From Pirellulales bacterium (lineage in GTDB: Bacteria; Planctomycetota; Planctomycetia; Pirellulales; Lacipirellulaceae): a stretch of DNA of 64,000 bases. Shown here piece after piece: positions 1-64,000 of this stretch; positions within the stretch are counted from its first letter, which is position 1, and each line of letters begins with the position of its first letter. The notes under the pieces were generated by a model that had not been told where the DNA came from, made no database searches, and worked only from the letters and a program-made list of their open reading frames with translations. The stretch covers positions 295-64,294 of the forward strand of contig JADZFK010000045.1 in NCBI GenBank assembly GCA_020849945.1, given 5' to 3'. Both the position numbers and the translations under genes were made by a program.

Positions 1-1
1 G

Positions 2-1672
2 CGCAATGCGTCGCGGGCACGCAAGATCCAACACGAGGCCTTGCTGCAGAAGATACGGCGGAACGCCGACAGCCAACTGGGGCGCGATTTCGGCTTCGCT
101 AGCATTCGCTCGGCGGCAGAGTTTCGAGCCCGCGTCCCCATCATGTCGTACGAGGACCATCGACCCTACATCAACCGGGTCTTGCATGGCGACGTAACCG
201 CCCTCTTCGCCCCTGGCACCAAAGTGCTGATGTTCGCCATGACCTCGGGCACGACGGGCGACCCCAAGCGGTTACCGATGACCGAGGAACTGTTCCGCGA
301 ATACCGCCGCGGGTGGCAACTGTGGGGAGGCGGCGTGTATGGCGATTACCCAAGGCTGCTCTACAAAAAAACCCTGCAGCTCACCAGCGATTGGCAACAA
401 CTCAAGGCGCCCTGCGGCATCCCGTGCGGCCAAATCAGCGGTCTGGCGGCGACCACCCGGCCCGCCATCGCCGACATCATGTTCCTTCCGCCATCGGCCA
501 CCATCCGCATTCACGACTCGGCCGCCAAACACTACGCCGCGCTGAGGTTCTCGCTCGCCTCGCGTAACATCGGCATGATCGTAACGGCCAACCCCAGTTC
601 GCTGGTCGAATTCGCACGACGGGCCGATTCCCAGCGGGAAGCACTCATCCGCGATATTTTCGATGGCACACTGAGCTGCGAAATCCCGGTCGACGTACGC
701 GCTACGCTCGCGCGGCGGATCGCCAAGCGTTCGCCCCGCCGTGCTCGCCAGTTGGAACGGCTCGTCGAAACACATGGCACCTTGCTGCCGAGGCACGTTT
801 GGCCAAAACTCTCGATGCTGGCCACCTGGACTGGCGGCTCCATCGGCATTTTCCTGCCCCGGCTCGCCGAACTCTATGGCCAAACGGCTGTTCGCGATCA
901 TGGCCTCTCCGCCAGCGAAGGACGCATGACCATCCCGCTGGCCGATGGCACCCCCGCCGGCATGCTCGATTATTGCCATCACTATTTCGAGTTCATCCCG
1001 GTTGAAGAGTACGGCAGCCACTCGCCGACCGTGCTGGAAGGGCACGAACTCGAATTGGGCCGCGATTACTTCATCCTCCTCACAACGTCGGGCGGCCTCT
1101 ATCGATACGATATCCACGATGCCGTCCGCTGCGTCGGATTCCAGGGGCAAGCACCCGTCCTCGAGTTCCTCAACAAAGGCAAGAACTTCTCGAACCTTAC
1201 AGGTGAGAAACTGAGCGAGAACCAGGTCATCCGAGCGGTCGAACGAAGCATTGCCGAACTCGGCCTGACGGTCGACTTCTTCACCCTTGCACCTGTGATG
1301 GAGGATCGGCCACGGTACGTGCTCCTTGTGGAGCGCAGCCTGCACCGTGGCCGTGCTGCTGAACTGGCGGCCTCCGTTCAAAAAAATCTGGTACAACTGA
1401 ACGAAGAGTACCAGGAGAAGTGTGCGAGTGGGCGTTTGCTTCCCGTGCAAGTTCGCGAAGTGTCGCCAGGCACCTGGGCGCGAATGCGGGCGGAAAAGAC
1501 AGATCAACGCGGCAACTTCGAAGAATACAAGCACATCTGCCTCGTGCAAGATTTGACCTTTGCCGCCCAATTGCACGCTACCCAGCCGACCGCCGAACCA
1601 GATCGTCCTTGCCTCGCCCCCCCGCTCAGTAACCACGCTTTCTTTCCCGGTCAGAATTTTCAAGCCCATTGA
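2..1672 (+). CDS. GH3-family acyl-acid amido synthetase-like adenylating enzyme (5' end cut by window edge)
   Basis: Frame is open from nt 2 (RNASRARKIQHEALLQKIRRNADSQ...), so the listed TTG at 41 is probably internal. It has the GH3-type nucleotide motif MTSGTTGDPKRLP and a typical ~550 aa size. Confidence 0.8.
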   Translation, partial: RNASRARKIQHEALLQKIRRNADSQLGRDFGFASIRSAAEFRARVPIMSYEDHRPYINRVLHGDVTALFAPGTKVLMFAMTSGTTGDPKRLPMTEELFREYRRGWQLWGGGVYGDYPRLLYKKTLQLTSDWQQLKAPCGIPCGQISGLAATTRPAIADIMFLPPSATIRIHDSAAKHYAALRFSLASRNIGMIVTANPSSLVEFARRADSQREALIRDIFDGTLSCEIPVDVRATLARRIAKRSPRRARQLERLVETHGTLLPRHVWPKLSMLATWTGGSIGIFLPRLAELYGQTAVRDHGLSASEGRMTIPLADGTPAGMLDYCHHYFEFIPVEEYGSHSPTVLEGHELELGRDYFILLTTSGGLYRYDIHDAVRCVGFQGQAPVLEFLNKGKNFSNLTGEKLSENQVIRAVERSIAELGLTVDFFTLAPVMEDRPRYVLLVERSLHRGRAAELAASVQKNLVQLNEEYQEKCASGRLLPVQVREVSPGTWARMRAEKTDQRGNFEEYKHICLVQDLTFAAQLHATQPTAEPDRPCLAPPLSNHAFFPGQNFQAH

Positions 1673-1720
1673 TTTTCTCGCTGCGGTGACCTCGCACACA
1701 GCTCGCATCGCTATCCACCC

Positions 1721-2749
1721 ATGTCGGCTCCCAACCTTCTCATCACCGGAGCTACGGGCCTCGTCGGCCGCAATTTGGCGCGCCGCGCGGCCGATGCGGG
1801 TTACCACGTTCTGGCAATGGTGCGAAAAGGCTCCGATCGCTCGGCCTTGGCGGATGCCGCGGTGAGTTACGTCGAGGCGGACCTTTCGGCCCCGGAAACA
1901 CTGCCGCACGCGGTGGCCGAGGCCGATTACGTTGTCCACGCCGCGGCCCACCTGGGTGATTGGGGCCCTCCGGAAAAGTACCGCGCCATCAATGTTGTCG
2001 CGCTCGAACACCTGCTCAACGCCGCGGTGCGCGCGGGCCGCCTCAAACGCTGGATTCACCTCAGCTCGCAAGGCGTTTACCCGGCCCGTCACCATTTCGG
2101 CACCGACGAAACCACTCCCCCAGAAACCAACAATATCGACGGCTACACCCAAACCAAAGCCGAGTCGGAACTCGTCGTCGAGCGGTTTGTGCGCGAGCAC
2201 GGCCTTTCCGCCGTCATTCTTCGCCCCGGCTTCACCTATGGGCCTGGCGAACGAAACGCTCTCAAGCGGGTTGTCGAAAAACTTCAGGCCGGTGAAATGA
2301 AAATCATCGGCCGTGGCGATCGGCTCCTTAACAACACCTCGGTTCACAACTTGTGCGACGCCATCCTGCTCGCACTCGAAAAGCCAGGCATCGACGGCGA
2401 AGTGTTCAACATCCGAGATGAGCGATTGGTGACCCGCGAAGAATTTGTCCACACGATCGCCGATTATTTGGGTGTGCCCCACCCTCGCCACGTGCCCGAG
2501 CGGCTCGTCAAAGCGGTTGTTGGGCCGGTCGAAGCGCTTGCGCGATTCCTCGGTCGCGAATCGGCCCCCATCATCACCCGCGGACAAATCAAGTTCCTTA
2601 CCCAGAACCTCGACTATTCCATCGAAAAGGCGAAACGTGTGCTGGGATATCGGCCCCGTGTCGATTTCCAGCAAGGCATTATCGAGGCACTCGATTCTCT
2701 CACCGGCAAGAACGTCGCCCCGCGTACACCGGCCCCGGCGGCCTCGTAA
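1721..2749 (+). CDS. NAD-dependent epimerase/dehydratase (extended SDR) family protein
   Basis: N-terminal Rossmann motif LITGATGLVGRNLARR, 342 aa, 48 nt downstream of the GH3 gene. Confidence 0.85.
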   Translation: MSAPNLLITGATGLVGRNLARRAADAGYHVLAMVRKGSDRSALADAAVSYVEADLSAPETLPHAVAEADYVVHAAAHLGDWGPPEKYRAINVVALEHLLNAAVRAGRLKRWIHLSSQGVYPARHHFGTDETTPPETNNIDGYTQTKAESELVVERFVREHGLSAVILRPGFTYGPGERNALKRVVEKLQAGEMKIIGRGDRLLNNTSVHNLCDAILLALEKPGIDGEVFNIRDERLVTREEFVHTIADYLGVPHPRHVPERLVKAVVGPVEALARFLGRESAPIITRGQIKFLTQNLDYSIEKAKRVLGYRPRVDFQQGIIEALDSLTGKNVAPRTPAPAAS

Positions 2750-2761
2750 CGAGGAATCGCC

Positions 2762-3946
2762 ATGCGTATCCGCCGACTCTCGGCTTTCGTGGCTCGGCTC
2801 CCGTTGAAGCGGCCCTTTCGCCACGCCTCGGCCACTCGCCTCGAAAGCGAAAACATCCTTATCAAGTGCGAGCTGGCCAGTGGCATCATCGGGTGGGGAG
2901 AAGGCGTGCCTCGCAGCTACGTGACCGGCGAAACACCTGCCGGATGCCTCGCCCAGTTGGCCGCCACCCCCGTCGCCGAGCAACTTACGGCCGATTGCTC
3001 TTCCTGGCCCGAGGTCATCGCATTGTGCGAACGGTTTCAGCCCATGCAAGACCGCGACGACCCCCGCGGCTGCTACGGCAACGCCCTGCGCTGCGCCGTC
3101 GAACTTAGCGTGTTGGATGCCTTCGGAAGACTCTTTGGCGAACCCGTTTCCGCCGTGTCGTCTCATGTACCCGAAGCCCAGCCGATTCTCGCTCACCCGC
3201 AACCTACCTTCGTGCGTTACGGAGTCGTGATCGACTCGGGCAACAGGCGGCTAAGGCTCAAGGCCCTCACGCGCAGGCTTTACGGCTTTCGCGATTGCAA
3301 AGTGAAAGTCGGCGCTGCTGAAGACGATGATCGGGCTCGCCTTCGCACGATCCGCCGATGGTTCGGCCCCGCCGTCGATCTGCGGATCGACGCGAACGAA
3401 GCCTGGCGGGCCGATCGGTTGCAGCAACATCTGAATCCGCTGCTCGCGCAGCGAATCAGTTGCGTGGAGCAACCGGTTCCCCATGCCGAAGTCGCTTGCC
3501 TTGCCGAGTTACGCCCGAAGCTGGGCGTACCCATCATGCTCGACGAATCGCTCACAAGCGAGACCGATGCCCGCGAGGCCATCGCCCACCGCACGTGTGA
3601 CCTGTTCAACCTTCGGCTTTCCAAGTGCGGCGGTTTTCTACGCTGCCTGCGACTTGCCGCCCTGGCCAACCATGCCAAACTGGGCTATCAACTTGGGTGC
3701 CATCCTGGTGAAAGCGGAATCCTCTCCGCCGCCGGCAGACACTGGGCCTGTTCCGTGGCCAACATTCGCTACCTCGAAGGTTCCTACGACCGGCACTTGT
3801 TCCGCAAGTTACTTACGAACGAAGACGCGACCTTCGGCTTCGGCGGCCGCGCCCCGAGCCTCCACCAACCCGGGTTGGGCGTGAGCATCAACTTGGCCAC
3901 CCTCGAACAAACGACGCAAGACCATCTGGTCTGCAAGGTGCTGTAA
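2762..3946 (+). CDS. Enolase-superfamily enzyme, MLE/racemase subgroup (dipeptide epimerase / N-acylamino-acid racemase-like)
   Basis: KxK motif (DCKVKVG), putative metal ligands in DLRIDANEAW, VEQPV and IMLDES, and a second catalytic Lys in LSKCGG. It lies 12 nt after the SDR gene. Confidence 0.8.
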   Translation: MRIRRLSAFVARLPLKRPFRHASATRLESENILIKCELASGIIGWGEGVPRSYVTGETPAGCLAQLAATPVAEQLTADCSSWPEVIALCERFQPMQDRDDPRGCYGNALRCAVELSVLDAFGRLFGEPVSAVSSHVPEAQPILAHPQPTFVRYGVVIDSGNRRLRLKALTRRLYGFRDCKVKVGAAEDDDRARLRTIRRWFGPAVDLRIDANEAWRADRLQQHLNPLLAQRISCVEQPVPHAEVACLAELRPKLGVPIMLDESLTSETDAREAIAHRTCDLFNLRLSKCGGFLRCLRLAALANHAKLGYQLGCHPGESGILSAAGRHWACSVANIRYLEGSYDRHLFRKLLTNEDATFGFGGRAPSLHQPGLGVSINLATLEQTTQDHLVCKVL

Positions 3947-3971
3947 GAACGCGTTTGGAAACTGCCTTCGA

Positions 3972-3992
3972 CCCTCTCTCACGGGGAGAGGG
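3972..3992 (+). terminator. GC-rich stem-loop 26 nt after the enolase-family stop
   Basis: CCCTCTC / GAGAGGG 7 bp stem with a 7 nt loop; no clear U-tract. Confidence 0.35.
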
Positions 3993-4002
3993 TGGATTTA
4001 AT

Positions 4003-4185
4003 CCGGATTTCTCACCACGGAGCACACAGAGGTCACGGAGGACAAGCCAAGAGATCGTTTGAAGCAAGGTCAAGCGCCCGTACCTACGAGACAGGGTGTT
4101 TCCGCCGTTCATTGGGGTAGGGGTACTTGCTACTGGTTTTCTCCGTGGCTCCGTGCCTCCGTGGTTTTGATTGTGAGAATTGGGG
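4003..4185 (+). repeat. ~183 bp MITE-like palindromic element, copy 1 (CACGGAG-type arms)
   Basis: Left end CCGGATTTCTCACCACGGAGCACACAGAGGTCACGG pairs with right end CCGTGGCTCCGTGCCTCCGTGG..TGTGAGAA. It is near-identical to 25704-25888. Confidence 0.85.
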
Positions 4186-5337
4186 ATTAATCCCTTTCGT
4201 GCCTTCGCTGGGGGGCCGTGTTCCGCTTCGCGTTGCGGCTAAACGGGTTTTTGCGCGTATTGCAACGGGTGCGGAAACGTGTTTTTGGATGCAATAATCG
4301 GCGCTATTTGCGACGGGTGCCGGCGTTTCCGCCGGAAAACGAAGCGTTTCCCGGGGAGGGGGTGTTGCAATAATCGTCGATTTTGCTCTTGTTCGCGCGA
4401 TTATTGTGCGAGGGGTGGGGAAAGCAAGAATCGGCGGCGGCATGGCGCGGAGCGGTGGCGGGGCCAACGCGAGGAATCAGGCGTGGGGTTGCCGTGCGAA
4501 ATGATCGAATTGTCAAAGAGCGGAGGGTCGCTGGTGAGACGTGGGGGGCATCTTAGCAGGATACGGAACAAGATTCCACTAGAATTATTGGCCACTTGGA
4601 GTTGTGAGTTGCGAGGGGTGAAGGGGTGAAGGGGGGCAGTGGGGCAGTGGGTAGAACTCGCTCCGGCGGGCCAAGTGGTTTGACAACTTTTATGGCTTGG
4701 GTTCAGCTCGACGCAACTCAATTGCTGCAAAGGGTTTGTGTCGAATTGAACCCAAGCAATGAGTGTGGACAAAGCACTCGTGTGCCCATTTAGGCCTCGA
4801 ACTGCTAGAGGCATCGCGTCACAATGGTGTCTCGATTTGCCCGATCATGGACAATGGCGCGGCGATGGTACCATCCTCGAGCGTTCGGCACCGTGACAAG
4901 GGCACAATATGGCTCGGCGCAGTGAGTAACGAATCCTTCCAACTACCTACAATACCAACCGCATATCGCTCCGTTTCAAGACGCCATCGAGGCAATCTGA
5001 GGCACCGCCCAGTTGACCGCGAGAAGCTTGGGCGGTGCTTCGCTCTGGCTTGGCCCCCCCGTTGATAGCCTTGTATCTAAAGGCACAGCACGAATATCCT
5101 GAGAACACATATGTGGAATCTGGATCGCACTCGTGCTAGCAAGAAGTGGGCAATTGCCGTCTGAGCGGCAAGGCTTAGGCGATCCTACGTTCGGCTTGCA
5201 GGCTTTGCGTATTCTTCGTAATTTTCCAGATGGATGTGGGTAGCTTTGTAGGCAGTTGGTTTTATTGCAGCATTCGAGGCGGAAAGTACTTTTCGTTGGC
5301 AAGGTTTCAAGAACTGAAGAATTAGGGAGCAAGACGC

Positions 5338-8300
5338 GTGGCGAATCGGGCGTTTATCACAGTAGACGGTAATGAAGCGGCGGCCTCGGTGGCCCATCTC
5401 ACCAATGAAGTGATCGCGATTTATCCGATCACGCCGGCCTCGAACATGGGCGAACTCGCCGACTATTGGACGAGTCGCGGTCAAACGAACATCTTCGGCA
5501 GCGTGCCGGAAGTGATCGAAATGCAGAGCGAAGCCGGCGCGGCGGCCAGCGCACACGGCGCCCTGCAAGCCGGTTCGTTGACGACGACCTTCACGGCTTC
5601 TCAGGGTTTGTTGTTGATGATCCCCGAGATGTTCAAGATTGCTGGCGAACTGACGCCGACGGTCTTTCACATAGCGGCCCGCGCGGTTGCCACGCACGCG
5701 CTTTCGATTTTTGGCGATCACAGCGACGTGATGGCTTGCCGCAGCACGGGTTGGGCCATGCTGGCGGCGAATAGTGTGGAAGAAGCCCAAGATATTGCCC
5801 TGATTGCGCAGGCCGCAACGCTGCGTGCCCGGGTTCCGTTCCTGCATTTCTTCGATGGCTTCCGCACGTCGCACGAAGTTAACAAGATCGAGCAGCTCAC
5901 GCACGACGACATCCGCTGGATGATCGACGAATCGCTTGTGCAGGAGCATCGCGAACGGGCCCTTTCGCCCGATAACCCCGTGCTGCGAGGCTCGGCGCAA
6001 AACCCCGACGTTTTCTTCCAGGCTCGCGAGGCATCGAACCCCTTCTATCTTGCCGTGCCTGGCATCGTCCAAGAAACGATGGACCGCTTTGCCGAACGCA
6101 TTGGGCGACAGTATCGCTTGTTCGAGTATTTCGGCTCGCCCAGCGCGCGGCGTGTATTGGTGATGATGGGTTCGGGCATCGGTGCGGCGGAAGAGGCGAT
6201 CGAACGGCTCATGGCCGAAGGCGAGGAAGTTGGCCTTTTGAAGGTGAGGCTTTATCGCCCCTTCGCTACCGAGGCGTTTTTGGCGGCGTTGCCCGCCACG
6301 GTCGAGCGCATGGCCGTGCTGGACCGCACGAAGGAACCCGGCGCCATTGGCGAGCCGCTTTACCTGGATGTGGTAACGGCCCTGGCCGAAGGGGACTTCG
6401 GGGGATCGGTTTCCGCGGAATCGCGTCCCGCTTGCAGGCCCGAGGTTTACGGTGGCCGCTACGGGTTGGCCTCCAAGGAGTTTACGCCGGCCATGGTGGC
6501 GGCCGTTTTCGATCATCTCAAAGAACCGCAACCCAAGCGCCATTTTACAGTTGGCATTTACGACGATGTCACCAACCTCAGCCTGAAGTGGGATCCCTCC
6601 TTCACCACCGAGCGCGGCGATGTTACCCGGGCCATCTTCTTCGGACTCGGCAGCGACGGCACGGTTGGCGCGAACAAGAACTCGGTCAAGATCATCGGCG
6701 AGAACACGCCGTTGTTTGCCCAGGGCTACTTCGTGTACGACTCGAAGAAGAGCGGGGCCGTTACCGTTTCGCACTTGCGATTTAGCCCGCGGCCGATTCG
6801 TTCGACATACCTTATCGAGGAGGCCAATTTCGTCGCTTGTCATCAATTCCACTTGATTGAAACGCTCGACGTACTGAAGGTGGCGGCCCGCGGCGGCACG
6901 TTCCTGCTCAACAGTCCGTACGCGGCCGACCAGGTGTGGCAACATCTGCCGAGCCAGGTGAAGCGGCAGATCGTTGAGAAGCAGTTGAAGTTCTATGTTG
7001 TCGATGGCCACGGCGTGGCCCGCGAAACGGGCATGGGCGGACGCATCAACACCGCCATGCAAGCCTGTTTCTTTGCCCTGGCGGGCATGCTTCCGCGCGA
7101 TGCGGCCATCGAAGAGATCAAGAATGCGATCCGGAAAACCTACGGCAAACGAGGCCAATCCATCCTCGATCAGAACTTTTCCGCCATCGATCTCGCGCTC
7201 GAACGGCTTCAGGAAGTGAACGTACCGGCCGGTGCCCATGCGATGGAGGAGGGAGGCACGAACGGTTTTGTTTCGTTCCAAACGAACGACGACTTCGTCC
7301 AGCGTGTCACGGCCGCCATTTTTGCTGGCCGCGGCGATCTCCTTCCCGTTAGTGCCATGAATGTCGATGGCACGTTCCCCACGGGTACCGCCAAGTACGA
7401 AAAGCGAAGTATTGCGAACGAGATTCCGATCTGGGACCCGTCCATCTGCATCGATTGCGGTTTGTGCGCGCTCGTGTGTCCGCACTCGGCCATCCGCATG
7501 AAGGCCTTCCCCGACTCGGCGTTGGCGGGCAAGCCGGGCGGATATCAATCGAAGACGTGGAAGGATAAGGATCACGCCGATTACCTGCTGACGATCCAGG
7601 TTGCCCCCGACGACTGCACGGGTTGCGGCGTGTGCGTGGACGTGTGCCCCGCCAAGAGCAAGGAAGCGGTCAAGCATAAGGCGATCAACATGGAGCCGAA
7701 GCTCGACCATTTGAACCGCGAGCGCGAAAACTTCGACTTCTTCCTCAAGATTCCCGAGTTCGATCGCACGCGGGCCAAGGTCGATGTTGTGAAGGGTTGC
7801 CAATTGCTCGAACCCCTGTTCGAGTTCAGTGGCGCCTGCTTGGGCTGCGGCGAAACGCCCTATCTCAAACTCATGAGCCAGTTGTTCGGCGACCGCGCGA
7901 TCGTGGCGAACGCCACCGGCTGCTCCTCCATTTATGGCGGCAACCTGCCCACGACTCCTTGGACGAAAGACAAGAACGGCCGCGGCCCCGCCTGGTGCAA
8001 TTCGCTTTTCGAGGATAATGCGGAGTTCGGCCTTGGCATTCGCCTTGCGGCCGATCAACAGCGCGATTACGCCACCGTGCTGCTAAAGCAATTCGCCGAT
8101 CGATTGGGTGAAATCTTCGTTAGCGAACTGATCGAGTCGAACGAAACAGACGAGGTTTCGATCGCCGCGCAGCGTGATCGGGTAGCCCGGCTGAAGCGAA
8201 AGCTTGCCGAGTTCAACGAGCCGAAGGCCCGCGAACTGGCCAGCGTGGCCGATGCGCTGGTTCGACGGAGTGTTTGGATTGTTGGTGGTGATGGTTGGGC

Positions 8301-8943
8301 GTATGACATCGGTTTCGGCGGCCTTGACCACGTGCTCACCACGAACCGCGACGTGAACATCCTCGTTCTGGATACGGGCGTGTACTCGAACACGGGCGGC
8401 CAGGCCTCGAAAGCGACTCCCCGCGCCGCCGTCGCCAAGTTCGCCGCCAACGGCAAGGCCATTCGCAAGAAGGACCTCGGCATGCTTGCGGTCGCCTACG
8501 GAAATGTTTACGTTGCTCAAATTGCCGTGGGCGCGAATCCCAACCAAACCTTGCAGGCCATGCTCGATGCCGAATCGTACCGTGGCCCCTCGCTCGTGCT
8601 GGCCTACAGCCAGTGCATCGCGCACGGCATCAACATGACCCGCGGCATGACGCACCAAAAAACGATCGTGCAAACAGGCCTTTGGCCTTTGTTCCGGTAC
8701 GATCCGCGGCTTGCTGTTGCCGGCGAGCGGCCATTCCGCCTCGATAGCCGCAAGCCAACCCTTCGCTTCAAGGAACTGGCCGAGCAGGAAGGGCGTTTTG
8801 CCATGATTGCTCGAAGCGATCCGAAGAACGCCGAGCGATTATTCGCAATGGCCCAGAAGGACATCGACGACCAGTGGCATTACTACGAGCAAATGGCGGG
8901 CGTCGAACGCGAGATCGAGTGGAGCGGCGCGAAAGACGAGTAG
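5338..8943 (+). CDS. nifJ: Pyruvate:ferredoxin (flavodoxin) oxidoreductase, single-polypeptide type
   Basis: 1201 aa. Contains TVDGNEAAA..YPITPAS, two 4Fe-4S motifs (CIDCGLCALVCP, CTGCGVCVDVCP) and the TPP motif GGDGWAYDIGFGGLDH. GTG start. Confidence 0.95.
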   Translation: MANRAFITVDGNEAAASVAHLTNEVIAIYPITPASNMGELADYWTSRGQTNIFGSVPEVIEMQSEAGAAASAHGALQAGSLTTTFTASQGLLLMIPEMFKIAGELTPTVFHIAARAVATHALSIFGDHSDVMACRSTGWAMLAANSVEEAQDIALIAQAATLRARVPFLHFFDGFRTSHEVNKIEQLTHDDIRWMIDESLVQEHRERALSPDNPVLRGSAQNPDVFFQAREASNPFYLAVPGIVQETMDRFAERIGRQYRLFEYFGSPSARRVLVMMGSGIGAAEEAIERLMAEGEEVGLLKVRLYRPFATEAFLAALPATVERMAVLDRTKEPGAIGEPLYLDVVTALAEGDFGGSVSAESRPACRPEVYGGRYGLASKEFTPAMVAAVFDHLKEPQPKRHFTVGIYDDVTNLSLKWDPSFTTERGDVTRAIFFGLGSDGTVGANKNSVKIIGENTPLFAQGYFVYDSKKSGAVTVSHLRFSPRPIRSTYLIEEANFVACHQFHLIETLDVLKVAARGGTFLLNSPYAADQVWQHLPSQVKRQIVEKQLKFYVVDGHGVARETGMGGRINTAMQACFFALAGMLPRDAAIEEIKNAIRKTYGKRGQSILDQNFSAIDLALERLQEVNVPAGAHAMEEGGTNGFVSFQTNDDFVQRVTAAIFAGRGDLLPVSAMNVDGTFPTGTAKYEKRSIANEIPIWDPSICIDCGLCALVCPHSAIRMKAFPDSALAGKPGGYQSKTWKDKDHADYLLTIQVAPDDCTGCGVCVDVCPAKSKEAVKHKAINMEPKLDHLNRERENFDFFLKIPEFDRTRAKVDVVKGCQLLEPLFEFSGACLGCGETPYLKLMSQLFGDRAIVANATGCSSIYGGNLPTTPWTKDKNGRGPAWCNSLFEDNAEFGLGIRLAADQQRDYATVLLKQFADRLGEIFVSELIESNETDEVSIAAQRDRVARLKRKLAEFNEPKARELASVADALVRRSVWIVGGDGWAYDIGFGGLDHVLTTNRDVNILVLDTGVYSNTGGQASKATPRAAVAKFAANGKAIRKKDLGMLAVAYGNVYVAQIAVGANPNQTLQAMLDAESYRGPSLVLAYSQCIAHGINMTRGMTHQKTIVQTGLWPLFRYDPRLAVAGERPFRLDSRKPTLRFKELAEQEGRFAMIARSDPKNAERLFAMAQKDIDDQWHYYEQMAGVEREIEWSGAKDE

Positions 8944-9096
8944 TCGAATAGCTCGTGCGCTTTTCGCAAGGAAGCAACGAAGTTAATCGGCAAAATGGCC
9001 ATATCGGTATCCAGATAAGCAAGTGAGTAGGTGAAGGCGGAGTTCGGAAGGGCTGTGTGGCTCTAGAACTCTTGCCCCATGAGGGAGCCAATTAGA

Positions 9097-10101
9097 ATGC
9101 ACGCGGATTTGTCGACTACGTATCTTGGGTTGAAACTGAAGAACCCGGTCATCGCCTCGGCGGGGCCGCTGACGGGCGACTTCGACTCGCTTCGCCGCTT
9201 AGAGGATCATGGCGTGGCCGCCGCCGTGTTGCCCTCGTTGTTCGAGGAGCAAATTGCGCTGGACGAACAACGGATCAATGCCTTCGAGGAATATCAAACT
9301 TTTTCTTCCGCCGAATCGCTCACCTTCTTTCCCCAGGTGAAGGAGTTTAGCGTTGGCCCGCAAGAGTATCTTGGCCTCATCGCACGGGCGGCCGAGGAAC
9401 TTTCGATCCCCATCATCGGTAGCCTCAACGGTTCCTCGCCGGGCGGATGGGTACGCTACGCCAAGCTCATCGAAGAGGCCGGGGCCCATGCGCTCGAACT
9501 TAACATCTACTTCGTACCGACCGATCCCAACCAATCGGCTGCCGACGTCGAGCAACGCTATCTCGATTTCGTGGCTCGTGTTCGCAATGCGATCCAAATT
9601 CCTATTGCTGTGAAGATCGGGGCGCAGTTCACGAACCTTACCAATTTCGTTCCGAAGCTTGCCAAGGCGGGTGCCGATGGCATCGTGCTTTTCAATCGGT
9701 ACCTGGAACCCGATATCGATCTGGATTCGCTCCAACTGATGCCACAACTGGTGTTGAGTCATCGCCACGAACTGCGCGCGCCGCTCCGTTGGATCGCCAT
9801 CTTGCGCGATCACGTTTCCATGTCGCTCGCCGCCACCAGCGGTATCCACTACGCCGAGGACGCCATCAAGTTGCTCCTCGTCGGCGCCGATGCCTGCCTC
9901 GTTACCTCCACCCTGTTGCGACACGGCATCGAGTATGTTGATGAACTGCGGCGCGGCATCCAACAATGGCTGGATGAGCATCAGTACGAATCCGTGGAAC
10001 AACTCAAAGGCAGCATGAGCCACAGCAACGCGCCCGATGCCAGCAACCTCGAACGCGCGAATTACATGAAAGCCCTTGTTTCGTACTCACCCACCACCTA
10101 G
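9097..10101 (+). CDS. Dihydroorotate dehydrogenase-like flavoprotein (TIM-barrel, PyrD-like, function unknown)
   Basis: MHADLSTTYLGLKLKNPVIASAGPL... resembles the DHOD-like family. ATG 9097 is preferred over 9079 because GGGAG lies ~9 nt upstream. Confidence 0.75.
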   Translation: MHADLSTTYLGLKLKNPVIASAGPLTGDFDSLRRLEDHGVAAAVLPSLFEEQIALDEQRINAFEEYQTFSSAESLTFFPQVKEFSVGPQEYLGLIARAAEELSIPIIGSLNGSSPGGWVRYAKLIEEAGAHALELNIYFVPTDPNQSAADVEQRYLDFVARVRNAIQIPIAVKIGAQFTNLTNFVPKLAKAGADGIVLFNRYLEPDIDLDSLQLMPQLVLSHRHELRAPLRWIAILRDHVSMSLAATSGIHYAEDAIKLLLVGADACLVTSTLLRHGIEYVDELRRGIQQWLDEHQYESVEQLKGSMSHSNAPDASNLERANYMKALVSYSPTT

Positions 10102-10131
10102 CTGGACAGCGCCAGGTTCGATGGATTGATC

Positions 10132-11639
10132 TTAGCATGGCGGCGTTTTCGGCGGTACCGATTTGATTTGTTCGGTATCGATTCTTTGTTCGGTATCGAT
10201 TCTTTGTTCGGTATCGATTCCTAGTTCGGCGAGTTGTTTGTTGCGTGTTTTGCGATGGGAGTTGGAAGCCTGCGCGTTTCGGCGGGCATGGTAGGTCTGG
10301 CGGTCGGCTTCCGCCTGGTAGAGTTGTTCGCGACAGCGAGGCGGTAAACCGATCGATTCCACGAAGACGTTAGCGGCTCGCCGGACTTGTTCCATCGTTA
10401 ACAACTCGCCGCTGAGAACATTCTCGCTGGGCGAGAGTTGCTGCCGAACACGGGCACAGAACAATTGGCTCAGAATCGTCACGTAGAGATGCCGATGGAT
10501 GCATCGCCAACCGCGACATTCGAAGTGATCCAGGCCCAGTTCCTCCTTGGCTTCGCGAAAGCAATCTTCGATGGGCCAACGTCCAAAGGCGACCCGCAGG
10601 AGCTTTCGCAGCGGCCAACCTTCGCGACCAGGCACGCGGTTGGACAAGAAGTACTTGGTTTCCCCTGCCAGCACGTTGCGAGCGACGAGGAGAGTGCCTT
10701 GGTTGCTGACCAGCGTATTGGTATGGGTCTTTCGCCAACAAGTGTGCCAACGGATTTCCCAGACCTCGCTGCCACGATGAGTCTGCTTGATGCGATAGGG
10801 CTGCGGTGTCTGCTCGCGAAATGCCGGGGAGTGTTTCGCCAGGTTTTGAACTTCGCTCGGATTCCTTTCACGCTGTCGTAACCGAGGGTATTTCTTGGGG
10901 CGACCGCCGCTGTGGAGGGGCGGCGTTTTCAGTACTTTCGGCTTTGTAAGCCAAACATGGGCGTTCGGCGGAATCTCCACGACGAAGGCCTCCGAACGCT
11001 CGTCCAGGCCATCCAGAAACGCACCGTCGCGACCGTACAGTTCGTCCGCCGTCCAGGCCAGCACCTGGATGCCGTTGTCTCTGGCCCGGTCGATCAGATC
11101 CAACGCGATTTGGGGCTTCGTTTTGAAGGTGACGTCGTCGGGGATGTAGTTTTTTTTCGGCGCTCCGGATCGGAGGCCCATTCTTGGGGAAGGTACAACT
11201 GGGCGTCCAGTAAACAATCGAATCCAGGCACGGAATAGGCCAAGGTCACGCTGTTGACGCAATTCTCGATCTTTCCCCGATTGCCGTTGTACTGTCGTTG
11301 GACTCCGGCCGTTTGCCGACCACTTTTGGCCGTTCCGGTCTCGTCGATGCAACCAATCGCTTCCGGACGGGCGTGTTCGGTGGCGACAAGCTGCTGGCAA
11401 CGGTGTCGTAACTTGTGTTCGTCCCAAACGATGGATTCGAGAAATCGCTGCAAGGTTCGGGGGGCGACATTCTGATCCAGCGCGATCGCCTCGGCGTTCT
11501 TGCGCTGCACGCCCGAGAGCAGACCCCGAACATAAACAGCCAAGAGTGTTCGCCCGCCAGGCCGAGCGAAACAGCAAGCAAAATTTGCCAAAAACTGGGC
11601 GAGCATTTTGCCCAGCTTTGCGATATCCTGAACCGACAT
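10132..11639 (-). CDS. IS701-family DDE transposase, in two frames joined by a -1 shift at an A8 run (T8 on + strand, 11150-11157)
   Basis: The N-terminal frame (11639 down to ~11150) carries CIDETGTAKSG..QRQYNGNRGKIENC. The C-terminal frame carries NYIPDDVTFKTKP..AWTADELYGRD..FREAKEELGLDHFECRGW. The first ~176 codons of the 515 aa ORF are out-of-frame read-through. Confidence 0.85.
10167..10220. repeat. 18 bp x3 perfect tandem repeat (TTTGTTCGGTATCGATTC) in the 3' end of the transposase gene
   Basis: Read directly from the sequence. It encodes the GIDTEQRIDTEQRIDTEQ tail. Confidence 0.9.
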
Positions 11640-11788
11640 GGAACGACCCTCCGTGGTTTCCGCGTGAAGCTTTCAACACGCGGAGGGTCGTTTCTTTTTG
11701 GTCAGTACGTCAAGTCCATAAAACTCGACATCGTACCGAGTTAAGAACGCTAGGTGCCATAAACCTGGGGCTGTCCAGCTAGGACCAA

Positions 11789-13174
11789 TTAGGGATCGGC
11801 GATGCAAAACAAGTGTTCGTCGCCGCGCAGTAGCAGCTTGCCGCGAATTGGCACGGGGATCGCAATGATGCGTTCGCCCATGTCATTCGCGGCTAGTTCC
11901 TTGTAACCGGAGTCGCTTACCTGACCGACGAAGACCATTCCATCTTCACGCGCGCAATACAGTTGGTTCTCTGCCAGCGAGGGAGATGAGTAGTACTTGT
12001 TGCGGTTGCGGGGCAAGTTGGCCGACCACAGTTCGTTGCCCGATTGCAGATCCAAGCAATGAATTTTGCCCGTGTCTTCGAGCAGATACACTTTGCCGCC
12101 GTGAATGATTGCGGTGGGGACATCGGTGCCAAATTCCTTCTCCCACGATACCGCGTTCTTGGTAATGTCTCCGGCGCCGCCGATCTTGATACCCGCACAA
12201 AACTTACCTCGACCATAGGGCACAACGGCGATGCCATCGGCCACGGTTGCCGAAGCGATCGTTCGCCAGTTGCGATCGTTTCGCGGGTTGAAGCCGCCGC
12301 ATTCCCACAGCGGTTTTCCGGTGTCGAGATCGTGGCCGGTAAGATGATCGGCGCCCCAGGTGACGATCACGTCCTTTCCGCCTGAGCGGACGACTTGCGG
12401 AGTGGAGTAACTTTGATCGGTTTCCTCGGTGCAAGTGTATTCGCGGAGCTGTCTCCAGCGGAGCTTGCCGGTATCGAGGTCGAAGGCGACGAGGTAGGAA
12501 GAGCTGCCTGTGGTTTCGTTGCCATTGGCGGCGGCTTGGTCGACGTGCTCGCCTTGGCCGTAGGGGCTTTGCTGCACAGCCACGATCGCACAACCGCCCG
12601 CAATGAGGGGCGAGGTGCCGAGGTCCCACCAGAGCGTATCCTTGCCGAAGCGTTTGGGGAGGTTAGTTTTCCACAATTCCTTACCGTGGAAATCGAAGCA
12701 GGCCAGCGTGCCCGATTTGTAATAGACGACGACGTGTTTGCCGTCGGTGGCCGGCGAAGGATTGCAACCGCTCCCGTTGCGGTGCTTGCCGCCGCGTTCG
12801 GGACCGAGTTCTCGTCGCCACAATTCGTTCCCCTGCAGGTCGTAGCAAAGTAATCCATCTTGTGCGGTGGAAACATTGTTCGGCTTCGGGGGGCCGAAGT
12901 CTTGCGGCTCGGGAGAATCGCCGATCGCGCAAGTGACGAAGATGAGTTCGCCCCACACGGCCGGCGTCGAGGAGCCTTTGCCGGGCAACGCCACGCGCCA
13001 GGCGACCCCTTCGGTTTTAGAAAACTCGACCGGGTACTGGCCCGCGGCCCCCACGCCCGTACCCAGCGGGCCGCGCCACTGTGGCCAGTTCTCGCCGGCA
13101 GGGGAAGTGCATGGAACGCATGCGACGGAAATGGCGAGAACGGATAACGCGATCTGACGATTAAGGAGAGCCAT
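11789..13174 (-). CDS. Secreted PQQ-like (BamB-like) beta-propeller repeat protein
   Basis: Signal peptide MALLNRQIALSVLAISVA, the ENWPQWRGP motif and repeated propeller-type segments. Confidence 0.75.
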   Translation of the reverse strand: MALLNRQIALSVLAISVACVPCTSPAGENWPQWRGPLGTGVGAAGQYPVEFSKTEGVAWRVALPGKGSSTPAVWGELIFVTCAIGDSPEPQDFGPPKPNNVSTAQDGLLCYDLQGNELWRRELGPERGGKHRNGSGCNPSPATDGKHVVVYYKSGTLACFDFHGKELWKTNLPKRFGKDTLWWDLGTSPLIAGGCAIVAVQQSPYGQGEHVDQAAANGNETTGSSSYLVAFDLDTGKLRWRQLREYTCTEETDQSYSTPQVVRSGGKDVIVTWGADHLTGHDLDTGKPLWECGGFNPRNDRNWRTIASATVADGIAVVPYGRGKFCAGIKIGGAGDITKNAVSWEKEFGTDVPTAIIHGGKVYLLEDTGKIHCLDLQSGNELWSANLPRNRNKYYSSPSLAENQLYCAREDGMVFVGQVSDSGYKELAANDMGERIIAIPVPIRGKLLLRGDEHLFCIADP

Positions 13175-13425
13175 TCGAATCCCCGTCTCGTGGAAAATGG
13201 ACTTACGCACACAGTTTCCGACTCCGTCCTAGTATCTCACTTGAGCAGGAAAAATGCCAGTTTCATTGACAAACTTTGGTTCGCTCTGCAGGCATCGCCC
13301 CCCCTGCACAACGTGGCTGAGTTTCACTAGAATGCACATACCCTTTGACAACTTACCCATGCCGTGCCCCCATGCAGCCGCCTCGCGGCCACGGCTTCAC
13401 GCCTGCCGACGTCGAGCGACCGCCG

Positions 13426-14547
13426 ATGACGACCGAATTACTTTGCACCCCGCTCCACGCTTGGCATGCCGCACACGGTGGCCGCATGGTCGATTTTGCC
13501 GGCTGGAGCATGCCGGTTCAGTATTCGTCGATTGCCGACGAACACAACGCCACGCGCAATGCGGTGGGCGTGTTCGATATCAGCCACATGGGTCGGCTGC
13601 AATTCTTCGGCCCCAACACGGCGAAGTTTCTGGATTCACTCGTCACTCGCCGGGTGGCCGATCTCAAACCGAACCAGGTTCGGTACGCCTTGGCCTGCAA
13701 CGAAGCGGGCGGGATTCTCGACGATGTGCTCGTCTACGGCCCCTCGGCAGATGGCTCGCGGCCGTACTCGATGGTCGTCAACGCCGGTAACCGCGAGAAG
13801 ATCGTGGCTTGGCTTACCAAATTGGCACCGGCTGCTGAAGTGACTTTTCGGGATGATACGCGATCGACGGCGATGATCGCCGTGCAAGGGCCTAAGGCGA
13901 TCGAGGTGGTGCAACCGTTTATCACCGCCGAGAAACCGCTGCTCGAGATGCGGTACTACACCTGCTCGAATGGCACGGTCGCGGGGACGGCGGCACTGGT
14001 GAGCCGCACCGGCTACACGGGCGAGGATGGCATCGAAATCATTTGTCCGGCGGCGCAAGCCACCATGATTTGGGAAAAGTGCCTCGCGGCGGCCATGCCG
14101 GTCGGCGGCATGGCGGTCGGCCTCGGCGCGCGCGACACATTGCGGCTCGAAGCGGCCATGCCGCTCTACGGTCACGAGTTGTTAGAAACGATCAACCCGC
14201 TTGCGGCGGGCCTCAACTTTGCCGTGAACCTGGGCGGCCGCGAGTTCCTCGGCAGCAAGGCACTGGAGAAGGTTGTCGACGACAAGGCGCAGCCGGTCCG
14301 CATCGGCCTGATGCTTGAAACGAAACGGGTGCCGCGCGAACACAGTGCCGTGTTTGCCGCCGGCAACCAGGTGGGCGAAGTCACCAGCGGCACGTTTTCG
14401 CCCACGTTGCAACAACCAATCGCGATGGCCTACATCCAACCCCAACAAGCGGTGGAAGGTTCGACCGTGGAAGTCGATATCCGCGGAACAATGTACCCAG
14501 CCACGATCGTGCCCTTGCCGTTTTATCAACGAACCAAGAAGAATTAA
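13426..14547 (+). CDS. gcvT: Glycine cleavage system aminomethyltransferase (T protein)
   Basis: TPLHAWHAAHGGRMVDFAGWSMPVQY, AVGVFDISHMGR, SRTGYTGEDGIEI. Start moved to the ATG giving MTTELL. Confidence 0.93.
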   Translation: MTTELLCTPLHAWHAAHGGRMVDFAGWSMPVQYSSIADEHNATRNAVGVFDISHMGRLQFFGPNTAKFLDSLVTRRVADLKPNQVRYALACNEAGGILDDVLVYGPSADGSRPYSMVVNAGNREKIVAWLTKLAPAAEVTFRDDTRSTAMIAVQGPKAIEVVQPFITAEKPLLEMRYYTCSNGTVAGTAALVSRTGYTGEDGIEIICPAAQATMIWEKCLAAAMPVGGMAVGLGARDTLRLEAAMPLYGHELLETINPLAAGLNFAVNLGGREFLGSKALEKVVDDKAQPVRIGLMLETKRVPREHSAVFAAGNQVGEVTSGTFSPTLQQPIAMAYIQPQQAVEGSTVEVDIRGTMYPATIVPLPFYQRTKKN

Positions 14548-14554
14548 CTATTTG

Positions 14555-14747
14555 TTCTCACCACAGAGAACACAGAGAACATAGAGGAGAATAAGAGATA
14601 AAGAACACTAATCGTCGCTAATTGCCACTAATGAGGAGTGGTTCAAGAATTTGAGTATTTTTTATCAGTGATAATGAGTGTCGATTAGTGTTCCTAGTTC
14701 TCTCCTGCTTCTTTTTCCTCCGTGTTCTCTGTGCTCTCTGTGGTGAA
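14555..14747. repeat. Palindromic tandem-arm element (CACAGAG type) between gcvT and gcvH
   Basis: TTCTCACCACAGAGAACACAGAGAACATAGAGGAG ... CCTCCGTGTTCTCTGTGCTCTCTGTGGTGAA, with an AT-rich ~120 nt core holding a nested inverted repeat (GAACACTAATCG / CGATTAGTGTTC). Confidence 0.9.
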
Positions 14748-14774
14748 TCAATCGAATTCAGCGGAGGAATCACT

Positions 14775-15173
14775 GTGAAGCCTGAGAGTTTATTGTTTGC
14801 CAAGACACACGAATGGGTTGCCGTTGCTGAAGAGGGTGGCCAGAAGATCGCCACGGTCGGCCTGTCGAAATTCGCCGTCGAGGCCCTGACCGACCTCGTG
14901 TTCATCGAGCTACCGAAGGTCGGCCGGCAGGTGGCGGTCGGCGAATCGTTCTGCGAAGTCGAATCGGTGAAGGCGGTGAGTGACGTGTACGCCCCCGTGG
15001 CCGGCGAAGTCATCGCCGCCAACGATAAGCTGGCCGACAAACTGGAATTATTGAGCAACGACCCCTACGGCGAAGGCTGGGTCGCCCGCATCAAAATCAC
15101 CGACGAAACCGGCCTGAAGAGCCTGATGGATCACGCCGCGTATCAGAAGCAGTGCGCGGAAGAATCGCACTAG
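14775..15173 (+). CDS. gcvH: Glycine cleavage system H protein
   Basis: THEWV.., lipoyl-lysine motif VESVKAVSDVYAP. GTG start with GGAGGA 7 nt upstream; the longer ORF-track start lies inside the repeat. Confidence 0.9.
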   Translation: MKPESLLFAKTHEWVAVAEEGGQKIATVGLSKFAVEALTDLVFIELPKVGRQVAVGESFCEVESVKAVSDVYAPVAGEVIAANDKLADKLELLSNDPYGEGWVARIKITDETGLKSLMDHAAYQKQCAEESH

Positions 15174-15176
15174 CGA

Positions 15177-15217
15177 AATGATGAATGACGAATGATGAAT
15201 GACGAATACGGAGAACG
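15177..15217. repeat. 14 nt tandem repeat (AATGATGAATGACG x2 plus a partial unit ending ACGGAGAA), solo-arm-like
   Basis: Read directly, immediately after the gcvH stop. Confidence 0.8.
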
Positions 15218-15343
15218 ATGGCGAAAGTTAGCGTCGGTCGCCAGACCGACATCTCAACCAACCACGCCTCCACTTCAATCCCCACCTCTATCCAACTAAA
15301 TCCGACCTTGCGGTCGGCGCTAAGCACTCCGAATCGCACCACG

Positions 15344-16678
15344 ATGCCGTATCTCTACAACACGCCCGAAGATCAATCCGCGATGCTATCCGCCATCGGC
15401 GCTAAGTCAATCGACGAACTGTTCGCGATGGTTCCTGCCGAATTGCGGTTGGGCCGCGCGCTCAACTTGCCGCCCGCGATGAGCGAGCTTGAGCTTGCGC
15501 AGCACATGGATGGCTTGGCCATCCGGAACGAGCACGCGGGCTCGAAGATCTGCTTCCTTGGCGGCGGCAGCTATGACCACTTCGTGCCGTCGGCGGTAGA
15601 TGAACTCGCCGGCCGCGGTGAATTCTATACCTCGTACACGCCCTACCAGGCCGAGGTGAGCCAGGGCAATTTGCAGGTTGTGTTCGAGTACCAATCGCTC
15701 ATCGCACGCCTAACGGGCATGGATGTTTCCAACGCCAGCCTGTACGACGGCGGCAGCGCCACGGCCGAGGCCGTGCTCATGGCCGTCAGCAGCACGAACC
15801 GGTTAGGCAAGGTAGTGCTGCCGACGAGTTTGCACCCCGAATATCGCCAAACGATTGCCACGTACCTGAAGGATATCGGCGTCGAGGTAGCGACCGTCGG
15901 CACACCCACGGGCGTGGTGAAGCCGCAAGACCTTGCGGCCGTCGTTGACGACAAGACGGCCTGCGTTGTCGTGCAGCAGCCGAACTTTTTTGGCTGCATT
16001 GAAGATGCCGCTTCGCTCGCTTCGATCGCCCATGATGCGGGCGCACTCGTTGTGGCCGCGTTCGATCCGATCAGCCTGGGCCTCTTAAAGCGACCCGGCG
16101 ATTGGGGTGCCGATATCGCGGTGGCCGAAGGCCAGTCGCTTGGCACGCCGATGCAATACGGCGGCCCTTACCTGGGCATCTTGGCCTGCCGCGAGAAGCT
16201 CATTCGCCGTATGCCGGGCCGCATCGCGGGCGAAACGGTCGACCGTCGTGGCAACCGTTGCTTCGCCCTCACGCTGCAAACCCGCGAGCAGCACATCCGC
16301 CGCGAGAAGGCCACGAGCAACGTCTGCACGAACCAAGGCCTGTTCGCCCTGCGAGCCACGATCTACCTCGCCCTGCTCGGCCCGCAAGGCCTGAAAGAAA
16401 CGGCCAATCTGTGCCTGCAAAAGTCACGCTACGCGGCCGAGCAACTTTGCAAAAGCGATCGATTTGAACTGGCATTCACTGGCCCCACGTTCAAAGAGTT
16501 CGTCATCCGCGACAAACAAAACCACGTCGAGGAAGTGATTGAGAAGGCCCTCGAAGCCGGCTTCCTCGCCGGCGTGCCGCTGGGAAAGTGGTACCCGGAA
16601 CTTAAGGATTGCTTCCTGGTGGCAGTGACGGAGAAGCGGACCAAGACAGAAATCGATCGCCTTGCAACTGCGCTCTAA
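15344..16678 (+). CDS. gcvPA: Glycine dehydrogenase (decarboxylating) subunit 1
   Basis: MPYLYNTPEDQSAMLSAIG..., YTPYQAEVSQGNLQ, 444 aa. Confidence 0.93.
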   Translation: MPYLYNTPEDQSAMLSAIGAKSIDELFAMVPAELRLGRALNLPPAMSELELAQHMDGLAIRNEHAGSKICFLGGGSYDHFVPSAVDELAGRGEFYTSYTPYQAEVSQGNLQVVFEYQSLIARLTGMDVSNASLYDGGSATAEAVLMAVSSTNRLGKVVLPTSLHPEYRQTIATYLKDIGVEVATVGTPTGVVKPQDLAAVVDDKTACVVVQQPNFFGCIEDAASLASIAHDAGALVVAAFDPISLGLLKRPGDWGADIAVAEGQSLGTPMQYGGPYLGILACREKLIRRMPGRIAGETVDRRGNRCFALTLQTREQHIRREKATSNVCTNQGLFALRATIYLALLGPQGLKETANLCLQKSRYAAEQLCKSDRFELAFTGPTFKEFVIRDKQNHVEEVIEKALEAGFLAGVPLGKWYPELKDCFLVAVTEKRTKTEIDRLATAL

Positions 16679-16695
16679 AAATAGCTAGCGACTTT

Positions 16696-16762
16696 CTACC
16701 ACAAAGAACACCAAGATCACGAAGATGATTTCGAAGGATCGTCTTTGTGTTCTTTGTGGTTC
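16696..16762. repeat. Short palindromic tandem-arm element (CACAAAG variant) between gcvPA and gcvPB
   Basis: CTACCACAAAGAACACCAAGATCACGAAG ... CGTCTTTGTGTTCTTTGTGGT. Confidence 0.85.
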
Positions 16763-16786
16763 GACTATTAACATCCCAATTACTCC

Positions 16787-18307
16787 ATGCGTAACACCCG
16801 CGATACCAAACTGCTGTTTGAACTTTCCGAAGCCGGTCGCCGCGCGCACCGGCTGCCGGCTTGCGATGTGCCTGAGCGTACGGCCAAGGAATTGTTGCCG
16901 GCCAGCTCGCTGGCCGCCGCTCCGCCAGCGTTGCCCGAATTGAGCGAGCCGCAGGTTGTGCGGCATTTTGCGAATCTTTCGCAGCTCAACATGAGCGTCG
17001 ACACGCACTTCTACCCGCTCGGCTCGTGTACGATGAAGTACAACCCGAAGCGGAACGAGCGCGCGGCCCGGATGCCCGGCATCGCCGACGTACACCCGTA
17101 CCAGCCGGAAAGCACGTTGCAAGGCATGTTGCAACTTCTTTACGAGATGCAGGAGTACCTGCAGGAGATTTCGGGGCTACCGGCCTGCTCACTGCAACCG
17201 GCTGCGGGGGCCCACGGCGAGCTTACGGCCCTGTGGGTCGCGGCGGCCTACTTCCGCGATCGTAGCGAAAAGCGCACCAAGGTGCTTGTTCCCGATAGTG
17301 CCCACGGCACGAACCCGGCCAGCGCTTCGATGGCCGGTTTCCAAACGGTCACGGTGAAGACGCTCGCCTCCGGCGCGGTCGACATGGACGACTTCCGCCG
17401 GTTACTGGACGATGAAATAGCCGTGTTCATGATCACCAACCCAAACACGGTGGGCGTGTTCGAGCCGAACATGAAAGCCATTGCCGACGCCGTTCATGCT
17501 CGCGGCGGGCTGGTGTATTTGGATGGCGCGAACATGAACGCGATTCTTGGCATCGCCCGGCCGGGCGATTTCGGCGCCGATATGCAGCACTACAACCCCC
17601 ACAAGACTTTTAGCGGCCCGCACGGCGGCGGCGGCCCCGGAGCCGGCCCGATTTGTGTGGCGGAGAAGCTCGCGCCGTACTTGCCCACGCCGGTGGTAGT
17701 GAAAGTCAAGAGTCTTGAGCCAAGAGTCAAGAGCCAGAAGGATGGCTCCACCGCCTCTCCGGCTCTTGACTCTCCGCTCTTGACTCTTGACTATGATCGC
17801 CCCAAATCCATCGGCCGTGTCCGCGCGTTCTTCGGCAACGTGGGCGTGCTTGTGCGGGCTTACTGTTACATCCGCACACATGGGCCTGATGGGCTGAAGC
17901 GAGTCAGCGAGAATGCGGTGCTCAACGCCAATTATTTGCTCAGCAAGGTGAAGCACTTTCTGCCCGTGCCGCAAGGCGACCGCTGCATGCACGAGTTCGT
18001 CGCCACGGCGGGCAAACTCAAGAGCGAAAAAGGCGTCTCCGCAATGGACATCGCCAAACGCTTGTTGGACTACGGCTTTCATGCCCCGACAGTGTACTTC
18101 CCGCTCTCGGTGAAGGAATCGATCATGATCGAACCGACGGAAACCGAGAGCAAGGAAATGCTCGATGCATTTGCGGAGACGCTCTTCCGCGTGATCGGCG
18201 AGGATGCCGAATTGCTCCACGAAGCCCCTCACAGCACGGCCATCAGCCGACCGGACGACGTCCGCGCCGCCCGGCAACCGATGCTTACTTACTCGTCGAA
18301 AGAATAA
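16787..18307 (+). CDS. gcvPB: Glycine dehydrogenase (decarboxylating) subunit 2, carrying an in-frame palindromic-element insertion
   Basis: LFELSEAGRRAHRLP, NPHKTFSGPHGGGGPGAGP, YDRPKSIGRVRAFFGN. The loop between LPTP and YDRP is unusually long. Confidence 0.93.
   Translation: MRNTRDTKLLFELSEAGRRAHRLPACDVPERTAKELLPASSLAAAPPALPELSEPQVVRHFANLSQLNMSVDTHFYPLGSCTMKYNPKRNERAARMPGIADVHPYQPESTLQGMLQLLYEMQEYLQEISGLPACSLQPAAGAHGELTALWVAAAYFRDRSEKRTKVLVPDSAHGTNPASASMAGFQTVTVKTLASGAVDMDDFRRLLDDEIAVFMITNPNTVGVFEPNMKAIADAVHARGGLVYLDGANMNAILGIARPGDFGADMQHYNPHKTFSGPHGGGGPGAGPICVAEKLAPYLPTPVVVKVKSLEPRVKSQKDGSTASPALDSPLLTLDYDRPKSIGRVRAFFGNVGVLVRAYCYIRTHGPDGLKRVSENAVLNANYLLSKVKHFLPVPQGDRCMHEFVATAGKLKSEKGVSAMDIAKRLLDYGFHAPTVYFPLSVKESIMIEPTETESKEMLDAFAETLFRVIGEDAELLHEAPHSTAISRPDDVRAARQPMLTYSSKE
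17704..17792. repeat. Palindromic AGTCAAGAG-type element inside the gcvPB reading frame
   Basis: AGTCAAGAGTCTTGAGCCAAGAGTCAAGAGCCAGAA ... CCGGCTCTTGACTCTCCGCTCTTGACTCTTGACT. It uses the same units and the same GAGCCAGA inner boundary as the intergenic element at 51988-52113. Confidence 0.85.
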
Positions 18308-18337
18308 CTGTCATCGTCTCTCCAAAACTCGGATTGA

Positions 18338-18497
18338 TTCACCACAGAGGGCACAGAGAACACGGAGAAATTCCAAGAGAAGTTGCACATTGAAAACTGC
18401 CGAAGTCGGGAACTTCAATTTGCATTATTCAATTTGCATTTTGCATTTTGCAATCTCTTCCTCACTTCTCCGTGTCCTCTGTACTCTCTGTGGTGAA
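18338..18497. repeat. Palindromic tandem-arm element (CACAGAG/CACGGAG type) between gcvPB and the lipoate ligase gene
   Basis: TTCACCACAGAGGGCACAGAGAACACGGAGAA ... TTCTCCGTGTCCTCTGTACTCTCTGTGGTGAA. The core has ATTTGCAT(T) tandem motifs. Confidence 0.9.
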
Positions 18498-18507
18498 ACT
18501 TCTTGCT

Positions 18508-19317
18508 TTGACCACAGCAACACGTCTCATTATCGATCCGCCGCAGCCCGGCGTGTGGAATATGTCGGTCGATGAAGCTCTGCTGGAAGACGCCGTAGCG
18601 AACGGCATTGCCACACTGCGGTTCTACCAGTGGAATGAACCGACGCTTTCGTTGGGATACTTTCAGTGCTATGCCGACCGCGAACAGCACGCCGCGAGCC
18701 GACAGTGTGTGGCCGTCCGCCGCCAATCGGGCGGCGGGGCGATCTTGCACGACCGGGAGCTAACGTACAGCCTTTCGCTCCCACCGGGTCATCCCCTGGG
18801 AGGCCATGCCCCACGGCTTTATGAAGAGGTTCACTTGGCTTTCATCGCCGCGATTGCGGCCTGCTACCCAAATTTGCTCCAAGGGAAACCGCTCACCCAT
18901 ACCGTAAAGATTCGCGGCGGATCGGCACGAGTTCCCCCTTCTGAAGAACCCTTCCTGTGCTTTCAGCGGGCGGCCGCGGGAGATATTGTTTTCGCACAAC
19001 CAGGCACTGCCGGCGCTGGCCGCGAGAGAATTGTGAAGATTATGGGAAGCGCCCAACGGCGGTACCACAGTGCGATATTGCAGCACGGAAGTTTGCTGCT
19101 TTCCCAAAGCCCCGCCACCCCCGAACTGCCCGGGCTGAAGGAACTGAGCGGATGGGTACCCGTCGTTGGCAGGGTAACGGAACTCGTTGTTGAGCAGCTG
19201 GCTACCAGGCTGGAAATGGCATTGGCTGCCGAAAAAATGAGCGCCCAAGTGCAATCCTTGGCCCGCCGCATTGCGAAGAATAAGTATGGGACAGAGGCCT
19301 GGACAAAACGGCGTTAA
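18508..19317 (+). CDS. Lipoate-protein ligase / octanoyltransferase family protein (BPL/LPL catalytic domain)
   Basis: RLIIDPPQPGVWNMSVDEALLE..LRFYQWNEPTLSLGYFQ..RRQSGGGAILHD. The start is uncertain (TTG 18508, or GTG 18490/18493 inside the repeat). Confidence 0.8.
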   Translation: MTTATRLIIDPPQPGVWNMSVDEALLEDAVANGIATLRFYQWNEPTLSLGYFQCYADREQHAASRQCVAVRRQSGGGAILHDRELTYSLSLPPGHPLGGHAPRLYEEVHLAFIAAIAACYPNLLQGKPLTHTVKIRGGSARVPPSEEPFLCFQRAAAGDIVFAQPGTAGAGRERIVKIMGSAQRRYHSAILQHGSLLLSQSPATPELPGLKELSGWVPVVGRVTELVVEQLATRLEMALAAEKMSAQVQSLARRIAKNKYGTEAWTKRR

Positions 19318-19829
19318 GCGGCCGCCCGTGTTTGGCCGAGTAGAGGAATAGGCCGGGAATGAGCGACTGGCTGAGAGTTGAACCGTCGGTTTCCGCCGGC
19401 GGCTGCCACTCGATTCGCAACGAAATACTCGCTGGGCATCGGGAAGCTCATTTCAGACGACGAGCCGAGATAGAGCGGTGCGCGAAACGAAGACTGTTTG
19501 GTGCGCCAAGGACCCGAAGCTGGCCAAGTTCGAGACCCCCTGGGCAAGTAAACAATTTCCCGTAATTTCGGTTGTTTCCACCCAAACGGGGCAGTATGCT
19601 GAGAGCCGTTAATCATTAGAATACTTGCCAAATACAGCAGAAAGGACTTCCCGCACTGATTATGATTTAAGTTGGGCAGCTCATCGCAAGAGGTGGCCAG
19701 ATCCATCGCATATTATATTCCGGCGACGATCGTCGCCAGATTCATCGCACGGCCGCAGTCGCTTGCCTCCGCCCCCCTAAGGTCTCGTTGTATAGAATTC
19801 TATTGTCAGCGGATTAGGGCAAAGAATCG

Positions 19830-20690
19830 ATGAAGCTCAAGTTAGTCGTACTGGCTGGTGCAAAGGAAGGCCTCGAGATCCCGTTGAAGAAAAGCGAGTT
19901 CCTCATCGGGCGGGCCAAGGAGTGCGCGCTGCGCGCTGGGAGCGAAGCGATTAGTCGCCAACATTGTGCCATTACGCGCCATGCGGATCGTTACACGGTG
20001 CGCGATTTAGGCAGCCGCAATGGCACGTTTGTCAACGACCACCTCATCACACAGGAAGTGCCGCTGGAGGCAGGGTGCGAGTTGCGCGTGGGTCCGCTGC
20101 GGTTTCGAGTCGATAAGATCGAAGAGGCAGCCGCCCTAACCGCCCCTACCACCGCCCCTGCTTCAGGTACTTCTACTTCAGAAGCTGTTGGGGCAACCAC
20201 TCCGTTGCCATCTCCCGCGATGAGCGAAAAAGGGCGGAAGCAGCCCCCCGTGAAGGATGTGGCCGAGGTCGTTCAGCGGACGCTGAGCAAGTCGGGAAGC
20301 ATGACGGAGGATGATGTTTCGCGCTGGCTTCTCGGGGTCGAGGATGCGAATAGTGCGGAATCGCTCAAGGAGACACAATCGCTCCGTGCCGAGGAAACGC
20401 ACACGAAGATTCCGCGGCCGGTGTTCGCCAATGAGTCGGCCACGGTCGAGGATATTTCGCAGTTAGCGGAAAGCTCGGAGACCGAGGCTGAACAAGCGGC
20501 GGAATCGGAAACCAATGCACCAGACTCGCAAGAGGAAGGGTCGGGACGCTGGGGTTGGTTCAAGCGAGGCAAGGGCAGCCCCGCCAAAAAAGCACCGGGC
20601 AAGTTGCCGCCTCGCGCGGATCAGCAGCCCATGAAGGATAGCCGCGAAGCGGCGGCCGATATTCTGCGCGAAATGCAGCGCCGCCGATAG
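19830..20690 (+). CDS. FHA domain-containing protein with an acidic/low-complexity C-terminal half
   Basis: FLIGRAKECALRAGSEAISRQHCAI..RDLGSRNGTFVND. Confidence 0.85.
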   Translation: MKLKLVVLAGAKEGLEIPLKKSEFLIGRAKECALRAGSEAISRQHCAITRHADRYTVRDLGSRNGTFVNDHLITQEVPLEAGCELRVGPLRFRVDKIEEAAALTAPTTAPASGTSTSEAVGATTPLPSPAMSEKGRKQPPVKDVAEVVQRTLSKSGSMTEDDVSRWLLGVEDANSAESLKETQSLRAEETHTKIPRPVFANESATVEDISQLAESSETEAEQAAESETNAPDSQEEGSGRWGWFKRGKGSPAKKAPGKLPPRADQQPMKDSREAAADILREMQRRR

Positions 20691-20904
20691 GCTGCCTCGT
20701 TTCTACACTCCTTTTGCCGCGATGCGTTTTGCCCCGATGCGATGGCTCTGTATCACGGAGCGCGGAGTCATGGTTCGCTTTCCATACTCGACCCAATATG
20801 CAAGAATGTATGGAATGAGCGTCAAATATCTTTCGTTCAAACAGCGGCCTTGCGGCCGCCGCTAACTGGAATTCCTCTCGCCCAACAACCTCGCTCCGGC
20901 ACCT

Positions 20905-21156
20905 ATGAACAATTCCCGTGATCTCTCCGACCGTCGCATCGCCGGCCTGCTGGGTTTCGCATTCGATGCCGACGATGGACTCAAACGAATTACACGAGGC
21001 AAGCATTTCTTGCTGGCCGGGGGCTCCGAGGAAACGCACGGGCTGATGCAAGAGACCATCATTCGTGTCAACGACCGTTTGGATTCTCGCGGCCTGGTAC
21101 TTACCGATATCTCGCCCGAACAGCTCTTTGAGCTGCTTCAGGATATCCGTGGCTAA
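20905..21156 (+). CDS. Small hypothetical protein (83 aa)
   Basis: Clean ORF with genome-typical codon usage and no recognised domain. Confidence 0.5.
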   Translation: MNNSRDLSDRRIAGLLGFAFDADDGLKRITRGKHFLLAGGSEETHGLMQETIIRVNDRLDSRGLVLTDISPEQLFELLQDIRG

Positions 21157-21243
21157 CCCGCACCTCTTCGAAGCAACGCCACGGAACAAAGCCGGGGCAC
21201 ACACGGAAGCACGGAGAAGCCGATCGATCGTTGCATGGTAGGT

Positions 21244-21316
21244 CCCGCGAGCCGAGCGGGGCACGGGATTGCCAACTCCGTATCCAAGTTCACGAATCGT
21301 GCCGCTCGGCTCGCGG
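21244..21316. terminator. Long GC-rich hairpin (~19 bp stem, ~32 nt loop) between convergent small genes
   Basis: CCGCGAGCCGAGCGGGGCACG ... CGTGCCGCTCGGCTCGCGG. Confidence 0.4.
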
Positions 21317-21478
21317 CACCTACTTCTCGGCCCAACGGGAAGAACAGCTCGGCCCCGTGACCCATTTGGCAATGACCAATCGTATCGGTGAGATTGTATT
21401 GCACCGCGCTTTGCTACGCGGTGCCTTCGCATCGCGGCTGCCCGAGAAAAACGGTTTCCTCGTTGGCACCTTGGCCGT

Positions 21479-21988
21479 TCAAACCGATCCCCAACCGGTT
21501 TCCGCAACCGATTCGTAGCCGACCCAAGTGGGTAGGAAGCTGGACATTGGCTTTTCGGAAGTGATTGGTTCCTCGGCAGCTTGGCAGGTGCCATTGGTGG
21601 TTGCCTTCACGTAGCCCAGAGAACGAATGACTTCGAGCACTTCGCTGCAGGTGGGAAACATGCGGCCGCTCTTGCGTTTGTAATCGTCGAGAGCGTTCAT
21701 GAACTCAACTTCTTGCTCGGTGTAGTCGCGTTCGCACGTGGTCGGGTCGATTTGGCGTCGGCGGTTAACCTTCTGGCGGCGTTCCACCTGCGGCCCCGCC
21801 GGGGGCGATTTGCGCTCGGTTGCCTCGTCGCCCTGCCGACGTTCTTTCGCACGTCGGCGGTCGATGGTCACGATTTCTTCGTTCGTTGCGGAAGCGTTGG
21901 TGATCGCTTTCTTTGTGGATCGCGAGGGTGTCTTGCTCTTCGACTTGGGAGCAGTCTTCTTCTGGGGCACGGTGGGGGATCTCCGCAA
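21479..21988 (-). CDS. Hypothetical protein with a Lys/Arg-rich N-terminus and a conserved-looking C-terminal module
   Basis: [18 protein letters not shown]... followed by [50 protein letters not shown]. Confidence 0.6.
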
Positions 21989-22502
21989 AGGGCTCGAGCC
22001 GGTCAGCCCTTTGAACTCATTTTCTTTAAGAATGGGGGAGTGGGGAGGTAGGGAGTGGGAAATCGATCAGAGAATGAACCAAGAATTCCAACTCGGCGAT
22101 CGCCCGGCCTTGGCAGGCTCGGTAGGCTGGGCGCAGTTTTCCGTTGTAGAAACATGCCACATGCTTGCAGCGCAGGCACTCAAAAATCGACTACGAAAAC
22201 AAAAACAACTAGGCAAAATAACTGGTTTACGCAATCTTGCGGGGTAGTCCGGTTGTAACGGCAAGCCTATCGAACCAGCCGTTCATTGCTGAATCGCCGC
22301 GTCGGGTACCTTGAGCTACTAATCTGTTGAAAAAGAGCCAAACGCAAGTGTTGTTGCCGACCCGTTTCGGGTCGGACAAACTTTGCGCAAACTGTCTTGC
22401 CTCGCCTGCATGGGGTTGATACCCTCCGCCGCCCGTAACGCCGGTTCCGAACCGGTGGTCGGCGAACTTCTCACTGGGTACTCCTGTTTGCGAGTCGCTC
22501 CC

Positions 22503-23294
22503 GTGCTCTTCGAGACTACTGACCTATGCCGATCGAGAGAAACCGCCTCGGCCCGGGCTGCCTGGGTTATCGGGGGCGTGCTGTTGGTTTGCGTCTTGAG
22601 CAACGGGTGCAGTAATATCCAATCGCAGGCGGCCAACGTGGAAGGGGTGCGGCTTTACCAGCAAGGGAACTACCAGCAGGCGTCCGACCTATTCCACCAA
22701 GCAATCGCACAGAACCCCCAATCTCCCGAGGGCTACTACAACCTGGCAGCATCGCTGCACAAGACGGGCACGCTGTACAATCGGCCGAACGACTTGCAGC
22801 AGGCCGAGATTCTGTACAATCAGTGTCTGGAGCGTAACCCGAACCATGCCGAGTGTTACCGAGGCCTGGCCGTGTTGCTCACGGAAACGAATCGCAAGCA
22901 GGAGGCATTTAATCTGCTGAATCATTGGGCTGGCAACAGCCCGAAGTCGGCCGAACCGCGGATTGAAATCGCGCGGTTGTTGGAAGAATCGGGTCAGGCC
23001 GAACAGGCGAAGGCACAGTTGGTCGATGCGTTGACGATCGACCCGCACAATGCCCGCGCGCTCACCGCACTTGGCCGGCTGCGCGATCAATCGGGCGATC
23101 CGCAGCAAGCGTTGGCGAATTACAAACGTTCGTTGACGGAGAATCGGTTCCAGCCGGAAGTTTCGGCCCGCGTGGCACAGTTGCAGGGCGTAGCGGCACC
23201 CACGGGTGTGCCGGCGACCGCCGGCCCCGCCCCCAGCACCGCTCCCGCGGAAACCCGCACCGCCAACGGCTCGCAGCCAGCCGTGCGGTATTGA
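22503..23294 (+). CDS. TPR-repeat lipoprotein
   Basis: Lipobox-like VLLVCVLSNGC followed by several TPR units (YQQGNYQQASDLFHQAIAQNPQSPEGYYNLA...). GTG 22503 is proposed; the ORF is open from 22383. Confidence 0.7.
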   Translation: MLFETTDLCRSRETASARAAWVIGGVLLVCVLSNGCSNIQSQAANVEGVRLYQQGNYQQASDLFHQAIAQNPQSPEGYYNLAASLHKTGTLYNRPNDLQQAEILYNQCLERNPNHAECYRGLAVLLTETNRKQEAFNLLNHWAGNSPKSAEPRIEIARLLEESGQAEQAKAQLVDALTIDPHNARALTALGRLRDQSGDPQQALANYKRSLTENRFQPEVSARVAQLQGVAAPTGVPATAGPAPSTAPAETRTANGSQPAVRY

Positions 23295-23318
23295 GCTGCG
23301 AATCATGGCTGATGCAAT

Positions 23319-23819
23319 GTGGTACAATTGATCGCCATGAAACCCAAAGTCTACTTGGAAACCAGCATCCTGGGTTGCCTCACGGCTTGGATCGCGCGGG
23401 ATCTCGTTTCGGCATCGAATCAAGCCGTTACTCGTGAGTGGTGGGCGACCCGAGAAGATATTGACCTTTATGGCTCTGCAATCGTGATCGATGAATCGGG
23501 CAGAGGTGATCCAGAGGCTTCGCGCCATCGCCTTGAATTAATTTCGGATATACCTCAACTTGAGATCAATGATGCGGCTCGAATGCTGGGCAAAAAGCTT
23601 GTTAGGGAACTTTCACTGCCGAGCAAGGCCAGCGCGGATGCCCTGCACATTAGTCTCGCCGCATCGCATGGCATGAATTATTTGTTGACATAGAATTGCA
23701 CACATATAGCCAACGCCAAGTTGCGAAGACCCATTGAAGCGGTTTGCCACGAAGCTGGCTACGAACCGCCAATCATTTGCACCCCACAAGAACTGCTCGG
23801 CTGGAGGAATCCGCAATGA
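23319..23819 (+). pseudogene. PIN-like toxin-family gene interrupted by an in-frame TAG (23691-23693)
   Basis: MKPKVYLETSILG...DALHISLAASHGMNYLLT-TAG-NCTHIANAKLRR...IICTPQELL. The frame continues 42 codons beyond the TAG to a TGA that overlaps the next gene's ATG. Confidence 0.65.
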
Positions 23820-24010
23820 TGGATCCGATTCTCGCGGAAATACGAAGGATCAGAGAAGAAATTGCAAGCCAATTCGATTGCGATTTGGATCGGATGTGCG
23901 ATTATTGGCAACGGCAGCAGTCTGAATCGGGAAGAAAAGTGGTATCGTTGCCGAGTCGCCCTCCCTTGATCGAATTCCACGATGTTCGTGCGAGACATCA
24001 AGCGACTTGA
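23816..24010 (+). CDS. Small partner protein of the PIN-like gene (putative antitoxin), ATGA-coupled
   Basis: MMDPILAEIRRIREEIASQFDCDLDRM...; its start overlaps the extended PIN frame stop. Confidence 0.55.
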   Translation: MMDPILAEIRRIREEIASQFDCDLDRMCDYWQRQQSESGRKVVSLPSRPPLIEFHDVRARHQAT

Positions 24011-24081
24011 GAAGCAATTCGAGTGCGGCTTCGGAGTTTCGTTAATCGCCTCAACATGATTCATAGCTCCCAAGCTCAGCC

Positions 24082-24897
24082 ATGAAAGAATCCGAACGCG
24101 ACCAATTTTACTCGCCACCCCAACCGCCTTCGGATGGCGGCGATGACGACGAGTTCGAACTTGAACCGCCCGATGAAACGATCAACGAGCGGCGGCGCCA
24201 AGACGCGCTCGAAACGATCACTCGAACGATCGATGTCGATGAGATTTATCGGCAGGCCGACCATGATCGCGGCGCCGAAATCTTGGAAGAATGGGTACGC
24301 AACTTCCGCTTCCGATTCCAGGTGAAGCACCTGCTGATTCTGACGGCTGTTCTGGCGATCGTACTAACGCTGTTCACCCTTCAAGTGTTTTGGGTAACGC
24401 TCGTCGTTACGATCATGCTTTCCGTCGCGGGGTTGTTTGTTTATCTGCGATGGCAGGATCACAAGCATCAGGCCGAGGCGGCCAAGATTCGCGAGGCCAT
24501 GTACGCCCGGCGGCGAGCCCAATTGGAAGCTAGTACGGGTGTAAACTCCGCCGGACAACCGCTGGGAACCGAGTTGCTGCCCGAAACTCCACCTTTGCCG
24601 AACCAAGTGGATGAAATCTGGCAGAAGTCTCTTGAGGAACAATCGTTCCGGTTTCGATTCTCGCTCAAAGAGCTGTTCGTGATCATGACCCTCGCGGCGG
24701 TGCTTCTTGGCCTGATGCGTTTGCTCGGAGGCCCCGAGGCAAGCGCGAGTGTGCTCGGCCTCGTGGCGCTCGGCGGCCTTGCCGCCCATGCCCTTGGCGC
24801 GGAGCCTCGCCAATACGTCGTACTGGGCTGGTGGGTGACTTTGGTCCTGTATGTGATCTCAAGTATCGCGGCGATCGTATGGCGGGCCATTGCGTAG
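24082..24897 (+). CDS. Membrane protein with an acidic N-terminus and two FRFRFxxKxL hydrophobic anchor modules
   Basis: FRFRFQVKHLLILTAVLAIVL and FRFRFSLKELFVIMTLAAVLLGL, plus further TM segments. Confidence 0.7.
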   Translation: MKESERDQFYSPPQPPSDGGDDDEFELEPPDETINERRRQDALETITRTIDVDEIYRQADHDRGAEILEEWVRNFRFRFQVKHLLILTAVLAIVLTLFTLQVFWVTLVVTIMLSVAGLFVYLRWQDHKHQAEAAKIREAMYARRRAQLEASTGVNSAGQPLGTELLPETPPLPNQVDEIWQKSLEEQSFRFRFSLKELFVIMTLAAVLLGLMRLLGGPEASASVLGLVALGGLAAHALGAEPRQYVVLGWWVTLVLYVISSIAAIVWRAIA

Positions 24898-25151
24898 CCC
24901 AGACATCTCACGATGCGGCACTGCGGCCACGGAACAGAACGGTTATTCCAGGTGGGGCCTCTTACCGGCGGCCATTTTGGAAATGGCCACTTTCAAGTAC
25001 ACCAGTTGCCGATCGCGCATAGGAAGGCACCTTGGCGATGTGGATCGCGCCAACGAGCGCGGGCGGATTGGCACATGGATTGCACTTGCAAATCACATGC
25101 AAATGAACAATACTTGATATATTGCCGTTCCCTGGTGGAAATTACCGGACC

Positions 25152-25598
25152 ATGAAGACGCCAGCTACAGGACATAATGTGGCGTGGGCCAAGGGCTTGC
25201 TGAAGGAGGCGGGCCTGCGGAGCACGGCTGCTCGGGTGGCGGTGCTGCAGCAGTTGGCGTCTGGTGAGGTGCCATCGAGTCATGCGGAAATCGTGGCGTT
25301 ATTGACGAATTTTGGGTTCGATCAATCGACGATCTTTCGCGCCCTTCACGAATTGGCCGACGCGGGATTGGTGAGTCGTCTTGATTTGGGCGACCAGATT
25401 CGCCGCTTCGAATTGCGAAATACCGCTGGCGACGACACGCTGGAACATCCTCATTTCATGTGCGTGGACTGCGGCAAGGTGACTTGTTTGGAAGAGTTCA
25501 CGTTTTCGCTGGCCCCGAGTCGCGGCCCCCGCCGCGAGCAACTGGGCAAGATCACGGAAGTCCTGCTCAAGGGACACTGTGGGGCTTGCCTCGACTGA
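25152..25598 (+). CDS. Fur-family metalloregulator (Fur/Zur/PerR not distinguishable)
   Basis: LKEAGLRSTAARVAVLQQL, HPHFMCVDCGKV, GHCGAC. Confidence 0.85.
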   Translation: MKTPATGHNVAWAKGLLKEAGLRSTAARVAVLQQLASGEVPSSHAEIVALLTNFGFDQSTIFRALHELADAGLVSRLDLGDQIRRFELRNTAGDDTLEHPHFMCVDCGKVTCLEEFTFSLAPSRGPRREQLGKITEVLLKGHCGACLD

Positions 25599-25703
25599 GC
25601 GGCCCATTCGCGCTCGCAAGTGTAGATTGCAGAATCGGTGACTGAGGGGGCTTCGCGCTGGAGTAATGCACCGTGAGGCGACTAGCAGCCGCCGGCGGCT
25701 AGC

Positions 25704-25888
25704 CCGGATTTCTCACCACGGAGCACACAGAGGTCACGGTAAACAAGCCAAGAGATCGTTTGAAGAAGGTCAACCGCCTGTAACTACGAGACAGGGTGTT
25801 TCCACCGTTTATTGCGGTAGGGATACTTGTAACCGGTTTTCTCCGTGGCTCCGTGGCACCGTGGTTTTTTCATTGTGAGAAATGCGGA
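25704..25888 (+). repeat. ~185 bp MITE-like palindromic element, copy 2
   Basis: The first 36 nt are identical to copy 1. The core (AAGAGATCGTTTGAAG..CTACGAGACAGGGTGTTTCC..GGTTTTCTCCGTGGCTCCGTG) is shared, in the same orientation. Confidence 0.85.
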
Positions 25889-26031
25889 CTAGAGTAAACA
25901 CCTTGCCCGCAATTCCCGAGCACTTTCAACTAGGATAGGAACTTGCGTCGGCTTCAATTATCCTGTTGTTCGCGGGTAGCTTGCAGGCCCCCCTTGCGTT
26001 TCGATAACTTACTTAGTTTGGTTGCCGTGTC

Positions 26032-26778
26032 ATGCCTTCGTTGCCTGTTACCTTTACCGAACTGTTTACCGCACTCGGCCTCATTGTGCTGGGGGCGATC
26101 GTGCAAGGTTCGGTCGGTTTCGGACTGGCCGTGGTTGTGGCCCCTTTCTTGCTGCTGATCAATCCGGTGTTCTTGCCGGGGCCGGTGTTACTGGCGGTCG
26201 TATTTCTGACGATCATGATTTCGGTCCGAGAACGGGAGCATATCGCCTGGTCGGAAGTGAATGTGAGCACGGTCGGGCGCGTCGTAGGAATGATCCCCGC
26301 CGCGTATGCGATTAAATTTGCGTCTGCCCAAGCTTACGACATGATGTTCTCGCTGGCCGTTCTGGCTGGCGTGGTGATCAGCCTAACGGGCTGGCACGTT
26401 CGGCTGACGATGCGAAACTTGTTCTTCGCGGCGATCGGCTCGGGCTTTGCGAGCACGGTATCGTCCGTTGGCGGGCCGCCGATGGCGCTCGCCTATCAAC
26501 ACGAAGAACCGGCCAAGATCCGCGGGACGCTCTCGGCCATTTTTTCGATTGGCACCCCCATCTCGCTTAGTGGTTTATGGTGGGCAGGTCGCTTCGGCCG
26601 CAGCGAGGCTCTTGTCGGGGTTTTGCTGATGCCGGCGATCTTGTTGGGGTTCCGAATCTCGCGCTTCACGGCGGCTCGACTCGATCCGAAGCATACGCGG
26701 CCGGTCATCCTGGCCCTTTCCGCCGCAGCCGCTGTTGCCGTGATGGTGAAGGCCGTCGTTCAACTGCTGCACCCCTGA
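26032..26778 (+). CDS. TauE/SafE-family anion exporter membrane protein
   Basis: LGLIVLGAIVQGSVGFGLAVVVAPFLLL and multiple TM segments. Confidence 0.8.
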   Translation: MPSLPVTFTELFTALGLIVLGAIVQGSVGFGLAVVVAPFLLLINPVFLPGPVLLAVVFLTIMISVREREHIAWSEVNVSTVGRVVGMIPAAYAIKFASAQAYDMMFSLAVLAGVVISLTGWHVRLTMRNLFFAAIGSGFASTVSSVGGPPMALAYQHEEPAKIRGTLSAIFSIGTPISLSGLWWAGRFGRSEALVGVLLMPAILLGFRISRFTAARLDPKHTRPVILALSAAAAVAVMVKAVVQLLHP

Positions 26779-26792
26779 TGCCGCTCGCTTGT

Positions 26793-27302
26793 TTACCGTC
26801 GTGGGGGCTTGCCCATGAGGCGGCGGAGCATTGCAATTTGGCCCGCGTGGATCAGTTCGTGCTGCGAGCACCAGTCGATCGCGCCGAGTTTTGTCTTAAA
26901 GAGTGGGTGCGGCTTTTCGACCGGGGCATCCAGCTCGGCGTTATCCACAAGGGGTAGCTCGGTGAGCACCCGATCGTGAACGGCATCGAACACTCGCTGA
27001 GTTTCATCAAGCGGCAGATTCAGATTCTTCCCGACGACCGGTTGTGAGCCGAGCTTGAATGCCTCGATGTAGGCATCCGAGATGAGGGAGACGTCCTCCG
27101 CAGTGCGCCCCCGTAGCCGCCGCAAGCACAGGTTGTATTGGGCCACCGCCAGATGGCCAACCTGCCAGGCCACATGCGTGGTGTACTGGGGGGGCGTCCA
27201 GAACCATTCCTCAGGGGCCAAGTCGGGCAGGTACTGCCGAGTGTACATCCGCGATCGCCGCATTCGGTCAATCGCCGCTTCAAGCCGGGCGGGCGTTGGC
27301 AT
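26793..27302 (-). CDS. DinB-family protein
   Basis: HVAWQVGHLAVAQ ... HELIHAGQIAMLRR histidine pattern. Confidence 0.75.
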   Translation of the reverse strand: MPTPARLEAAIDRMRRSRMYTRQYLPDLAPEEWFWTPPQYTTHVAWQVGHLAVAQYNLCLRRLRGRTAEDVSLISDAYIEAFKLGSQPVVGKNLNLPLDETQRVFDAVHDRVLTELPLVDNAELDAPVEKPHPLFKTKLGAIDWCSQHELIHAGQIAMLRRLMGKPPRR

Positions 27303-27840
27303 TTCGATTATCCTGTCGGTTTGCAGGAGCTCTGCTGAAATACTTCTATTGAACCAACGATTCTACTCGACGTTGCATGGAAGTGGTAACGTCCTGGCTG
27401 CCGATCCAGGGCCGATATGTTATTCATGTTCAGGACAGCGAGGACTCACGAACCCGAAGCGTCGGCGAGGGAATGTGTGTTTCTTTCCTCGCTGACGTTT
27501 CGGGCTGGTTTCCAATACACTCGCCCAAATTGGAAAAAGCGATCGGCCCTGGCTGCCAACCGCAAATAGTATTGCTGCCCAGTTTCGGGTCGGGAAATGA
27601 TCGTGCAAACGTGGGACGCATGAAATCGCGCTGGGATTACCGGCCCGGAGGGCCTGGCTATGTATTGCGTTATTCGGCCCGAGGATGCTGCAGCGTGGCA
27701 CAGGGGAAGATGTCGACGAAATCTTCCCAAGCTAGCTAGTTTACATTCCGTGGGGCATTTGTCAGACTGCTAGGTAGCCTACGTTGGGGGGATGTGAACC
27801 TCCAACATGGCCTTCATTCACCGTTGAACAAGGATCAACC

Positions 27841-30219
27841 ATGTTACGAATCCTTTCCGAAAATCGGATTTCACTCACTCGTTATTGCCTTGCGGTTGCC
27901 GTTTCGTGTTGGGCCATTGGGGTGGCGGCCCTACCCACCGCCCGTGCGGCCGAACTGGCCGATCAGGTCCGCTCGCTTGGCAAGGTGCCGGTGGATGCCG
28001 CCTTCTACTCGGCGAGCCTTCGGCTGGAGGAGCAATGGAACATCTTTCTCGATAGCAAGGCCTACCAGAAGTTGATGGAAATCCCGGTCTTCCAGTTGGG
28101 GAGGATGCAGTTGATGTATCAGCTCCAGCAATCGCCCCACCCAGCGATTGCCCAGTTCCGGGAATACTACGAAAGCCCCGCGGGCCAAGATGCGGCTGCC
28201 TTGCTGAAGGAAATGTTTTCTGAAGAGTTCTTCGTGTACGGCGGTAACGACGTGGCCGAGCTGTTCAAGCTGCTCATGGAGTTTAATTCGATCAACCGGT
28301 CGGCTCGCTTGGAAGCGCTCGCTCAAGGCAAAGACGAGGAGGAAGTGTTGGCGGTAAAGTTCCTGAAACGGATCGAACAAGCTTTCGACGAGGGTTTGTC
28401 GGTACCAACCTTAGTCGCTGGGTTCCGGGTGAAGGACACGAGCCTTGCAAAGCGTGAGCTTAACGAAATCCACACGCTGCTGCGCGGCCTGCTCGATGAA
28501 AACCAACCCGGCCTGGCGGCCCAACTGCAGCGCGAACAGGTTGGTGGCCACGACTTCCTCACCTTCCGTCTCGATGGCTCGATGATCCCGTGGGACCTGC
28601 TCGAAAAGGAGATTAACAAGTCTGGCGAAGCTGAGGACACCGAAGCCAATGTCGAAACCGAGGCTGTGGAAGAAGGCGATGGCTCGGCGAGTGAAGACTC
28701 TGAAGTAGACGGTTCTGAAGATGCACCGGCGGAGGGATCGATCTCTAGGGTTGTGGAAGAGTTCAAGGCCCTGCGAAAGGCGATCTCGAAACAGAGCATC
28801 GTCGTGGCGCTCGGAGTGACTGAGGAGTACGTGGTGTTCTCGGTGGGTTCTTCGACAGCCCATATCGAAAAGCTGGGCCAGGGGACGCCGCTCGCAAAGC
28901 ACCCTGCCCTGGTGCGGCTCCAGAAGCACGCCGAAGAACGGATCGTTGGTGTTTCATATCTGAGCAAGGCGTTCGCCTCGAGCCTGGGTTCGCCGCAACA
29001 GACGGTCGAAGACCTGGCCAACACGCTCGATGAAGCTCTCGCAACGAGTCCGCTCGGCGAGGAGGACCGCCGAGCGATCGTTGAAGACATTCGGGCTCTC
29101 GATTTTTCCAAACTGATGCCCGAGCCAGGCGAGCAGTCGGGAATTGTGTTCCTGACATCGCGCGGCTACGAAGGCTTCAAATATGCCACGAGTGGGCAGC
29201 CGCTCATGGATAGCAGCAAGCCGTTGACGATCTTGAATCACGTGGGGGGCAACCCCGCGTTGCTTGTGGCATCGCGCAGCAAGAACGACCTGGGTGATTA
29301 CGACAAACTGGTCGGATGGCTGAAACGATTTGGCGGGCATCTCGAGGCCATTGCCAAGAAGGAAGCAAGTGCCGAAGACTGGGCCAAGTACGAGCAGTAT
29401 CGCAGCCGGGGGATCGAACTGCTCGAAAAGCTCGATCGTGCGAATCGCGAGCAGTTGTTTCCGGGGATGACCGACGGCCAAAGTGCTTTCGTTCTCGATT
29501 TTGCGGCGGAGAGTCCGCAGTGGTTCCTGGAGATGCCTGAAGCCGATAAGCCGCTGCCGATGATCGAAATGGCGATGGTCTCCGCAGTAAGTGATGTGGA
29601 GAAGTTTCGCGCGGGCGTACAGACCTACCTGGATGTCTTTGAGGAGGGGTACGCGATGGTGAAGGAGATCGACCCGAACACACCGGACTTCAAGTTACCG
29701 CTTCCCGAGGTATCCGAGATGTCGGCGGGTGGGAAGCTTTACAGTTATGCGTTGCCCGTGGAATGGGGGTTGGATCCGCAAGTTGCGCCGAACGCGGGGC
29801 TGACCGACTCCTTACTGGTTCTAAGCGGTATGCCGTTGACGACCGAACGGTTGCTTCAGGAGAACCCGCTATCGATCGATACCTCGTTGAAGCTCGATCG
29901 GCCCGCCTGCATGATCGTGCATCTTCAGTTCTCCAAGTTCTTTGAAACGGCCCGACCGTGGATCGATTACGGCATATCCGCGAGCATGGGGTCGCTTAAA
30001 TCGATGCAAGCTGCCGGCGACGAAACCGAGGAGGGTTCCGGCAACGAAACCCGGCGAGCCCCGCAATCCGCGATGGCCATGCAGCTGGGCATGATCGTGC
30101 CGCAGGTCGAACAGCTTCTGGAAGTGTTCGAAACGCTCCGGAGTACCACGGCAATCGTGTACGAAGAGGACGGCCTGTGGATCACCCACAGCGAAACGCA
30201 TATTCGAGACGTCCCGTAG
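27841..30219 (+). CDS. Large secreted hypothetical protein (792 aa) with an internal acidic linker
   Basis: Signal peptide LTRYCLAVAVSCWAIGVAALPTARA and the acidic stretch EAEDTEANVETEAVEEGDGSASEDSEVDGSEDAPAEGS. No recognised domain. Confidence 0.7.
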   Translation: MLRILSENRISLTRYCLAVAVSCWAIGVAALPTARAAELADQVRSLGKVPVDAAFYSASLRLEEQWNIFLDSKAYQKLMEIPVFQLGRMQLMYQLQQSPHPAIAQFREYYESPAGQDAAALLKEMFSEEFFVYGGNDVAELFKLLMEFNSINRSARLEALAQGKDEEEVLAVKFLKRIEQAFDEGLSVPTLVAGFRVKDTSLAKRELNEIHTLLRGLLDENQPGLAAQLQREQVGGHDFLTFRLDGSMIPWDLLEKEINKSGEAEDTEANVETEAVEEGDGSASEDSEVDGSEDAPAEGSISRVVEEFKALRKAISKQSIVVALGVTEEYVVFSVGSSTAHIEKLGQGTPLAKHPALVRLQKHAEERIVGVSYLSKAFASSLGSPQQTVEDLANTLDEALATSPLGEEDRRAIVEDIRALDFSKLMPEPGEQSGIVFLTSRGYEGFKYATSGQPLMDSSKPLTILNHVGGNPALLVASRSKNDLGDYDKLVGWLKRFGGHLEAIAKKEASAEDWAKYEQYRSRGIELLEKLDRANREQLFPGMTDGQSAFVLDFAAESPQWFLEMPEADKPLPMIEMAMVSAVSDVEKFRAGVQTYLDVFEEGYAMVKEIDPNTPDFKLPLPEVSEMSAGGKLYSYALPVEWGLDPQVAPNAGLTDSLLVLSGMPLTTERLLQENPLSIDTSLKLDRPACMIVHLQFSKFFETARPWIDYGISASMGSLKSMQAAGDETEEGSGNETRRAPQSAMAMQLGMIVPQVEQLLEVFETLRSTTAIVYEEDGLWITHSETHIRDVP

Positions 30220-30379
30220 TGCTGCAGCACGATTCCCTTTTTCACCACCACGACACGACGGTCACGGCGGTCACGCCGGTCCGAAGGAGGAACGGGCAGG
30301 ATCACAGGATTTGCCAGTTCCCGACGGATCTGAGTTAGGCCGAAGAAGGCCCGTCGCGGCTGATCTTCCGGGGGACTTG

Positions 30380-31711
30380 TTACTTGCGATTTTCGATGGG
30401 CACGAAGTCGCGGGGGCAGGCCCCCACGTACACCTGCCTGGGGCGGCAGATGCGGGTGTTAGGGTTCTGGTGCATTTCGAGCCAATGGGCGATCCAACCG
30501 GGAAGCCGGCCCATTGCAAACAGCACCGTGAACATCTGGACTGGAATGCCAATCGCCCGATAGATAACGCCGGAATAGAAATCGACGTTGGGGTAGAGCT
30601 TGCGTTCGATGAAGTACTCATCGTTCAGGGCAACCTCCTCCAACTGCTTGGCGATATCAAAGATGGGATCGCTGATATGGCGTTTGGCGAGGAGTTTATC
30701 GCACGCTGCCTTGATGATCGTTGCGCGGGGGTCGTAGTGTTTGTAGACCCGATGGCCAAAGCCCATGAGGAGGAAGTCGTTGTTCTTATCCTTGGCCATA
30801 TCGACGTATTTCTTGACGTTGCTGCCGTCGTTTGCGATACGTTGGAGCATGGCGACACAGGCCTCGTTGGCCCCACCATGCAGTGGCCCCCACAACGCGG
30901 AAATGCCAGCCGAAATCGAGGCAAACAAGTTCGCGTTCGAGGAACCAACCATCCGCACAGTTGAGGTGCTGCAATTCTGCTCATGATCGGCATGCACAAT
31001 CAGCAGAAGATTGAGTGCGTCCACGAAATCGGGATCGGCCTCAAACGGCTCGGTCGGAACTCCAAACATCATCCGCAAAAAATTCTCGCAATACGTGAGA
31101 TCGTTTCGCGGGTAGACAAACGGCTGGCCGATCGACTTCTTGAAGGCGTAGGCGGCAATCGTCGGCAGTTTGGCCAACAGCCGAAGGACCGAACGATTGA
31201 CCTGCTCGGGATCGGTGACGCTAAGCGAATCTTGGTAGAAGGTGGAAAGCGCTCCGCAAACGCAGCTCAAGATCGCCATGGGGTGGGCATCCCGCGGAAA
31301 GCCATCGTAGAATAGCCGCATGTCTTCGTGCAGCATGGTGTGGCGGCGAAGGCGATGACGGAAATCTTCCAACTGGTTGGCTGTCGGCAGTTCGCCGTAC
31401 AGCAGGAGGTAAGAGACCTCGATGAAATCGCAATTGGCGGCCAGTTGTTCGATAGGGTAACCACGGTACCGCAAAATGCCGGCATCACCATCGAGAAAGG
31501 TGATGGCGCTCGTGGTTGCCCCCGTGTTCATGTAGGCTTCATCCAGGGTGATGTAGCCTGTCTTGCCACGGAGTTTCGAGACATCGACCGCCGGCTCGTT
31601 TTCCGTTCCTTCCACCAAAGGCAGTTCGACGGTTTGGACGGTATTGGCTTCGAGCACGAGCTTCGCGGTGCCGATCGATTTCAGTTTGTTCTCAAAGACA
31701 CTGGAGTTCAT
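30380..31711 (-). CDS. gltA: Citrate synthase
   Basis: ITFLDGDAGILRYRGYPIEQLA, GPLHGGANE, MGFGHRVYK. Confidence 0.95.
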   Translation of the reverse strand: MNSSVFENKLKSIGTAKLVLEANTVQTVELPLVEGTENEPAVDVSKLRGKTGYITLDEAYMNTGATTSAITFLDGDAGILRYRGYPIEQLAANCDFIEVSYLLLYGELPTANQLEDFRHRLRRHTMLHEDMRLFYDGFPRDAHPMAILSCVCGALSTFYQDSLSVTDPEQVNRSVLRLLAKLPTIAAYAFKKSIGQPFVYPRNDLTYCENFLRMMFGVPTEPFEADPDFVDALNLLLIVHADHEQNCSTSTVRMVGSSNANLFASISAGISALWGPLHGGANEACVAMLQRIANDGSNVKKYVDMAKDKNNDFLLMGFGHRVYKHYDPRATIIKAACDKLLAKRHISDPIFDIAKQLEEVALNDEYFIERKLYPNVDFYSGVIYRAIGIPVQMFTVLFAMGRLPGWIAHWLEMHQNPNTRICRPRQVYVGACPRDFVPIENRK

Positions 31712-32219
31712 TCGGCCCTCTTACCAATATTATCTGCCGAGTATCGGACGACCCTAGCCCGCGCGGGGAGCGATCCTACGGATACTTGTTCCCTAAGGGA
31801 ACGGCCGGTCCGCAACACTGCTGGGGGGAATTTGATAGCCAGCCCGATTCGGCTGAGCCACCCCCCGGCAGACCCGGTGCTAAGAGCACGCTCAATTGCC
31901 GGACGGCCTCGAACATCTGCCTATTGGAAACTGCCGACCAAGCAGCCCTGGGCAGGCCCCTAGTTTACTGTTCAAGCGTAGCTCACACAACGGCCCCTCA
32001 AACACACTATTGGCACTGCGGAGTGACGCACGCTTGGGCAAGATCGCGGTTACGAAACTTCCCCGACCCGCCCCCTTCTTCTGTGGAAATTGCGTTACCG
32101 AACCGGGCTCTATGAAGTTCGTTGGGTGCCGCGCATAATTAGGGTCGCTCACGATCGGCATACGACCCGATTAACTGGCATAATCGAACTATTGGCCCCC
32201 TAACCGTGGAGTAACACAC

Positions 32220-33713
32220 ATGGAATCGGCAGGCGTTTCGCGGCGATCGTTTATCAAGAGCACGGGGGCGGCCACTGCGATTGTGGCGGGGGCGAGCGCC
32301 GCGCTGCCGCGTAACCTGAAGGCCCAAACGCCAGGACCGAACGACCGTCTTCGCATCGGGTTTATTGGCGTTGGGGGGCGGGCTCATACTCATCTTGCAT
32401 CGGCGATCTCCCTTGCCAACGAAGGTAAGGTGGAAATCGCCGCCGTGTGCGATGTTTTTAACCGCTACATCCATCGGGCCATCAACAAGGTGCAACGCGG
32501 GTGCAAGCAACAGCCCAAGTCCACGGGAGATTACCGCAGCATTATTAGCGATCCAACGATCGATGCCGTGTGCATCGCCACGCCAGACCATTGGCACGCC
32601 AAGCAAACGCTCGATGCGTTGGCCGCCGGCAAGCATGTTTATTGCGAGAAGCCGATGACGCACAGCGTCGAGGAAGCGATACAGGTCTACCGGGCGTGGA
32701 AGGAATCGGGCAAGGTGATGCAGGTGGGCGTGCAATCGACATCGCTGCCGGTATGGAGCGACGTAAACCGGCGCTTGTGCGATGGCCAGTTGGGCAAGGT
32801 GCTGATGTACCAAACGTCGTATTTCCGCAATTCCGATTTGGGCCAGTGGCGTTACTACGAGCTGGCACCCGACATGACGCCGAGCAACATCGATTGGCAA
32901 ATGTTCCTGGGCACCGAATTCGGCCTTGCACCCAAGATGCCGTTCGATCGCGCCCGTTTCGCCCAGTGGCGTTGCTATTGGGATTTCGGAGCTGGCATGT
33001 TCACCGATTTGTTCGTCCATCGCACTTCGGTCATGCTCAAGGCGACGGGGTTGCGGTTCCCTGGCCGCGTGGTCGGCGCGGGAGGCATCTACCTTGAATA
33101 CGACGATCGCGACGTGCCGGACGTGGCAACGGTTGTTGCCGATTTTCCGGAGGGTGTGCAGGGCCTCGTCACCTCCACCATGTGCTGCGAAGGCACGCCC
33201 GTGCCGCAAATCATTCGGGGCCATCTCGGTTCCTTCTTGCTCGGCGATGGCGAAGAAATCAGCCGTTACGATTTCGTAGCCGAACGCCCGCAGGTGACCC
33301 ACAACAGCTCGATCAAGAACGAACACTACGAAGAGGCCGGCTTGAAGAATTCCTCATTGACCCACTTCACAAATTTTGTTGAGGCGGCCATGGCGGGTAA
33401 ACCGGGGGACGTAAACTGCTCGCCCGAGATCGGCGCGGCGGCCATGGTGATTGTCAAACTGGGCGCGTTGAGCTATCGCCAAGGCAAAGTCTTCCACTTT
33501 GACCCCGAGACGCTCGCCGTGAAAGATGGCAGCAGCAGTTGGGCAAGCCAGTGGGAAAAGATGTCGCACGAACGGGCATCGGCCCGGCACGTTCCGAACT
33601 GGCGAGCGGGAGATATCGGCAGCACGATCACCCCCCGCCCCTACCAAAAACTGGCCGGCCCCTGGATCAACGGCATCGACCCCGCCGCCGGCAGTAAGAG
33701 CAGCGCCGACTAG
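32220..33713 (+). CDS. Gfo/Idh/MocA-family oxidoreductase with a Tat signal
   Basis: SRRSFIKSTGAATAIVAGA, LRIGFIGVGGRA, DAVCIATPDHWH. Confidence 0.85.
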   Translation: MESAGVSRRSFIKSTGAATAIVAGASAALPRNLKAQTPGPNDRLRIGFIGVGGRAHTHLASAISLANEGKVEIAAVCDVFNRYIHRAINKVQRGCKQQPKSTGDYRSIISDPTIDAVCIATPDHWHAKQTLDALAAGKHVYCEKPMTHSVEEAIQVYRAWKESGKVMQVGVQSTSLPVWSDVNRRLCDGQLGKVLMYQTSYFRNSDLGQWRYYELAPDMTPSNIDWQMFLGTEFGLAPKMPFDRARFAQWRCYWDFGAGMFTDLFVHRTSVMLKATGLRFPGRVVGAGGIYLEYDDRDVPDVATVVADFPEGVQGLVTSTMCCEGTPVPQIIRGHLGSFLLGDGEEISRYDFVAERPQVTHNSSIKNEHYEEAGLKNSSLTHFTNFVEAAMAGKPGDVNCSPEIGAAAMVIVKLGALSYRQGKVFHFDPETLAVKDGSSSWASQWEKMSHERASARHVPNWRAGDIGSTITPRPYQKLAGPWINGIDPAAGSKSSAD

Positions 33714-33720
33714 CCTGAAG

Positions 33721-33822
33721 TTCTCACCACAGAGAGCACAGAGAAATGCAGAAATCGGCTTGTCATTGGCAAACTGCCATTTGCAATGATCATTTCTTAT
33801 TCCCTGGGTCCTCTGTGGTGAA
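33721..33822. repeat. Palindromic tandem-arm element (CACAGAG type), short right arm
   Basis: TTCTCACCACAGAGAGCACAGAGAA ... CCTCTGTGGTGAA. The core has a TCATTGGCAAA/ATTTGCAATGA inverted repeat. Confidence 0.8.
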
Positions 33823-33850
33823 TCTCTCGCTCGAACCAAGCGACCCGGCC

Positions 33851-34399
33851 TCAATTTGCCCAATTGCGTTTGACGACCCGCAACCGCAACGCCAACGCCA
33901 CGGCGAAAACGCCCAGCGCGATCATGTACGCCCCGATGAGCAGCGCGATAGCGAATAGCCCGGCATCAGGTCGATACATGATGAGTGCCCCGAAGATCAC
34001 CGACATTGCGCCGGATAGCCACAGTATCCACTCATCCTCCAGCTCGTTACGCAGGGCGATGCCGGCATAGATTTCGAACAGCCCACGCATGATCGCGGAG
34101 AGGGCAACGATCGTTACGAGCACGAGCAGCGTAAGCCCGGGCCAAGCAAAGGCCGTGATGCCTGCCGCGATGGCTAGCACCCCCAGCAGAACCATCGTCC
34201 ACCACACCGTACCATCGGCTTCGCCCCGAAAACCAAGCAGGACGGCTCCAATGCCATCGACGATCGTAAACGCCGCGAACAGGTACGCCAAGATTAAGAG
34301 CGAAGGTTCCGGGTTTGCGATGGTTATCGCCCCCAGGGCAATCGCCGCCAAACCCCGCACCATCAGCACCCACCACCGCTTGCAAACTGTGGAAAGCAT
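33851..34399 (-). CDS. HdeD/DUF308-family membrane protein
   Basis: WWVLMVRGLAAIALGAITIANP... and repeated TM pairs. Confidence 0.75.
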   Translation of the reverse strand: MLSTVCKRWWVLMVRGLAAIALGAITIANPEPSLLILAYLFAAFTIVDGIGAVLLGFRGEADGTVWWTMVLLGVLAIAAGITAFAWPGLTLLVLVTIVALSAIMRGLFEIYAGIALRNELEDEWILWLSGAMSVIFGALIMYRPDAGLFAIALLIGAYMIALGVFAVALALRLRVVKRNWAN

Positions 34400-34481
34400 G
34401 TTTCACCTCGACCAATAAGAAAAGACAACGGCAGCCAGGATTGCTGCCACGAATTCGCAATTCGAAAAGTAGCAAATGATC

Positions 34482-34776
34482 TCTCACCACGGAACCGCAA
34501 TACGTGGTACGGACTGAAGTCCGTACCACGCACGATGCGCACCATGCGCGCATCCTACGAACGAAGATTCTACGACAACACAACAAAGGCACGAAGGCGT
34601 GGAGAATTCAGATCGGTCATTGCAAATAGGTTATTTGTCATTGACCATTTCAGAAATGCCCCAATTCCAAATGGCCAAGGACCCATGACAAATCGACTTT
34701 TCCTCCGTGTCTCCGTGTCTCCGTGGTAAATGAATGGTAGGATTTCACCACGGAGCACACGGAGACACGGAGAGAA
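34482..34776. repeat. Compound repeat region: CACGGAG-type arms, a perfect 12 bp hairpin and a back-to-back arm pair
   Basis: TCTCACCACGG at 34482. CGTGGTACGGAC-TGAA-GTCCGTACCACG at 34503-34530. TCCTCCGTGTCTCCGTGTCTCCGTGGT (34699-34729) pairs with ACCACGGAGCACACGGAGACACGGAGA (34743-34776). Confidence 0.85.
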
Positions 34777-34959
34777 CAAGACAGGATTACAAGAAGTCGC
34801 CGGGGAATTTACTTCGGAACGATAGCCAGCCGTCGGCGGAAGCCGACGGTTTCGCCATGTGGAACGGCCGGCTTCCGCCAGCGGCTAATGGACCAATTAT
34901 ACGCTCCTTATGATGGGAATAGGCAGCCGGCGCAAGGCCCCATCCTCTTCCGCCTTCTA

Positions 34960-36945
34960 CTACCACAGCGCTTTGCTATTATCGCCTCGCCAGCGCACAA
35001 ATCCTTCAATGGCTTCGTATTCCGCGAGGCCCAACTGGTCGTAAAGTTGGGCCGTATCGCGGTTTCGGTCTTCGGCCCGCTTCCAGAACTCGCGCATATC
35101 GGGACCAGGGAATAAGGCTCGATCCTTCTGCGATTGGTGTTTGAAGATCGCCGTTCGTTTGCGATCGACCTCATCTGGGCTGAGCGGAACGGCCATCTCG
35201 ATTTCATGGGGCCCCCACTCGTGCCAAGCACCGCGATAGAGCCACACTTCGCAGTCGGCGTACCAGTCGTCGCCTTGGCAGCGCTGGCAAGCGGTCAGAA
35301 CGGCGTTCAGGCACACCCGATGCGTACCATGCGGATCGGAAAGATCGCCAGCCGCATAGATTTGGTGTGGCTGAATCTTCCGCAACCATTCGACCACCAT
35401 CGCGATGTCAGCCTCGCCGAGCGGTTTCTTCTTCACGCGGCCCGTTTCGTAGAACGGCATATCCATAAAGTGAAGGCGATCGTCGGAGAGCCCGCAACTG
35501 CGGCCGGCCGCCCGAGCCTCGCCCCGGCGAATCATCGCTTTGATCGTCTGCACCTCGGAGCTATCCACCTGCCCCGGCTGCTTGTTGCGTACGAACTGTT
35601 CGACGTGCGCCTCGAGTTCCTTGGCCCGCTGCGGGGCGACATCAAAGTGCGTATTAAACTCGGCGATAAAATCGGCGAAACGAATCGCATCGTCATCGAA
35701 CACCGCGATGTTGCCGGAAGTTTGATAGGCCACATGCACCTCGTGCCCCTGATCGACAAGCCGTATGAGCGTGCCGCCCATCGAAATGACGTCGTCATCG
35801 GGGTGGGGCGAAAAGATGAGCACCCGTTTCGGGAAGATATTGTCATTCGAGCGCGATGGGTCGCCAGGCAGTTTGGCGTACGCCGGCTTTCCGCCCGGCC
35901 AGCCAGAAATCGTACTCTGCAGGTGGCGGAAGATTTTGATGTTGATGTCGTACGCTGGACCGCGATCGGCCAGCAAGTCTTGCAATCCTTCCTCGTTGTA
36001 ATCGTTATCGGTTAGTTTGAGGATCGCCTTTTCCAACTTGCGAGCCAGCCAGATTACGGCTTTGCGTTCCTTCTGTTCATCCCATTCGACCGGACCCAGC
36101 AGCCACGGTGTGCGGTTGCGCGTCAGCGCGTCGGCCGCGGCTTCGTCGAGCACGACTTCGGCGTTCGGGTGCTCTTGCAAGAAGCTGGCCGCAATGGCCG
36201 AGCAAACTTCCCCTTCCACCGCCTTCGCCACGATCGGTGCCTTGTGTTCGCCGAACGCGAGCATGATGATTTTTCGGGCGGCCAAAATCGAGCCGACCCC
36301 CATCGTGATCGCCCGGCGCGGCACGTGTTCTTGGCCGAAGAAGTCGCTCGCCGCATCGATCCGGGTAACGCGATCGAGTGTAATCAGCCGCGTGCGGCTT
36401 TCCTTGCCAGAACCTGGCTCGTTGAAGCCGATGTGCCCGGTGCGGCCAATGCCCAACAACTGGATATCGATGCCGCCGGCAGCGGCGATCTGCTCTTCGT
36501 ACCAGGCACAATAGTCGGCCACCTGCTCGATGGGCACGGCACCATCTGGCACGTGCCAATTGCCGGAGGGGATATCGACCAGATCGAACAAATGCTCGCG
36601 CATGAACCGCACGTAACTCTGCAGTTCATTCGGTTGCATGGGGTAATACTCATCCAGGTTGAACGTGACGACGTTGGCAAGCGAAAGCCCTTCCTCGCGG
36701 TGGAGTCGGACCAGTTCGTTGTAAACGCCAACCGGCGTGCTGCCCGTTGCCAAGCCCAACACGCAGTTGCGACCCTCGGCAGCGCGCAGGCGGATGAGGT
36801 CGGCGATTTCCGCCGCCACGGCCTTGTTTGCCTGCGCAGAGTGAGGAAAGATTCGCGTCGGAACACGTTCGCGCTGGGCCAGCGGATCGAACCGAGTCGA
36901 AGGAGTTACAATGCGCACCATAGGACGATCCAAACCTGCACTCAT
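34960..36945 (-). CDS. nagB: Glucosamine-6-phosphate deaminase fused to a C-terminal LmbE/PIG-L-like deacetylase domain
   Basis: N-terminal half: LGLATGSTPVGVYNELV, GIGRTGHIGFNEPGS. C-terminal half: VLIFSPHPDDDVISMGGT, HxxH-type PIG-L features. Confidence 0.85.
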   Translation of the reverse strand: MSAGLDRPMVRIVTPSTRFDPLAQRERVPTRIFPHSAQANKAVAAEIADLIRLRAAEGRNCVLGLATGSTPVGVYNELVRLHREEGLSLANVVTFNLDEYYPMQPNELQSYVRFMREHLFDLVDIPSGNWHVPDGAVPIEQVADYCAWYEEQIAAAGGIDIQLLGIGRTGHIGFNEPGSGKESRTRLITLDRVTRIDAASDFFGQEHVPRRAITMGVGSILAARKIIMLAFGEHKAPIVAKAVEGEVCSAIAASFLQEHPNAEVVLDEAAADALTRNRTPWLLGPVEWDEQKERKAVIWLARKLEKAILKLTDNDYNEEGLQDLLADRGPAYDINIKIFRHLQSTISGWPGGKPAYAKLPGDPSRSNDNIFPKRVLIFSPHPDDDVISMGGTLIRLVDQGHEVHVAYQTSGNIAVFDDDAIRFADFIAEFNTHFDVAPQRAKELEAHVEQFVRNKQPGQVDSSEVQTIKAMIRRGEARAAGRSCGLSDDRLHFMDMPFYETGRVKKKPLGEADIAMVVEWLRKIQPHQIYAAGDLSDPHGTHRVCLNAVLTACQRCQGDDWYADCEVWLYRGAWHEWGPHEIEMAVPLSPDEVDRKRTAIFKHQSQKDRALFPGPDMREFWKRAEDRNRDTAQLYDQLGLAEYEAIEGFVRWRGDNSKALW

Positions 36946-37223
36946 AACAAATACTTCTCGGCAAATGAAAAAAGTAAACAAAACTCACCGTGCCCGCCTC
37001 GGCACTCCAACATGGCCCGGCCCTCTCGGCCGGGTTCCGATGCCTCCTTGCGAGCTCGATGTGCGAGTAATCGTTCCGGGTAAGCACCGACCCGAAACGG
37101 GTTGGCTATCTATCAGCCTACACCATATCCGGCTCGGCTTCGAGCGGCCAACTGGAATTGCGGGAAACCAAGATCATGGGTTCGCATCGGCGAGAATCAT
37201 GGGCTGCGAAATGAAAGACTGCC

Positions 37224-40076
37224 TCATCTTTCCGGCGGTAAATAGAATCCGCGGCGTGACGCAAGCGAACTGGTCAAGACCAAGAGCACGGCGGAGAAAT
37301 GTGTAGCCGGCTCGGGCACAGCAAGGGCTGCCGCGCTGCCCATCCCCGCCCCCGCCACGTTTCCAAAGCGCTCGCGCCAGAACTGATAGTCGCCCAGGTC
37401 GATCGAACCGTTTCGGTTGCCGTCTGCGCCATCGCCGGGGGTAGCAACCGCGTTGCCGAACGAGTGCCGCCACACGGTATAGTCGGCGCTATCTACGATG
37501 CCGTCGCGATTGTAGTCTCCTTCGAGGATCGAAATGATGCGGGCCGTTACGCTCCCCGGGCCATAAGACAAGTCCCACCCCAGCGTGGGGCCGAGGTTGG
37601 GAAATGAGGTCGCGCTGAAGACGGTGTTCATCAAGTTGCTCGCGGTGAGGAACTGGAACTCGTCGCCGAGCGAGGGGCTGTAGCCGTTCACCAATTGCAA
37701 CTCCACGAATCCATTGAGCAGTGCGTTGTGGGAAATGTTCAGTTTGCCAAACTGGCCCGGGGCCGTGCCGCCGATTTCGATCTTCAAGGTGCCGTTTGCG
37801 AACTGCTCGTAGGAATCGTTCATTTGCACGATGCCATTGGGAGCCAGCTCGAGCGAACTCGCGGCCAGCCCGCCGTTAACGAGCGAGGCAATGGGAGTCG
37901 TGGCTGAATCGACCCGTACGCTTCCGCCGTCGAGAACCACCGAGGCACCGACGGGATCGGCCATCGGGGTGGCGACCGCGGCCGTGTAGATGGCCCAATC
38001 CACCATCGTATTGTGGTTCACTTGCACGTTGATCGCACCCGATTGAAGCAGATCGAGAGAGTCGCCCAGATCAAGGACTCCCACAAAGGGAGTGCTCGTG
38101 TTCACTTGCGATGCCCACCCGAGGCTACTGAAGTTCAACTGATGGGTGGCAGCCGTATCGAACAGGCGGATGTAGTCGGTCGCAACACTCGCGGATGCCG
38201 CCTTCAGGCTTATCGCCAGGAAGCCATGCACGACCCGCTCGCCCGAGTCGAGTGCATGTTGGACCGTAAACACGACGTTGCGGTTGATATTCGCGTCATC
38301 AAAACCGGTGAGCGGATTGACGGAAAGACTGTCGATAGCCGCGTACCAGGCAGGATCGACATAGGCGTTATCGACACTTGCGGAACCATCGTTCGTGAAG
38401 TTGTCGATGTCGCCGAGCAGGTAATCTCGCAATTGCACTTTGTACACGGCAGGAGTGACTTTATGCGGCCAAGCAAGTGCATCGTTCCAGTTACCGGTGG
38501 CCGCAGACCAGTGGAACTCGCGAATGTTGGCCGAATCGTTCGACTGTGCATCGTACAGGCTCAACTCGCCGCCCGCAGTAACCTTCGTGCCGGGAGAATC
38601 GTAATAGCCGGCAGGCTGCGGGCCGAACGTGGTATCGTTGCCGATCGTGCCGGTAGCCCCAATGAGCCAGTTCTGCGAGGTCGGGGGATTTTGAACGTAA
38701 TAACCGTTCGCAGTTGTATTCCAAAAAACCATGTTCGCGCCTGACCAGCCGTGGGTTGTGCCGTAGCTGCCGCGATAACGAGCATTCATCTGATGCCCCG
38801 AGACCGAGATGTTATCGAACAGTGTGCCAGTCGACCAACGGCGGTGAGGGCCCGTATCGCTGCGAACGTTTGTGGCCGACGAGTTGTGAAACACGTTGGG
38901 TCCGGTCGATTTCGCGGCACCGTTGTTGACGAAATCGTGGCGCCCTTTGCTGGCCGTGGAATTCGTGACGAACCCCATCTGCCCATCGAGATCGAAGGTA
39001 TAACGGCGACTACCCGTAACAATGCTTACAGGTTCTTCGTTGATCACGTTATCGACCGTGAACCACTTGCTTGCTGTACCTGCCTGTGCAGAGCCATAAC
39101 CAAAGTACTTCGTCAAACTGTTGCGGAACCACACATTCTGCGAATTATTGGCGCTGAGAAACGTCCAGGCATGGTCTTCATCGCTGAAGTCGGAGCCGCT
39201 CGTCTCGACCGCGTTGAAGTCCGATTCCGCGCGGAAGTTTTCGACGCCGACATTTTCGATTCGTCCCGACCAGGTGTAACGCTGCAGGGTTCCGCCGCCA
39301 AACTGCACATCGAACGAGGTGGCCAACGGGGCATCGACAAAGACGCGGTTCCCTTCGATCCGCGTGATGACGCGGTCGGATCGGAGATTGAAATCGCCGG
39401 GCACCCAAGCCGGGTCTTCCGGCCCCAGTGCCACGTTCATGCCGATGGCATCGATCCACGCCTGCGTGCCAGGCCGCTCGACTCGCACCGTTTGGCCGAT
39501 GGCCAATCCGACGGTCGTGTTAAGGCGGAAGCTATTCGCCCCGGCGGGCACCACTTTATCCGCCATGCTGTAGACAGGCCCCACCATGGACTGAGACCCG
39601 GCACCGGTGACCTGCACCAGGGTTCTCTGCGTGGTCCCCCGTGCATGGAGCACGGTGCCCGTGGTCTCGCGTCCGACGCCGCGCAGCACCACGCCACTGG
39701 CATTGATGTTGAGCTGCGTCTCGATGTCGTAGTGGCCGGCTGAGAGAAGCACGGCGCCCCGATAGCCGTCGGCCTGCATCGGAAGCGCGGAAACCGCGTT
39801 GATCGCCGCTTGGATGTTGCCCGTGTCATCGCCTTCGATTGGCGAAACGGTAACCACCGTCGGCACGTTATTCGGCAGAAGCTCGCTGCCGCGGCCTTTG
39901 TATCCCACGTTCGAGAAGTCGAGAATCCGGTCTCCCTTGGGATCGGGCACGTAAATTAAACGGCCCGTAACACCCGTCTTGATCCACTTGCTTTGCTGGG
40001 CGTCGGCTGGCTGCCACAAACAAACTATCGCCAGGCAAAGCAGACCTTTCGTAACGCTTTGCCGCCAAGAAGACAT
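37224..40076 (-). CDS. Large secreted beta-helix (pectate-lyase-fold-like) protein with dockerin-like repeats and a PEP-CTERM anchor
   Basis: Signal peptide. N-terminal GDDTGNIQAAINAV..GAVLLSAGHYDI. C-terminal GDYNRDGIVDSADYTVWRHSFGN and DGNRNGSIDLGDYQFWRERFGN, then VPEPATHFSAVLLVLTSSLASRRG. Confidence 0.8.
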   Translation of the reverse strand: MSSWRQSVTKGLLCLAIVCLWQPADAQQSKWIKTGVTGRLIYVPDPKGDRILDFSNVGYKGRGSELLPNNVPTVVTVSPIEGDDTGNIQAAINAVSALPMQADGYRGAVLLSAGHYDIETQLNINASGVVLRGVGRETTGTVLHARGTTQRTLVQVTGAGSQSMVGPVYSMADKVVPAGANSFRLNTTVGLAIGQTVRVERPGTQAWIDAIGMNVALGPEDPAWVPGDFNLRSDRVITRIEGNRVFVDAPLATSFDVQFGGGTLQRYTWSGRIENVGVENFRAESDFNAVETSGSDFSDEDHAWTFLSANNSQNVWFRNSLTKYFGYGSAQAGTASKWFTVDNVINEEPVSIVTGSRRYTFDLDGQMGFVTNSTASKGRHDFVNNGAAKSTGPNVFHNSSATNVRSDTGPHRRWSTGTLFDNISVSGHQMNARYRGSYGTTHGWSGANMVFWNTTANGYYVQNPPTSQNWLIGATGTIGNDTTFGPQPAGYYDSPGTKVTAGGELSLYDAQSNDSANIREFHWSAATGNWNDALAWPHKVTPAVYKVQLRDYLLGDIDNFTNDGSASVDNAYVDPAWYAAIDSLSVNPLTGFDDANINRNVVFTVQHALDSGERVVHGFLAISLKAASASVATDYIRLFDTAATHQLNFSSLGWASQVNTSTPFVGVLDLGDSLDLLQSGAINVQVNHNTMVDWAIYTAAVATPMADPVGASVVLDGGSVRVDSATTPIASLVNGGLAASSLELAPNGIVQMNDSYEQFANGTLKIEIGGTAPGQFGKLNISHNALLNGFVELQLVNGYSPSLGDEFQFLTASNLMNTVFSATSFPNLGPTLGWDLSYGPGSVTARIISILEGDYNRDGIVDSADYTVWRHSFGNAVATPGDGADGNRNGSIDLGDYQFWRERFGNVAGAGMGSAAALAVPEPATHFSAVLLVLTSSLASRRGFYLPPER

Positions 40077-40497
40077 CGGATTCAAGCTGAGCTTGTAGTT
40101 TGGCATAACATGATTGGCATTCGCCGGCGTAAGCCGACTGTTTCGCCCCCCACAACTGCCGACTTTCGTTCGCTCCGAGGCTGTGAAGAAAAAGTTGATT
40201 CAAGTTGGCGACGGTCTCCAAGCCGCCGTTTGAGCTGGATATCTTGGCCAATTTTGCCGAAAATCGGTTGCCCACTTTCCAAAAAAACACAACCTCTCCG
40301 CGAGCGAGAAATCATCTCGAAGAGGGAGTCGCGTGCCATCAAACGGCCCCACTACTCCATACCTGATTCTACCCGCCACCTTGCCCAAACGCTAAGCTAT
40401 TCTTGATAGGCCCGGAAGTGCGAAGCGAAGCTTCGTACTGCCGCCGGTGGTTTTCCCCTACCGTATTGCTTGTTCTTATTCGTCCCAGGAGCCTCCC

Positions 40498-41139
40498 ATG
40501 CTTAGCATTACTCATCACTCGGTGGTTGCCTTACAGACAGCCTTATTGATTGCCTCCATCCACAATGTCGGCCAAGCTCAGATACGGCCAACGGTTCGCG
40601 CCCGCGTTCATGCTTCCGAGCATATCCACCAGAAACAACAGGCCGAGGCGGTTGCCGCGGTTCCGGCCGTCACGCACGCCGTTGCGGTCGTCATACCCCT
40701 GGGCGAAAGCAAGGTGAAAGGCAAGGTCACATTCACGCAGGTGAAAGGGGGCGTTGAAATCGTGGCCGAACTAACGGGCCTTTCACCCGGCGACCATGGC
40801 TTTCACGTTCACGAATTTGGCGATTGCAGCATGGCCGACGGCAAGTGCGCGGGCGGCCACTTCAACCCCACAGGCGCTCCGCACGCCGGGCCCGATAGCG
40901 ATCAACGCCATGTCGGCGACCTCGGCAACGTTACCGCCGACGCGGAAGGGAAAGCCCTCTACAAGCGAGTGGACAAGCTCATCACCCTCAGCGGCCCCCA
41001 TTCGATCATCGGTCGTTCGGTCATCGTTCATGCCAAGCTCGATGATCTTACCACCCAGCAACCGCCGGGCAACGCCGGCGACCGCATTGCCTGCGGCGTG
41101 ATCGGCATCGCCGATCCAAAAATGCACGCAGGTCATTAA
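40498..41139 (+). CDS. sodC: Cu,Zn superoxide dismutase, secreted
   Basis: GDHGFHVHEFGDC, GGHFNP, HVGDLGN, GNAGDRIACGVIG. AGGAG RBS. Confidence 0.93.
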   Translation: MLSITHHSVVALQTALLIASIHNVGQAQIRPTVRARVHASEHIHQKQQAEAVAAVPAVTHAVAVVIPLGESKVKGKVTFTQVKGGVEIVAELTGLSPGDHGFHVHEFGDCSMADGKCAGGHFNPTGAPHAGPDSDQRHVGDLGNVTADAEGKALYKRVDKLITLSGPHSIIGRSVIVHAKLDDLTTQQPPGNAGDRIACGVIGIADPKMHAGH

Positions 41140-41166
41140 GCGGTTGGACAACACCCCGTTGCCGAG

Positions 41167-43398
41167 CTATCGGTCATCTTGGCCCTGGGCGGCTCGCCCG
41201 GGTTTAAGTGAGGTGGTAAAGAAGTCCACAATGCGGCCGTTCAAGCTTTCGGTAATCACTGGGTCGGGCACCATGTGGGTGAAACCCGGGAGTGGTAGAA
41301 ACTGGTAACTGCAGCCCGCTCGGAACAAGGCATCGCTCATTTTCAGACTGTGGAGGAAGTACACGTTGTCGTCGGCCGTGCCGTGAATGATGAACAGCGG
41401 TCGGCGGAGCTTCGGTGCATGCGTAAGCACCGAACTGGCCTGGTAGCCCGCCGGATTCCGAACGGGCAGGCCGAGATACCGTTCGGTGTAGTGTGTATCG
41501 TAATCGAGCCAATCGGCGACGGGCGCGCCGGCTACGGCGGCGTGAAATACGTCGGGGCGTTGCATTACGGCCATCGCGGAAAGGTAGCCCCCAAACGACC
41601 AGCCAAAAATGCCCACTCGGCTCAGGTCCATCTCCGGATACTTGGCACCGAGAGCTTGCAGGCCTCGCACTTGGTCGGCCAGCGGCAGGTCGATGAGATT
41701 ACCATGCACGGCCCGCTCGAACTTGCGACCGCGCGCGGGTGTACCCCGGCCGTCGACTGAAACCACGAGGAACCCTTGATCGGCAAGCCATTGATTCAGT
41801 AAGTACGAACGCCCCGCGGCAGTGACCGTTTGCCCATGCGGACCACCATACACATGCACGATCACGGGGTAGCGTTCCGTGGGCAAGAAATCGCGGGGAC
41901 GCACGATCGCGGCTCGTAGTTCGGGGTCTTGGCATACCTTGGTTAATTCCACGCGAGCAGCAAAGGGGGGTGCTTCGGCGAAGCTCTTGATCTCGCCGGC
42001 CATCGTGCTGTCGCCGCGATAAACTCGGTGCTGAACATTGCCCTCCAACGTAGAGATGGCAACCACACGCGTGCCCCCCTGGCGGGAAAAGCTGGCTCCG
42101 TGGATTGCACGCCCCGTTGTAATGGTTTGCGGCGGCGGACCCTCTGCTCGAAACGCGACTTCAATGATCTGCTGCTCGGTAGGGTCATCGCCGCCCGCAA
42201 TATAAGCAACCCCGCGCTGTTCATCGATGCCCAAGAACCCACGGTATCCGACCTCGGGTTTCGCCAGCACAGCCGCCAAGCCTCCGTCGCGTTTGCGTAG
42301 TTCGAGCTGCCATGCGCCGGCCCGCTCGGTCGACCATAAGAAATGCCGACCATCCGATAACCATCGCGGCATTTTCGGATCGATATTGATCCACGCTGAA
42401 TCCGACTCGGAAAGAAGAGTCTTACTCGCGCCGCTCTTGGCATCCACGGCAAGAAGCAATTCCTCGGTTTGCTCGCGATTCTGAACCAGCAGGGTTAGTG
42501 GAGCATGCTTCTTCCAGGCGACAGCAGCCAAGTAAGGGTAGCGGTCGCGATCCCAATCGATCCACGTTGTTTCACCTCCGGTCGCTTCAATGATTCCCAA
42601 CCGGACGCGCGCGTTCAAGCGGCCTGGGCGCGGGTAACGCCACGCCTGGGCAGGTGCGCCTGGCTTCATTGGGTCAGCAATGTGCCACTCTTCCACTTCC
42701 GATGTGTCGGTCTCCTGATAGGCAATCTTGCGGCTGTCCGGCGACCACCAGTAGCCGTGCATGCGATCCATTTCTTCTTGTGCCACGAACTCAGCCAGCC
42801 CGTGCGAACGTGTCGGACTCGCTCCGGTCGTGAGCCGGCGCTGATCACATGTCGCCACATCGAGCACGTACAGATCGCCATTTCGCACCGCCGCGATGCA
42901 CTTTCCATCAGGGGAGAATCGCGGGTCGAGCGGAACGTCTCCTTCACTGTCGAGCTTACGCACGGCTTCTCTTGCGCGATCGAACAGATAGAGCGAACCG
43001 GAAAGAGGAATGAGTATCTGCTGACCATCCTGGGAAAGTCCGTAGGCAACGATTCCTCGGGCGGTCGACCGAAGCCGCTCGCGGCGAGCCAGCTCTTCCG
43101 CCGTCAGTTGTTCGGCCCCGCCATCTAGCAGCTTGTCGGCGGTCAGAACCTGATGTTCCTGGCCCGTGGCAACGTCGAATGCAAACAGATCGCGAACAAA
43201 GCTGCGCGGCCCCGATCGCAGAAAGAAGACTGTTCTGCCCTCGTCTGCAAATTGAAAGTCGCTCGGTTGACCGAGCGAAAAACGGTACGTCGCTGCGTAC
43301 TGACGAAGGAAGTCATCGTGTGGCTGCTCGTCGGCTTCGCAAACAGAAATCGACAGAACCATTACCGCTACGATTGTAATGCAAGGGCTACCGTACAT
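41167..43398 (-). CDS. S9-family serine peptidase (DPP-IV N-terminal propeller plus prolyl oligopeptidase catalytic domain)
   Basis: GWSFGGY nucleophile elbow and a C-terminal FIIHGTADDNV. Start moved to MYGSPCITIVAVMVLS (signal peptide); the longer ORF overlaps the neighbouring gene. Confidence 0.85.
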   Translation of the reverse strand: MYGSPCITIVAVMVLSISVCEADEQPHDDFLRQYAATYRFSLGQPSDFQFADEGRTVFFLRSGPRSFVRDLFAFDVATGQEHQVLTADKLLDGGAEQLTAEELARRERLRSTARGIVAYGLSQDGQQILIPLSGSLYLFDRAREAVRKLDSEGDVPLDPRFSPDGKCIAAVRNGDLYVLDVATCDQRRLTTGASPTRSHGLAEFVAQEEMDRMHGYWWSPDSRKIAYQETDTSEVEEWHIADPMKPGAPAQAWRYPRPGRLNARVRLGIIEATGGETTWIDWDRDRYPYLAAVAWKKHAPLTLLVQNREQTEELLLAVDAKSGASKTLLSESDSAWINIDPKMPRWLSDGRHFLWSTERAGAWQLELRKRDGGLAAVLAKPEVGYRGFLGIDEQRGVAYIAGGDDPTEQQIIEVAFRAEGPPPQTITTGRAIHGASFSRQGGTRVVAISTLEGNVQHRVYRGDSTMAGEIKSFAEAPPFAARVELTKVCQDPELRAAIVRPRDFLPTERYPVIVHVYGGPHGQTVTAAGRSYLLNQWLADQGFLVVSVDGRGTPARGRKFERAVHGNLIDLPLADQVRGLQALGAKYPEMDLSRVGIFGWSFGGYLSAMAVMQRPDVFHAAVAGAPVADWLDYDTHYTERYLGLPVRNPAGYQASSVLTHAPKLRRPLFIIHGTADDNVYFLHSLKMSDALFRAGCSYQFLPLPGFTHMVPDPVITESLNGRIVDFFTTSLKPGRAAQGQDDR

Positions 43399-43507
43399 TC
43401 GCGCATCAATCAGGGGGTGAAGAACATTGCCTTCTGCGGCGTGTGCACTGGGGCGGCTCGCCCGTGCCAAAATGTGGGCTTGGAAGGGGCTTTGGCCGCG
43501 GGGGTAT

Positions 43508-44227
43508 TCATGATAACCGGGCCGCTTCAAAAAGTCTCTGCGGCAACCCGATATCGCAAACATGAACGATTCCAAGATAACGTTTAGCAGCGGGTTGCTG
43601 AAAACCAATCTTCGCGGCACCGAACGTGCAGGTGTGGTCGGCACGCACGGTATGAAGGGCGGGCTGCCCCGTGTCGCAATCAAGCCCGCTGGGCAAATCA
43701 ACCGCCAGCACACGCGCCGCTAGGCTGTGGGTATTGATCCAATCGATCACGGCATCGAACGGTGGGCGTGGCTCTCCGAGGGCACCCGTTCCCAACAGGG
43801 CGTCAACAATCCAAGCGGCAGATGAATCGAGCGTGGGCGGCACAAACGAGCCACCTCGCCGAGTTGCCCCAGGCTCGGGTAATTCGGCAAACCGCTCGAA
43901 AACACTCGCGATCGGAATCCCACAGTGCCGCAGTATCGCAAAGTTGGTGGCGGCATCGCCCTGCAATTCTTCAGGCGGGCTGGCAAGCAGCACGTTGCAG
44001 GCGTACCCGCGGATCGCAAGGTGCCTCGCCATCACGAAGCCATCGCCCGCATTGTTGCCCTTGCCACAAACGATGACGACCGTCCCGCCGATACCAAGCC
44101 GTTCCAAGACATCGACACACCCGCGACCAGCGTTCTCCATCAACACAAGGCCGCTGAAGCCATAACGCTCGATGGCCAGGCGATCGGCCTCGCGACTTTG
44201 GCGTCGAGAAAGTGCTAACGGTTCCAT
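43508..44227 (-). CDS. nnrE: NAD(P)H-hydrate epimerase (YjeF N-terminal domain only)
   Basis: LMENAGRGCVDVL, VVIVCGKGNNAGDGFVMARHL. Start uncertain (44227, 44269 or 44281). Confidence 0.8.
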   Translation of the reverse strand: MEPLALSRRQSREADRLAIERYGFSGLVLMENAGRGCVDVLERLGIGGTVVIVCGKGNNAGDGFVMARHLAIRGYACNVLLASPPEELQGDAATNFAILRHCGIPIASVFERFAELPEPGATRRGGSFVPPTLDSSAAWIVDALLGTGALGEPRPPFDAVIDWINTHSLAARVLAVDLPSGLDCDTGQPALHTVRADHTCTFGAAKIGFQQPAAKRYLGIVHVCDIGLPQRLFEAARLS

Positions 44228-44472
44228 GCCCCGATTGTGATAGAAAACGGCCTCGTGTGATACCGGCATCGCCCGAGGCAATTTTTCCCAAAGCTCGTAT
44301 TTTCGCCCGTCGGTGGCTAAAAACCCCTCTTGCCCGATTTCCGCAAATTAGAGAAGATTTGCCCCCCGCTTCCTAGGGCAAGCAGAAACGGCCCGGCACC
44401 GCATCCTTGCGGTACCGAGCACGAAACAATTCTTTACTTCGCCATCATCGAAAGCCGCCAGGTTCTAAATCG

Positions 44473-45357
44473 ATGAGTACCCGCCAAATTATTCTGTCGC
44501 TCGCGGGCCAGTTGGGATTCGCCTTGCTGGCCGCCGCACAGCCGCCGGCCACATTTACGCAGCCGCGTTTGCAGCCCAGCCCGGCCATGATCCAGCCCAA
44601 CCAGCCGGCGGTTCCGGTCTTTCCGCCCCAACAAACGGTGGTACCGCTGCCGAGCGAAACGCCGGGGTCGATCTTCGGCCCACCGGTTGACGTGCCGGGC
44701 GGCCAGCCGGGCGAGTTGCCATCTCCGCCAGGAGCGATGGCACCCGCTTCAACGGGGCTGTATCTACCTCAGCAAGTGATCGTAGGCCCTAGTGCCGCCG
44801 CCGTGCAAGCGCCTGCCGCACCGCCAATAAGCACGATATCGGTGCCGGTCCTCGATGAAGAGTATGCCTGGGATCAAATCGCGGATGTTGTATCGGATTA
44901 TTTTCCGATCGCGCGCGAGCAACGTGCCCGCCGGGGCGAATCGTGGTGCGAAGGCCGAATTGAAACCGTCCCCCAAGACGGCGCAACCTGGCTCGAACCG
45001 CACCGTAACGATTCGGTCGGCATGTTCAACCGTTGGGAAAGCACGTTTCAAAGCATTCGCCGCCGGGCCTTGGTGCGGGTCGTGCCCGATGCCTCGGGAT
45101 ATCAAATCGAAGTGATTGTCGAAAAGGAACTAGAGGACCTGCCGCGCCCCGAACGATCCACCACGGGCACGGCAACGTTCAGCACCGATATCACCTTGCC
45201 AAGCAAACGATTGGAGGAGGTATCGCGTACGGCTCGCTCGGGGCGATGGCTTTCGCTGGGCCGCGACCCGGCACTCGAGCAACGCATGTTGGCCGAAATG
45301 CACGCTCGATTCAACGGCGCAACCACGGCCAGTAACTCGGTGTTTGCACCGCGATAA
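44473..45357 (+). CDS. Secreted hypothetical protein with a Pro-rich N-terminal region
   Basis: Signal-like MSTRQIILSLAGQLGFALLAAAQPP. No recognised domain. Confidence 0.6.
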   Translation: MSTRQIILSLAGQLGFALLAAAQPPATFTQPRLQPSPAMIQPNQPAVPVFPPQQTVVPLPSETPGSIFGPPVDVPGGQPGELPSPPGAMAPASTGLYLPQQVIVGPSAAAVQAPAAPPISTISVPVLDEEYAWDQIADVVSDYFPIAREQRARRGESWCEGRIETVPQDGATWLEPHRNDSVGMFNRWESTFQSIRRRALVRVVPDASGYQIEVIVEKELEDLPRPERSTTGTATFSTDITLPSKRLEEVSRTARSGRWLSLGRDPALEQRMLAEMHARFNGATTASNSVFAPR

Positions 45358-45597
45358 GTAGTCAGGGAATCGACAGGGCCCCCCCAAGCCACCGACTTGT
45401 CGGTGGCGGCGGCCGACGGCAAGCCGTCGGCTTGGCGTTTACGAAATCGCACCGACAAGCAAATCACACAAGCAAACCACGCGAATAATACTATTTGCAT
45501 AGTAGCAACTCCCTGCTATAGTTCCTCCTTGTTGCGCGTTTCATTTTGCATCCCTCGCAACTCCTTTCCCGCCATTTGTTGCACTAGGACCCCCTCC

Positions 45598-46305
45598 ATG
45601 TCTTCAGCCTCGTTGCAGCCGCGAGCAAGTGGCTCATCGCCCTCGCATCAATTGGCCCTCGAACGTTTCGGCCGAAAGAGCCTGGCCCGAAAGTACCCGA
45701 CCGAATACGGCAACGGTTGGCGCGATCGGCGAGAAAAGGCCTGTATTTTGCGCTGCCTCGACGCAATCGGGCCTGGCAGCCGCGTGCTCGATTTGCCGTG
45801 CGGCACCGGGCGGATGACCCGCATCTTGGTGGAACGCGGTTACCACGTTGTAAGCGCCGATGCCTCGGAGGCGATGCTCGAACGAGCTCGAGAAAATTAC
45901 CGCGCCTACCGCGAGGAACACACGGGCAAAATTCCCGACGTTACATTCAGCGTACGCGACGTACTGGCCACCGGTTTTCCAGATGATGAGTTCGACGGCA
46001 TCTCGTGCATTCGTTTGTTCCATCACTTCAACGAAGCCGAAACGCGCCGCAAGGCCCTGCGCGAACTGGCCCGCATTTGCCGCGGACCGATCGTCGTCAC
46101 GTTTCTCAATTCGTTTGCGCTCGATCGAATTAGTTCGTGGCTCAAAGCACGCCTTCGTGGCAAGAAGCAGCTTTCGCAATTGCCCATCCCGCTTTCAACA
46201 TTTGCCGCCGATATTGACGCCGCCGGGTTGAAGATCGATCGCAAAATTGCGGCACATTGGGGAATTTCCTCGCGGTGGTTCCTGGTGTTAGGACGCAGTA
46301 CATAG
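45598..46305 (+). CDS. Class I SAM-dependent methyltransferase
   Basis: VLDLPCGTGRMTRILVERGYHVVSADASEAMLE. Confidence 0.8.
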   Translation: MSSASLQPRASGSSPSHQLALERFGRKSLARKYPTEYGNGWRDRREKACILRCLDAIGPGSRVLDLPCGTGRMTRILVERGYHVVSADASEAMLERARENYRAYREEHTGKIPDVTFSVRDVLATGFPDDEFDGISCIRLFHHFNEAETRRKALRELARICRGPIVVTFLNSFALDRISSWLKARLRGKKQLSQLPIPLSTFAADIDAAGLKIDRKIAAHWGISSRWFLVLGRST

Positions 46306-46349
46306 CGATCAACGAACGGCCGCCGAATGTACAGGTCGAAAGAACTCCC

Positions 46350-47120
46350 ATGACCGACCACGCCCAGTTTGCTTCGCCGGAAATCGAGCAGCTCTTGCGA
46401 TCCAACGGACTGGCAACGCTGGAGGATGCTTTTCGGCTGGGCGAGGCCGTCGCCTCGCAGCATCGTCGCCGAGCCACGCGGCACGCGAACAAATGCGTTG
46501 TGCGGCTGGAACTCAACGGGCCGACTGGCGCGCTTCCCGTTTACATCAAACGGCAATGGAGCCGCGAACGGTGGCTACCGCGGCCAACCGATCTACGCCA
46601 TCGAATTAATTTGCTCTGCTCGCCCATGCATGAATGGCGTGGCCTCGTGATGCTGGAAAAGGCCGGGTTCCACGTTTCGCGCCCGCTGGCACTGTTCTAT
46701 CGCGGCTGGGGATTGGTGCGCGGTGCGATCATCACGCAGGCCGTGCCGCCGAACGTTTCGATGGCCGACTTGCTCCTAAGCGGCGACTTGGGCGCTATGG
46801 AAAGCCCTCGCCTCCATTCGCTAGTTACTGCCGCCGCGCGGGTCGCGGCTCGACTTCACCAATCGCAACTTTCGTGGCGTTCGATGAAAGCCAAGCACTT
46901 CTACCCCGAAGAGCTACCCAACGGCAAATGGCGAATCTGGCTCATCGATTGCGAAGGTGCGTACCGCAACGCCACCCAACGCGACTGTGAACGAGAGTGG
47001 AACGTATTCCTGCGATACTTTGCCACGCATACGCCTTCGCTAGGCAGGCAATTGACATTGGCGTATCGCAGCGAGTTCCAACGCGGCTCTCCCGCTTGCG
47101 AGTTGAAGCCGGCTGCCTGA
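46350..47120 (+). CDS. Lipopolysaccharide kinase (Kdo/WaaP)-family protein
   Basis: Overall resemblance to InaA/Kdo-kinase-like proteins (YIKRQW.., WRSMKAKHFYPEE, LIDCEGA). 44 nt after the methyltransferase gene. Confidence 0.65.
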   Translation: MTDHAQFASPEIEQLLRSNGLATLEDAFRLGEAVASQHRRRATRHANKCVVRLELNGPTGALPVYIKRQWSRERWLPRPTDLRHRINLLCSPMHEWRGLVMLEKAGFHVSRPLALFYRGWGLVRGAIITQAVPPNVSMADLLLSGDLGAMESPRLHSLVTAAARVAARLHQSQLSWRSMKAKHFYPEELPNGKWRIWLIDCEGAYRNATQRDCEREWNVFLRYFATHTPSLGRQLTLAYRSEFQRGSPACELKPAA

Positions 47121-47155
47121 ACCAGGCCAAACATAGGTGGGCTATTTGCTCGGTT

Positions 47156-47236
47156 CCCGTCCGAAACGACCGGGCTATATATAGCCGAGCCGTTCCGGGT
47201 CGGCGGTTTGATCGTCAGGCCGTTCGGGCTCGGCGG
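47156..47236. repeat. GC-rich multi-hairpin REP-like element, degenerate copy, between convergent genes
   Basis: CCCGTCCGAAACGACCGGG-CTATATATA-GCCGAGCCGTTCCGGGTCGGCGG plus a third partial hairpin. Confidence 0.75.
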
Positions 47237-48052
47237 TTAACCGGCCGAAGTCGCCGATGCTGTGGGCACGCCGAGTTTCGGCACGGGAATATGCACCGTC
47301 GAAGCCTCTTGTGGCGCGACGGGCAACTTCAGCGTAAAAGCCGTGCCCACCCCCACGCTACTTTCCACGCGAATCTTTCCGTGGTGGGCTTCCAGAATCT
47401 CTCGGCAGGTGGCCAGCCCCACGCCCGTCCCCCCTTTGCCGCTGGCATCGGGGCCCGACTTGGTCGAGAAGTAACGATCGAATATCTTCGGCAGCACCTC
47501 GGGCGGAATGCCAACTCCCGAATCGCGAATCGAAAGATCGACCGTATTGGCCGCCGTGTCATGCACGAGTCGGATGAGAATCCGCCCACCGCGTGGCATG
47601 GCCTGGCGGGCGTTCGTTAACAGGTTGAGCAACACCTGCTGGATTTCGTTGCCACACACCAACGCTTGCGGCACCGGTTCAAACTGTACTTCGACCGCGA
47701 TGCGGTACTTCTGCATCTCGCGTTCGATCAGCACCAGAGACGATTCGATCAGCTTGGCCAAGTCAGTCGCCACCCGCTCGCTGCCGCGATTCCGGGCGAT
47801 GCCCAGGACGCCGTTGGTAATTTTTTCGGCCCGCTCGGCCGCAGCGAGTATCTTGGCAAGCGCTTTGTCACGCGAGGCTTCGTCCTTGTGCCTGAGACCG
47901 AGTTTGGCGTAATTGATAATGGTGGTGAGGATATTGTTAAACTCGTGCGTCGTCGTGCCAACAAGCTCGCCGAGTGCTGCCATCCGCCGCGAGTGGCGGA
48001 GTTCAGCCTCCAACATTTCTAGCTTACGATCGAGAGAAACAGAGTCGTCCAT
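47237..48052 (-). CDS. Soluble histidine kinase (HisKA plus HATPase_c only)
   Basis: H-box THEFNNILTTI, N/G boxes (NLLTNARQAM, DSGVGIP, GTGVGLA). No TM or obvious sensor domain. Confidence 0.85.
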   Translation of the reverse strand: MDDSVSLDRKLEMLEAELRHSRRMAALGELVGTTTHEFNNILTTIINYAKLGLRHKDEASRDKALAKILAAAERAEKITNGVLGIARNRGSERVATDLAKLIESSLVLIEREMQKYRIAVEVQFEPVPQALVCGNEIQQVLLNLLTNARQAMPRGGRILIRLVHDTAANTVDLSIRDSGVGIPPEVLPKIFDRYFSTKSGPDASGKGGTGVGLATCREILEAHHGKIRVESSVGVGTAFTLKLPVAPQEASTVHIPVPKLGVPTASATSAG

Positions 48053-48412
48053 AATCGAATGAGCGTATGTTTTGGCGGTTGAATGCGGGTGCTCGTGGAA
48101 ACGACATCGAGAGTTGATAGCTGATAGCAGTAAGAAAGCCGAAAGCGAATTCCGTAAACTCGCCGCACTTTGACCAGCCGCCGCAGGGGCAGCTTCTTGC
48201 CTGGGCCCCTTGCCTTAACCTGTTGACCTGAAGGTATTTGCGTACGAATGCGTGTCCCTAGTGTGTATCGTCGCTTCCGTCTGGTCCACTCCACCGAGGG
48301 ACGATAGAATGTGCCCCCTTTTAGCCGACAAGATAGTATTCGCGCGACGCGAGGTCGCGTATCGGGGGTGCCTTACTCTTAAGCACCCAAAGCCAGCGAG
48401 GAGAATGCAAGG

Positions 48413-48673
48413 ATGCCGACCGTAACGATCTTGAAGGAAGCGTTGGATGTTGCCCGCCGATTAGGATACGAGGTGCGCCAAGATTGGCTCGACGGCAACG
48501 GCGGCGGCCACTGCTTGGTACGTGGCCGAAAATGGCTACTGCTCGACGTAGCCCAATCGGCCGACGAGCAACTCGACATCGTGGCCGGCGCCCTACGCGA
48601 AGAACAAGGCCTCGAACGAACGATTCACTCTCCAGAACTTGCCAAACGCCTGCATGTTTCCGCCGCCGCGTAG
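48413..48673 (+). CDS. Small hypothetical protein (86 aa)
   Basis: GAGGAG RBS and a clean ORF; no recognised domain. Confidence 0.5.
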   Translation: MPTVTILKEALDVARRLGYEVRQDWLDGNGGGHCLVRGRKWLLLDVAQSADEQLDIVAGALREEQGLERTIHSPELAKRLHVSAAA

Positions 48674-48807
48674 AAACCGTGCGAATCTCTTCCTCTGCAA
48701 ACTCCACGTCCCTTTGATCAATCGCCAAGAGGCAGATTCCTTACACACAAGGTCTTTGAAGTCGAGTAAGAGAGGAGGCGATCACGCTACCTCTCTCCTA
48801 CTCGACT

Positions 48808-49416
48808 TCACTTATCCGATCCTTGCCGGTAGATCCCTTGCCGAAGGATGTAGTTCAAGACTGCGTTGGGCACGAATTTCTGACATGCTTCGCCGGCTGC
48901 GACGCGGCGTCGAATCTCGGTGCTGCTCGCATGGACGGCCGGCATTTCGATAATCTGCGGCTGCGTCGTTGTCGCGCACAGCGAGGCAAGGGGCACTAAG
49001 TCGGGTTCGGCATCTCCCGCGCGATGAACGACGAGCGGAGTGGCCAGCCGAAATAATTCGCGGGGGTCTTTCCAGCGTGCCACGTCGCGAAGGGTATCGG
49101 AACCCAACAACAAGAAGAACGTATCGTTCGGACGCTCGGCTCGCATTTGGCCGAGTGTATCGACCGTGTAGCTCTTGCCGCCGCGATCGATTTCAAGCGT
49201 GCAGACACGCCACGCCGGTTCACCGCCAATTGCCAGCCGCAGCATCTCGACTCGCTGGTCGTTGCTGGCGTGGGGGCCGTGCTGCTTCAGAGGCTGTACG
49301 GCCGTCGGCACGAACCACACCTCATCCAAGGCCGCCTGCTCCTGGCAGGCGCGCGCAAGCGCCAAGTGTCCATGATGCACGGGATCGAAACTACCGCCAA
49401 ATATACCAAGCCGCAT
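48808..49416 (-). CDS. nadD: Nicotinate-nucleotide adenylyltransferase
   Basis: MRLGIFGGSFDPVHHGHLALA. Confidence 0.92.
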   Translation of the reverse strand: MRLGIFGGSFDPVHHGHLALARACQEQAALDEVWFVPTAVQPLKQHGPHASNDQRVEMLRLAIGGEPAWRVCTLEIDRGGKSYTVDTLGQMRAERPNDTFFLLLGSDTLRDVARWKDPRELFRLATPLVVHRAGDAEPDLVPLASLCATTTQPQIIEMPAVHASSTEIRRRVAAGEACQKFVPNAVLNYILRQGIYRQGSDK

Positions 49417-49676
49417 AGAGGGTCAAGGGGCAAGGGTCGAGGGTCGAGGGCCAGAATGTAGGTTGTGCATGGGTTGATCGTTTAGCCGCGACGCGGAGCG
49501 GAGCGCGAAGAAGTAGAAAGGGTCTAGGGTCGAGGATCGAGAGCCAGAACGTAGGGGGGCTCACGAGATGGTAGGGATTGATGGTATCGTAATGGTTTAC
49601 GGCGAAAGTCGCCATCGGGCCGATTCAACCCAACGTGTTCTATTCAACCCTCCTTGCCCTCAACTCTCAACCCTCC
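49417..49676. repeat. Tandem-unit repeat region (GGTCGAG/GGTCAAG units) filling the nadD-priA divergent intergenic region
   Basis: AGAGGGTCAAGGGGCAAGGGTCGAGGGTCGAGGGCCAGAATGTAGG at 49417. A second module GGGTCTAGGGTCGAGGATCGAGAGCCAGAACGTAGG at ~49518. A complementary arm CAACCCTCCTTGCCCTCAACTCTCAACCCTCC at 49643-49676. Confidence 0.8.
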
Positions 49677-51977
49677 ATGCCCCAACAGCAATCACTATTT
49701 GATACCGCGCCAGCACCGTGGGAAGTGGACGATGCGGCGGAAGCGCTCATCGCAACGGTGGTCATTGCGGGCGGGCCCGATGGGGAGTTTGATTACCTGG
49801 CCCCGGGCGAACTCGTTGGGGCGGCCAAGTCCGAGCGGCGTTTGGAAGCGGGGCGACGTGTGCGCGTTCCGTTGGGTCGCGGGAACCGCAGCGTGGTCGG
49901 GTATTGTGTGGCGCTCGAAACGAAGCCCTCTGGCGGGCGGAAACTCAAGTCGGTGGCGTCGGTCGTCGATCGCCAATCGCTCCTTTCGCCGCCGATGCTG
50001 CGATTGGCCCGCTGGATGGCCGAATACTACTTATGCCCGTTAGGGCAAGTGCTGGAAGCAATCGTACCGGCCGGCGTGCGGCACGACGCCGGCTCGCGCC
50101 AAGTGGTCCTGCTCGCGGCCGCCCCCGATGCCGCCGAACGCATCGCCGAGGCCAAACTTTCCGCCAAGCAGGCTGCCGCCATGCAACAACTGCTGGCCTC
50201 CGCCACGCCGCTCACCGCCAAGCAACTCGCCTCCCTTGCAGGCTGCACACTCGCACCGATCAACGAGTTGCGCAAGAAAGGATGGATCGTTACCTCCGTC
50301 GAACGTCAAAATGCCGACCGGCTAGCGCCCCATGCCGCGCCTCGCCAAGCTGCGCTCGAGCTCAACCCCGATCAGGTTGCCGCGCTCGATACGATTCGCG
50401 GTGCCTTGCGCGCGACGGAGCACCGCACGATATTGGTACATGGCGTCACCGGAAGCGGCAAGACGGAAGTATACATCCAGGCCATTGAAGAGGTTGTGCG
50501 ATACGGTCGCCAAGCCATCCTGCTGGTGCCCGAGATCAGCCTCACGCCGCAAACGGTCGGTCGATTTCGGGCTCGGTTCGATCGGGTAGCCGTTCTGCAC
50601 AGCCACCTGAGCGATATCGAGCGGCACGAACACTGGCGGCGGATCGCGCGGGGCGACGTGCAAGTGGTGGTCGGCGCGCGGAGCGCGATCTTTGCCCCCA
50701 CGCCCCACCTGGGTCTGATCGTGTTGGATGAAGAACACGAAGCGACCTTCAAGCAAGAAACGGCACCACGATACCACGCCCGCGACGTAGCCGTTCGCCG
50801 AGCGGCCGACCAAAATGTTCCCCTCGTGCTCGCCAGTGCCACGCCCTCGCTCGAAAGTTGGCGCCGCGCCAAGTGTGGCGAGTTCACGCTGGTGGAAATG
50901 CCTCGCCGCGTGCTGAACTTGCCGATGCCCGTGGTCAGGACCATCGATCTGCGGAACGAAGCGTATGCTCGGGGATCACACGGAGCACTGAGTCGACCGC
51001 TGGTTCGCGCTATGGAAGAATCGCTGGGCGAAGGCGGGCAAGTGATTCTGCTCCTCAACCGCCGCGGCCATTCGACGCACATTCAGTGCCCTTCTTGCGG
51101 CAAATCGATGCAATGCCCGGCCTGCAATCTTTCGCTGACGTTTCATCGCCACGACAACCTGGCGGTGTGCCACTACTGCGATTACCAGGTGCCCGCCCCC
51201 ACCAAGTGCCCCGAGTGCGGCAACCCCGGCATACGGTTCAGCGGCTTGGGTACGCAAAAGCTCGAGGCAGAAGTGCGAGCCAGATTCCCCGATTACCCAT
51301 GCCTGCGAATGGATACCGACAGCATGCGTGGTCGCGGCAGCCACGAGGAGGCGCTTGCTGGATTTCGCGAAGGGCGGCATCGCATCTTGTTGGGAACGCA
51401 AATGATTGCCAAGGGACTGGATTTTCCGAACGTAACGCTCGTGGGCGTGGTGAATGCCGATACGGCCCTGCATTTCCCCGATTTCCGAGCGGCCGAGCGA
51501 ACATTTCAGTTGGTAACGCAAGTGGCCGGCCGCACCGGGCGTGGACCGAAGGGGGGCCGCGTGCTCGTGCAAACGCTTTCGCCCGATGCCGCGGCGATCG
51601 TGGCCGCCGTACAGCACGACTTGCAAGCCTTCGCACGACAAGAGTTGCCGACCCGCGAATCGATGGGTTACCCGCCCTTCGGCGCGATGGCGAGGCTCGT
51701 GACGCGAGGGCCGGAAGAACAAACGTCGCTCGCGTTGGCCGACGAACTGGCCCGCCTCCTCCGCGAGTTGGGCGAACCTTGTTCGCCGCCGATTCGGATT
51801 CTGGGCCCCACCGCGGCACCGATCGCCAAACTCCGTGGCGACTTCCGATTCCACATCCAACTCTTCTCGCCCCAGGGTGAACTGTTGCGCAACACGATCC
51901 GTCGCGCAACCCAAGGCCTGAAACCTCCCGACCACTACGCCTGGATCGTGGACATCGATCCGTTGGATATGATGTGA
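49677..51977 (+). CDS. priA: Primosomal protein N' (replication restart helicase)
   Basis: HGVTGSGKTEVY, DEEHE, Cys-rich zinc motifs (CPSCGKSMQCPACNLSLTFH..CHYCDY..CPECG). Confidence 0.93.
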   Translation: MPQQQSLFDTAPAPWEVDDAAEALIATVVIAGGPDGEFDYLAPGELVGAAKSERRLEAGRRVRVPLGRGNRSVVGYCVALETKPSGGRKLKSVASVVDRQSLLSPPMLRLARWMAEYYLCPLGQVLEAIVPAGVRHDAGSRQVVLLAAAPDAAERIAEAKLSAKQAAAMQQLLASATPLTAKQLASLAGCTLAPINELRKKGWIVTSVERQNADRLAPHAAPRQAALELNPDQVAALDTIRGALRATEHRTILVHGVTGSGKTEVYIQAIEEVVRYGRQAILLVPEISLTPQTVGRFRARFDRVAVLHSHLSDIERHEHWRRIARGDVQVVVGARSAIFAPTPHLGLIVLDEEHEATFKQETAPRYHARDVAVRRAADQNVPLVLASATPSLESWRRAKCGEFTLVEMPRRVLNLPMPVVRTIDLRNEAYARGSHGALSRPLVRAMEESLGEGGQVILLLNRRGHSTHIQCPSCGKSMQCPACNLSLTFHRHDNLAVCHYCDYQVPAPTKCPECGNPGIRFSGLGTQKLEAEVRARFPDYPCLRMDTDSMRGRGSHEEALAGFREGRHRILLGTQMIAKGLDFPNVTLVGVVNADTALHFPDFRAAERTFQLVTQVAGRTGRGPKGGRVLVQTLSPDAAAIVAAVQHDLQAFARQELPTRESMGYPPFGAMARLVTRGPEEQTSLALADELARLLRELGEPCSPPIRILGPTAAPIAKLRGDFRFHIQLFSPQGELLRNTIRRATQGLKPPDHYAWIVDIDPLDMM

Positions 51978-51987
51978 GGGGAGGGGT

Positions 51988-52113
51988 TAGAGTCAAGAGT
52001 CAGACAGTCAAGAGCTTAGAGTCAAGAGTCAAGAGCCAGATAGGAATTGCGCAAAGCAGTTTGTTCGTTGCCTAACTTTCTGGCTCTTGACTCTTGACTC
52101 TCGACTCTTGACT
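51988..52113. repeat. Palindromic AGTCAAGAG-type tandem-arm element between priA and the histidine kinase gene
   Basis: TAGAGTCAAGAGTCAGACAGTCAAGAGCTTAGAGTCAAGAGTCAAGAGCCAGA ... TTCTGGCTCTTGACTCTTGACTCTCGACTCTTGACT. Confidence 0.9.
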
Positions 52114-52190
52114 TTTCTCCCTTGGCCGTTTCCGCGTAGCGACCGTACAATCAGGGGGTAGAACCGAGAATCTAGCATCCGGTGTCGGGC

Positions 52191-53999
52191 ATGTCGTATC
52201 GGACCATTAAACGTGTGCTGGGCGAAACCAACCTCGAGCGGAAGTGCCGCTGGTGGTTCGGTATCTCGCTGGTCGTTTTGCTCACGCTCAGCTTCACTTG
52301 GTATGGCCGGCGAACCGACACCATCGTCAAGGAGCTTAATCCCAAGTTCATCGGCCCCGAGTTGGTTCGGGCGGGTTGGCTCGGCGTTCACTTTGCACAA
52401 CTCGACCAGATCAAAGACGGTTTGTTCGCCGACCTCGTGGAGAGCAGCCAGGCGATGGGCCGCAGGTTCGAGTGGGAAGCGATACTGCCCACCGACGGTT
52501 ACGAATCGCCGCCGGCCGAGCAGTTCCGCCCCCGCGATGCTCGCGAGCAGCGTCTGCTGGCCAAGTGGTCGATCCCTTTAACCCCCGACGAGAAGCGCGA
52601 GGCGGGCAACGTTCAGGGTTCGCCCTCGACCTCGCAGCCCTTCTTGATTCCGTCGCGTGGCACCGACGACCGGTACGTTAAGGAAACCGACGGCCGCGAT
52701 TCGTTCATGTTCTACCAACCCATGTACGCGACGAAGTCGTGTATTCGGTGTCACGCAAATATGCTGGATGCCGGTGGTAAGCGGAAGCTGGAAGAGGGCG
52801 ACCTGATCGCCGTGGTTCGCGTTACGACCGACTACGGTCCCACGGCGGCGGAAGTCGCCAAGAACCAGGCTTTGCTCTGGACCGCGGCCATCGTCGTCGG
52901 ATTCGTTTCGATGTTTTCGTTGTGGGCCGTCGTGCGGTACGTGATCGTGAAGCCCGTAACCCACCTGCGCGACGTTGCGAATGCCGTCCGCGAGGGCGAT
53001 ATCGAAAAGCGAGCCGTCATCCGCACGGGCGATGAATTCGAGGAGTTGGGTGCCGCGTTCAACCGCATGTTGCGGCAACTGCTGAGCCAGCAAAGCGAAC
53101 TCCAAGAAAGCAAAAGCGAACTCGATGTGCGGCTCGACGAGCTGGCCCAGGCTAATATGCGGCTCTACGAAATGAACCGCCTCAAGAGCGACTTTCTCGC
53201 CACCGTAAGCCACGAGTTGCGCACACCGCTCAACAGCATCTTGGGCTTCAGCGAAGTGCTGAGCAGCATCGATTCACTCGACGACAAACAACGCCGCTAC
53301 GTCGGAAACATCCAGCGCTCGGGCCGCATGCTGCTCGATATGATTAACGACATCTTGGACCTCGCAAAAATGGAAAGCGGCAAAATGGAGGTCCGTCAAA
53401 CCGAGTTTCGCATCAGTTCGCTAATTTCCACCATGTGCGAAATGGCGCGCCCGCTGGCCGAGAAAAAGAACATCGACCTCGATTGCGAGGCCCCCACCAA
53501 CTTGCCACCTCTCCGCCAAGATCAAGCCAAGGTGCAGCAGGTCCTCAACAATCTGCTCTCCAACGCAATTAAGTTCACGCCCGAAGGAGGCCGAATCCGA
53601 GTCTCGGCCGAACAAGACGAGCACGGTGACTTGCGGCTCAAGGTGGCCGATACCGGCATCGGCATCAGCCCAGATGAACAGCAGCTTGTGTTCGAGAAGT
53701 TTCGGCAAGCCTCCGGCGTACTGCCCGATGGCGACGCCATGACCCGCGAATACTCGGGCACCGGGTTGGGCCTCTCGATCGTCCGCGAAATCTGCCGCCT
53801 GCTCGGTGGCGATGTCACCCTGGAAAGCGAACTCGGCAAGGGAAGCACCTTCTCCGTTCGCCTGCCTTGGCGGTTGGAAGACTCGCCACGACTCGACACC
53901 CAACTACGCGAAGACCTCGACCAACTGGCCCGTAACGCCCGGCTCGCCGAAGTCACCTCCTCCACCGCCCCGCACTTGCAAGAACAAACAACCCGCTAA
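52191..53999 (+). CDS. Membrane histidine kinase with a periplasmic CXXCH-containing (DUF3365-like) sensor domain, HAMP, HisKA and HATPase_c
   Basis: TM1 WWFGISLVVLLTL. YQPMYATKSCIRCHANM (CXXCH codons 52740-52754). TM2 then HAMP. H-box SHELRTPLNSILGF. GTGLGLSIV. Confidence 0.88.
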   Translation: MSYRTIKRVLGETNLERKCRWWFGISLVVLLTLSFTWYGRRTDTIVKELNPKFIGPELVRAGWLGVHFAQLDQIKDGLFADLVESSQAMGRRFEWEAILPTDGYESPPAEQFRPRDAREQRLLAKWSIPLTPDEKREAGNVQGSPSTSQPFLIPSRGTDDRYVKETDGRDSFMFYQPMYATKSCIRCHANMLDAGGKRKLEEGDLIAVVRVTTDYGPTAAEVAKNQALLWTAAIVVGFVSMFSLWAVVRYVIVKPVTHLRDVANAVREGDIEKRAVIRTGDEFEELGAAFNRMLRQLLSQQSELQESKSELDVRLDELAQANMRLYEMNRLKSDFLATVSHELRTPLNSILGFSEVLSSIDSLDDKQRRYVGNIQRSGRMLLDMINDILDLAKMESGKMEVRQTEFRISSLISTMCEMARPLAEKKNIDLDCEAPTNLPPLRQDQAKVQQVLNNLLSNAIKFTPEGGRIRVSAEQDEHGDLRLKVADTGIGISPDEQQLVFEKFRQASGVLPDGDAMTREYSGTGLGLSIVREICRLLGGDVTLESELGKGSTFSVRLPWRLEDSPRLDTQLREDLDQLARNARLAEVTSSTAPHLQEQTTR

Positions 54000-54095
54000 T
54001 TGCGGATTGCACACCTCACCCCTCTTGCAGATTGCGTTCCCGAAATCCGAAATCCGAAATTACATTTCCGCCCCTCCACCCTCGCCTCTCCACCC

Positions 54096-54566
54096 GTGAC
54101 TATCAACTCTCAACTTCCGTCCGTCCAACTCTTCACCGATGGCGGTTGCAGTGGCAACCCAGGCCCAGGGGGCTGGGCCTTCATTCTGCGCCATCCGGCT
54201 TCCACCAAAGAACTGGAACGCAGCGGCGCCGAACCCAACACCACCAACAACCGCATGGAACTAACGGCCGTTGTCCGCGGGCTTGAAACGCTCACCAAAC
54301 GTAGCCATGTGGAACTGCTGACTGATAGCGTGTACGTGGGGAAGGGAATCAGCGAGTGGCTCCCCAAGTGGAAGGCCAACGGCTGGCGACGAAAAGAGAG
54401 AAACAAACTCGTGCCGATCGCCAACGAGCAACTGTGGCGCGAGCTCGATACGCTTCTCGCCAAGCACCACGTAAAGTACACGCGCGTGGCCGGCCACAGC
54501 GGACACCCCGAAAACGACCGCTGCGATGAGCTCGCCGTCGCCGCGTATCAGAAGTATTTGCGGTAA
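54096..54566 (+). CDS. rnhA: Ribonuclease HI
   Basis: VQLFTDGGCSGNPGPGGWAFIL..NNRMEL..TDSVYV..HSGHPENDRCDELA. GTG start proposed. Confidence 0.9.
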   Translation: MTINSQLPSVQLFTDGGCSGNPGPGGWAFILRHPASTKELERSGAEPNTTNNRMELTAVVRGLETLTKRSHVELLTDSVYVGKGISEWLPKWKANGWRRKERNKLVPIANEQLWRELDTLLAKHHVKYTRVAGHSGHPENDRCDELAVAAYQKYLR

Positions 54567-54569
54567 GAC

Positions 54570-54648
54570 ACCGGCTGAAACGGCAGGCCTATCTAAACTT
54601 ACCGGCCGGAACGGCCGGGCTAGATAGCCGAGCCGTTTCGGCTCGGCG
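54570..54648. repeat. GC-rich multi-hairpin REP-like element upstream of recG (47 nt core 54602-54648)
   Basis: CCGGCCGGAACGGCCGGG-CTAGATA-GCCGAGCCGTTTCGGCTCGGCG, preceded by a weaker CCGGCTGAAACGGCAGG hairpin. Confidence 0.85.
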
Positions 54649-54684
54649 AACCGCGCAAGAACAAGCTCAACGCTATACAATGCG

Positions 54685-56814
54685 GTGATGAGCCATCCCT
54701 TGTCGAGTTCCGAGATTTCCAACCCACGACGTGAACCGTCGGCCGCTGAGTTGTTGGCCACGCCGGTCGAGTTCGTGCGCGGCGTGGGGCCGCTTCGAGC
54801 CGAGCTGCTGCATCGGCTCGATGTGCGAACGGCGGCGGACCTCATCTTTTTCTTCCCGCGCGATTACGAAGACCTCACCGACCGCCGCGACATTGCCGCG
54901 CTCGATGACGAGCACATCCAAACGATCCGTGGCCAAGTCGTTGAAATCGACAGTCGCTCCAGCGGCTTCGGCAAGAGCATCGTCGGCGTGCTCGTGCGGC
55001 AAGGCAACGACTTCCTGCGGGCGCTGTGGTTCAACCAACCGTTCATGCGTGATAAGTTCCACGAAGGTCAGTTTGTGCTGCTCTCGGCAAAGCCTCGCAA
55101 GAAAGGCGGACGCTGGGAGATGTCGCACCCGCGCGTCACCTGGCTCGATGGTGCCGAGGATCAACCCGAGATGCGGCTCTTGCCGCTCTACCCACTCACC
55201 GAAGGGCTTTCGCAATACCAGGTGCGCAATATGGTGGCGAGCGCGGTCGAGCAGTTCGGGCACGTGCTCGAAGAAGTGTTTTCGTCCGAGTTGCTCGCAC
55301 GATACAACTTGATGCCGCTGGCCGAGGCCATTCCCGCCATTCATTCTCCGCAAGATGCCGAGCAACTCGAACGCGCCCGGCGGCGGTTTGTTTTCCAGGA
55401 ATTATTTGTGTTGCAGTTGGCGGTCGTCGCCCGCCGGTGGCAACAGCAGATTGGCTTTCGCGCGCCGCCGCTCGAAGCAACGGCCGACATCCACGCCCGC
55501 ATCCAACGGTTATTTCCGTTCGAGTGGACGGCGGGGCAAAGAGCGGCTATTGCCGAAGTGGCCGCCGACCTGGCGAGCGACGCCCCGATGAACCGGCTTC
55601 TGCAAGGCGACGTTGGCAGCGGCAAGACCGTCGTTGCCGTGTACGCGATGTTGGCCTGCGTTGCGCGCGGATACCAGGCCGCGCTCATGGCACCCACCGA
55701 AATCTTGGCCCGCCAACATGCGGCCACGCTCGCCAGCTTGCTGCGTGCAAGTCGTGTGCGGTACTTGCTGCTGGTGGGCGGCCTCACGGCCAAGGAACGA
55801 ACCGCGGCGCTACAACAAATCGCCGCCGGCGAAATCGACCTCGTCATCGGCACGCACGCCATCGTGCAAGAGGACGTGCAATTCGCCAAACTCGGCTTGG
55901 TAGTGATCGATGAACAGCACAAGTTCGGCGTTCGCCAGCGAGCGGCACTGCGGCAAGGGGATCAATCGCCCCACTACCTTGTAATGACGGCCACGCCGAT
56001 TCCGCGGACGATCAGCATGACGTTGTTCGGGGACCTCGACGTAACCACCCTGCGCGAAATGCCGCCGGGAAGGCAAGAGGTTCGCACCTACGTGGTGGGG
56101 CCAGCCGAACATGCCCGTTGGTGGCAGTTCGTACGCGGTAAACTGCAAGCCGGTCGGCAAGCGTACGTTGTAGCACCACTCGTGGATGAGTCGGAAAGCA
56201 TCGCCGCGGCCAGCGTGGCGGCTCTTTTCGAGCGGCTTACCAACGGCGAACTGGCCGCGTTTCGGGTTGGCATCATCCATGGCCGAATGACCGCCGATGA
56301 AAAGGAAGAGGCGATGGCCGCGTTTCGCGCGGGACGCACGCAGGTTCTCGTTTCCACAAGCGTGATTGAAGTCGGCGTCGACGTTCCGAACGCCTGCATC
56401 ATGGTGATCGACTCGCCCGAGAGGTTCGGGCTCGCGCAGCTCCACCAACTTCGCGGCCGGGTGGGCCGCGGCAAGCTCGCCGGCTTTTGCGGCGTGCTGG
56501 TTGGCGACGAACTTTCCGAGCCGGCGCGGGCCAGGCTCGATGCCTTCGCCGCAACCTCCGATGGCTTCCAACTAGCCGAGATGGACTTCGCCCTGCGCGG
56601 CCCAGGCGATTTATTCGGCACACAGCAACACGGCCTGCCGCCGCTACGGATCGCCGACCTGCGACGCGACCAGACAATTCTGGAAGAAGCACGGCGAGAC
56701 GCCCAACAACTCTTTGCCGCCAACCCCGGACTCAAGAAGCCCGAACTCGCGCGACTTCGCCGACAGATGCTCGTCCGATACGGCAACGCACTGGAATTGA
56801 GCGACGTGGGATAG
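54685..56814 (+). CDS. recG: ATP-dependent DNA helicase RecG
   Basis: LQGDVGSGKTVVA, VVIDEQHKFGV, TATPIPRT, QLHQLRGRVGRG. Confidence 0.95.
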   Translation: MMSHPLSSSEISNPRREPSAAELLATPVEFVRGVGPLRAELLHRLDVRTAADLIFFFPRDYEDLTDRRDIAALDDEHIQTIRGQVVEIDSRSSGFGKSIVGVLVRQGNDFLRALWFNQPFMRDKFHEGQFVLLSAKPRKKGGRWEMSHPRVTWLDGAEDQPEMRLLPLYPLTEGLSQYQVRNMVASAVEQFGHVLEEVFSSELLARYNLMPLAEAIPAIHSPQDAEQLERARRRFVFQELFVLQLAVVARRWQQQIGFRAPPLEATADIHARIQRLFPFEWTAGQRAAIAEVAADLASDAPMNRLLQGDVGSGKTVVAVYAMLACVARGYQAALMAPTEILARQHAATLASLLRASRVRYLLLVGGLTAKERTAALQQIAAGEIDLVIGTHAIVQEDVQFAKLGLVVIDEQHKFGVRQRAALRQGDQSPHYLVMTATPIPRTISMTLFGDLDVTTLREMPPGRQEVRTYVVGPAEHARWWQFVRGKLQAGRQAYVVAPLVDESESIAAASVAALFERLTNGELAAFRVGIIHGRMTADEKEEAMAAFRAGRTQVLVSTSVIEVGVDVPNACIMVIDSPERFGLAQLHQLRGRVGRGKLAGFCGVLVGDELSEPARARLDAFAATSDGFQLAEMDFALRGPGDLFGTQQHGLPPLRIADLRRDQTILEEARRDAQQLFAANPGLKKPELARLRRQMLVRYGNALELSDVG

Positions 56815-56819
56815 TAGGA

Positions 56820-56866
56820 CGCCGAGCCGAAACGGCTCGGCTATATAGCCCGGCCGTTTCGGCCGG
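56820..56866. repeat. 47 nt GC-rich double-hairpin REP-like element downstream of recG, inverted relative to 54602-54648
   Basis: CGCCGAGCCGAAACGGCTCGG-CTATATA-GCCCGGCCGTTTCGGCCGG. Its reverse complement differs from the upstream copy at 2 positions. Confidence 0.9.
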
Positions 56867-56881
56867 GAAGAGCGCGGTCAA

Positions 56882-58018
56882 TCACGCCCCCGCCGAAATC
56901 GCCGCACCCGCTTGCCAATGCGCACCATCGCGTTCGATGCGGCGGTAAAGCGTATCGCGTTCGACCGGTTCGCGGCCGGCTTCAGTAATGATGCGGCGGA
57001 TTTCCTCAACGCAAAGCACCTCGGGCGTCGTCGCGCCGGCATCGTGATAAATTAGTTCGTGCCGCACGGTGCCATCGATGTCGTCGGCCCCGTAGGAGAG
57101 TGCCACCTGCGCCGTGCCGAGGCCCAGCATGATCCAATACGCCTTCAAGTGGGGCACGTTATCGAGCATCAGCCGACTCACTGCCATCGTGCGCAGGTCC
57201 ACAAGGCTGGTGGGCTTCTTCACGTTTGCCAAGCCCGTGTTTTCCGGGTGGAACGCGAGCGGGATAAACGTTTGAAAGCCGCCCGTTTCGTCTTGCAACT
57301 CGCGCAGTCGCAACAGGTGATCGATGCGATGGTACGGCTGCTCGATGTGGCCGTAAAGCATCGTGCAATTCGACCGAAGGCCCAGTTCGTGGGCCGTGCG
57401 ATGGACCTCGAACCAGCGGCGGGCATCGGCCTTGTGTTCGCAAATTTGGTTTCGCACTTCGGGATGGAATATTTCAGCGCCGCCGCCGGGCAAGCTGCCG
57501 AGCCCCGCTTCCCGCATGTCTTCGAGCACCTCGCGGACCGATTGGTTCGCCAGCCGGCAGAACCAATCGATTTCGACCGGTGTCCACGCCTTGAGGTGCA
57601 ACTCGGGGTACGTTTCGTGCAGCAACCGAATGACGTTAAGGTACGCCTCATACTTCATTTGGTGGTGCAGGCCGCCAACGATGTGCATTTCCGTGCAGCC
57701 GTTTTCAACCGCTTCGGCCCCGCGAGCGAGCACCTGCTCATCGCTCATGAAGTACCCCTTGGGGTCGCGCAGGTCCGAGCGGAACGCACAAAAAATGCAG
57801 CGATACACACACACGTTCGTGGGGTTGAGATGCGTGTTGATATTGTAGTACGCAAAGTTTCCGTTCTTGCGTTCGCGCACAAAGTTCGCCAACTCACCAA
57901 CTTCGTTGAGCGGCGCGTCGGGGCCTTCGAGCACGAGGCCATCTTCAAGCGAAAGCCGCTCGCCAGCTTCGACCTTTTCGCAAATGGGCTTCAAAACGGA
58001 GGAGGAAGTGCGGAGCAT
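56882..58018 (-). CDS. mqnE: Radical SAM menaquinone (futalosine pathway) enzyme, MqnE-like; MqnC not excluded
   Basis: CVYRCIFCAF CxxxCxxC cluster motif, GGLHH, LKAWTPVEI, GGGAEIF, LRELQDETGGFQTFIPLAFHPENT. Confidence 0.7.
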   Translation of the reverse strand: MLRTSSSVLKPICEKVEAGERLSLEDGLVLEGPDAPLNEVGELANFVRERKNGNFAYYNINTHLNPTNVCVYRCIFCAFRSDLRDPKGYFMSDEQVLARGAEAVENGCTEMHIVGGLHHQMKYEAYLNVIRLLHETYPELHLKAWTPVEIDWFCRLANQSVREVLEDMREAGLGSLPGGGAEIFHPEVRNQICEHKADARRWFEVHRTAHELGLRSNCTMLYGHIEQPYHRIDHLLRLRELQDETGGFQTFIPLAFHPENTGLANVKKPTSLVDLRTMAVSRLMLDNVPHLKAYWIMLGLGTAQVALSYGADDIDGTVRHELIYHDAGATTPEVLCVEEIRRIITEAGREPVERDTLYRRIERDGAHWQAGAAISAGA

Positions 58019-58120
58019 GGCGGAGGAGGATTCAGGGTACGGTGGCGGGGAACAGGGACGAATGGACTCGAGTCGAGGTGGGTGAGCAAGGTCGAGAAAC
58101 CTTCGCACTTCGTGATTCTT

Positions 58121-58468
58121 TCAAACGAGTTTCTCGGTAAGCATCTCGTTCAATTGTTCAATGAGCAGTGGCACATCCAGCTTGACGGCATCCCAGATGA
58201 TCTTCATTTCAAGTTGGTCATATCCATGAACCAAGATATGCCGAAACCCGATGATGTCGTCCCATCGATTAATTCTCTGGGCAATCTTGGGAGCTATCCG
58301 ATGAAGTTGATAAAGGGCCTCTCCAAGAACCATCATTTCCCGCTCAATAGCCGAACGTAGCAATCGATCCGATTCAAGGTCTGCGGCCGATCGATCAGCG
58401 AGTAACTGAACTGCAAACTGGGCCCGATCGAGCATGTCGCTCAAATACTTTTTGGGATCACGCTGCAT
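58121..58468 (-). CDS. hepT: HepT-like (DUF86) toxin of a type VII TA module
   Basis: Rx4HxY motif in GFRHILVHGY; 115 aa; overlaps the upstream gene by 11 nt. Confidence 0.85.
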   Translation of the reverse strand: MQRDPKKYLSDMLDRAQFAVQLLADRSAADLESDRLLRSAIEREMMVLGEALYQLHRIAPKIAQRINRWDDIIGFRHILVHGYDQLEMKIIWDAVKLDVPLLIEQLNEMLTEKLV

Positions 58469-58796
58469 ACACGATCGTCCGCGATTGGTTCACCGTTCGA
58501 ATAAAATAGGGATTACGCAATGCCCCCTCTACCACCAGATCGACTTCCCTTCCCAATAGCCGCGAAAGGGCCTTTTGAAAGTCGAAATACTGATGGAAGG
58601 CATTCGTCTTCGGATCACGTTCGAACTCGACCAAAAAATCGAAGTCGCTCCGCGATGGGTCAAAACCACCAACTGCCGCCGAGCCAAATAGCTCGAGCCT
58701 TCGAACCGAGAACTGCCCACACAGCTCGGCAAGCTCGCCACGTTTTTCCATAATCGTCGTAAGTGCGTTGGTGCTCTGATCCATAATTGAAATCAA
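58458..58796 (-). CDS. mntA: MntA-like minimal nucleotidyltransferase antitoxin
   Basis: LFGSAAVGG..SDFDFLVEF (GS..DxD nucleotidyltransferase motif). Confidence 0.85.
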   Translation of the reverse strand: MISIMDQSTNALTTIMEKRGELAELCGQFSVRRLELFGSAAVGGFDPSRSDFDFLVEFERDPKTNAFHQYFDFQKALSRLLGREVDLVVEGALRNPYFIRTVNQSRTIVYAA

Positions 58797-58830
58797 GACG
58801 GCCCAGTGAAAGGAGCATTTATCTGCATTA

Positions 58831-59724
58831 TCACCCTTTTCCCACCCAAAGGTCTAGGGTTCCCACGATGAACAGCCCCAGGCTGATGACCGCATTGACG
58901 TTGAAAAACGCGGAATTGACGCGGGAAAGGTCGTCGGGGCGTACCAGCAGGTGCTCGTACACAAGCAGTGTGCCCACGGCGGCCACACCGGCCCCAAACA
59001 CCCAACCCAACAACGGGTAAACGAACGGAAGCAAAGCCAACATGCCGATCGTCATCACGTGGCACACCGCCGCGAGTTTGAGCGCATGCGAGATGCCCAA
59101 GGCGACCGGTACGCTGTGGAGTTTGGCTTGACGATCGGAATCGTAATCCTGGCAGGCGTAGATGATATCGAATCCGGCGACCCACGAAAGCACCGCGCCG
59201 CCGAGTACCAAGGAGGGAAACAAATCTCCCGGGTTTGCGAGGACGACATCACCGCGGATGGCGATCCAGGCGGCAACGGGCGAAAGGGCAAGGGCCGTGC
59301 CTAGCCAAAAATGGGCAAGAGCCGTGAAACGCTTCGCGTAACTGTAACCGGCCAAGATCGCGAGCACCGGCACCGCCAAATAGAGCGGCAACCCATTCGG
59401 CAGAAATAGCAACGTGCTCAAGACGAACCCAATGCCACAAGCAGCCACAAAGGCCGCAACCTGCGGCACGCTAAGGATGTGGGCGGGCAGATGACGCCCC
59501 ATCGTGCGCGGGTTGCGCGCGTCCAATCGTCGATCGACGAGCCGATTCCACGCCATCGCGAAGCTACGGGCCGTCACCATGCACAGCACGATGCCAAGAA
59601 CTTCGAGCCAGCGAAAATCACCAAGCCGCCACGCCATGACCGCCGCCAACATCGCAAACGGCAACGCAAAAATCGTGTGGCTAAAGCGGATAAGTTCCAG
59701 GAAGTAGCGAAAAGTTTTCAACAT
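58831..59724 (-). CDS. ubiA: UbiA-family aromatic prenyltransferase (MqnP-like in a futalosine context)
   Basis: MLKTFRYFLELIRFSHTIFALPF, NRLVDRRLDARNPRT, YACQDYDSD. The longer ORF start lies in a repeat. Confidence 0.85.
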   Translation of the reverse strand: MLKTFRYFLELIRFSHTIFALPFAMLAAVMAWRLGDFRWLEVLGIVLCMVTARSFAMAWNRLVDRRLDARNPRTMGRHLPAHILSVPQVAAFVAACGIGFVLSTLLFLPNGLPLYLAVPVLAILAGYSYAKRFTALAHFWLGTALALSPVAAWIAIRGDVVLANPGDLFPSLVLGGAVLSWVAGFDIIYACQDYDSDRQAKLHSVPVALGISHALKLAAVCHVMTIGMLALLPFVYPLLGWVFGAGVAAVGTLLVYEHLLVRPDDLSRVNSAFFNVNAVISLGLFIVGTLDLWVGKG

Positions 59725-59735
59725 ATAATCAAGAC

Positions 59736-59797
59736 ATCTCACGAGGAGACGCAGAGTAAGAATACCGTTGCTCTGCGTCTCTGCGTCTCTGCGTGAT
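59736..59797. repeat. Short palindromic tandem-arm element (ACGCAGAG type) between ubiX and ubiA
   Basis: ATCTCACGAGGAGACGCAGAG ... CTCTGCGTCTCTGCGTCTCTGCGTGAT. Confidence 0.85.
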
Positions 59798-59817
59798 ATC
59801 CTCTTCATTCAATCGAC

Positions 59818-60447
59818 CTATTTCGTGCCCCATCGTCTCATTAGTTGGTGCCCCACGCCGAGTTGGTCGCAGATGCGGGCAACCACGAAATCGACCAGGT
59901 CGGCGGGCGACTCGACGCCGTGGTACCAGCCCGGCGAAGCGGGCAGAACGACGCCGCCGGCTTCGGTCACGCGGCGCATGTTATCAATGTGGGCCAGGGA
60001 AAGCGGCGTTTCGCGCGTTACGAGGATCAACTTGCGGCGTTCCTTCAAATGCATCTCGGCCGCCCGCTGAATCAGGTTGCCGGCCGACCCGGCCGCCACG
60101 GCGCTCAACGTGGTGCCGCTGCAGGGACAAATCACCATCCCGCCAGTTAGAAACGAGCCGCTGGCCATCGGGGCCAAGAAATTCTGATTGTGGAAGTACT
60201 GAACGTCGCCGACAACCGTGGAAGGGGGGCTGGCGACTCGGGTGAATGACGCGGTAGGCCGCAAGCGGCTGAGGTCGATGTGTTCGAGGTCAAGGTCGAT
60301 CCCCAATTCCTGAAGCAGCACGACGCGGCCTGATGCGCTGATGGAAAGATGCACATCGCGCCCGGCCGCGCGCAGCACTTCGACAAGCCGCACGGCATAA
60401 ACCGCGCCGCTCGCGCCCGTGATACCAAGGATGATGGGGGCAAGCAT
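59818..60447 (-). CDS. ubiX: UbiX-family flavin prenyltransferase
   Basis: ILGITGASGAVYAVRLVEVL, MVICPCSGTTLSAVA. Confidence 0.9.
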   Translation of the reverse strand: MLAPIILGITGASGAVYAVRLVEVLRAAGRDVHLSISASGRVVLLQELGIDLDLEHIDLSRLRPTASFTRVASPPSTVVGDVQYFHNQNFLAPMASGSFLTGGMVICPCSGTTLSAVAAGSAGNLIQRAAEMHLKERRKLILVTRETPLSLAHIDNMRRVTEAGGVVLPASPGWYHGVESPADLVDFVVARICDQLGVGHQLMRRWGTK

Positions 60448-60855
60448 AGAGTTTCAACGATTCAAACTGAACCGCATATGAACGTAAATCAACCCGGAAT
60501 TGGGGTGGTGATTGGCAATCGTTTGAAATGGATTGAGAATGGGATAGGCAAGGTAGCTGTGGTGTGATGAAAACAAGAGCCAACGCTCCCACTTCCCCAA
60601 CCCTCTCCGCAAAGGCACAGGTCTCTACACAAATTGAACAACTTGATGAACTCGCGATGAGAGGACAGTGGGGCCATTCGAATGTACTCTTCTCGCTCTG
60701 CGAGATGAATTTCCGCTCGCGGAGCGAGCGGAGTACTCTAATCAGTTCGACTTGTGTAGATACCAATGCCGCAAGGGGGAGGAAGCCGAAACATTTGCAT
60801 TCTCATTGTGATGGATTCGTTTCTATCTGCGTTCCTCTGCGTTCCGCTGCGGCTA

Positions 60856-61578
60856 CTAAACTGGATTCTCACCTACGTACAATGTAGCCACACCAAAGGT
60901 AAGCGGATAGCGTCGCACGCTTTGCAGGCCGGCGGCTCGCAGCCGCTCGCACAGTGCCTCGCCTTGGGGAAATTCGCCGACGCTCGTCGGCAGGTATTCG
61001 TAGGCATCGCCCGCGTTGCGAGCAAACAAGCGGCCAATACGCGGCAGCACGTGGCGGAAGTACCATCCGTAAATCGCTTGGAACGGTTGCCACGTGGGGG
61101 TGGAAAACTCAAGCACGGCCACGTGCCCGCCAGGGGCACACGCTCGCGTCATTTCGGCGATGCCACGATCGGTATCGGCCACGTTGCGCAGGCCAAAGGC
61201 CACGCACACAATTTGGAACGCGTCACTGGGAACTGGCAGCGACTGTGCATCGGCCTCGATGAACTTAACCCGCGACTGCGCGCCAACTTTCTCCGCCTTC
61301 CGCCGACCAATTTCGAGCATCTCCACGCAAAAGTCGCCGGCCACGATCGCCGTTTTCCCTCCGGCAGCACGATCGTAGGCAAGCGCCAAGTCGCCCGTGC
61401 CGGTACACACATCGAGGATCGGCAGCGGCCCCCGCGGCGGCACCAAACGAACCGTACGCCAACGCCAGTAGCGGTCGATTCCCAACGAAAGGAGATGATT
61501 CAAAAAATCATAGCGGCCGGCAATCCGACCAAACATCGTGCGAACGCGTTCTGACGACTTATCAACGGGCATGGACAA
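60856..61578 (-). CDS. ubiE: Demethylmenaquinone / ubiquinone C-methyltransferase
   Basis: VRTMFGRIAGRYDFLNHLLSLGIDRYWR, VLDVCTGTGDLA, FGLRNV. Confidence 0.92.
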   Translation of the reverse strand: MSMPVDKSSERVRTMFGRIAGRYDFLNHLLSLGIDRYWRWRTVRLVPPRGPLPILDVCTGTGDLALAYDRAAGGKTAIVAGDFCVEMLEIGRRKAEKVGAQSRVKFIEADAQSLPVPSDAFQIVCVAFGLRNVADTDRGIAEMTRACAPGGHVAVLEFSTPTWQPFQAIYGWYFRHVLPRIGRLFARNAGDAYEYLPTSVGEFPQGEALCERLRAAGLQSVRRYPLTFGVATLYVGENPV

Positions 61579-62111
61579 GATTATATCACTCGCTAAGCAA
61601 GTGATAAATGGAGCAAGATACGTGGGAGTAGGCAGGATGCCATCATCGGCTACGAAAAGTAGTCATTGGGCTGCGTCATGGCAACAACGCCGTGCCAAGA
61701 CAAGGCCCCCAAATCACAGTATTGCGAGCCGGGACGAGCTTGGCGAGGCCGAATACCGCCACGAAGGCATCTTTCGAAGGGTTGACAAGCCTGCTTGGCA
61801 GTGTATGCCGTCATGCACTGCAGGCCGCTCCAACAGTTGCCTATTGCATCAAAAGGCCAATCGAGAAACGCTCGGCTCACACTTCCTGAATGCCGCGGAG
61901 TCGAACGACGCCACAACTCCTTAACAAAGATTTCAAGCATCATTCTTGGAACTTTGGCTCAAGTTTCACGATCACTCCCCATACTTCCGACGAGTCGTGC
62001 AACAGGGAATTGGCAGCTCTACCCGATTCATGAAGTCGGTAACGGAACAGTTTTCGTTCAGCGGCGTACCTGCTATTTCGACACTTCTGAGATGGGGGTC
62101 AAAGATTACGT

Positions 62112-63581
62112 ATGGAAATACCTCTGCTTGAACAGCAATCCACGCGAAGACGTGGAGACGTGCAAGACGATCTTGGTGGCAAGCGAGCCAAGGCGACGGA
62201 CAAGGGCAAGAACGAGGCCCGTACTGCTCGTTCGTTGCCGCAGGCCGATCGCCATTCCCAACTATTCCTCGACTTCTGTACCGGTGGGGTCACGAGTTAC
62301 ACGACCCTAGGGCGAGCTAGCCATTTTTGTGACCTCCACGTACGGGGTCAAAACCAATCGTTTACAACCAAGAAGCATAGACGCTTCTCTCGACCCCTAC
62401 CTGGTTTCACGTTGGTGGAACTACTAGTCGTGATTGCGATCATTGGCATTCTCGTCGCATTGCTCTTGCCTGCTATACAGGCGGCACGTGAAGCAGCGAG
62501 GCGAACGCAATGTACGAATAATATTCGTCAAATTGCCTTAGCTTGTGCAAACTTCGAATCGACCATGCGGTTCCTTCCACCTGGTGGGCCGACTTGCGTC
62601 GACACGGCCGAAAATGAAAGTGGCCCCGCCCCTTCATGGTGGGTCATGGGTAATGGGAAGCAAGGTGCTTGCTACGGCCCGAACTGGGCACTTCAACTGT
62701 TCTCGTATGTCGAGGAAGGTTCTCTCGCCGCGTTGGCTTCCGAGGCAACTTCCGACGCGGAGTATGTACAACGAGCAAATCCCTTCGACGTGTGGGACAT
62801 GCAACCCAAAGGTACCCGAAACTGGCGCCCGTTCCACGACAATGTCAGCAGCACCATGACCTGCCCCACTTCGGGAACCCGCGGTGCCATGGTCCCTTAC
62901 AACGACGACGATGACGGCACCTCGGGTACGGCACTTGCGCATCTTGGCCGGGCTAATTATGCCGCATGCTTTGGCGGCAATACCATGCTCAACGCGGTTC
63001 CGCCGGGTTCCACCAATCCCGTCAACCCGGATCCGGGATACGCCGGTATATTCTCGATGGTTCGCATCCGCAAAACCCCGCCCGGCGCTCGAGTCGGCCA
63101 GGGAACGAAGATTTCCAAGGTGGCCGATGGAATGTCAAAAACTGTTCTGCTCAGCGAAGTGCTGACCTGGAACGAAACGAACGAACAAGGCGCGCCGGTA
63201 AGCGATTCCGTCCCCCAAGGTAACGATGACTGGCGCGGGGCGTGGATGATCCCCAGCGTGGGCGCAAGTGCTTTCACCGGGAGGTTCCCACCCAATTCCA
63301 CGGGCCAACGACAGGACTTTCACAAGTCGAACGTGCTAGACAGCTCCGACAAGATCCCGGCTTGCGGTACCGGTTTGGATAAACATCCCGACTTCGCTGA
63401 CATTCCCTGTACCGAAGACAAAGACACGTCCAACATCTGGGCCTCGGCTCGGAGCAAACACAATGAGGGGGTCAACGCGGCGATGGGCGATGGTTCGGTG
63501 CAGTTCGTCGCGGATGACATCGATGCCTATGTATGGCATGCGATGTGTACTCGTGCGGGAAGCGAATCCGTAAATCAGTAG
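62112..63581 (+). CDS. DUF1559 / prepilin-type N-terminal cleavage-methylation protein with H-X9-DG motif (true start unresolved)
   Basis: [40 protein letters not shown] and a C-terminal [17 protein letters not shown]. No canonical start within ~55 codons upstream of the GFTLVE site. Confidence 0.8.
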
Positions 63582-63796
63582 CCATCCACTCAGCGTATCC
63601 ACGAGGACAATACTGCGCTATTCGTCTCCCCACCTTTGCTCCTGCGGTTTACGCGTGGCACACCGACTTCACACCGCCTGGACTCCTTTACAACTTCTCC
63701 AACATTTCTTTTTCCTATTGTGCAATTCTTCATGGGTTTTTGCTACAACATCATCGCCTTCGCATTCGCCAACGACTACCTACAACGGGGATAATC

Positions 63797-64000
63797 ATGC
63801 GTCGCAAAGCTCAACCATCATTACACAGACGTGCTGGCATCGGCTTGAATCGAAAACATAAGGGTTGCAGACGTTCCGCATCACAGCGAAGGTCGCGGCT
63901 TTCGTTCGAGTCGCTCGAAAGGAGAGAGCTGCTGGCGGTGACAACGTTTCAGTTTGGCGCCAGTGGGTACGAGGGCCAGCAGGATACGGTGATTTTCTCG
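63797..64000 (+). CDS. Secreted protein, N-terminal fragment (runs off the window)
   Basis: MRRKAQPS...RLSFESLERRELLAV. This N-terminal motif is typical of large planctomycete extracellular proteins. The frame is open to the window end and is absent from the ORF track. Confidence 0.6.
   Translation, partial: MRRKAQPSLHRRAGIGLNRKHKGCRRSASQRRSRLSFESLERRELLAVTTFQFGASGYEGQQDTVIFS

Follow-up and report, generated by a model that had tools for sequence, protein, structure and literature searches.

The window, i.e., the 64,000-nt stretch of DNA that was analysed, belongs to a Lacipirellulaceae planctomycete and opens with three intact genes on the plus strand (Table 1). They encode a GH3-family enzyme (GH3), an SDR, and an MLE-like member of the enolase superfamily (ENO). 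The first-pass annotation had described three co-directional genes separated by 48 and 12 nt; an ORF check of the window recovered the same ORFs, position for position, and each of the three family assignments is backed by Pfam matches. It had also remarked that the upstream context is cut off. This is so, and the contig, too, breaks off 294 nt beyond the window edge. Even so, the GH3 gene is complete on the contig (contig positions 143–1966, or with a GTG start at 239), its start preceding the first base of the window by 152 nt if ATG or by 56 nt if GTG. The hairpin reported after the last gene is present. Sequence and folding give it a 10-bp stem (9 Watson-Crick pairs and 1 G·U) and a 3-nt loop at 3971–3993, and the genome contains a single exact copy of its sequence. 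A U-tract is lacking, and a consensus terminator scan gives no call there.

Table 1. Features at the start of the window (window coordinates)
Feature	Position	Strand	Evidence and remarks
GH3-family acyl-acid amido synthetase (GH3)	2..1672	+	Last 556 codons in window, 5′ open; Pfam, motifs, PDB matches
Extended SDR, NAD(P)-dependent, OleD/HpnA/3β-HSD-like	1721..2749	+	Pfam Epimerase, NCBIfam best matches, motifs; optional cluster member
MLE-like enolase-superfamily enzyme, uncharacterised 'R-type' family (ENO)	2762..3946	+	Pfam MR_MLE_C, alignment, AlphaFold, Foldseek
Hairpin	3968..3996	+	22 nt past the ENO stop; stem 3971-3980 / 3984-3993 plus 2 outer pairs; no U-tract

GH3 matches the N, M, and C domains of its family (PF03321, PF23571, and PF23572) with 216.5, 77.2, and 57 bits, respectively, the cut-off being 23.6. 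The nucleotide-binding motifs are TSGTTG at 132, GLSASEG, and YRYDIHD at 418, where (S/T)SGTT, xxSE, and YRxxD are expected. All three are invariant or near-invariant in six orthologues, one of them just 28% identical. The best PDB matches are plant GH3 structures (7dk8, 1e-31). Characterised GH3 enzymes all make amides with amino acids, and one of them, OlsH, uses a free fatty acid, ATP, and ornithine (PMC12493201). That the GH3 product would be an N-acyl amino acid, as proposed at first pass, has its bacterial precedent in OlsH. As an OlsH equivalog (NF052613) the protein was rejected, at 100.9 bits versus a cut-off of 620, and the planctomycete GH3s that resemble OlsH fall in a clade of their own, ~26% identical to this GH3.

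The SDR matches Epimerase (PF01370) with 127.4 bits and carries the motifs GATGLVG at 10, where an N-terminal TGxxGxxG is expected, and Y142-T-Q-T-K146 for the catalytic YxxxK. OleD is its best NCBIfam match; assignment as an OleD equivalog (143.5 bits, cut-off 580) or an HpnA equivalog (129.2 bits, cut-off 367.65) was rejected. The gene is found in 6 of the 9 same-genus loci and in 14 of 21 clustered type-A and Rhodopirellula loci; that is, it is an optional part of the cluster. The earlier view of the SDR as a pathway member altering an acyl or sugar moiety needs amending on both counts, as the gene is optional and the protein resembles lipid reductases (OleD, HpnA, 3β-HSD), not sugar enzymes.

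Conservation of the GH3-ENO pair and its partners

ENO is the next gene after GH3, or the next but one where the SDR intervenes, in 9 of 9 same-genus loci and in 14 of the 16 Pirellulales loci with enough flank, so the three genes are a conserved unit in which the SDR is optional. Among 201 Planctomycetia genomes, 138 have both GH3 and ENO, 54 have neither, 8 have GH3 only, and 1 has ENO only, and in the host's own order the figures are 5 with both, 43 with neither, and 0 discordant; such co-occurrence says little in families where both genes are near-universal, and related genomes are non-independent samples. Around distant ENOs of the same R-type (see below), GH3 lies directly 3′ of ENO in about 18 of 80 metagenome loci. 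The closest named relatives of these contigs are Thermodesulfovibrionales and Syntrophorhabdus MAGs (Nitrospirota, Desulfobacterota), and their GH3s are 33–39% identical to the GH3 studied here versus 22–29% to the OlsH-like clade. The gene set spans several bacterial phyla. Gene-neighbourhood co-occurrence, the check suggested at first pass, comes out in favour of the grouping: GH3 and ENO co-occur, share a patchy profile, and are adjacent again in other phyla.

A further partner is a Hydrolase_4 α/β-hydrolase (HYD), best matched by lysophospholipase L2 and Hydrolase_4. In relatives and other bacteria, ENO is followed by HYD or fused to it; Hydrolase_4::ENO fusions exist, and HYD adjoins ENO even at loci where ENO is unlinked from GH3. 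Six of 61 genomes of the own order are HYD-positive, and all 6 also carry GH3 and ENO. In this genome, HYD is not beside ENO; it has moved to contig C126.

Could the GH3/SDR/ENO adjacency be functionally meaningless, with the genes serving unrelated pathways? Most Planctomycetaceae have the two genes at separate loci, with no conserved neighbours around GH3, and GH3 and ENO are also unlinked in families f120 and f124, as this reading would have it. Against it stand the lack of any discordant genome in the own order, the re-creation of ENO-GH3 adjacency in another gene order in other phyla, and the HYD::ENO fusions. Co-occurrence, adjacency elsewhere, fusions, and the distribution of HYD largely refute the idea, and we give it hardly any weight.

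Directly 5′ of GH3 in all same-genus loci is a 2,500 aa type I PKS with the order KS-AT-DH-ER-KR-ACP-TE, the AT motifs GHSVG and HAFH, and the TE motif GWSTG. The copy in this genome shares 71% identity and takes up the whole of contig C195, whose last 3 nt are the stop codon of the gene. No overlap was found between the ends of contigs C195 and C45. Judging solely by synteny with the relatives, the PKS probably adjoins GH3 in this genome too. In Gemmataceae and other lineages, the context of the orthologous GH3 is a type II set, FabA-KS-KS-α/β-hydrolase; in Aeoliella-type loci, a membrane FA_desaturase and ApbA are near GH3 instead of the PKS; further contexts are FAAL-ACP with a type II TE, and an MMPL transporter. 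The acid substrate of this GH3 is likely a PKS/FAS product, not a hormone as in plant GH3. The window available at first pass hid the two most informative partners, the upstream PKS with its thioesterase and the Hydrolase_4 α/β-hydrolase.

The neighbours of R-type ENOs elsewhere include FadL/TodX, an LpxL-like acyltransferase, an Aas-like acyltransferase::AMP-ligase, and MFS transporters; the first three add to the lipid context behind the route proposed below. Some of the neighbours also bear on the question of whether the genes act in lipid remodelling or salvage, not de novo synthesis. Here, HYD would free a fatty acid or deacylate an amino- or lysolipid, GH3 would re-ligate the free acid, and ENO would process the head group. 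The match of HYD to lysophospholipase L2 and Hydrolase_4 is in keeping with such a role, as are the FadL/TodX uptake channel, the Aas-like acyltransferase::acyl-AMP ligase, and the MFS transporters beside ENO elsewhere, and the occurrence of GH3 alone, without chain-building genes, in many planctomycetes. However, GH3 in Pirellulales and Gemmataceae is coupled directly to enzymes dedicated to chain building, with a thioesterase or hydrolase for release; exporters (MMPL and MFS), not catabolic genes, lie nearby; and the loci examined showed no β-oxidation genes. We consider salvage quite unlikely.

The ENO active site

ENO matches Pfam MR_MLE_C with 152 bits. Its AlphaFold model (pLDDT 96.7) has a capping domain and a TIM barrel, and Foldseek aligns it to MLE-subgroup structures with TM 0.8–0.85. 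The first-pass annotation credited ENO with the full MLE catalytic set, and most of that set is indeed there. The KxK motif, K180-V-K182, is invariant and lies in the model on strand E178-182, at the end of strand 2. Also invariant are the metal ligands D210/E236/D261, at the ends of strands 3, 4, and 5, which align with D191/E219/D244 of B. subtilis YkfB (1jpm). The claimed second Lys, in contrast, is not catalytic. The catalytic K268 of YkfB aligns with R285 of ENO, and the second-shell K271 with K288; in the model, R285 stands directly past barrel strand 6 (E281-284). All 25 orthologues have Arg at position 285, as do at least 130 of the family's 150 best representatives. This replacement of the sixth-strand Lys by Arg marks out a large uncharacterised family, here called R-type. 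Further family-specific invariants are R51 and Y53 in P-R-x-Y-V-T-G-E-T, H21, and E339-G-S-Y-D. The same genome encodes a canonical paralogue with N-I-K-L-M-K-C-G-G on contig C194.

Several assignments of ENO were tried and rejected: L-Ala-D/L-Glu epimerase (NF041118, 76.5 bits, cut-off 500; NF011708, 57.4 bits, cut-off 343), NSAR/DgcA racemase (DgcA, 91.2 bits, cut-off 400; R285-x-x-K288 instead of K-x-x-R/K), and muconate or chloromuconate cycloisomerase (TIGR02534, 115.1 bits, cut-off 334.95). No catechol-pathway genes are found near ENO. Among the NCBIfam models, none of a characterised family reached its cut-off, and the outcome that the earlier annotation had named as telling against its proposal, membership of ENO in a characterised unrelated family, is not what is seen. 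Dipeptide epimerases bind the ammonium group of the substrate with an Asp-x-Asp after strand 8. In YkfB this is D321-x-D323 (D-F-D), which corresponds to S341-Y-D343 in ENO, the first Asp being replaced by Ser341.

The first-pass annotation put forward, as a plausible inference, that ENO epimerises the GH3 product. On this reading, ENO would be a true two-base N-acyl-amino-acid racemase/epimerase that turns the product into its D-form. The nearest structures by both sequence and fold are 2p88 (1e-32; Foldseek TM 0.85), dipeptide epimerases, and N-acylamino-acid racemases, the KxK and metal ligands are intact, and GH3 would make exactly such substrates. Moreover, Arg is able to act as a Brønsted base beside metal-bound carboxylates, as in pectate lyases, and might do so here. 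Yet the base position is held by Arg285 throughout the orthologues and nearly so in the wider family, and every NCBIfam model for a racemase or epimerase gives a score far under its cut-off. For NSAR and dipeptide epimerases, the base is Lys, with the +3 Arg/Lys in the second shell (bioRxiv 10.1101/2022.03.03.481873), an order that is swapped in ENO. Because an invariant Arg replaces the sixth-strand Lys, a two-base racemase role looks doubtful; we regard it as unlikely, though the least unlikely of the alternatives considered. Since this Arg fits no characterised MLE-subgroup mechanism, the ENO step is the weakest link in the route proposed below.

A proposed lipoamino-acid route

The genes present, their conservation, co-occurrence, and fusions, and the residues of the active site are directly observed. 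We put at roughly 0.55 the probability that the three genes form the centre of a conserved operon whose enzymes assemble and process a lipid-like acyl-amino-acid conjugate. The best reading, by analogy, is a lipoamino-acid (aminolipid) route related in plan to OlsH/OlsI but distinct from it. No published description of such a pathway was found. Most likely, the end product is a lipid of the envelope or one that is exported.

Substrates and step order, like the product, we infer as follows. A FAS-like type I PKS with a malonyl-specific AT would build a saturated acyl chain, and its thioesterase would free the acid. GH3 would adenylate the freed carboxylate (ATP/Mg) and link it to an amino acid via the latter's amino group, like OlsH. 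Where present, the SDR would act on a keto or hydroxy function of the lipid, by reduction or oxidation; some relatives additionally encode an ApbA-like reductase or a membrane desaturase. In ENO, Mg2+ at D210/E236/D261 would hold the free α-carboxylate of the conjugate while K182 takes the α-proton, giving an enolate. Because the opposite-face residue is Arg285, not Lys, one-base chemistry is expected, and the enolate would be resolved by β-elimination or same-face reprotonation rather than by two-base racemisation; alternatively, Arg285 or some other residue might serve as second base for an epimerisation. HYD, the constant partner of ENO, may handle ester chemistry or the transfer of an acyl group, on the model of OlsI, an α/β-hydrolase acting as an O-acyltransferase (PMC12493201).

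Much the same genes could be fitted to an Ole-like ester or lactone pathway, in which a β-hydroxy acid from the PKS and SDR would be activated for intramolecular or alcohol attack, with ENO, as an MLE-type lactonising enzyme, and HYD handling the lactone or ester. The Ole set consists of a condensing enzyme, an adenylating enzyme, an α/β-hydrolase, and an SDR (OleA/C/B/D), which the cluster's enzyme set mirrors. The best model of the SDR is OleD, a 2-alkyl-3-oxoalkanoate reductase; ENO reaches 115 bits with the subfamily model for muconate cycloisomerase, and a cycloisomerase is an enzyme for which one-base chemistry is fitting. But the OleD and MLE scores are both far too low against their cut-offs (580 and 335), the SDR is missing from a third of the loci, and the characterised GH3s all form amino-acid amides (PMC12493201; PDB entries). 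An Ole-like pathway is improbable.

Comparison with known systems

Plant GH3s (OsGH3.8 7dk8, JAR1 5ech, AtGH3.5/3.6/3.12/3.15) have the three-domain architecture and nucleotide-binding motifs in common with this GH3, but are distant in sequence (E 1e-31 to 1e-19), and the context here is bacterial. Similarly, N-succinyl-Arg/Lys racemase BC0371 (2p88), YkfB (1jpm/1tkk), 3jva, 3q45, and NSAR/OSBS share with ENO the fold (TM 0.8–0.85), the strand-2 KxK, the D/E/D site, and the motif N-x-[K/R]-L-x-K-x-G-G, whereas identity is only 21–26% and their catalytic sixth-strand Lys is Arg in ENO.

At the pathway level, the legionellol cluster of Legionella pneumophila likewise has a GH3, lol1, in a polyketide/fatty-acid cluster, and its product contains a modified amino acid; it differs in having KSIII-type enzymes and no enolase-superfamily gene (PMC5640695). 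Inactivation of lol1 left the product unchanged (PMC5640695), which counts against the role proposed for GH3. The OleABCD olefin/β-lactone pathway has a similar cast of condensing and adenylating enzymes, α/β-hydrolase, and OleD-like SDR, but the present cluster has GH3 instead of OleC and an enolase-superfamily member absent from Ole, and its model scores are far under the cut-offs.

The OlsH-OlsG-OlsI ornithine-lipid pathway comes from Singulisphaera acidiphila, of the same phylum as the host (PMC12493201; review PMC12971839). There, a GH3 with ATP N-acylates an amino acid with a free fatty acid, an α/β-hydrolase carries out a second acyl step, and the product is a membrane aminolipid. The present cluster differs in that the OlsG methyltransferase is absent from every locus examined and in having, in addition, a type I PKS, an R-type ENO, and an SDR.

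The window operon, its relatives and its probable acyl supply

The three genes that open the window encode GH3 (an acyl-acid amido synthetase), an extended SDR of the OleD/HpnA/3β-HSD-like kind, and ENO, an MLE-like enolase-superfamily enzyme. They are co-directional on the plus strand with spacers of 48 and 12 nt, as the first-pass annotation described. Its further statement that the operon ends in a hairpin holds for the 10-bp stem found after ENO. The stem lacks a U-tract, and a consensus terminator scan, which did not call it, gives no support for a canonical intrinsic terminator. The upstream context is, as had been noted, cut off: the window spans G000:C45:295-64294, and just 294 nt of the contig remain upstream. 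GH3 is complete on the contig, which has an ATG at position 143; judged by alignment to orthologues, translation more probably starts near GTG 239. All three proteins look intact, with motifs TSGTTG, GLSASEG and YRYDIHD in GH3 and GATGLVG and Y142-x3-K146 in the SDR. The source organism belongs to the Lacipirellulaceae/Pirellulales (Planctomycetota); taxon labels here come from record titles and source names.

Features of the window operon and of the other loci discussed
Feature	Location	Strand	Remarks
GH3 ORF	window 2..1672	+	open 5′ end in window; Pfam GH3 N, central and C domains, all far above cut-off
SDR ORF	window 1721..2749	+	Pfam Epimerase PF01370, extended SDR
ENO ORF	window 2762..3946	+	Pfam MR_MLE_C, 152 bits, enolase superfamily
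Gene-free stretch	window 3947-5337		1.4 kb
Hairpin 3′ of ENO	window 3971-3980 / 3984-3993		10-bp stem, without U-tract
HYD, own genome	C126, L127:8321-9223	−	Hydrolase_4 α/β-hydrolase
MsrB-like gene, own genome	C126, L127:7515-8273		next to HYD
Canonical MLE-subgroup paralogue, own genome	C194, about 17262-18113	−	N-I-K-L-M-K-C-G-G
Planctomycetales MAG block	L103:5238-17221		ten co-directional genes
Metagenome cluster	L203:6094-17132		long co-directional cluster

Nine loci carry close GH3 orthologues, eight of them in same-genus genomes and one in G039, a genome of another family in the same order; ORFs of fetched loci were called by a simple longest-ORF rule. ENO follows GH3 in all nine, and the SDR lies between the two in six. 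A type I PKS of roughly 2,550 aa, with the domain order KS-AT-DH-ER-KR-ACP-TE, is found upstream of GH3 in all same-genus loci. Downstream of ENO, close relatives have HYD, a Hydrolase_4 α/β-hydrolase of 280-310 aa. A scan with one genome per species gave 80 GH3 loci, all from Planctomycetota, at 43-77% identity. ENO is downstream on the same strand in 14 of the 16 loci with a GH3 of at least 53% identity and at least 3 kb of downstream flank, and the commonest order in those 14 is PKS-GH3-SDR-ENO-HYD. GH3 and ENO are adjacent in Pirellulales families, 2-6 kb or about 25 kb apart in many genomes of family f119, and unlinked in f120, f124 and most of f19.

In Rhodopirellula loci, a stretch of 10 kb takes in the PKS, ENO-HYD, two GH3 paralogues and genes for an ApbA-like reductase and an MMPL transporter. 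In L056, L058 and L059 (Rhodopirellula/Pirellulaceae) the paralogues fall in one clade and stand on either side of the PKS / ENO-HYD / ApbA / MMPL block. Such pairing suggests that one cluster conjugates two distinct acids or amino acids.

The genome under study also has the PKS, 71% identical to that of the relatives. It fills contig C195, on which it is alone, its stop codon being the final three bases. The AT domain has the motifs GHSVG and HAFH, the established malonyl-CoA signature of PKSs. The protein also has the active-site motifs of KS, DH and TE, and domain and motif inspection revealed no methyltransferase domain. C195 likely adjoins C45, as judged by synteny only. HYD is relocated to contig C126, beside an MsrB-like gene that also follows HYD in relatives. 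Because these two genes lie 3′ of ENO in relatives and on C126 here, the gene-free stretch after ENO marks a synteny breakpoint.

A FastTree phylogeny of 94 GH3 proteins sets the OlsH-like planctomycete proteins, which are 26-27% identical to the window GH3, apart from one large family. OlsH belongs to the ornithine-lipid pathway of Singulisphaera acidiphila; model score and tree position rule out the window GH3 as its orthologue. The large family has three clades, roughly by order. In the Pirellulales clade, which holds the window GH3, the context is the type I PKS, ENO, HYD and SDR. In the clade of Gemmataceae and allies, GH3 is last in a type II set, after a FabA-like dehydratase, two KS genes and an α/β-hydrolase. 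The Planctomycetaceae clade has no conserved neighbours; one was sought in its loci and none was found. That is, orthologous GH3 genes are directly preceded by two unrelated chain-building systems, each with a terminal releasing thioesterase or hydrolase. This is our strongest reason to think that GH3 acts on a free fatty or polyketide acid dedicated to it.

Other variants fit a lipid product. Aeoliella-type loci without a PKS have a membrane fatty-acid desaturase and an ApbA-like reductase, and further loci have an FAAL-ACP loader with a type II thioesterase, or an MMPL transporter. One Planctomycetales MAG has a ten-gene co-directional block (L103) in the order FabA-like, KS, KS, α/β-hydrolase, GH3, DUF1571, response regulator, DsbD_2/NicO-like membrane protein, ENO, HYD. 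The DsbD_2/NicO-like gene is also directly 5′ of ENO in several metagenome loci.

The OlsH-like GH3 loci that were fetched have an extended SDR as neighbour and no Hydrolase_4 neighbour. In L208, L209 and L211, from other Planctomycetota, the SDR adjoining the OlsH-like GH3 is 29-31% identical to that of the window. The GH3-SDR pairing may be older than the association with ENO.

The active site of ENO

ENO reaches the cut-off of no curated family model. Its scores are 115 bits against the muconate cycloisomerase model (cut-off 335), 91 against DgcA (cut-off 400) and 76.5 against L-Ala-D/L-Glu epimerase (cut-off 500). Assignment as a dipeptide epimerase, NSAR/DgcA, OSBS or muconate cycloisomerase was rejected on such scores, far below the cut-offs. 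The nearest solved structures are N-succinyl-Arg/Lys racemase 2p88 (1e-32), dipeptide epimerases and N-acylamino-acid racemases, then muconate-lactonizing enzymes. A very confident AlphaFold model (pLDDT 96.7), built on an alignment of 79 family sequences, gave the same ranking by fold, with TM of 0.8-0.85 at 21-26% identity.

The stretch from the third metal ligand to the sixth strand aligns ungapped with YkfB, the B. subtilis dipeptide epimerase (1jpm): YkfB D244, K268 and K271 correspond to ENO D261, R285 and K288. K268 is the acid/base, and the Arg/Lys at +3 is a second-shell residue required by two-base racemases (preprint, bioRxiv 10.1101/2022.03.03.481873). The model places R285 immediately past strand E281-284. 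The first-pass annotation had credited ENO with the full MLE-subgroup catalytic set, including the second Lys. That was the wrong Lys: K288 is equivalent to YkfB K271, and the catalytic position is taken by R285. Since R285 replaces the sixth-strand Lys, ENO misses one defining feature of the MLE subgroup.

R285 is invariant in 25 orthologues of 45-100% identity. An exhaustive search of 1.84 billion representatives for this R-type family returned 505 clusters at E≤1e-30. The motif N-[ILV]-R-[LIV]-[SA]-K-x-G-G is present in at least 130 of the best 150 of these 505, and Lys is found in one. The Arg is not lineage-wide drift, because another gene of this genome encodes a canonical MLE-subgroup paralogue that has Lys in the motif N-I-K-L-M-K-C-G-G, typical of dipeptide epimerases. 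Also invariant, and specific to the family, are H21, R51 and Y53 (the latter two in P-R-x-Y-V-T-G-E-T), E317 and E339-G-S-Y-D. A literature search for MLE-subgroup enzymes with Arg at the sixth strand found no paper.

Because the residue on the opposite face is Arg, a one-base outcome (β-elimination or same-face chemistry) is somewhat more likely than true epimerization. Arg285 may itself act as a base. A classical racemase activity, as in the closest structural matches, is improbable for ENO. R-type members are routinely given the automatic name "dipeptide epimerase" or "muconate cycloisomerase" despite missing the defining catalytic Lys. Thus, even if the product is no envelope lipid, a systematic misannotation is corrected.

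Distribution of GH3, ENO and HYD

Among 201 Planctomycetia genomes, GH3 is found in 146 and ENO orthologues (E≤1e-60) in 139. The two co-occur in 138 genomes and are both missing from 54; eight have GH3 alone and one has ENO alone. Related genomes are not independent samples, and therefore counts are given without a P-value. The informative part of the profile is that of the order of the window organism, since the pair is rare there: both in 5 genomes, neither in 43, discordant in none. Six of the eight GH3-only genomes, five in genus g26 plus G462, have weaker matches, at E of roughly 1e-103 to 1e-109, that probably represent another subclade; the other two are 80% and 89% complete. The ENO-only genome is 92% complete in 670 contigs. 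As an out-of-sample check, HYD orthologues were sought in 61 genomes of the order and found in 6, a tblastn count that understates diverged copies; all six also carry GH3 and ENO. In G477, a genome found through HYD alone, ENO adjoins HYD and GH3 is 550 kb away.

A metagenome scan with the R-type family alignment yielded 80 loci, 21 of which have a GH3 within 5 kb of ENO. GH3 is directly downstream of ENO in about 18 of the 21, often as HYD-ENO-GH3 or as a HYD::ENO fusion followed by GH3. These GH3s are 33-39% identical to the window GH3 and 22-29% to OlsH-like proteins. One such locus, L203, has GH3, a small ORF, SDR, HYD, ENO, a second GH3, MFS, radical SAM and MFS in order; with two extra α/β-hydrolases upstream, it is the richest version of the module among the loci examined. 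By source names, the nearest relatives of one GH3-linked metagenome ENO are Thermodesulfovibrionales and Syntrophorhabdus MAGs, and another family member is from Margulisbacteria.

Fusions among the R-type representatives include three Hydrolase_4::ENO proteins and two in which ENO is joined to Haem_oxygenas_2, an HDO-type di-iron domain (P0058 and P0060, 619-624 aa). The HDO family includes fatty-acid-modifying oxidases, which hints that oxidative tailoring is coupled to the ENO step. Where no GH3 is near, R-type ENOs have other neighbours: FadL/TodX outer-membrane channels in 15 loci, LpxL-like acyltransferases in 5, or an Aas-like acyltransferase::AMP-ligase. One metagenome subgroup (L128-L155), with no GH3 or HYD nearby, is flanked by FadL/TodX and a PAS/GAF histidine kinase; 5 of its loci add an LpxL-like lipid A acyltransferase. 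The common theme of the partners is lipids.

Proposed pathway and comparison with known systems

To summarize, GH3, an R-type ENO and a Hydrolase_4 protein form a conserved set, with or without the SDR, and two planctomycete orders couple it to enzymes dedicated to chain building that include a release step. GH3 enzymes activate a free carboxylate by adenylation, then transfer it to the amine of an amino acid. Enolase-superfamily enzymes take the proton α to a metal-bound carboxylate. We propose that the PKS thioesterase would release a free acid, which GH3 would convert to an N-acyl amino acid whose sole free carboxylate would be that of the amino acid. ENO would enolize the α-carbon through K182 and Mg2+, HYD would perform an ester or acyl-transfer step, and the SDR would tailor an oxo or hydroxy group. 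We put the probability of a lipoamino-acid pathway overall at roughly 0.55.

A wider proposal is more tentative. The R-type enzymes may be a new enolase-superfamily reaction class that, with the dedicated GH3 subfamily and Hydrolase_4, makes unrecognized head-group-modified lipoamino acids (e.g., with a dehydro or inverted amino acid). Most Planctomycetia, and members of several other phyla, might carry these as a standard part of their envelope, with the acyl chain in Pirellulales coming from an orphan monomodular type I PKS. Such PKSs have long been noted in planctomycete genomes and are known solely as orphans; the locus offers them a testable role. The planctomycete cell envelope is still debated, and an envelope lipid as product would be a new lipid class for Planctomycetota.

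Stieleriacine-type N-acyl dehydrotyrosines, known from Pirellulaceae, were considered as products and rejected, because their synthesis relies on NasY, an adenylyltransferase/cyclase and a nitroreductase, and GH3, enolase, PKS and hydrolase all go unmentioned in the stieleriacine paper. To our knowledge, bacterial GH3 enzymes were functionally opaque before OlsH (2025). Literature searches for work that connects GH3 to the enolase superfamily gave no paper. What is new is the form that the cassette takes in planctomycetes (with a type I PKS or a type II KS as supply, an SDR, and Hydrolase_4 as partner and in fusions), the phyletic profile of GH3 and ENO, and how large the R-type family is.

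Of the systems described so far, OlsH/OlsG/OlsI comes closest, and the likeness lies in the first step. Planctomycete OlsH uses free fatty acids and ornithine as GH3 substrates, and OlsI, an α/β-hydrolase, then O-acylates its product (PMC12493201). The window locus differs in its GH3 clade, its extra enzymes and the absence of a methyltransferase, and is not a member of that system. It defines a second, far more widespread bacterial GH3 subfamily with reproducible partner enzymes.

Follow-up and report, generated by a model that had tools for sequence, protein, structure and literature searches.

Dispersed palindromic tandem-unit elements in the glycine-cleavage operon of a Pirellulales bacterium

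Introduction

Why should the co-directional genes of a single pathway, which would be expected to be tightly packed, be held apart by long gaps filled with repeats? The glycine-cleavage (gcv) operon of a Pirellulales bacterium raises this question, and we have addressed it by computational analysis of the surrounding 64,000 nucleotides, referred to here as the window. A sequence-only reading of the same DNA had described a tandem-unit repeat in each of the four gaps of the operon, as well as a fifth copy inside gcvPB, and had suggested that the resulting RNA stems serve as processing sites or stabilisers which could uncouple the stoichiometry of the T, H and P subunits, or else as attenuators. 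Below, we examine what these repeats are, where else they occur and how they vary among relatives.

Results

The operon consists of five genes, all on the + strand and identified via NCBIfam: gcvT (aminomethyltransferase, 13426-14547; NF001567, E = 4e-127), gcvH (14775-15173), gcvPA (15344-16678), gcvPB (16787-18307; NF003346, E = 5e-208) and a lipoate-protein ligase-like gene related to LplA (LplA-B_cat, 18508-19317; also assigned by Pfam). The GcvPB protein is 100% identical to P0001, the annotated GcvPB of a metagenome-assembled Pirellulales genome. Start codons were placed by comparison with relatives. That of gcvT follows the gene call in relative L081, which has the same upstream sequence. 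For gcvH, homology sets the start at GTG 14775, as the NCBIfam GcvH match begins at residue 31-32 of the long open reading frame (ORF), and a GGAGG lies 7 nt upstream. The gcvPA match begins at residue 43 of its long ORF, and the N-terminus from ATG 15344 (MPYLYNTPEDQ) agrees with the starts in relatives; the ligase start lies near TTG 18508, where the N-terminus (...RLIIDPP) aligns with theirs. With these starts, the spacers measure 227, 170, 108 and 200 nt, as the sequence-only reading had it, and its view that the longer ORF calls are artefacts of the repeats holds as well, since the rejected starts of gcvH (GTG 14688) and of the ligase gene (TTG 18448) fall inside arms of elements A and D, respectively. 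The expectation of tight packing is likewise justified, in that the ancestral spacers are tight: L087 has an empty gcvT|gcvH spacer of 19 nt, and gcvPB|ligase measures 1-56 nt in most relatives.

Just one promoter-like site is conserved, upstream of gcvT, and the gcv genes apparently form one transcription unit. A scan of the whole window with Rfam covariance models at gathering score gave no match, the glycine riboswitch and rRNA included, and a permissive scan of the operon returned only sub-threshold look-alikes of miRNA precursors.

Hairpins were counted as arms of at least 16 nt with at least 80% complementarity and a loop of at most 260 nt, and compared with 30 dinucleotide shuffles. The window holds 17 (1.5 in shuffles, an approximately 10-fold excess), and seven have arms built of tandem units (0.1 in shuffles, approximately 70-fold); four of these seven lie within the 5.9-kb operon (binomial p = 0.002). 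The operon elements are small (63-189 nt), have terminal inverted repeats and lack coding capacity; their arms are 19-35 nt long, 86-95% complementary and made of units of 7-9 nt.

Three of the four spacers contain such a hairpin, each belonging to a family that we term CCAC-RR-AG. Element A, in gcvT|gcvH (14558-14746), is a palindrome of 9-nt units, CACAGAGAA, with outer arms of 34 nt (14558-14591 and 14713-14746; 88% complementary), and the 240-nt stretch 14548-14787 around it folds at -100.3 kcal/mol (z -9.5). Its loop holds a second, inner hairpin (14603-14693; units about CACTAATCG, TRF period 10, arms of 30 nt at 80% complementarity), such that the elements can be found nested inside one another; similar CACTAATC inner hairpins are seen in L094 and L170. 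Element B, in gcvPA|gcvPB (16698-16760), is a short member with CACAAAGAA units and arms of 19 nt (16698-16716 and 16742-16760; 95% complementary), its spacer folding at -32.4 kcal/mol (z -5.3). Element D, in gcvPB|ligase (18338-18497), has arms of 32 nt (18338-18369 and 18466-18497; 91% complementary) and an array of TTTGCAT heptamers in its loop (18414-18452); here, the 213-nt stretch 18308-18520 folds with z -7.9. In the fourth spacer, gcvH|gcvPA, the claim of a comparable element fails: the repeat there is a direct array without arms, and 15177-15217 folds at 0 kcal/mol. The prediction of long stems, on the other hand, stands: the hairpins exist, they apparently share one transcription unit, and read-through would produce stems of 19-34 bp.

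The copy inside gcvPB (element C, 17704-17792, + strand) is a real hairpin too, with arms of 35 nt at 86% complementarity and a fold of -59.4 kcal/mol (z -8.1) over 106 nt including flanks, but it belongs to an AGAGTCA heptamer family and not to that of the three spacer elements. It lies in frame and encodes residues about 307-333, giving 27 codons where the Thermus GcvPB has six residues, and the alignment to chain B of 1WYT breaks exactly there. Of 120 close homologues, 73 have an in-frame hairpin at this turn, drawn from at least five heptamer classes that are scattered over the tree. Since the frame is open in all 73 carriers, the insert must be translated through, and is neither removed nor lethal to the mRNA. 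Where the phase of the heptamer would put a TGA in frame, another codon is found in all eight other insert-bearing alleles, and when eight inserts were read as DNA, seven folded at about -51 to -66 kcal/mol, that of L001 only at -33. P0112 (insert) and P0118 (no insert) are 99.3% identical elsewhere. In comparisons of filled and empty alleles, the codons of the turn are replaced, with neither a clean insertion nor a target-site duplication. The gcvPB turn is a permissive protein site at which elements stay in frame.

The sequence-only reading missed that the repeats belong to genome-wide mobile families. The CCAC-RR-AG motif has 10 matches in the window against 0.04 expected, and the palindromic families of the operon have at least seven further copies there. 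All told, the 64 kb hold at least seven copies of CCAC-RR-AG and two of AGAGTCA, counts that can be extended to the genome only by extrapolation from the window and from fragments of relatives, the source being a metagenome-assembled genome. Outside the operon, the CCAC-RR-AG elements at 4012-4166 (arms TCACCACGGAG...CTCCGTGG) and 25713-25866 are paralogs, 87% identical over their whole length, including a loop of about 95 nt that is not repetitive. Another copy is intergenic at 33724-33821 (arms TCACCACAGAGAGCACAGAGAA / TTCCCTGGGTCCTCTGTGGTGA), and TRF and folding identify an "inside-out" hairpin of the same units, (CTCCGTGT)3 ... (CACGGAGA)3, at 34703-34773. The AGAGTCA family has a folded intergenic copy at 51989-52113, with arms of 38 nt at 89% complementarity; it shares the GAGCCAGA apical stem of the gcvPB insert and is paralogous to it. 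The families are also found at loci unrelated to gcv, among them gaps between divergent genes, and Lacipirellula parvula (L168), whose genome is complete, has them too. Per 100 kb, the window has 10.9 tandem-unit hairpins, close Pirellulales have 18.5 and other Planctomycetota 6.4; the value elsewhere is 2.3, and those are mostly spurious. A separate GTAG-type palindrome is located at 21238-21323.

No shared direct repeats were seen at the flanks of element A, element D and the 33724 copy, and the window and the fragments of relatives yielded no transposase, target-site duplication or defined target motif. The unit sequences are diverse, which speaks against a sequence-specific recombinase and fits growth that is partly in situ.

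Relatives differ in what fills the orthologous spacers: the family may change, an element may be there or missing, and in some cases whole genes have been inserted. Of 14 close relatives in which the spacer is readable and unrearranged, 13 have an orthologue of element A, and the sequences of its arms have diverged together. Within an element, the arms match at 20.4 of 26 positions on average, compared with 13.5 of 26 between orthologous elements (permutation p = 5e-5); the two arms of an element evolve in concert. Both the number and the sequence of the units vary between orthologues, while the position is kept. At gcvPB|ligase, no CCAC-RR-AG element is present in eight relatives, so that element D is a lineage-specific gain. 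It is a recent one, since 18332-18370 at element D and 14715-14753 at element A are 95% complementary over 39 nt, a match which extends beyond the repeats. The gcvH|gcvPA spacer varies in content: depending on the relative, it contains hairpins of GGGAGAG, GACAAGGA or CCAATGA units, a GTAG-type REP-like palindrome, a gene cassette or a solo array.

It is this cassette that accounts for the armless repeat of the window, a direct array on the + strand (AATGATG/AATGACG, 4.4 units by TRF, 15177-15207). In L086, L088, L089 and L092, the same spacer reads (AATGACG)n - PF05635 gene - (CGTCATT)n. PF05635 is a four-helix-bundle family ("IVP", Avd-like), named for the intervening sequence (IVS) of 23S rRNA. 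The window lacks a PF05635 gene, and its solo array is, as judged from these relatives, a relic of the cassette, of which it represents the left arm. An AATGACG-armed cassette is also present in the moxR-DUF58-batA operon of Lacipirellula (L168), with identical arms and a gene that is 78% identical; both the operon and the genus are different here, and the cassette moves between operons and genera. A survey of 1.46 Mb of control loci revealed no further gene-sized interval flanked by inverted arrays of period 7. We also sampled 12 PF05635 genes of other phyla, from plasmids of Nostocales, Oscillatoriales, Chroococcales, Chloroflexota and Spirochaetota; at least nine have inverted heptamer arrays on either side. 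Across phyla, the cassette arms keep a strict 7-nt period. Arms also show a strong purine-first polarity (35 of 40). Among the loci examined, the only gene-bearing version of an element carries this PF05635 gene, and PF05635 is not known as a transposase.

Discussion

We favour the explanation, with a probability of roughly 0.7, that the gcv operon has been colonised by dispersed, fast-turnover palindromic tandem-unit elements that are selfish or near-neutral. Such elements would settle where insertion is tolerated, that is, in transcribed spacers and in one permissive protein turn. Their unit number would change via slippage, and the complementarity of the arms would be kept either by correction of one arm against the other or by fresh copies taking the place of old ones. 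Weighing against this explanation are the failure to find a transposase, a target-site duplication or a target motif in the loci examined, and the diversity of the units. With transcription of the operon the stems probably form, and IVS and Correia elements suggest by analogy that they may be cut by RNase III or may shield 3′ ends. Cleavage would plausibly be a by-product on this analogy, and any effect on the T:H:P ratio would, we infer, be a side effect and not the reason for the presence of the elements.

Could it be that the elements were selected as RNase III sites or 3′-end stabilisers, which segment the gcv mRNA and set the T:H:P ratios? Stems of 19-34 bp are long enough for RNase III, their arms co-vary, and both heptamer-containing IVS stems and the stems of Correia elements in mRNAs are cut by this enzyme (PMC4990558; PMC10969869). 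Furthermore, no more than 10 nt separate the gcvT stop codon from the start of element A, both in the window and in relatives (TAACCAC...), which puts it where a 3′-protecting hairpin would lie. That its site is filled in nearly all close relatives could reflect selection for function, and is a point against a selfish reading. Against this, three of the four spacers vary in occupancy, family or content among relatives with the same enzymes, which makes a fixed role in T:H:P stoichiometry unlikely; no evidence was found for the earlier idea of adaptive uncoupling. The transition mismatches point the same way: on the sense strand, G.U pairs are outnumbered by A.C (7 vs 24 overall; 7 vs 15 when intergenic elements alone are counted), while selection for a sense RNA helix would leave the reverse pattern. 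Moreover, an equivalent stem is tolerated inside the gcvPB frame, and the same families occupy unrelated loci, even between divergent genes. We thus consider an adaptive origin unlikely.

A second alternative is that the elements do not move at all, but are palindromic microsatellites which arise in place by slippage and fold-back template switching, the copies being convergent. This would agree with the many unrelated unit sequences, with orthologous elements that change units yet keep their position, and with the absence of a target-site duplication; the P6b stem-loop of the Nostoc trnL intron shows a similar in-place turnover of 7-nt repeat classes (PMC4476775). Convergence is hard to reconcile with paralogs at 4012 and 25713 that are alike throughout a non-repetitive loop, with a match between elements D and A that goes beyond the repeats, and with the identical arms of the cassette in another operon of another genus. 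In-place origin on its own is therefore quite unlikely.

It has also been proposed for Geobacter and Nostoc that heptamer arrays are sites for regulators (PMC2700814; bioRxiv 10.1101/2022.06.06.494920). Here, the arrays could bind a nucleoid protein, a global regulator or the PF05635 protein itself, with hairpin symmetry being secondary. The strict period of the cassette arms and the purine-first polarity would fit, but unit sequences differ widely within one genome, the window offers neither a PF05635 gene nor a candidate binding protein, and tandem sites need no inverted symmetry with co-varying arms. We regard this as improbable. Least of all do we expect intrinsic terminators or attenuators (GC-rich stem plus U tract), as had been suggested: despite strong stems in co-directional spacers and one terminator-like match overlapping element B, no U tract follows any hairpin in the spacers read and terminator-like sites are at chance level (9 vs 7.8 expected), hence these are not classical attenuators, and an equivalent stem lies inside an intact ORF.

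If the elements are colonisers, they are best read as what Planctomycetota have in place of the short tandemly repeated repetitive (STRR) heptamer hairpins of cyanobacteria and of the inverted-repeat stems of 23S rRNA IVS. In Coxiella, the IVS stem has tandem GACAGAT heptamers flanking an S23p gene; RNase III cuts at the first repeat and excises the IVS, heptamer number varies between strains, and the IVS is regarded as selfish (PMC4990558). An inverted-repeat stem around a PF05635 (S23p) ORF, as in the IVS of Leptospira and Coxiella, is precisely the architecture of the gcvH|gcvPA cassette in L086, L088, L089 and L092 and of that in L168, of which the window keeps only the left arm. IVS, however, sit in helix 25 or 45 of 23S rRNA, whereas the elements described here sit in mRNA spacers and an ORF, most of them lack a gene, and their cleavage by RNase III is a prediction. 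STRR and the P6b stem of the Nostoc tRNA-Leu intron resemble the gcvPB site in their arms of 7-nt repeats, in class replacement that does not follow phylogeny and in length variation by unit number (PMC4476775). Their hosts are group I introns or intergenic regions of cyanobacteria, in the case of STRR heterocystous ones, as opposed to Pirellulales DNA that includes a protein-coding frame. Moreover, AGAGTCA, AATGAYG and TTTGCAT have the period of 7, while CCAC-RR-AG, the commonest Pirellulales family, has units of 8-9 nt.

Other palindromic repeats are less close. Correia elements are small inverted repeats co-transcribed with operons whose stems are RNase III substrates, as proposed for the elements here, but they have a conserved sequence, a TA target duplication and internal promoters, in place of tandem-unit arms of diverse sequence without duplication. 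Likewise, REP/BIME and the GTAG/CGTC-tagged REPs, which have been reported in Planctomycetes, are multi-copy extragenic palindromes in operon spacers and proposed mRNA stabilisers (PMC3733652). REPs are 20-40 nt long, with a conserved tetranucleotide tag and an association with RAYT (Y1 HUH) transposases; our elements have longer, periodic arms that lack a tag, and their ends are TCACCAC...GTGGTGA. Rickettsia palindromic elements (RPE) are in-frame palindromes in conserved metabolic genes, like the gcvPB insert (PMC10969869). They measure about 150 bp and form conserved families inserted once at many sites, in contrast to one site with many heptamer classes that is polymorphic among near-identical alleles; host and architecture also set our elements apart from the families RPE-1 to RPE-10. 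Finally, the elements of Geobacter metallireducens are multi-copy runs of four to five tandem heptamers between and within genes, some in strand-switching pairs, which are read as regulator sites or RNA elements, with no link to PF05635 and no in-frame turnover reported (PMC2700814).

A broader reading is tempting, and we put it forward tentatively, as a possibility that is less likely than not. PF05635 genes bracketed by inverted tandem-heptamer arrays would form one mobile class spanning Planctomycetota, Cyanobacteriota, Chloroflexota and Spirochaetota, as well as the 23S rRNA IVS of Coxiella and Leptospira, with the tandem-unit hairpins of Pirellulales and the cyanobacterial STRR as gene-less derivatives or solo arms. 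In this scheme, the heptamer arrays would be recognised or mobilised by the four-helix-bundle protein. RNase III, by excising the stem, would render insertions into rRNA or operon spacers harmless, copies inside reading frames would have to be translated through, and in the gcvPB turn we would see the process at work on a natural "landing pad". The cassette of which the gcv operon keeps a relic is also known from cyanobacteria, and it may explain a class of heptamer repeats that has long been puzzling.

Hairpin elements in the spacers of the gcv operon

The window comes from a metagenome-assembled Pirellulales genome, and its GcvPB shows 100% identity to a protein that was annotated from an assembly of this kind. 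Using NCBIfam, gcvT, gcvH, gcvPA, gcvPB and a gene for an LplA-like ligase were identified, all on the + strand. By homology, gcvH starts at a GTG at 14775, gcvPA at the ATG at 15344 (MPYLYNTPEDQ, the same in relatives) and the ligase gene near a TTG at 18508. With the starts set in this way, the spacer lengths of 227, 170, 108 and 200 nt that the sequence-only reading had given are exact. It had also taken the 5' extensions of the gcvH and ligase ORFs for artefacts, and the extended starts indeed fall within element arms.

A repeat had been claimed for every spacer, and three of them do contain a hairpin. Element A (14558-14746, between gcvT and gcvH) has outer arms of 34 nt that are 88% complementary, and its loop encloses another hairpin (14603-14693); the 240-nt stretch spanning this spacer folds with -100 kcal/mol (z -9.5). 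In element B (16698-16760, between gcvPA and gcvPB), the arms are 19 nt long and 95% complementary (spacer fold z -5.3), and in element D (18338-18497, between gcvPB and the ligase gene) they are 32 nt long and 91% complementary, the stretch spanning the spacer folding with a z of -7.9. The arms of all three are arrays of 8-9 nt units, CAC-RR-AG-(R)R, with the ends TCACCAC...GTGGTGA. The fourth repeat, in the gcvH|gcvPA spacer (15177-15207), is a solo direct array, (AATGAYG)x4.4, which has no complementary arm and does not fold. The fifth copy, said to lie within gcvPB, is likewise a hairpin (element C, 17704-17792; 35-nt arms, z -8.1), but it belongs to another family, that of AGAGTCA heptamers. 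Measured against dinucleotide shuffles, hairpins are approximately 10-fold and tandem-unit hairpins approximately 70-fold commoner in the window, and four of its seven tandem-unit hairpins lie within the gcv operon (p = 0.002).

At the gathering score, Rfam gave zero matches in the window, such that a glycine riboswitch was not detected, and a permissive scan of the gcv operon returned only spurious matches to miRNA precursors. Upstream of gcvT, a promoter-like TGCACA-17-TAGAAT is found at 13305-13333, followed by CCCTTTGACAACT. The TAGAAT-CCCTTTGACAACT motif is also present upstream of gcvT in relatives, and CCCTTTGACAACT is conserved in the loci L081, L083, L085 and L086.

Occupancy of the spacers in related genomes

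We compared the syntenic gcv operon in close relatives (loci L081-L087 and L170, and the short contigs L088-L094). The gcvT|gcvH spacer harbors an element in 13 of the 14 relatives in which it is readable and unrearranged, a count that leaves aside L090, which has a different upstream gene and a 3' half-arm only; the exception is L087, where the spacer measures 19 nt. The element mostly begins at the gcvT stop codon (TAACCAC...), and its units are CACAGAG, CACGAAG, CACAAAG, CACGGAG or CGTGGAG, depending on the genome. Within an element, the arms agree with each other at 20.4 of 26 positions, as compared to 13.5 of 26 between orthologous elements (permutation p = 5e-5), and the arms thus evolve in concert. 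In more distant Planctomycetota, this spacer is tight.

Among the relatives, the content of the remaining spacers varies much more. Between gcvH and gcvPA, we found hairpins of GGGAGAG, GACAAGGA or CCAATGA, a palindrome of the GTAG type, a cassette with a gene or a solo array, and between gcvPA and gcvPB, members of the families, an unrelated long palindrome, half an element or entire genes. The gcvPB|ligase spacer is only 1-56 nt long in six relatives, and element D thus is a lineage-specific gain. Over 39 nt, a stretch that reaches past the repeats, its 5' end is 95% complementary to the 3' end of element A. A Fic-domain gene (L085, 4483-5967) and an ORF of 244 aa without a family match (L086, 5259-5993) are located between gcvPA and gcvPB. 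Neither has flanking arrays, so that some of the insertions in this operon are outside the hairpin class, and the gcv spacers tolerate other kinds of insertion too.

A heptamer hairpin within the reading frame of gcvPB

When GcvPB is aligned to its Thermus counterpart (1WYT chain B), the alignment breaks at 306-334, where there are 27 residues as opposed to 6 in Thermus. Among the 120 closest GcvPB homologues (79-100% identity), 47 have a short turn (VVAKDGDRYRLDY), and 73 carry 10-55 extra residues at exactly the site of element C. Assigned from peptide motifs, the insert classes of these 73 include VKSQESRVKSQ..ALDSRLSTLDS, EGSGFRVQGS..LNPEPRTLNP, ERSEVRGQRSE..TSDLRPPTS, EEPGVRSQ..TPDSRLPTP and LRIADCGLRIE..SEIRNPKSEIA, besides others. 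As seen in the DNA of relatives, these peptides are translated heptamer hairpins with AGAGTCA, GGGTTCA, GAGGTCA or GGAGTCA units, which fold with -51 to -66 kcal/mol, except for the 26-residue insert of locus L001 (only -33).

Since the heptamer passes through three frames, the 3' arm (TGACTCT etc.) would inevitably bring a TGA into frame. At this phase, CCG, AGA, CGA or CGG is found in 8/8 other insert-bearing alleles read as DNA, an avoidance that refers to codons read directly, as swapping in the perfect complement of the 5' arm meets compensating change in both arms. The stop-avoiding codons account for the mismatches of the arms. Read in this way, the sequence indicates that the gcvPB insert is translated. 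In an AlphaFold2 model of GcvPB, which is poor (mean pLDDT 60), the insert is a low-confidence coil flanked by two short strands, weakly suggesting a disordered loop between them.

The state and class of the insert are scattered across the GcvPB protein tree. The homologue P0112, with a 27-residue insert, and P0118, with none, are 99.3% identical elsewhere, and P0062 and P0092, at 98.9% identity, have unrelated inserts. Comparing filled to empty alleles at the DNA level (L170 and L084 versus L086 and L169) showed that the codons of the turn (K-D/N-G-D/E) are replaced and that there is no target duplication. The GcvPB turn is a hot spot where heptamer hairpins are gained, lost and swapped among alleles that are 95-99% identical elsewhere, and always in frame. 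A second in-frame case is an AGGATGC heptamer hairpin with 33-nt arms inside the lipoate-ligase frame of a relative (L083, 8094-8176).

The elements belong to dispersed families

The elements are dispersed families rather than devices specific to the gcv operon. The CCAC-RR-AG motif has 10 matches in the window, with 0.04 expected; three more copies are located at 4012-4166, 25713-25866 and 33724-33821, and at 34703-34773 the units occur in an inside-out arrangement. The first two of these copies are 87% identical, including a non-repetitive loop of approximately 95 nt (GTACCTACGAGACAGGGTGTTTCC...GGTAGGGGTACTTG), which is hard to explain other than by copying of the whole element. A small RNA or a site bound by a protein may reside in this conserved loop. 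Both copies are extended by an outer palindrome, CCGGATTTCTCAC / GTGAGAAWTGSGG. The AGAGTCA family of element C has a second copy between two genes (51989-52113), with an identical apical stem, GAGCCAGA.

The density of tandem-unit hairpins per 100 kb is 10.9 for the window, as against 18.5 for loci of close Pirellulales, 6.4 for other Planctomycetota and 2.3 for unrelated bacteria, the last value representing mostly spurious matches. The cultured Lacipirellula parvula, whose genome is complete (AP021861.1), has both families as well, at 2742-2828 and 8380-8477 of locus L168, which rules out assembly artefacts as their source. Across the Planctomycetota loci, 35 of 40 tandem-unit hairpins have a purine-rich 5' arm (p about 1e-6). 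As a palindrome is the same on either strand, this polarity is an intrinsic property of the elements.

The window contains other repeats as well. A GC-rich palindrome at 21238-21323, GTAGGTCCCGCGAGCCGAGCGG...CCGCTCGGCTCGCGGCACCTAC, with 22-nt arms that are 95% complementary, looks like a GTAG-tagged REP, a class distinct from the tandem-unit hairpins, and similar GTAGGTCAGGC...GCCTGACCTAC palindromes are found in L170, between gcvH and gcvPA, and in L090, on the downstream side of gcvH. An array of 3.5 copies of an 18-nt unit (TTTGTTCGGTATCGATTC; 95% matches) at 10167-10229, where a minus-strand ORF region begins, bears no relation to the hairpin families. In a divergent intergenic region (49418-49686), GAGGGTC / AGGGTCG arrays on the left and CCCTCAA / CAACCCTC on the right, approximately 200 nt apart, are possibly a large, degraded tandem-unit palindrome.

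A gene cassette between inverted heptamer arrays

In four relatives (L086, L088, L089 and L092), the gcvH|gcvPA spacer contains, in this order, (AATGACG)n, a PF05635 gene and (CGTCATT)n. The gene encodes a four-helix-bundle '23S rRNA intervening sequence protein' (IVP), and PF05635 proteins are related to the Avd proteins of diversity-generating retroelements. No PF05635 gene was found in the window by tblastn or with two HMMs, made from 4 and 15 sequences, and the solo array of the window is a relic of the cassette, of which the left array alone was retained.

The IVP protein has very many close homologues (75-96% identical) in Pirellulales metagenomes. A copy with 78% identity, flanked by the same arms, is found in Lacipirellula parvula within another operon, moxR-DUF58-[IVP]-batA, where the cassette occupies 5020-5470 of L168; the cassette therefore is mobile. 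In the 1.46 Mb of loci scanned, IVP cassettes are the sole gene-sized intervals between inverted period-7 arrays. Among plasmids, the protein matched 29 records, mostly Nostocales, and inverted heptamer arrays bracket at least 9 of the 12 plasmid IVP genes inspected. Their arms include AATTCAA in Nostoc flagelliforme (31 nt, 100% complementary), CAATTCG in Nostoc punctiforme (36 nt), TAATTCG in Dolichospermum (33 nt, 100% complementary), AATCGTA in Planktothrix, CCAGTKA in Euhalothece, ATGAATT in Chlorohelix and GGAAAGY in Treponema. The period of the cassette arms is exactly 7 across phyla. The plasmid genes with heptamer arms (L171-L181; cyanobacteria, Chloroflexota) often lie amid clusters of defence genes: between cas2 and cas1 (Anabaena cylindrica, Nostoc TCL26-01), upstream of cas1 (Pseudanabaena), between DISARM drmD and BREX pglX (Planktothrix), or between a helicase-related gene and a methylase (Chlorohelix).

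The missing link comes from the literature, with the intervening sequence (IVS) of the Coxiella 23S rRNA. In this IVS, an S23p gene of the PF05635 family is enclosed by an inverted-repeat stem of 28 bp, and GACAGAT heptamers are arrayed in tandem, in variable copy number, upstream of the S23p ORF. RNase III excises the IVS, cutting at the first heptamer repeat (PMC4990558). In the literature searched, we found no description of a general link between PF05635 and inverted heptamer arrays.

Origin and possible consequences of the elements

We have observed multi-copy families with lineage-specific gains and losses, nesting, concerted arms and an element in frame within an ORF, as well as a gene-bearing cassette of shared architecture that has moved between operons. 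We propose that the elements are selfish or near-neutral DNA palindromes that pile up where they are tolerated, namely in transcribed spacers and at one surface turn. Their arrays may expand and contract by slippage, and the arms might regain complementarity when one corrects the other or when fresh copies replace them. In mRNA, the stems should form, and going by precedent, RNase III could cut them, or 3' exonucleases could be blocked; such effects would likely be a consequence of the stems.

The sequence-only reading went further in suggesting that the hairpins could uncouple T:H:P subunit stoichiometry. The best argument for a local benefit, for instance protection of the 3' end, is the long persistence of element A directly after the gcvT stop codon. 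Adaptive tuning of the subunit ratios is unlikely, because occupancy differs among relatives with the same enzymes, and an equivalent stem is kept within a reading frame, that of gcvPB. Furthermore, A.C outnumbers G.U among the sense-strand transition mismatches (24 versus 7), such that the test for a G.U excess, as for a selected RNA helix, was negative, and no U tract follows any hairpin in the spacers read, terminator-like sites being at chance level in our scan.

Small palindromic repeats are common in bacterial spacers, and the bare observation of such elements is thus unsurprising. Among the closest known systems are the IVS elements with S23p, though the elements described here are not in rRNA; the Correia MITEs (miniature inverted-repeat transposable elements), which RNase III cuts in mRNAs, whereas our elements lack a target duplication; and REP/BIME, whose tag they lack. 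Further close systems are the heptamer hairpins of cyanobacteria, namely the short tandemly repeated repetitive (STRR) sequences and the P6b stem of the trnL intron, where two heptamer classes swap at one site irrespective of phylogeny (PMC4476775), the Rickettsia palindromic elements, whose insertions are in frame (PMC10969869), and the heptanucleotide-repeat elements of Geobacter, which lie within and between genes (PMC2700814). The elements resemble these systems in their working, but are members of none. We found no description of such hairpin elements in Planctomycetota in the literature searched, and within that scope, an architecture of short-unit arms that drift in sequence while complementarity is kept is apparently new for this phylum.

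In metagenome-assembled Planctomycetota genomes, the elements make ORFs appear falsely extended at the 5' end and can disrupt both assembly and gene calling, and inserts like those of GcvPB give rise to spurious 'low-complexity insertions' in protein databases. The GcvPB turn also offers a natural experiment on a selfish DNA structure alongside protein coding. The STRR repeats of cyanobacteria were reportedly described in 1990, and we know of no explanation of their origin to date. The link between PF05635 and inverted heptamers in several phyla provides a testable origin for them, and hints at a role for this family of very abundant proteins, whose function is so far unknown.

Follow-up and report, generated by a model that had tools for sequence, protein, structure and literature searches.

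How a gene of the glycine-cleavage enzyme, which we class as essential and housekeeping, comes to hold a DNA palindrome within an intact reading frame, and whether this segment is native coding sequence or an insertion, is the question raised by gcvPB in a stretch of 64 kb from a Pirellulales metagenome-assembled genome (MAG), which is called the window in the following.

The palindrome and its host protein

The positions of the element, its parts and its neighbours are collected in Table 1. Phasing against 27 other copies placed the limits of the element at 17703-17793 with five heptads in each arm. Since this phasing gives a unit of 7 nt (AGTCAAG / GAGTCAA), the repeat unit that an earlier note on this DNA had taken as 9 nt is a heptamer; the imperfect palindrome of ~89 nt that it had described in the gcvPB frame is borne out by the arms, the fold and the intact ORF. 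The 9-mer AGTCAAGAG has 12 occurrences in the window where 0.24 would be expected, a count reached by none of 100 shuffles, and all 12 are confined to the palindrome in gcvPB and to the intergenic copy at 51988-52113. Likewise, the 21-mer AGTCAAGAGTCAAGAGCCAGA, which spans the inner boundary, was found with up to 3 mismatches only at these two loci in the window, so the recurrence of the units at the second place was rightly seen. As RNA, the gcvPB palindrome folds with -59.4 kcal/mol (z = -8.1) and the intergenic copy with -79.5 kcal/mol (z = -8.2). A search of the whole window with Rfam 15 gave no family at gathering score, and below the threshold only a resemblance to miRNA-precursor hairpins was seen.

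Table 1. Positions of the gcvPB element, its parts and related features in the window
Feature	Position	Strand	Description
gcvPA	15218..16678	+	context gene
gcvPB (glycine dehydrogenase subunit 2)	16787..18307	+	506 aa, intact
Palindrome in gcvPB	17703..17793		imperfect palindrome, 91 nt, hairpin-forming, inside ORF 16787-18307
Arms as given by repeat search	17704..17738 / 17758..17792		35 nt each, 86% complementary, 19 nt apart
Left arm	17703..17738	+	AAGTCAA GAGTCTT GAGCCAA GAGTCAA GAGCCAG plus A; translation K-VKSLEPRVKSQ-K
Loop	17739..17757	+	19 nt; encodes KDGSTAS; without similarity to loops of family members
Right arm	17758..17793	+	inverted heptads CCGGCTC TTGACTC TCCGCTC TTGACTC TTGACTA; translation PALDSPLLTLD
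Half-element cluster	49416..49680		two direct GAGGGTC/AGGGTCG heptad arrays; by eye
Intergenic copy	51988..52113		arms 52006-52043 / 52076-52113, 89% complementary; loop 32 nt, unrelated; extra left-hand heptads 51989-52005

The ORF is uninterrupted across the palindrome and reads ..VVVKVKSLEPRVKSQKDGSTASPALDSPLLTLDYDRP.., or VVVK-VKSLEPRVKSQKDGSTASPALDSPLLTLD-YDRP when its borders are included; to judge from the reading frame, the absence of any break that had been claimed before is thus confirmed. The segment from LPxP to YDRP has 33 residues, instead of the 34 counted earlier. The encoded protein is 100% identical to a Pirellulales MAG protein at NCBI (Pfam PF02347/PF21478), and the order gcvT-gcvH-gcvPA-gcvPB-lplA-FHA is kept as an operon in relatives. 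When compared to GcvPB of Thermus thermophilus (1wyt_B), residues 9-306 and 334-503 align (E = 5.7e-145); the alignment breaks at query residue 306 and restarts at 334, with just six Thermus residues unaligned.

The insert separates the large PLP-binding part from the C-terminal domain, at a position that matches a short hairpin of Thermus GcvPB, and the final codons of its right arm (LTLD) occupy the place of the second beta-strand, (Y/R)xLD, of the orthologues. An AF2 model of the window protein, built from 71 close homologues, was poor (mean pLDDT 60); it predicts, at low confidence, strands at 304-306 and 332-334 and a loop in between, in which residues 310-327 have a pLDDT below 50. The insert would form an extra hydrophilic and probably disordered loop at the tip of a beta-hairpin, which the glycine-cleavage enzyme would tolerate. 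That it is translated is suggested by the open frame and by the conservation of this frame among orthologues.

One site in many orthologues

Two sets of orthologues were compared, namely the 120 database proteins closest to the GcvPB of the window (79-100% identity, all with Pirellulales or Lacipirellulaceae in their names) and a distant set of 64 metagenome genes with 48-69% identity among the matches listed. In Thermus (1wyt_B, 1WYT) the loop from LPxP to YDRP comprises 12 aa. The distant genes have 11-18 residues between (Y/F)LPxP and xDRPxSIGR, with 12 in 42/64 among the matches listed, and a 12-residue form, VVAK(D/N)G(D/E)RYxLD, is present in 47/120 of the nearest orthologues; the loop of about a dozen residues that had been expected for other GcvPB proteins was correct for Thermus, for these close relatives and as the mode of the distant set. 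The other 73 of the 120 (~61%) carry an insert of 22-57 residues at exactly the same place, and all 73 keep the frame without a stop. These comparisons establish, at the level of sequence, that the segment was inserted into an ancestral hairpin of 12 residues. Together with the arms at 26 other loci described below, the short ancestral loop upholds the claim of the earlier note that a repeat element rather than native coding sequence is present. The insertion it had proposed is therefore real, but it does not represent a single private event; rather, it is one allele of a multi-family hot spot.

The inserts of the 73 close orthologues belong to at least seven unrelated sequence types, of which the main ones are similar in size (mostly 34-39 residues). 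Type A (VKSQESRVKSQ..ALDSRLSTLDS) is found in 19 proteins with the window counted, type C (ERSEVRGQRSE..TSDLRPPTS) in 15, type B (EGSGFRVQGS..LNPEPRTLNP) in 13 plus 2 chimeras, type D (LRIADCGLRIE..SEIRNPKSEI) in 7 and type E (EEPGVRSQESG..PTPDSRLPTP) in 5, and the rest of the 73 consists of types F, G and H and of unclassified inserts. Insert DNA was examined for A (window, L001, L093), B (L002), C (L003, L004, L115), F (L005) and H (L006). Types A, B and C are palindromes with arms of tandem heptads, AGTCAAG, GGTTCAG and AGGTCAG, respectively, which fold with -47 to -68 kcal/mol (z -2.3 to -7.7), in contrast to empty sites, which fold no better than shuffles (z about 0). Hence, orthologues in which a loop of equal length and sequence is made of non-palindromic DNA, which would speak for native sequence, are not what was found. 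Type F has just a short CCCTCCC/GGGAGGG hairpin and type H has no palindrome. Furthermore, some alleles look composite: P0099 appears chimeric or nested, with a G core within B arms, P0110 appears to combine B and C, and P0019 is also listed among the chimeric alleles. A (TAACTGA)n array was seen in the locus of a relative. The sole other internal length variation in the 120 GcvPB proteins is a small site after residue 160, and some C-termini among them run into another palindrome. A long match of 2254 nt in L009 was rejected as a large insert, because gcvPA and gcvPB had been joined by tblastn.

Filled and empty alleles occur side by side in very similar proteins. The pairs P0112 (type C) and P0118 (empty), P0021 (B) and P0037 (empty), and P0060 (C) and P0098 (empty) are 99.2%, 97.2% and 96.8% identical outside the loop, respectively, and the nearest relative of the window GcvPB bears type C. 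Among the 120 proteins, nearest neighbours agreed in presence or absence of an insert in 70 cases versus 61.6 expected (p = 0.12), and the insert's presence barely follows GcvPB similarity. Among the carriers, however, nearest neighbours agreed in type in 30 cases versus 11.6 expected (p < 0.0002). High agreement in type combined with weak agreement in presence indicates that types are inherited, but that gain, loss or exchange is fast. Moreover, L005 (F) and L006 (H) are 98-100% identical along the gene but only 88% identical in the 90-nt windows that flank their wholly different inserts, and this pattern of divergence marks a recombination tract that was imported, with the insert at its centre. 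The 45 residues on each side of the insert are ~94% identical in all classes and therefore uninformative with respect to insert type.

The empty site is itself a mini-palindrome with a 6-bp stem, GTCGCC-AAAGAC-GGCGAC, exactly at the insert position. In filled gcvPB alleles 9-12 nt of it are missing and no target duplication is present; the codons for (D/N)G(D/E), sometimes also the next R, are gone. The window allele and P0007 additionally lack the native SYxLD, and the LTLD of the element replaces the second strand. The possibility that the loop KDG.. is a kept ancestral turn K(D/N)G(D/E) to which arms were added was considered and found unsupported by the other type-A and type-C alleles. The heptad CTCCGCT in the right arm was also considered as a selected mutation that removes an in-frame TGA; this was rejected, because the unit is common in intergenic copies and is hence not evidence of selection. 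Read in the frame of gcvPB, the intergenic copy of the window would give GCT CTT GAC TCT TGA.

A dispersed family and the origin of the insert

The palindrome in gcvPB belongs to a dispersed repeat family. Of the 26 loci that a strict scan with the pattern GAGTCAAGAGCC-N16-46-GGCTCTTGACTC yielded in one genome per GTDB species, 24 belong to Planctomycetota MAGs (Pirellulales, Planctomycetaceae, Schlesneria); the other two lie in a Polyangiaceae bin and in a bin with the label Alphaproteobacteria. When the copies are aligned at their inner boundary, they share an arm of fixed order, RAGTCRA-GAGNNNA-GAGNNNA-GAGTCAA-GAGCCRG followed by A, and conservation stops sharply beyond the first heptad. 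The arms of the window agree heptad by heptad with those of the 26 loci elsewhere, and a core of 24 nt matches exactly. The loops measure 17-44 nt and are unrelated between copies, even between five copies in one MAG, and the two arms of one element often disagree in heptads 2-3. No direct repeat flanks the 28 aligned type-A copies, and a GTAG or CGTC tag is absent from the arm consensus; the arms, of 35 nt each, are terminal inverted repeats.

Type-A loci are situated between genes or in frame in proteins. In NirB the element lies between Pyr_redox_2 (residues 14-294) and Rubredoxin_C (376-441), in a VWA-domain protein it was found at one site in two genomes with Pfam domains on both sides, and in a 1373-aa amidohydrolase ORF it lies in the C-terminal part; the gcvPB genes of two more MAGs are also among the loci. 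In NirB, VWA, amidohydrolase and further gcvPB copies the right arm is read as ALDS(R/P)LS(T/A)LDS. Orthologues of the VWA protein carry, in one and the same linker, type A, a variant of A, type D, two more palindrome-like types or low-complexity sequence. An artificial type-A peptide of 49 aa, used as the query of a protein search, gave no match at E <= 0.001. In the window, the intergenic copy begins 11 nt past the stop of ORF 49635-51977 and ends ~70 nt before ORF 52182-53999. By eye, each array of the half-element cluster ends with GCCAGAA, which resembles the inner boundary of type A, and after the two arrays comes a C-rich stretch that looks like an inverted arm.

The other types are dispersed as well. 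In contig stretches of IMG/VR, heptad trimers of types B, C and D were found 63, 48 and 54 times, respectively, compared to a chance expectation of ~0.03 for a 21-mer by our own estimate. This frequency implies that each gcvPB type that could be checked exists as a repeat elsewhere. These are direct arrays and some hairpins; among the B arrays about a third are hairpins, always with the purine-rich array 5'.

Considering all this, we think it likely that the insert is a translated and tolerated, non-autonomous hairpin repeat of the REP/RPE kind at a repeatedly colonised beta-hairpin tip. The family is a non-coding palindromic repeat dispersed in Planctomycetota, with two 35-nt arms of five heptads and a variable loop. 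One copy would have become fixed in gcvPB where the short beta-hairpin VVxK-(D/N)G(D/E)-RYxLD, which joins the PLP domain to the C-terminal domain, has its tip. The ribosome would read through the element, thereby adding a loop that the enzyme tolerates, and for GcvPB the element would be selfish or neutral, a passenger with no function in the enzyme. Because orthologues hold at least seven insert types or none, we regard the site as a hot spot. We put this down to three causes acting together: the position is nearly the sole permissive one inside GcvPB, which implies strong filtering; it may offer a structural target of hairpin-prone DNA, as the empty site is itself a 6-bp mini-palindrome; and homologous recombination exchanges alleles between lineages. 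Regarding mobilisation, a REPIN/RAYT-like movement of arm pairs would be the first guess. In the material covered, about 64 kb of the source genome and 8-kb stretches of other genomes, no transposase or other mobilising gene was linked to the type-A family. Furthermore, loops that are unrelated even within one MAG are not what simple copy-and-paste of the whole element predicts; together with the non-identical arms, the small deletion and the absence of a duplication, these unique loops agree with simple copying as little as with a classical MITE.

A bolder variant, to which we give little weight, assumes that the hairpins are made arm by arm at the target and are not ordinary transposon-like copies. 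A structure-targeted or break-repair process would then add templated 35-nt sequence of five heptads on both sides of a lesion, and this would account for an X...rcX polarity that never varies, for a filler loop peculiar to each copy, for a small deletion at the target and for the missing duplication. Existing hairpins would attract such elements, so that a site once hit becomes a landing pad on which families replace each other; the beta-hairpin tip of gcvPB and the VWA linker could be examples. If true, bacteria would possess a mobile or scar element of a new kind, by which allelic series of surface loops arise naturally in housekeeping proteins.

Compared with the tolerated repeat, the alternatives differ in how far the data go along with them. 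A selected structure, i.e. an mRNA or DNA hairpin at the domain boundary or an extra surface loop that benefits gcvPB, would explain why ~61% of the close orthologues are filled at one position with main types of mostly 34-39 residues, why arm complementarity is preserved across different sequence types and why the NirB copy is likewise found at a domain boundary. Conceivable benefits are slower ribosomes between the two domains, a more stable message or a change in docking, and any hairpin-forming sequence at this site would be retained. However, the insert is absent in 47/120 close and in all distant orthologues, pairs with 97-99% identity disagree in its presence, the same arms occur between genes and in unrelated proteins, and some alleles (F, H) are weakly palindromic or not at all, which makes an advantage for gcvPB unlikely in our view. 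Considerably less probable is a local origin, in which the sequence grew out of GTCGCC-AAAGAC-GGCGAC through slippage of heptamers and through copying templated by the hairpin (quasi-palindrome), so that every lineage evolved its own heptad with nothing inserted from elsewhere. The 6-bp inverted repeat of the empty site exactly at the position, the different heptads at one site and the chimeric alleles P0099, P0019 and P0110 agree with such a growth, and among the long simple repeats of prokaryotes those of heptanucleotides are the most frequent and are prone to slippage (PMC4679880). It is nevertheless largely refuted by the match of the arms, with the 24-nt exact core, to 26 loci in other genes and genomes, and types B, C and D are also widespread elsewhere. 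Moreover, type A is the same in Schlesneria, Planctomycetaceae and Pirellulales MAGs, therefore heptads are stable over long times, and switching in situ within 1-5% protein divergence is implausible.

It is also conceivable that the segment is absent from the mature protein, through ribosome bypass as in T4 gene 60 and the mitochondrial byp elements or through removal at the RNA level. A very stable hairpin within a coding region is reminiscent of this, and byp elements are mobile hairpin-forming inserts as well. We nevertheless rate it as highly improbable, because all 73 insert-bearing orthologues, with many lengths and types, are in frame without a stop; the left junction lacks a stop codon and matching take-off and landing codons are missing, and the codons at the junctions of the window (GTG AAA / GTC .. 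GAC / TAT GAT) form a continuous frame with no stop. In addition, the replacement of the deleted native (S)YxLD by the LTLD of the right arm makes sense only if the element is translated. As the source is a MAG and chimeric reads can create palindromes, an artefact of assembly or binning must be mentioned, too; the chance of it is negligible, given that dozens of assemblies made independently (NCBI, JGI, ENA, Logan) show the same architecture at this very codon position.

Relation to known repeat elements

Palindromic repeats that lie in frame are known from textbooks as curiosities of Rickettsia and of some few proteobacteria rich in REPs. The resemblance to Rickettsia palindromic elements (RPEs) that had been pointed out for this locus holds as an analogy, because copies lie in frame in several unrelated proteins. 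RPEs are dispersed palindromic repeats of ~100 nt with in-frame copies, read as an additional peptide, in unrelated, apparently functional proteins and also with copies between genes (PMC3733652), and type A shares with them that it is dispersed, palindromic and present both in frame in unrelated proteins and in intergenic positions. In contrast to RPEs, which were compared by description only, the hosts of type A are free-living Planctomycetota with large genomes, its arms consist of five phased heptads, its copies have the arms in common but not the centres, and one site is filled by many families in orthologues. Judging by the organisms and the heptad build, homology to RPE-1 to RPE-8 of Rickettsia is unlikely.

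REP and REPIN elements come close in another respect, as they are inverted pairs of short motifs that form a long hairpin with a less conserved spacer (PMC3733652, PMC3116915), which also describes type A. REPs are mostly extragenic, downstream of genes, with occasional copies within ORFs (PMC3733652; PMC3116915), and different REPs were reported at about one site of recB in two Xanthomonas species (Di Nocera et al. 2013, PMC3733652). However, the arms of type A are 35 nt long with a 7-nt periodicity and do not contain the GTAG/CGTC tag. With MITEs, type A shares that it is short, non-coding and dispersed with long terminal inverted repeats, but it differs from them in the lack of a target-site duplication and in its non-conserved interior; we know of no parent IS for it. 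Programmed bypass elements (T4 gene 60, byp) differ from the gcvPB of the window, which has neither take-off and landing codons nor an in-frame stop.

The STRR of cyanobacteria are heptanucleotide tandem repeats, and in Beggiatoaceae TAACTGA heptanucleotide repeats have been described (PMC4679880). These repeats resemble the present ones in their 7-nt periodicity and in being abundant between genes and occasionally present inside ORFs, and plain direct arrays are likewise found for types B, C and D. Nevertheless, type A differs from them by its five units in a fixed order of variants and by its inverted pairs of constant polarity with the purine-rich array 5'.

Thus, in-frame palindromic repeats (RPEs, REPs inside ORFs) and heptanucleotide arrays are already known, and the most unusual feature of this locus is the occupation of one codon-level site by many families. 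Literature searches by topic and with the literal repeat sequences found no description of these repeats. The present case shows in-frame palindromic repeats in free-living planctomycetes and of a distinct design, with five phased heptads per arm and with arms but not loops shared between copies. We also found no description of a codon-level site in a conserved enzyme that, among close relatives, is either empty or filled by one of at least seven families and whose alleles are moved by recombination. Because it accommodates several families, the gcvPB site can be regarded as a natural experiment in the gain of new surface loops by proteins; furthermore, it represents a ready-made permissive position for engineering and a tractable marker for the spread of such repeats. 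When Pirellulales proteins are annotated, low-complexity inserts of this kind should be expected and not be treated as errors by the pipelines.

Hairpin loops and variable sites in GcvPB orthologues

The loops of type A, the palindromic heptad-repeat family of the gcvPB insert, are unrelated between copies. In contrast, the loop is conserved in some hairpin families, because the hairpins of type B (another insert type at the gcvPB site, with GGTTCAG heptad arms) that are found on IMG/VR 'viral' contigs share the conserved loop motif ACGCGCAAGCG. Their right arms are long and broken by CTGCTTCC.

Among the GcvPB orthologues, P0065, P0093 and P0113 have a second, rarer in-frame variable site after residue ~160, which is SPAHGKAGGPPAAT-like, and P0061, P0073, P0076 and P0010 vary at the C-terminus. 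In some of the C-terminal extensions, the reading frame runs through a palindrome of another type (RVGTAHQ..GGQCPPY). In some orthologues this type is also present in the VWA linker, another protein site with inserts of several types.

Hairpins, short arrays and promoter-like sequences in the window

Intergenic hairpins of a second class have arms of tandem units of ~9 nt, CACAGAGAA / TTCTCTGTG with the variant CACAAAGAA; the cores that these arms enclose are unrelated. The spacer between gcvPA and gcvPB contains one of these hairpins, and another is located immediately 3' of the gcvPB stop codon. Short arrays of 8-nt units are present as well. In the intergenic type-A copy, the right-arm units CTCTTGACT (52084-52113) contain repeated -35-like TTGACT boxes; this copy is followed by a promoter-like TTGGCC-18-TACAAT (52122-52151), ~30 nt before the next ORF.

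Positions of hairpins, arrays and additional genes
Feature	Sequence	Positions
Type-B hairpins	L221	34-3369
	L205	3373-4569
	L178	
	L181	
Second-class hairpins	window	14562-14742, 16698-16760, 18338-18497, 33724-33821
8-nt arrays, CTCCGTGG / CACGGAGA	window	4141-4164, 25841-25864, 34703-34773 (inverted pair)
(AATGACG)n arrays	window	15177-15207
	L001	16633-16686
	L003	7417-7453, 7842-7888
(TAACTGA)n direct array	L001 (Pirellulales MAG)	16685-16716
Fic-domain gene	L002	within 8483-9967
244-aa ORF	L003	9259-9993
PF05635 gene	L003	7422-7844

Additional genes and heptad arrays at gcv loci

In the gcv loci of relatives (L002 and L003), additional genes are wedged between gcvH, gcvPA and gcvPB; a HicAB pair upstream is conserved. 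The PF05635 (23S_rRNA_IVP) gene of L003 is an insertion that separates gcvH from gcvPA, and it is bracketed by two inverted (AATGACG)n arrays, which suggests that heptad arrays can flank gene-sized cargo. The window's own (AATGACG)n array lies upstream of gcvPA. The (TAACTGA)n repeat, here a direct array, has been described for marine Beggiatoaceae (PMC4679880).
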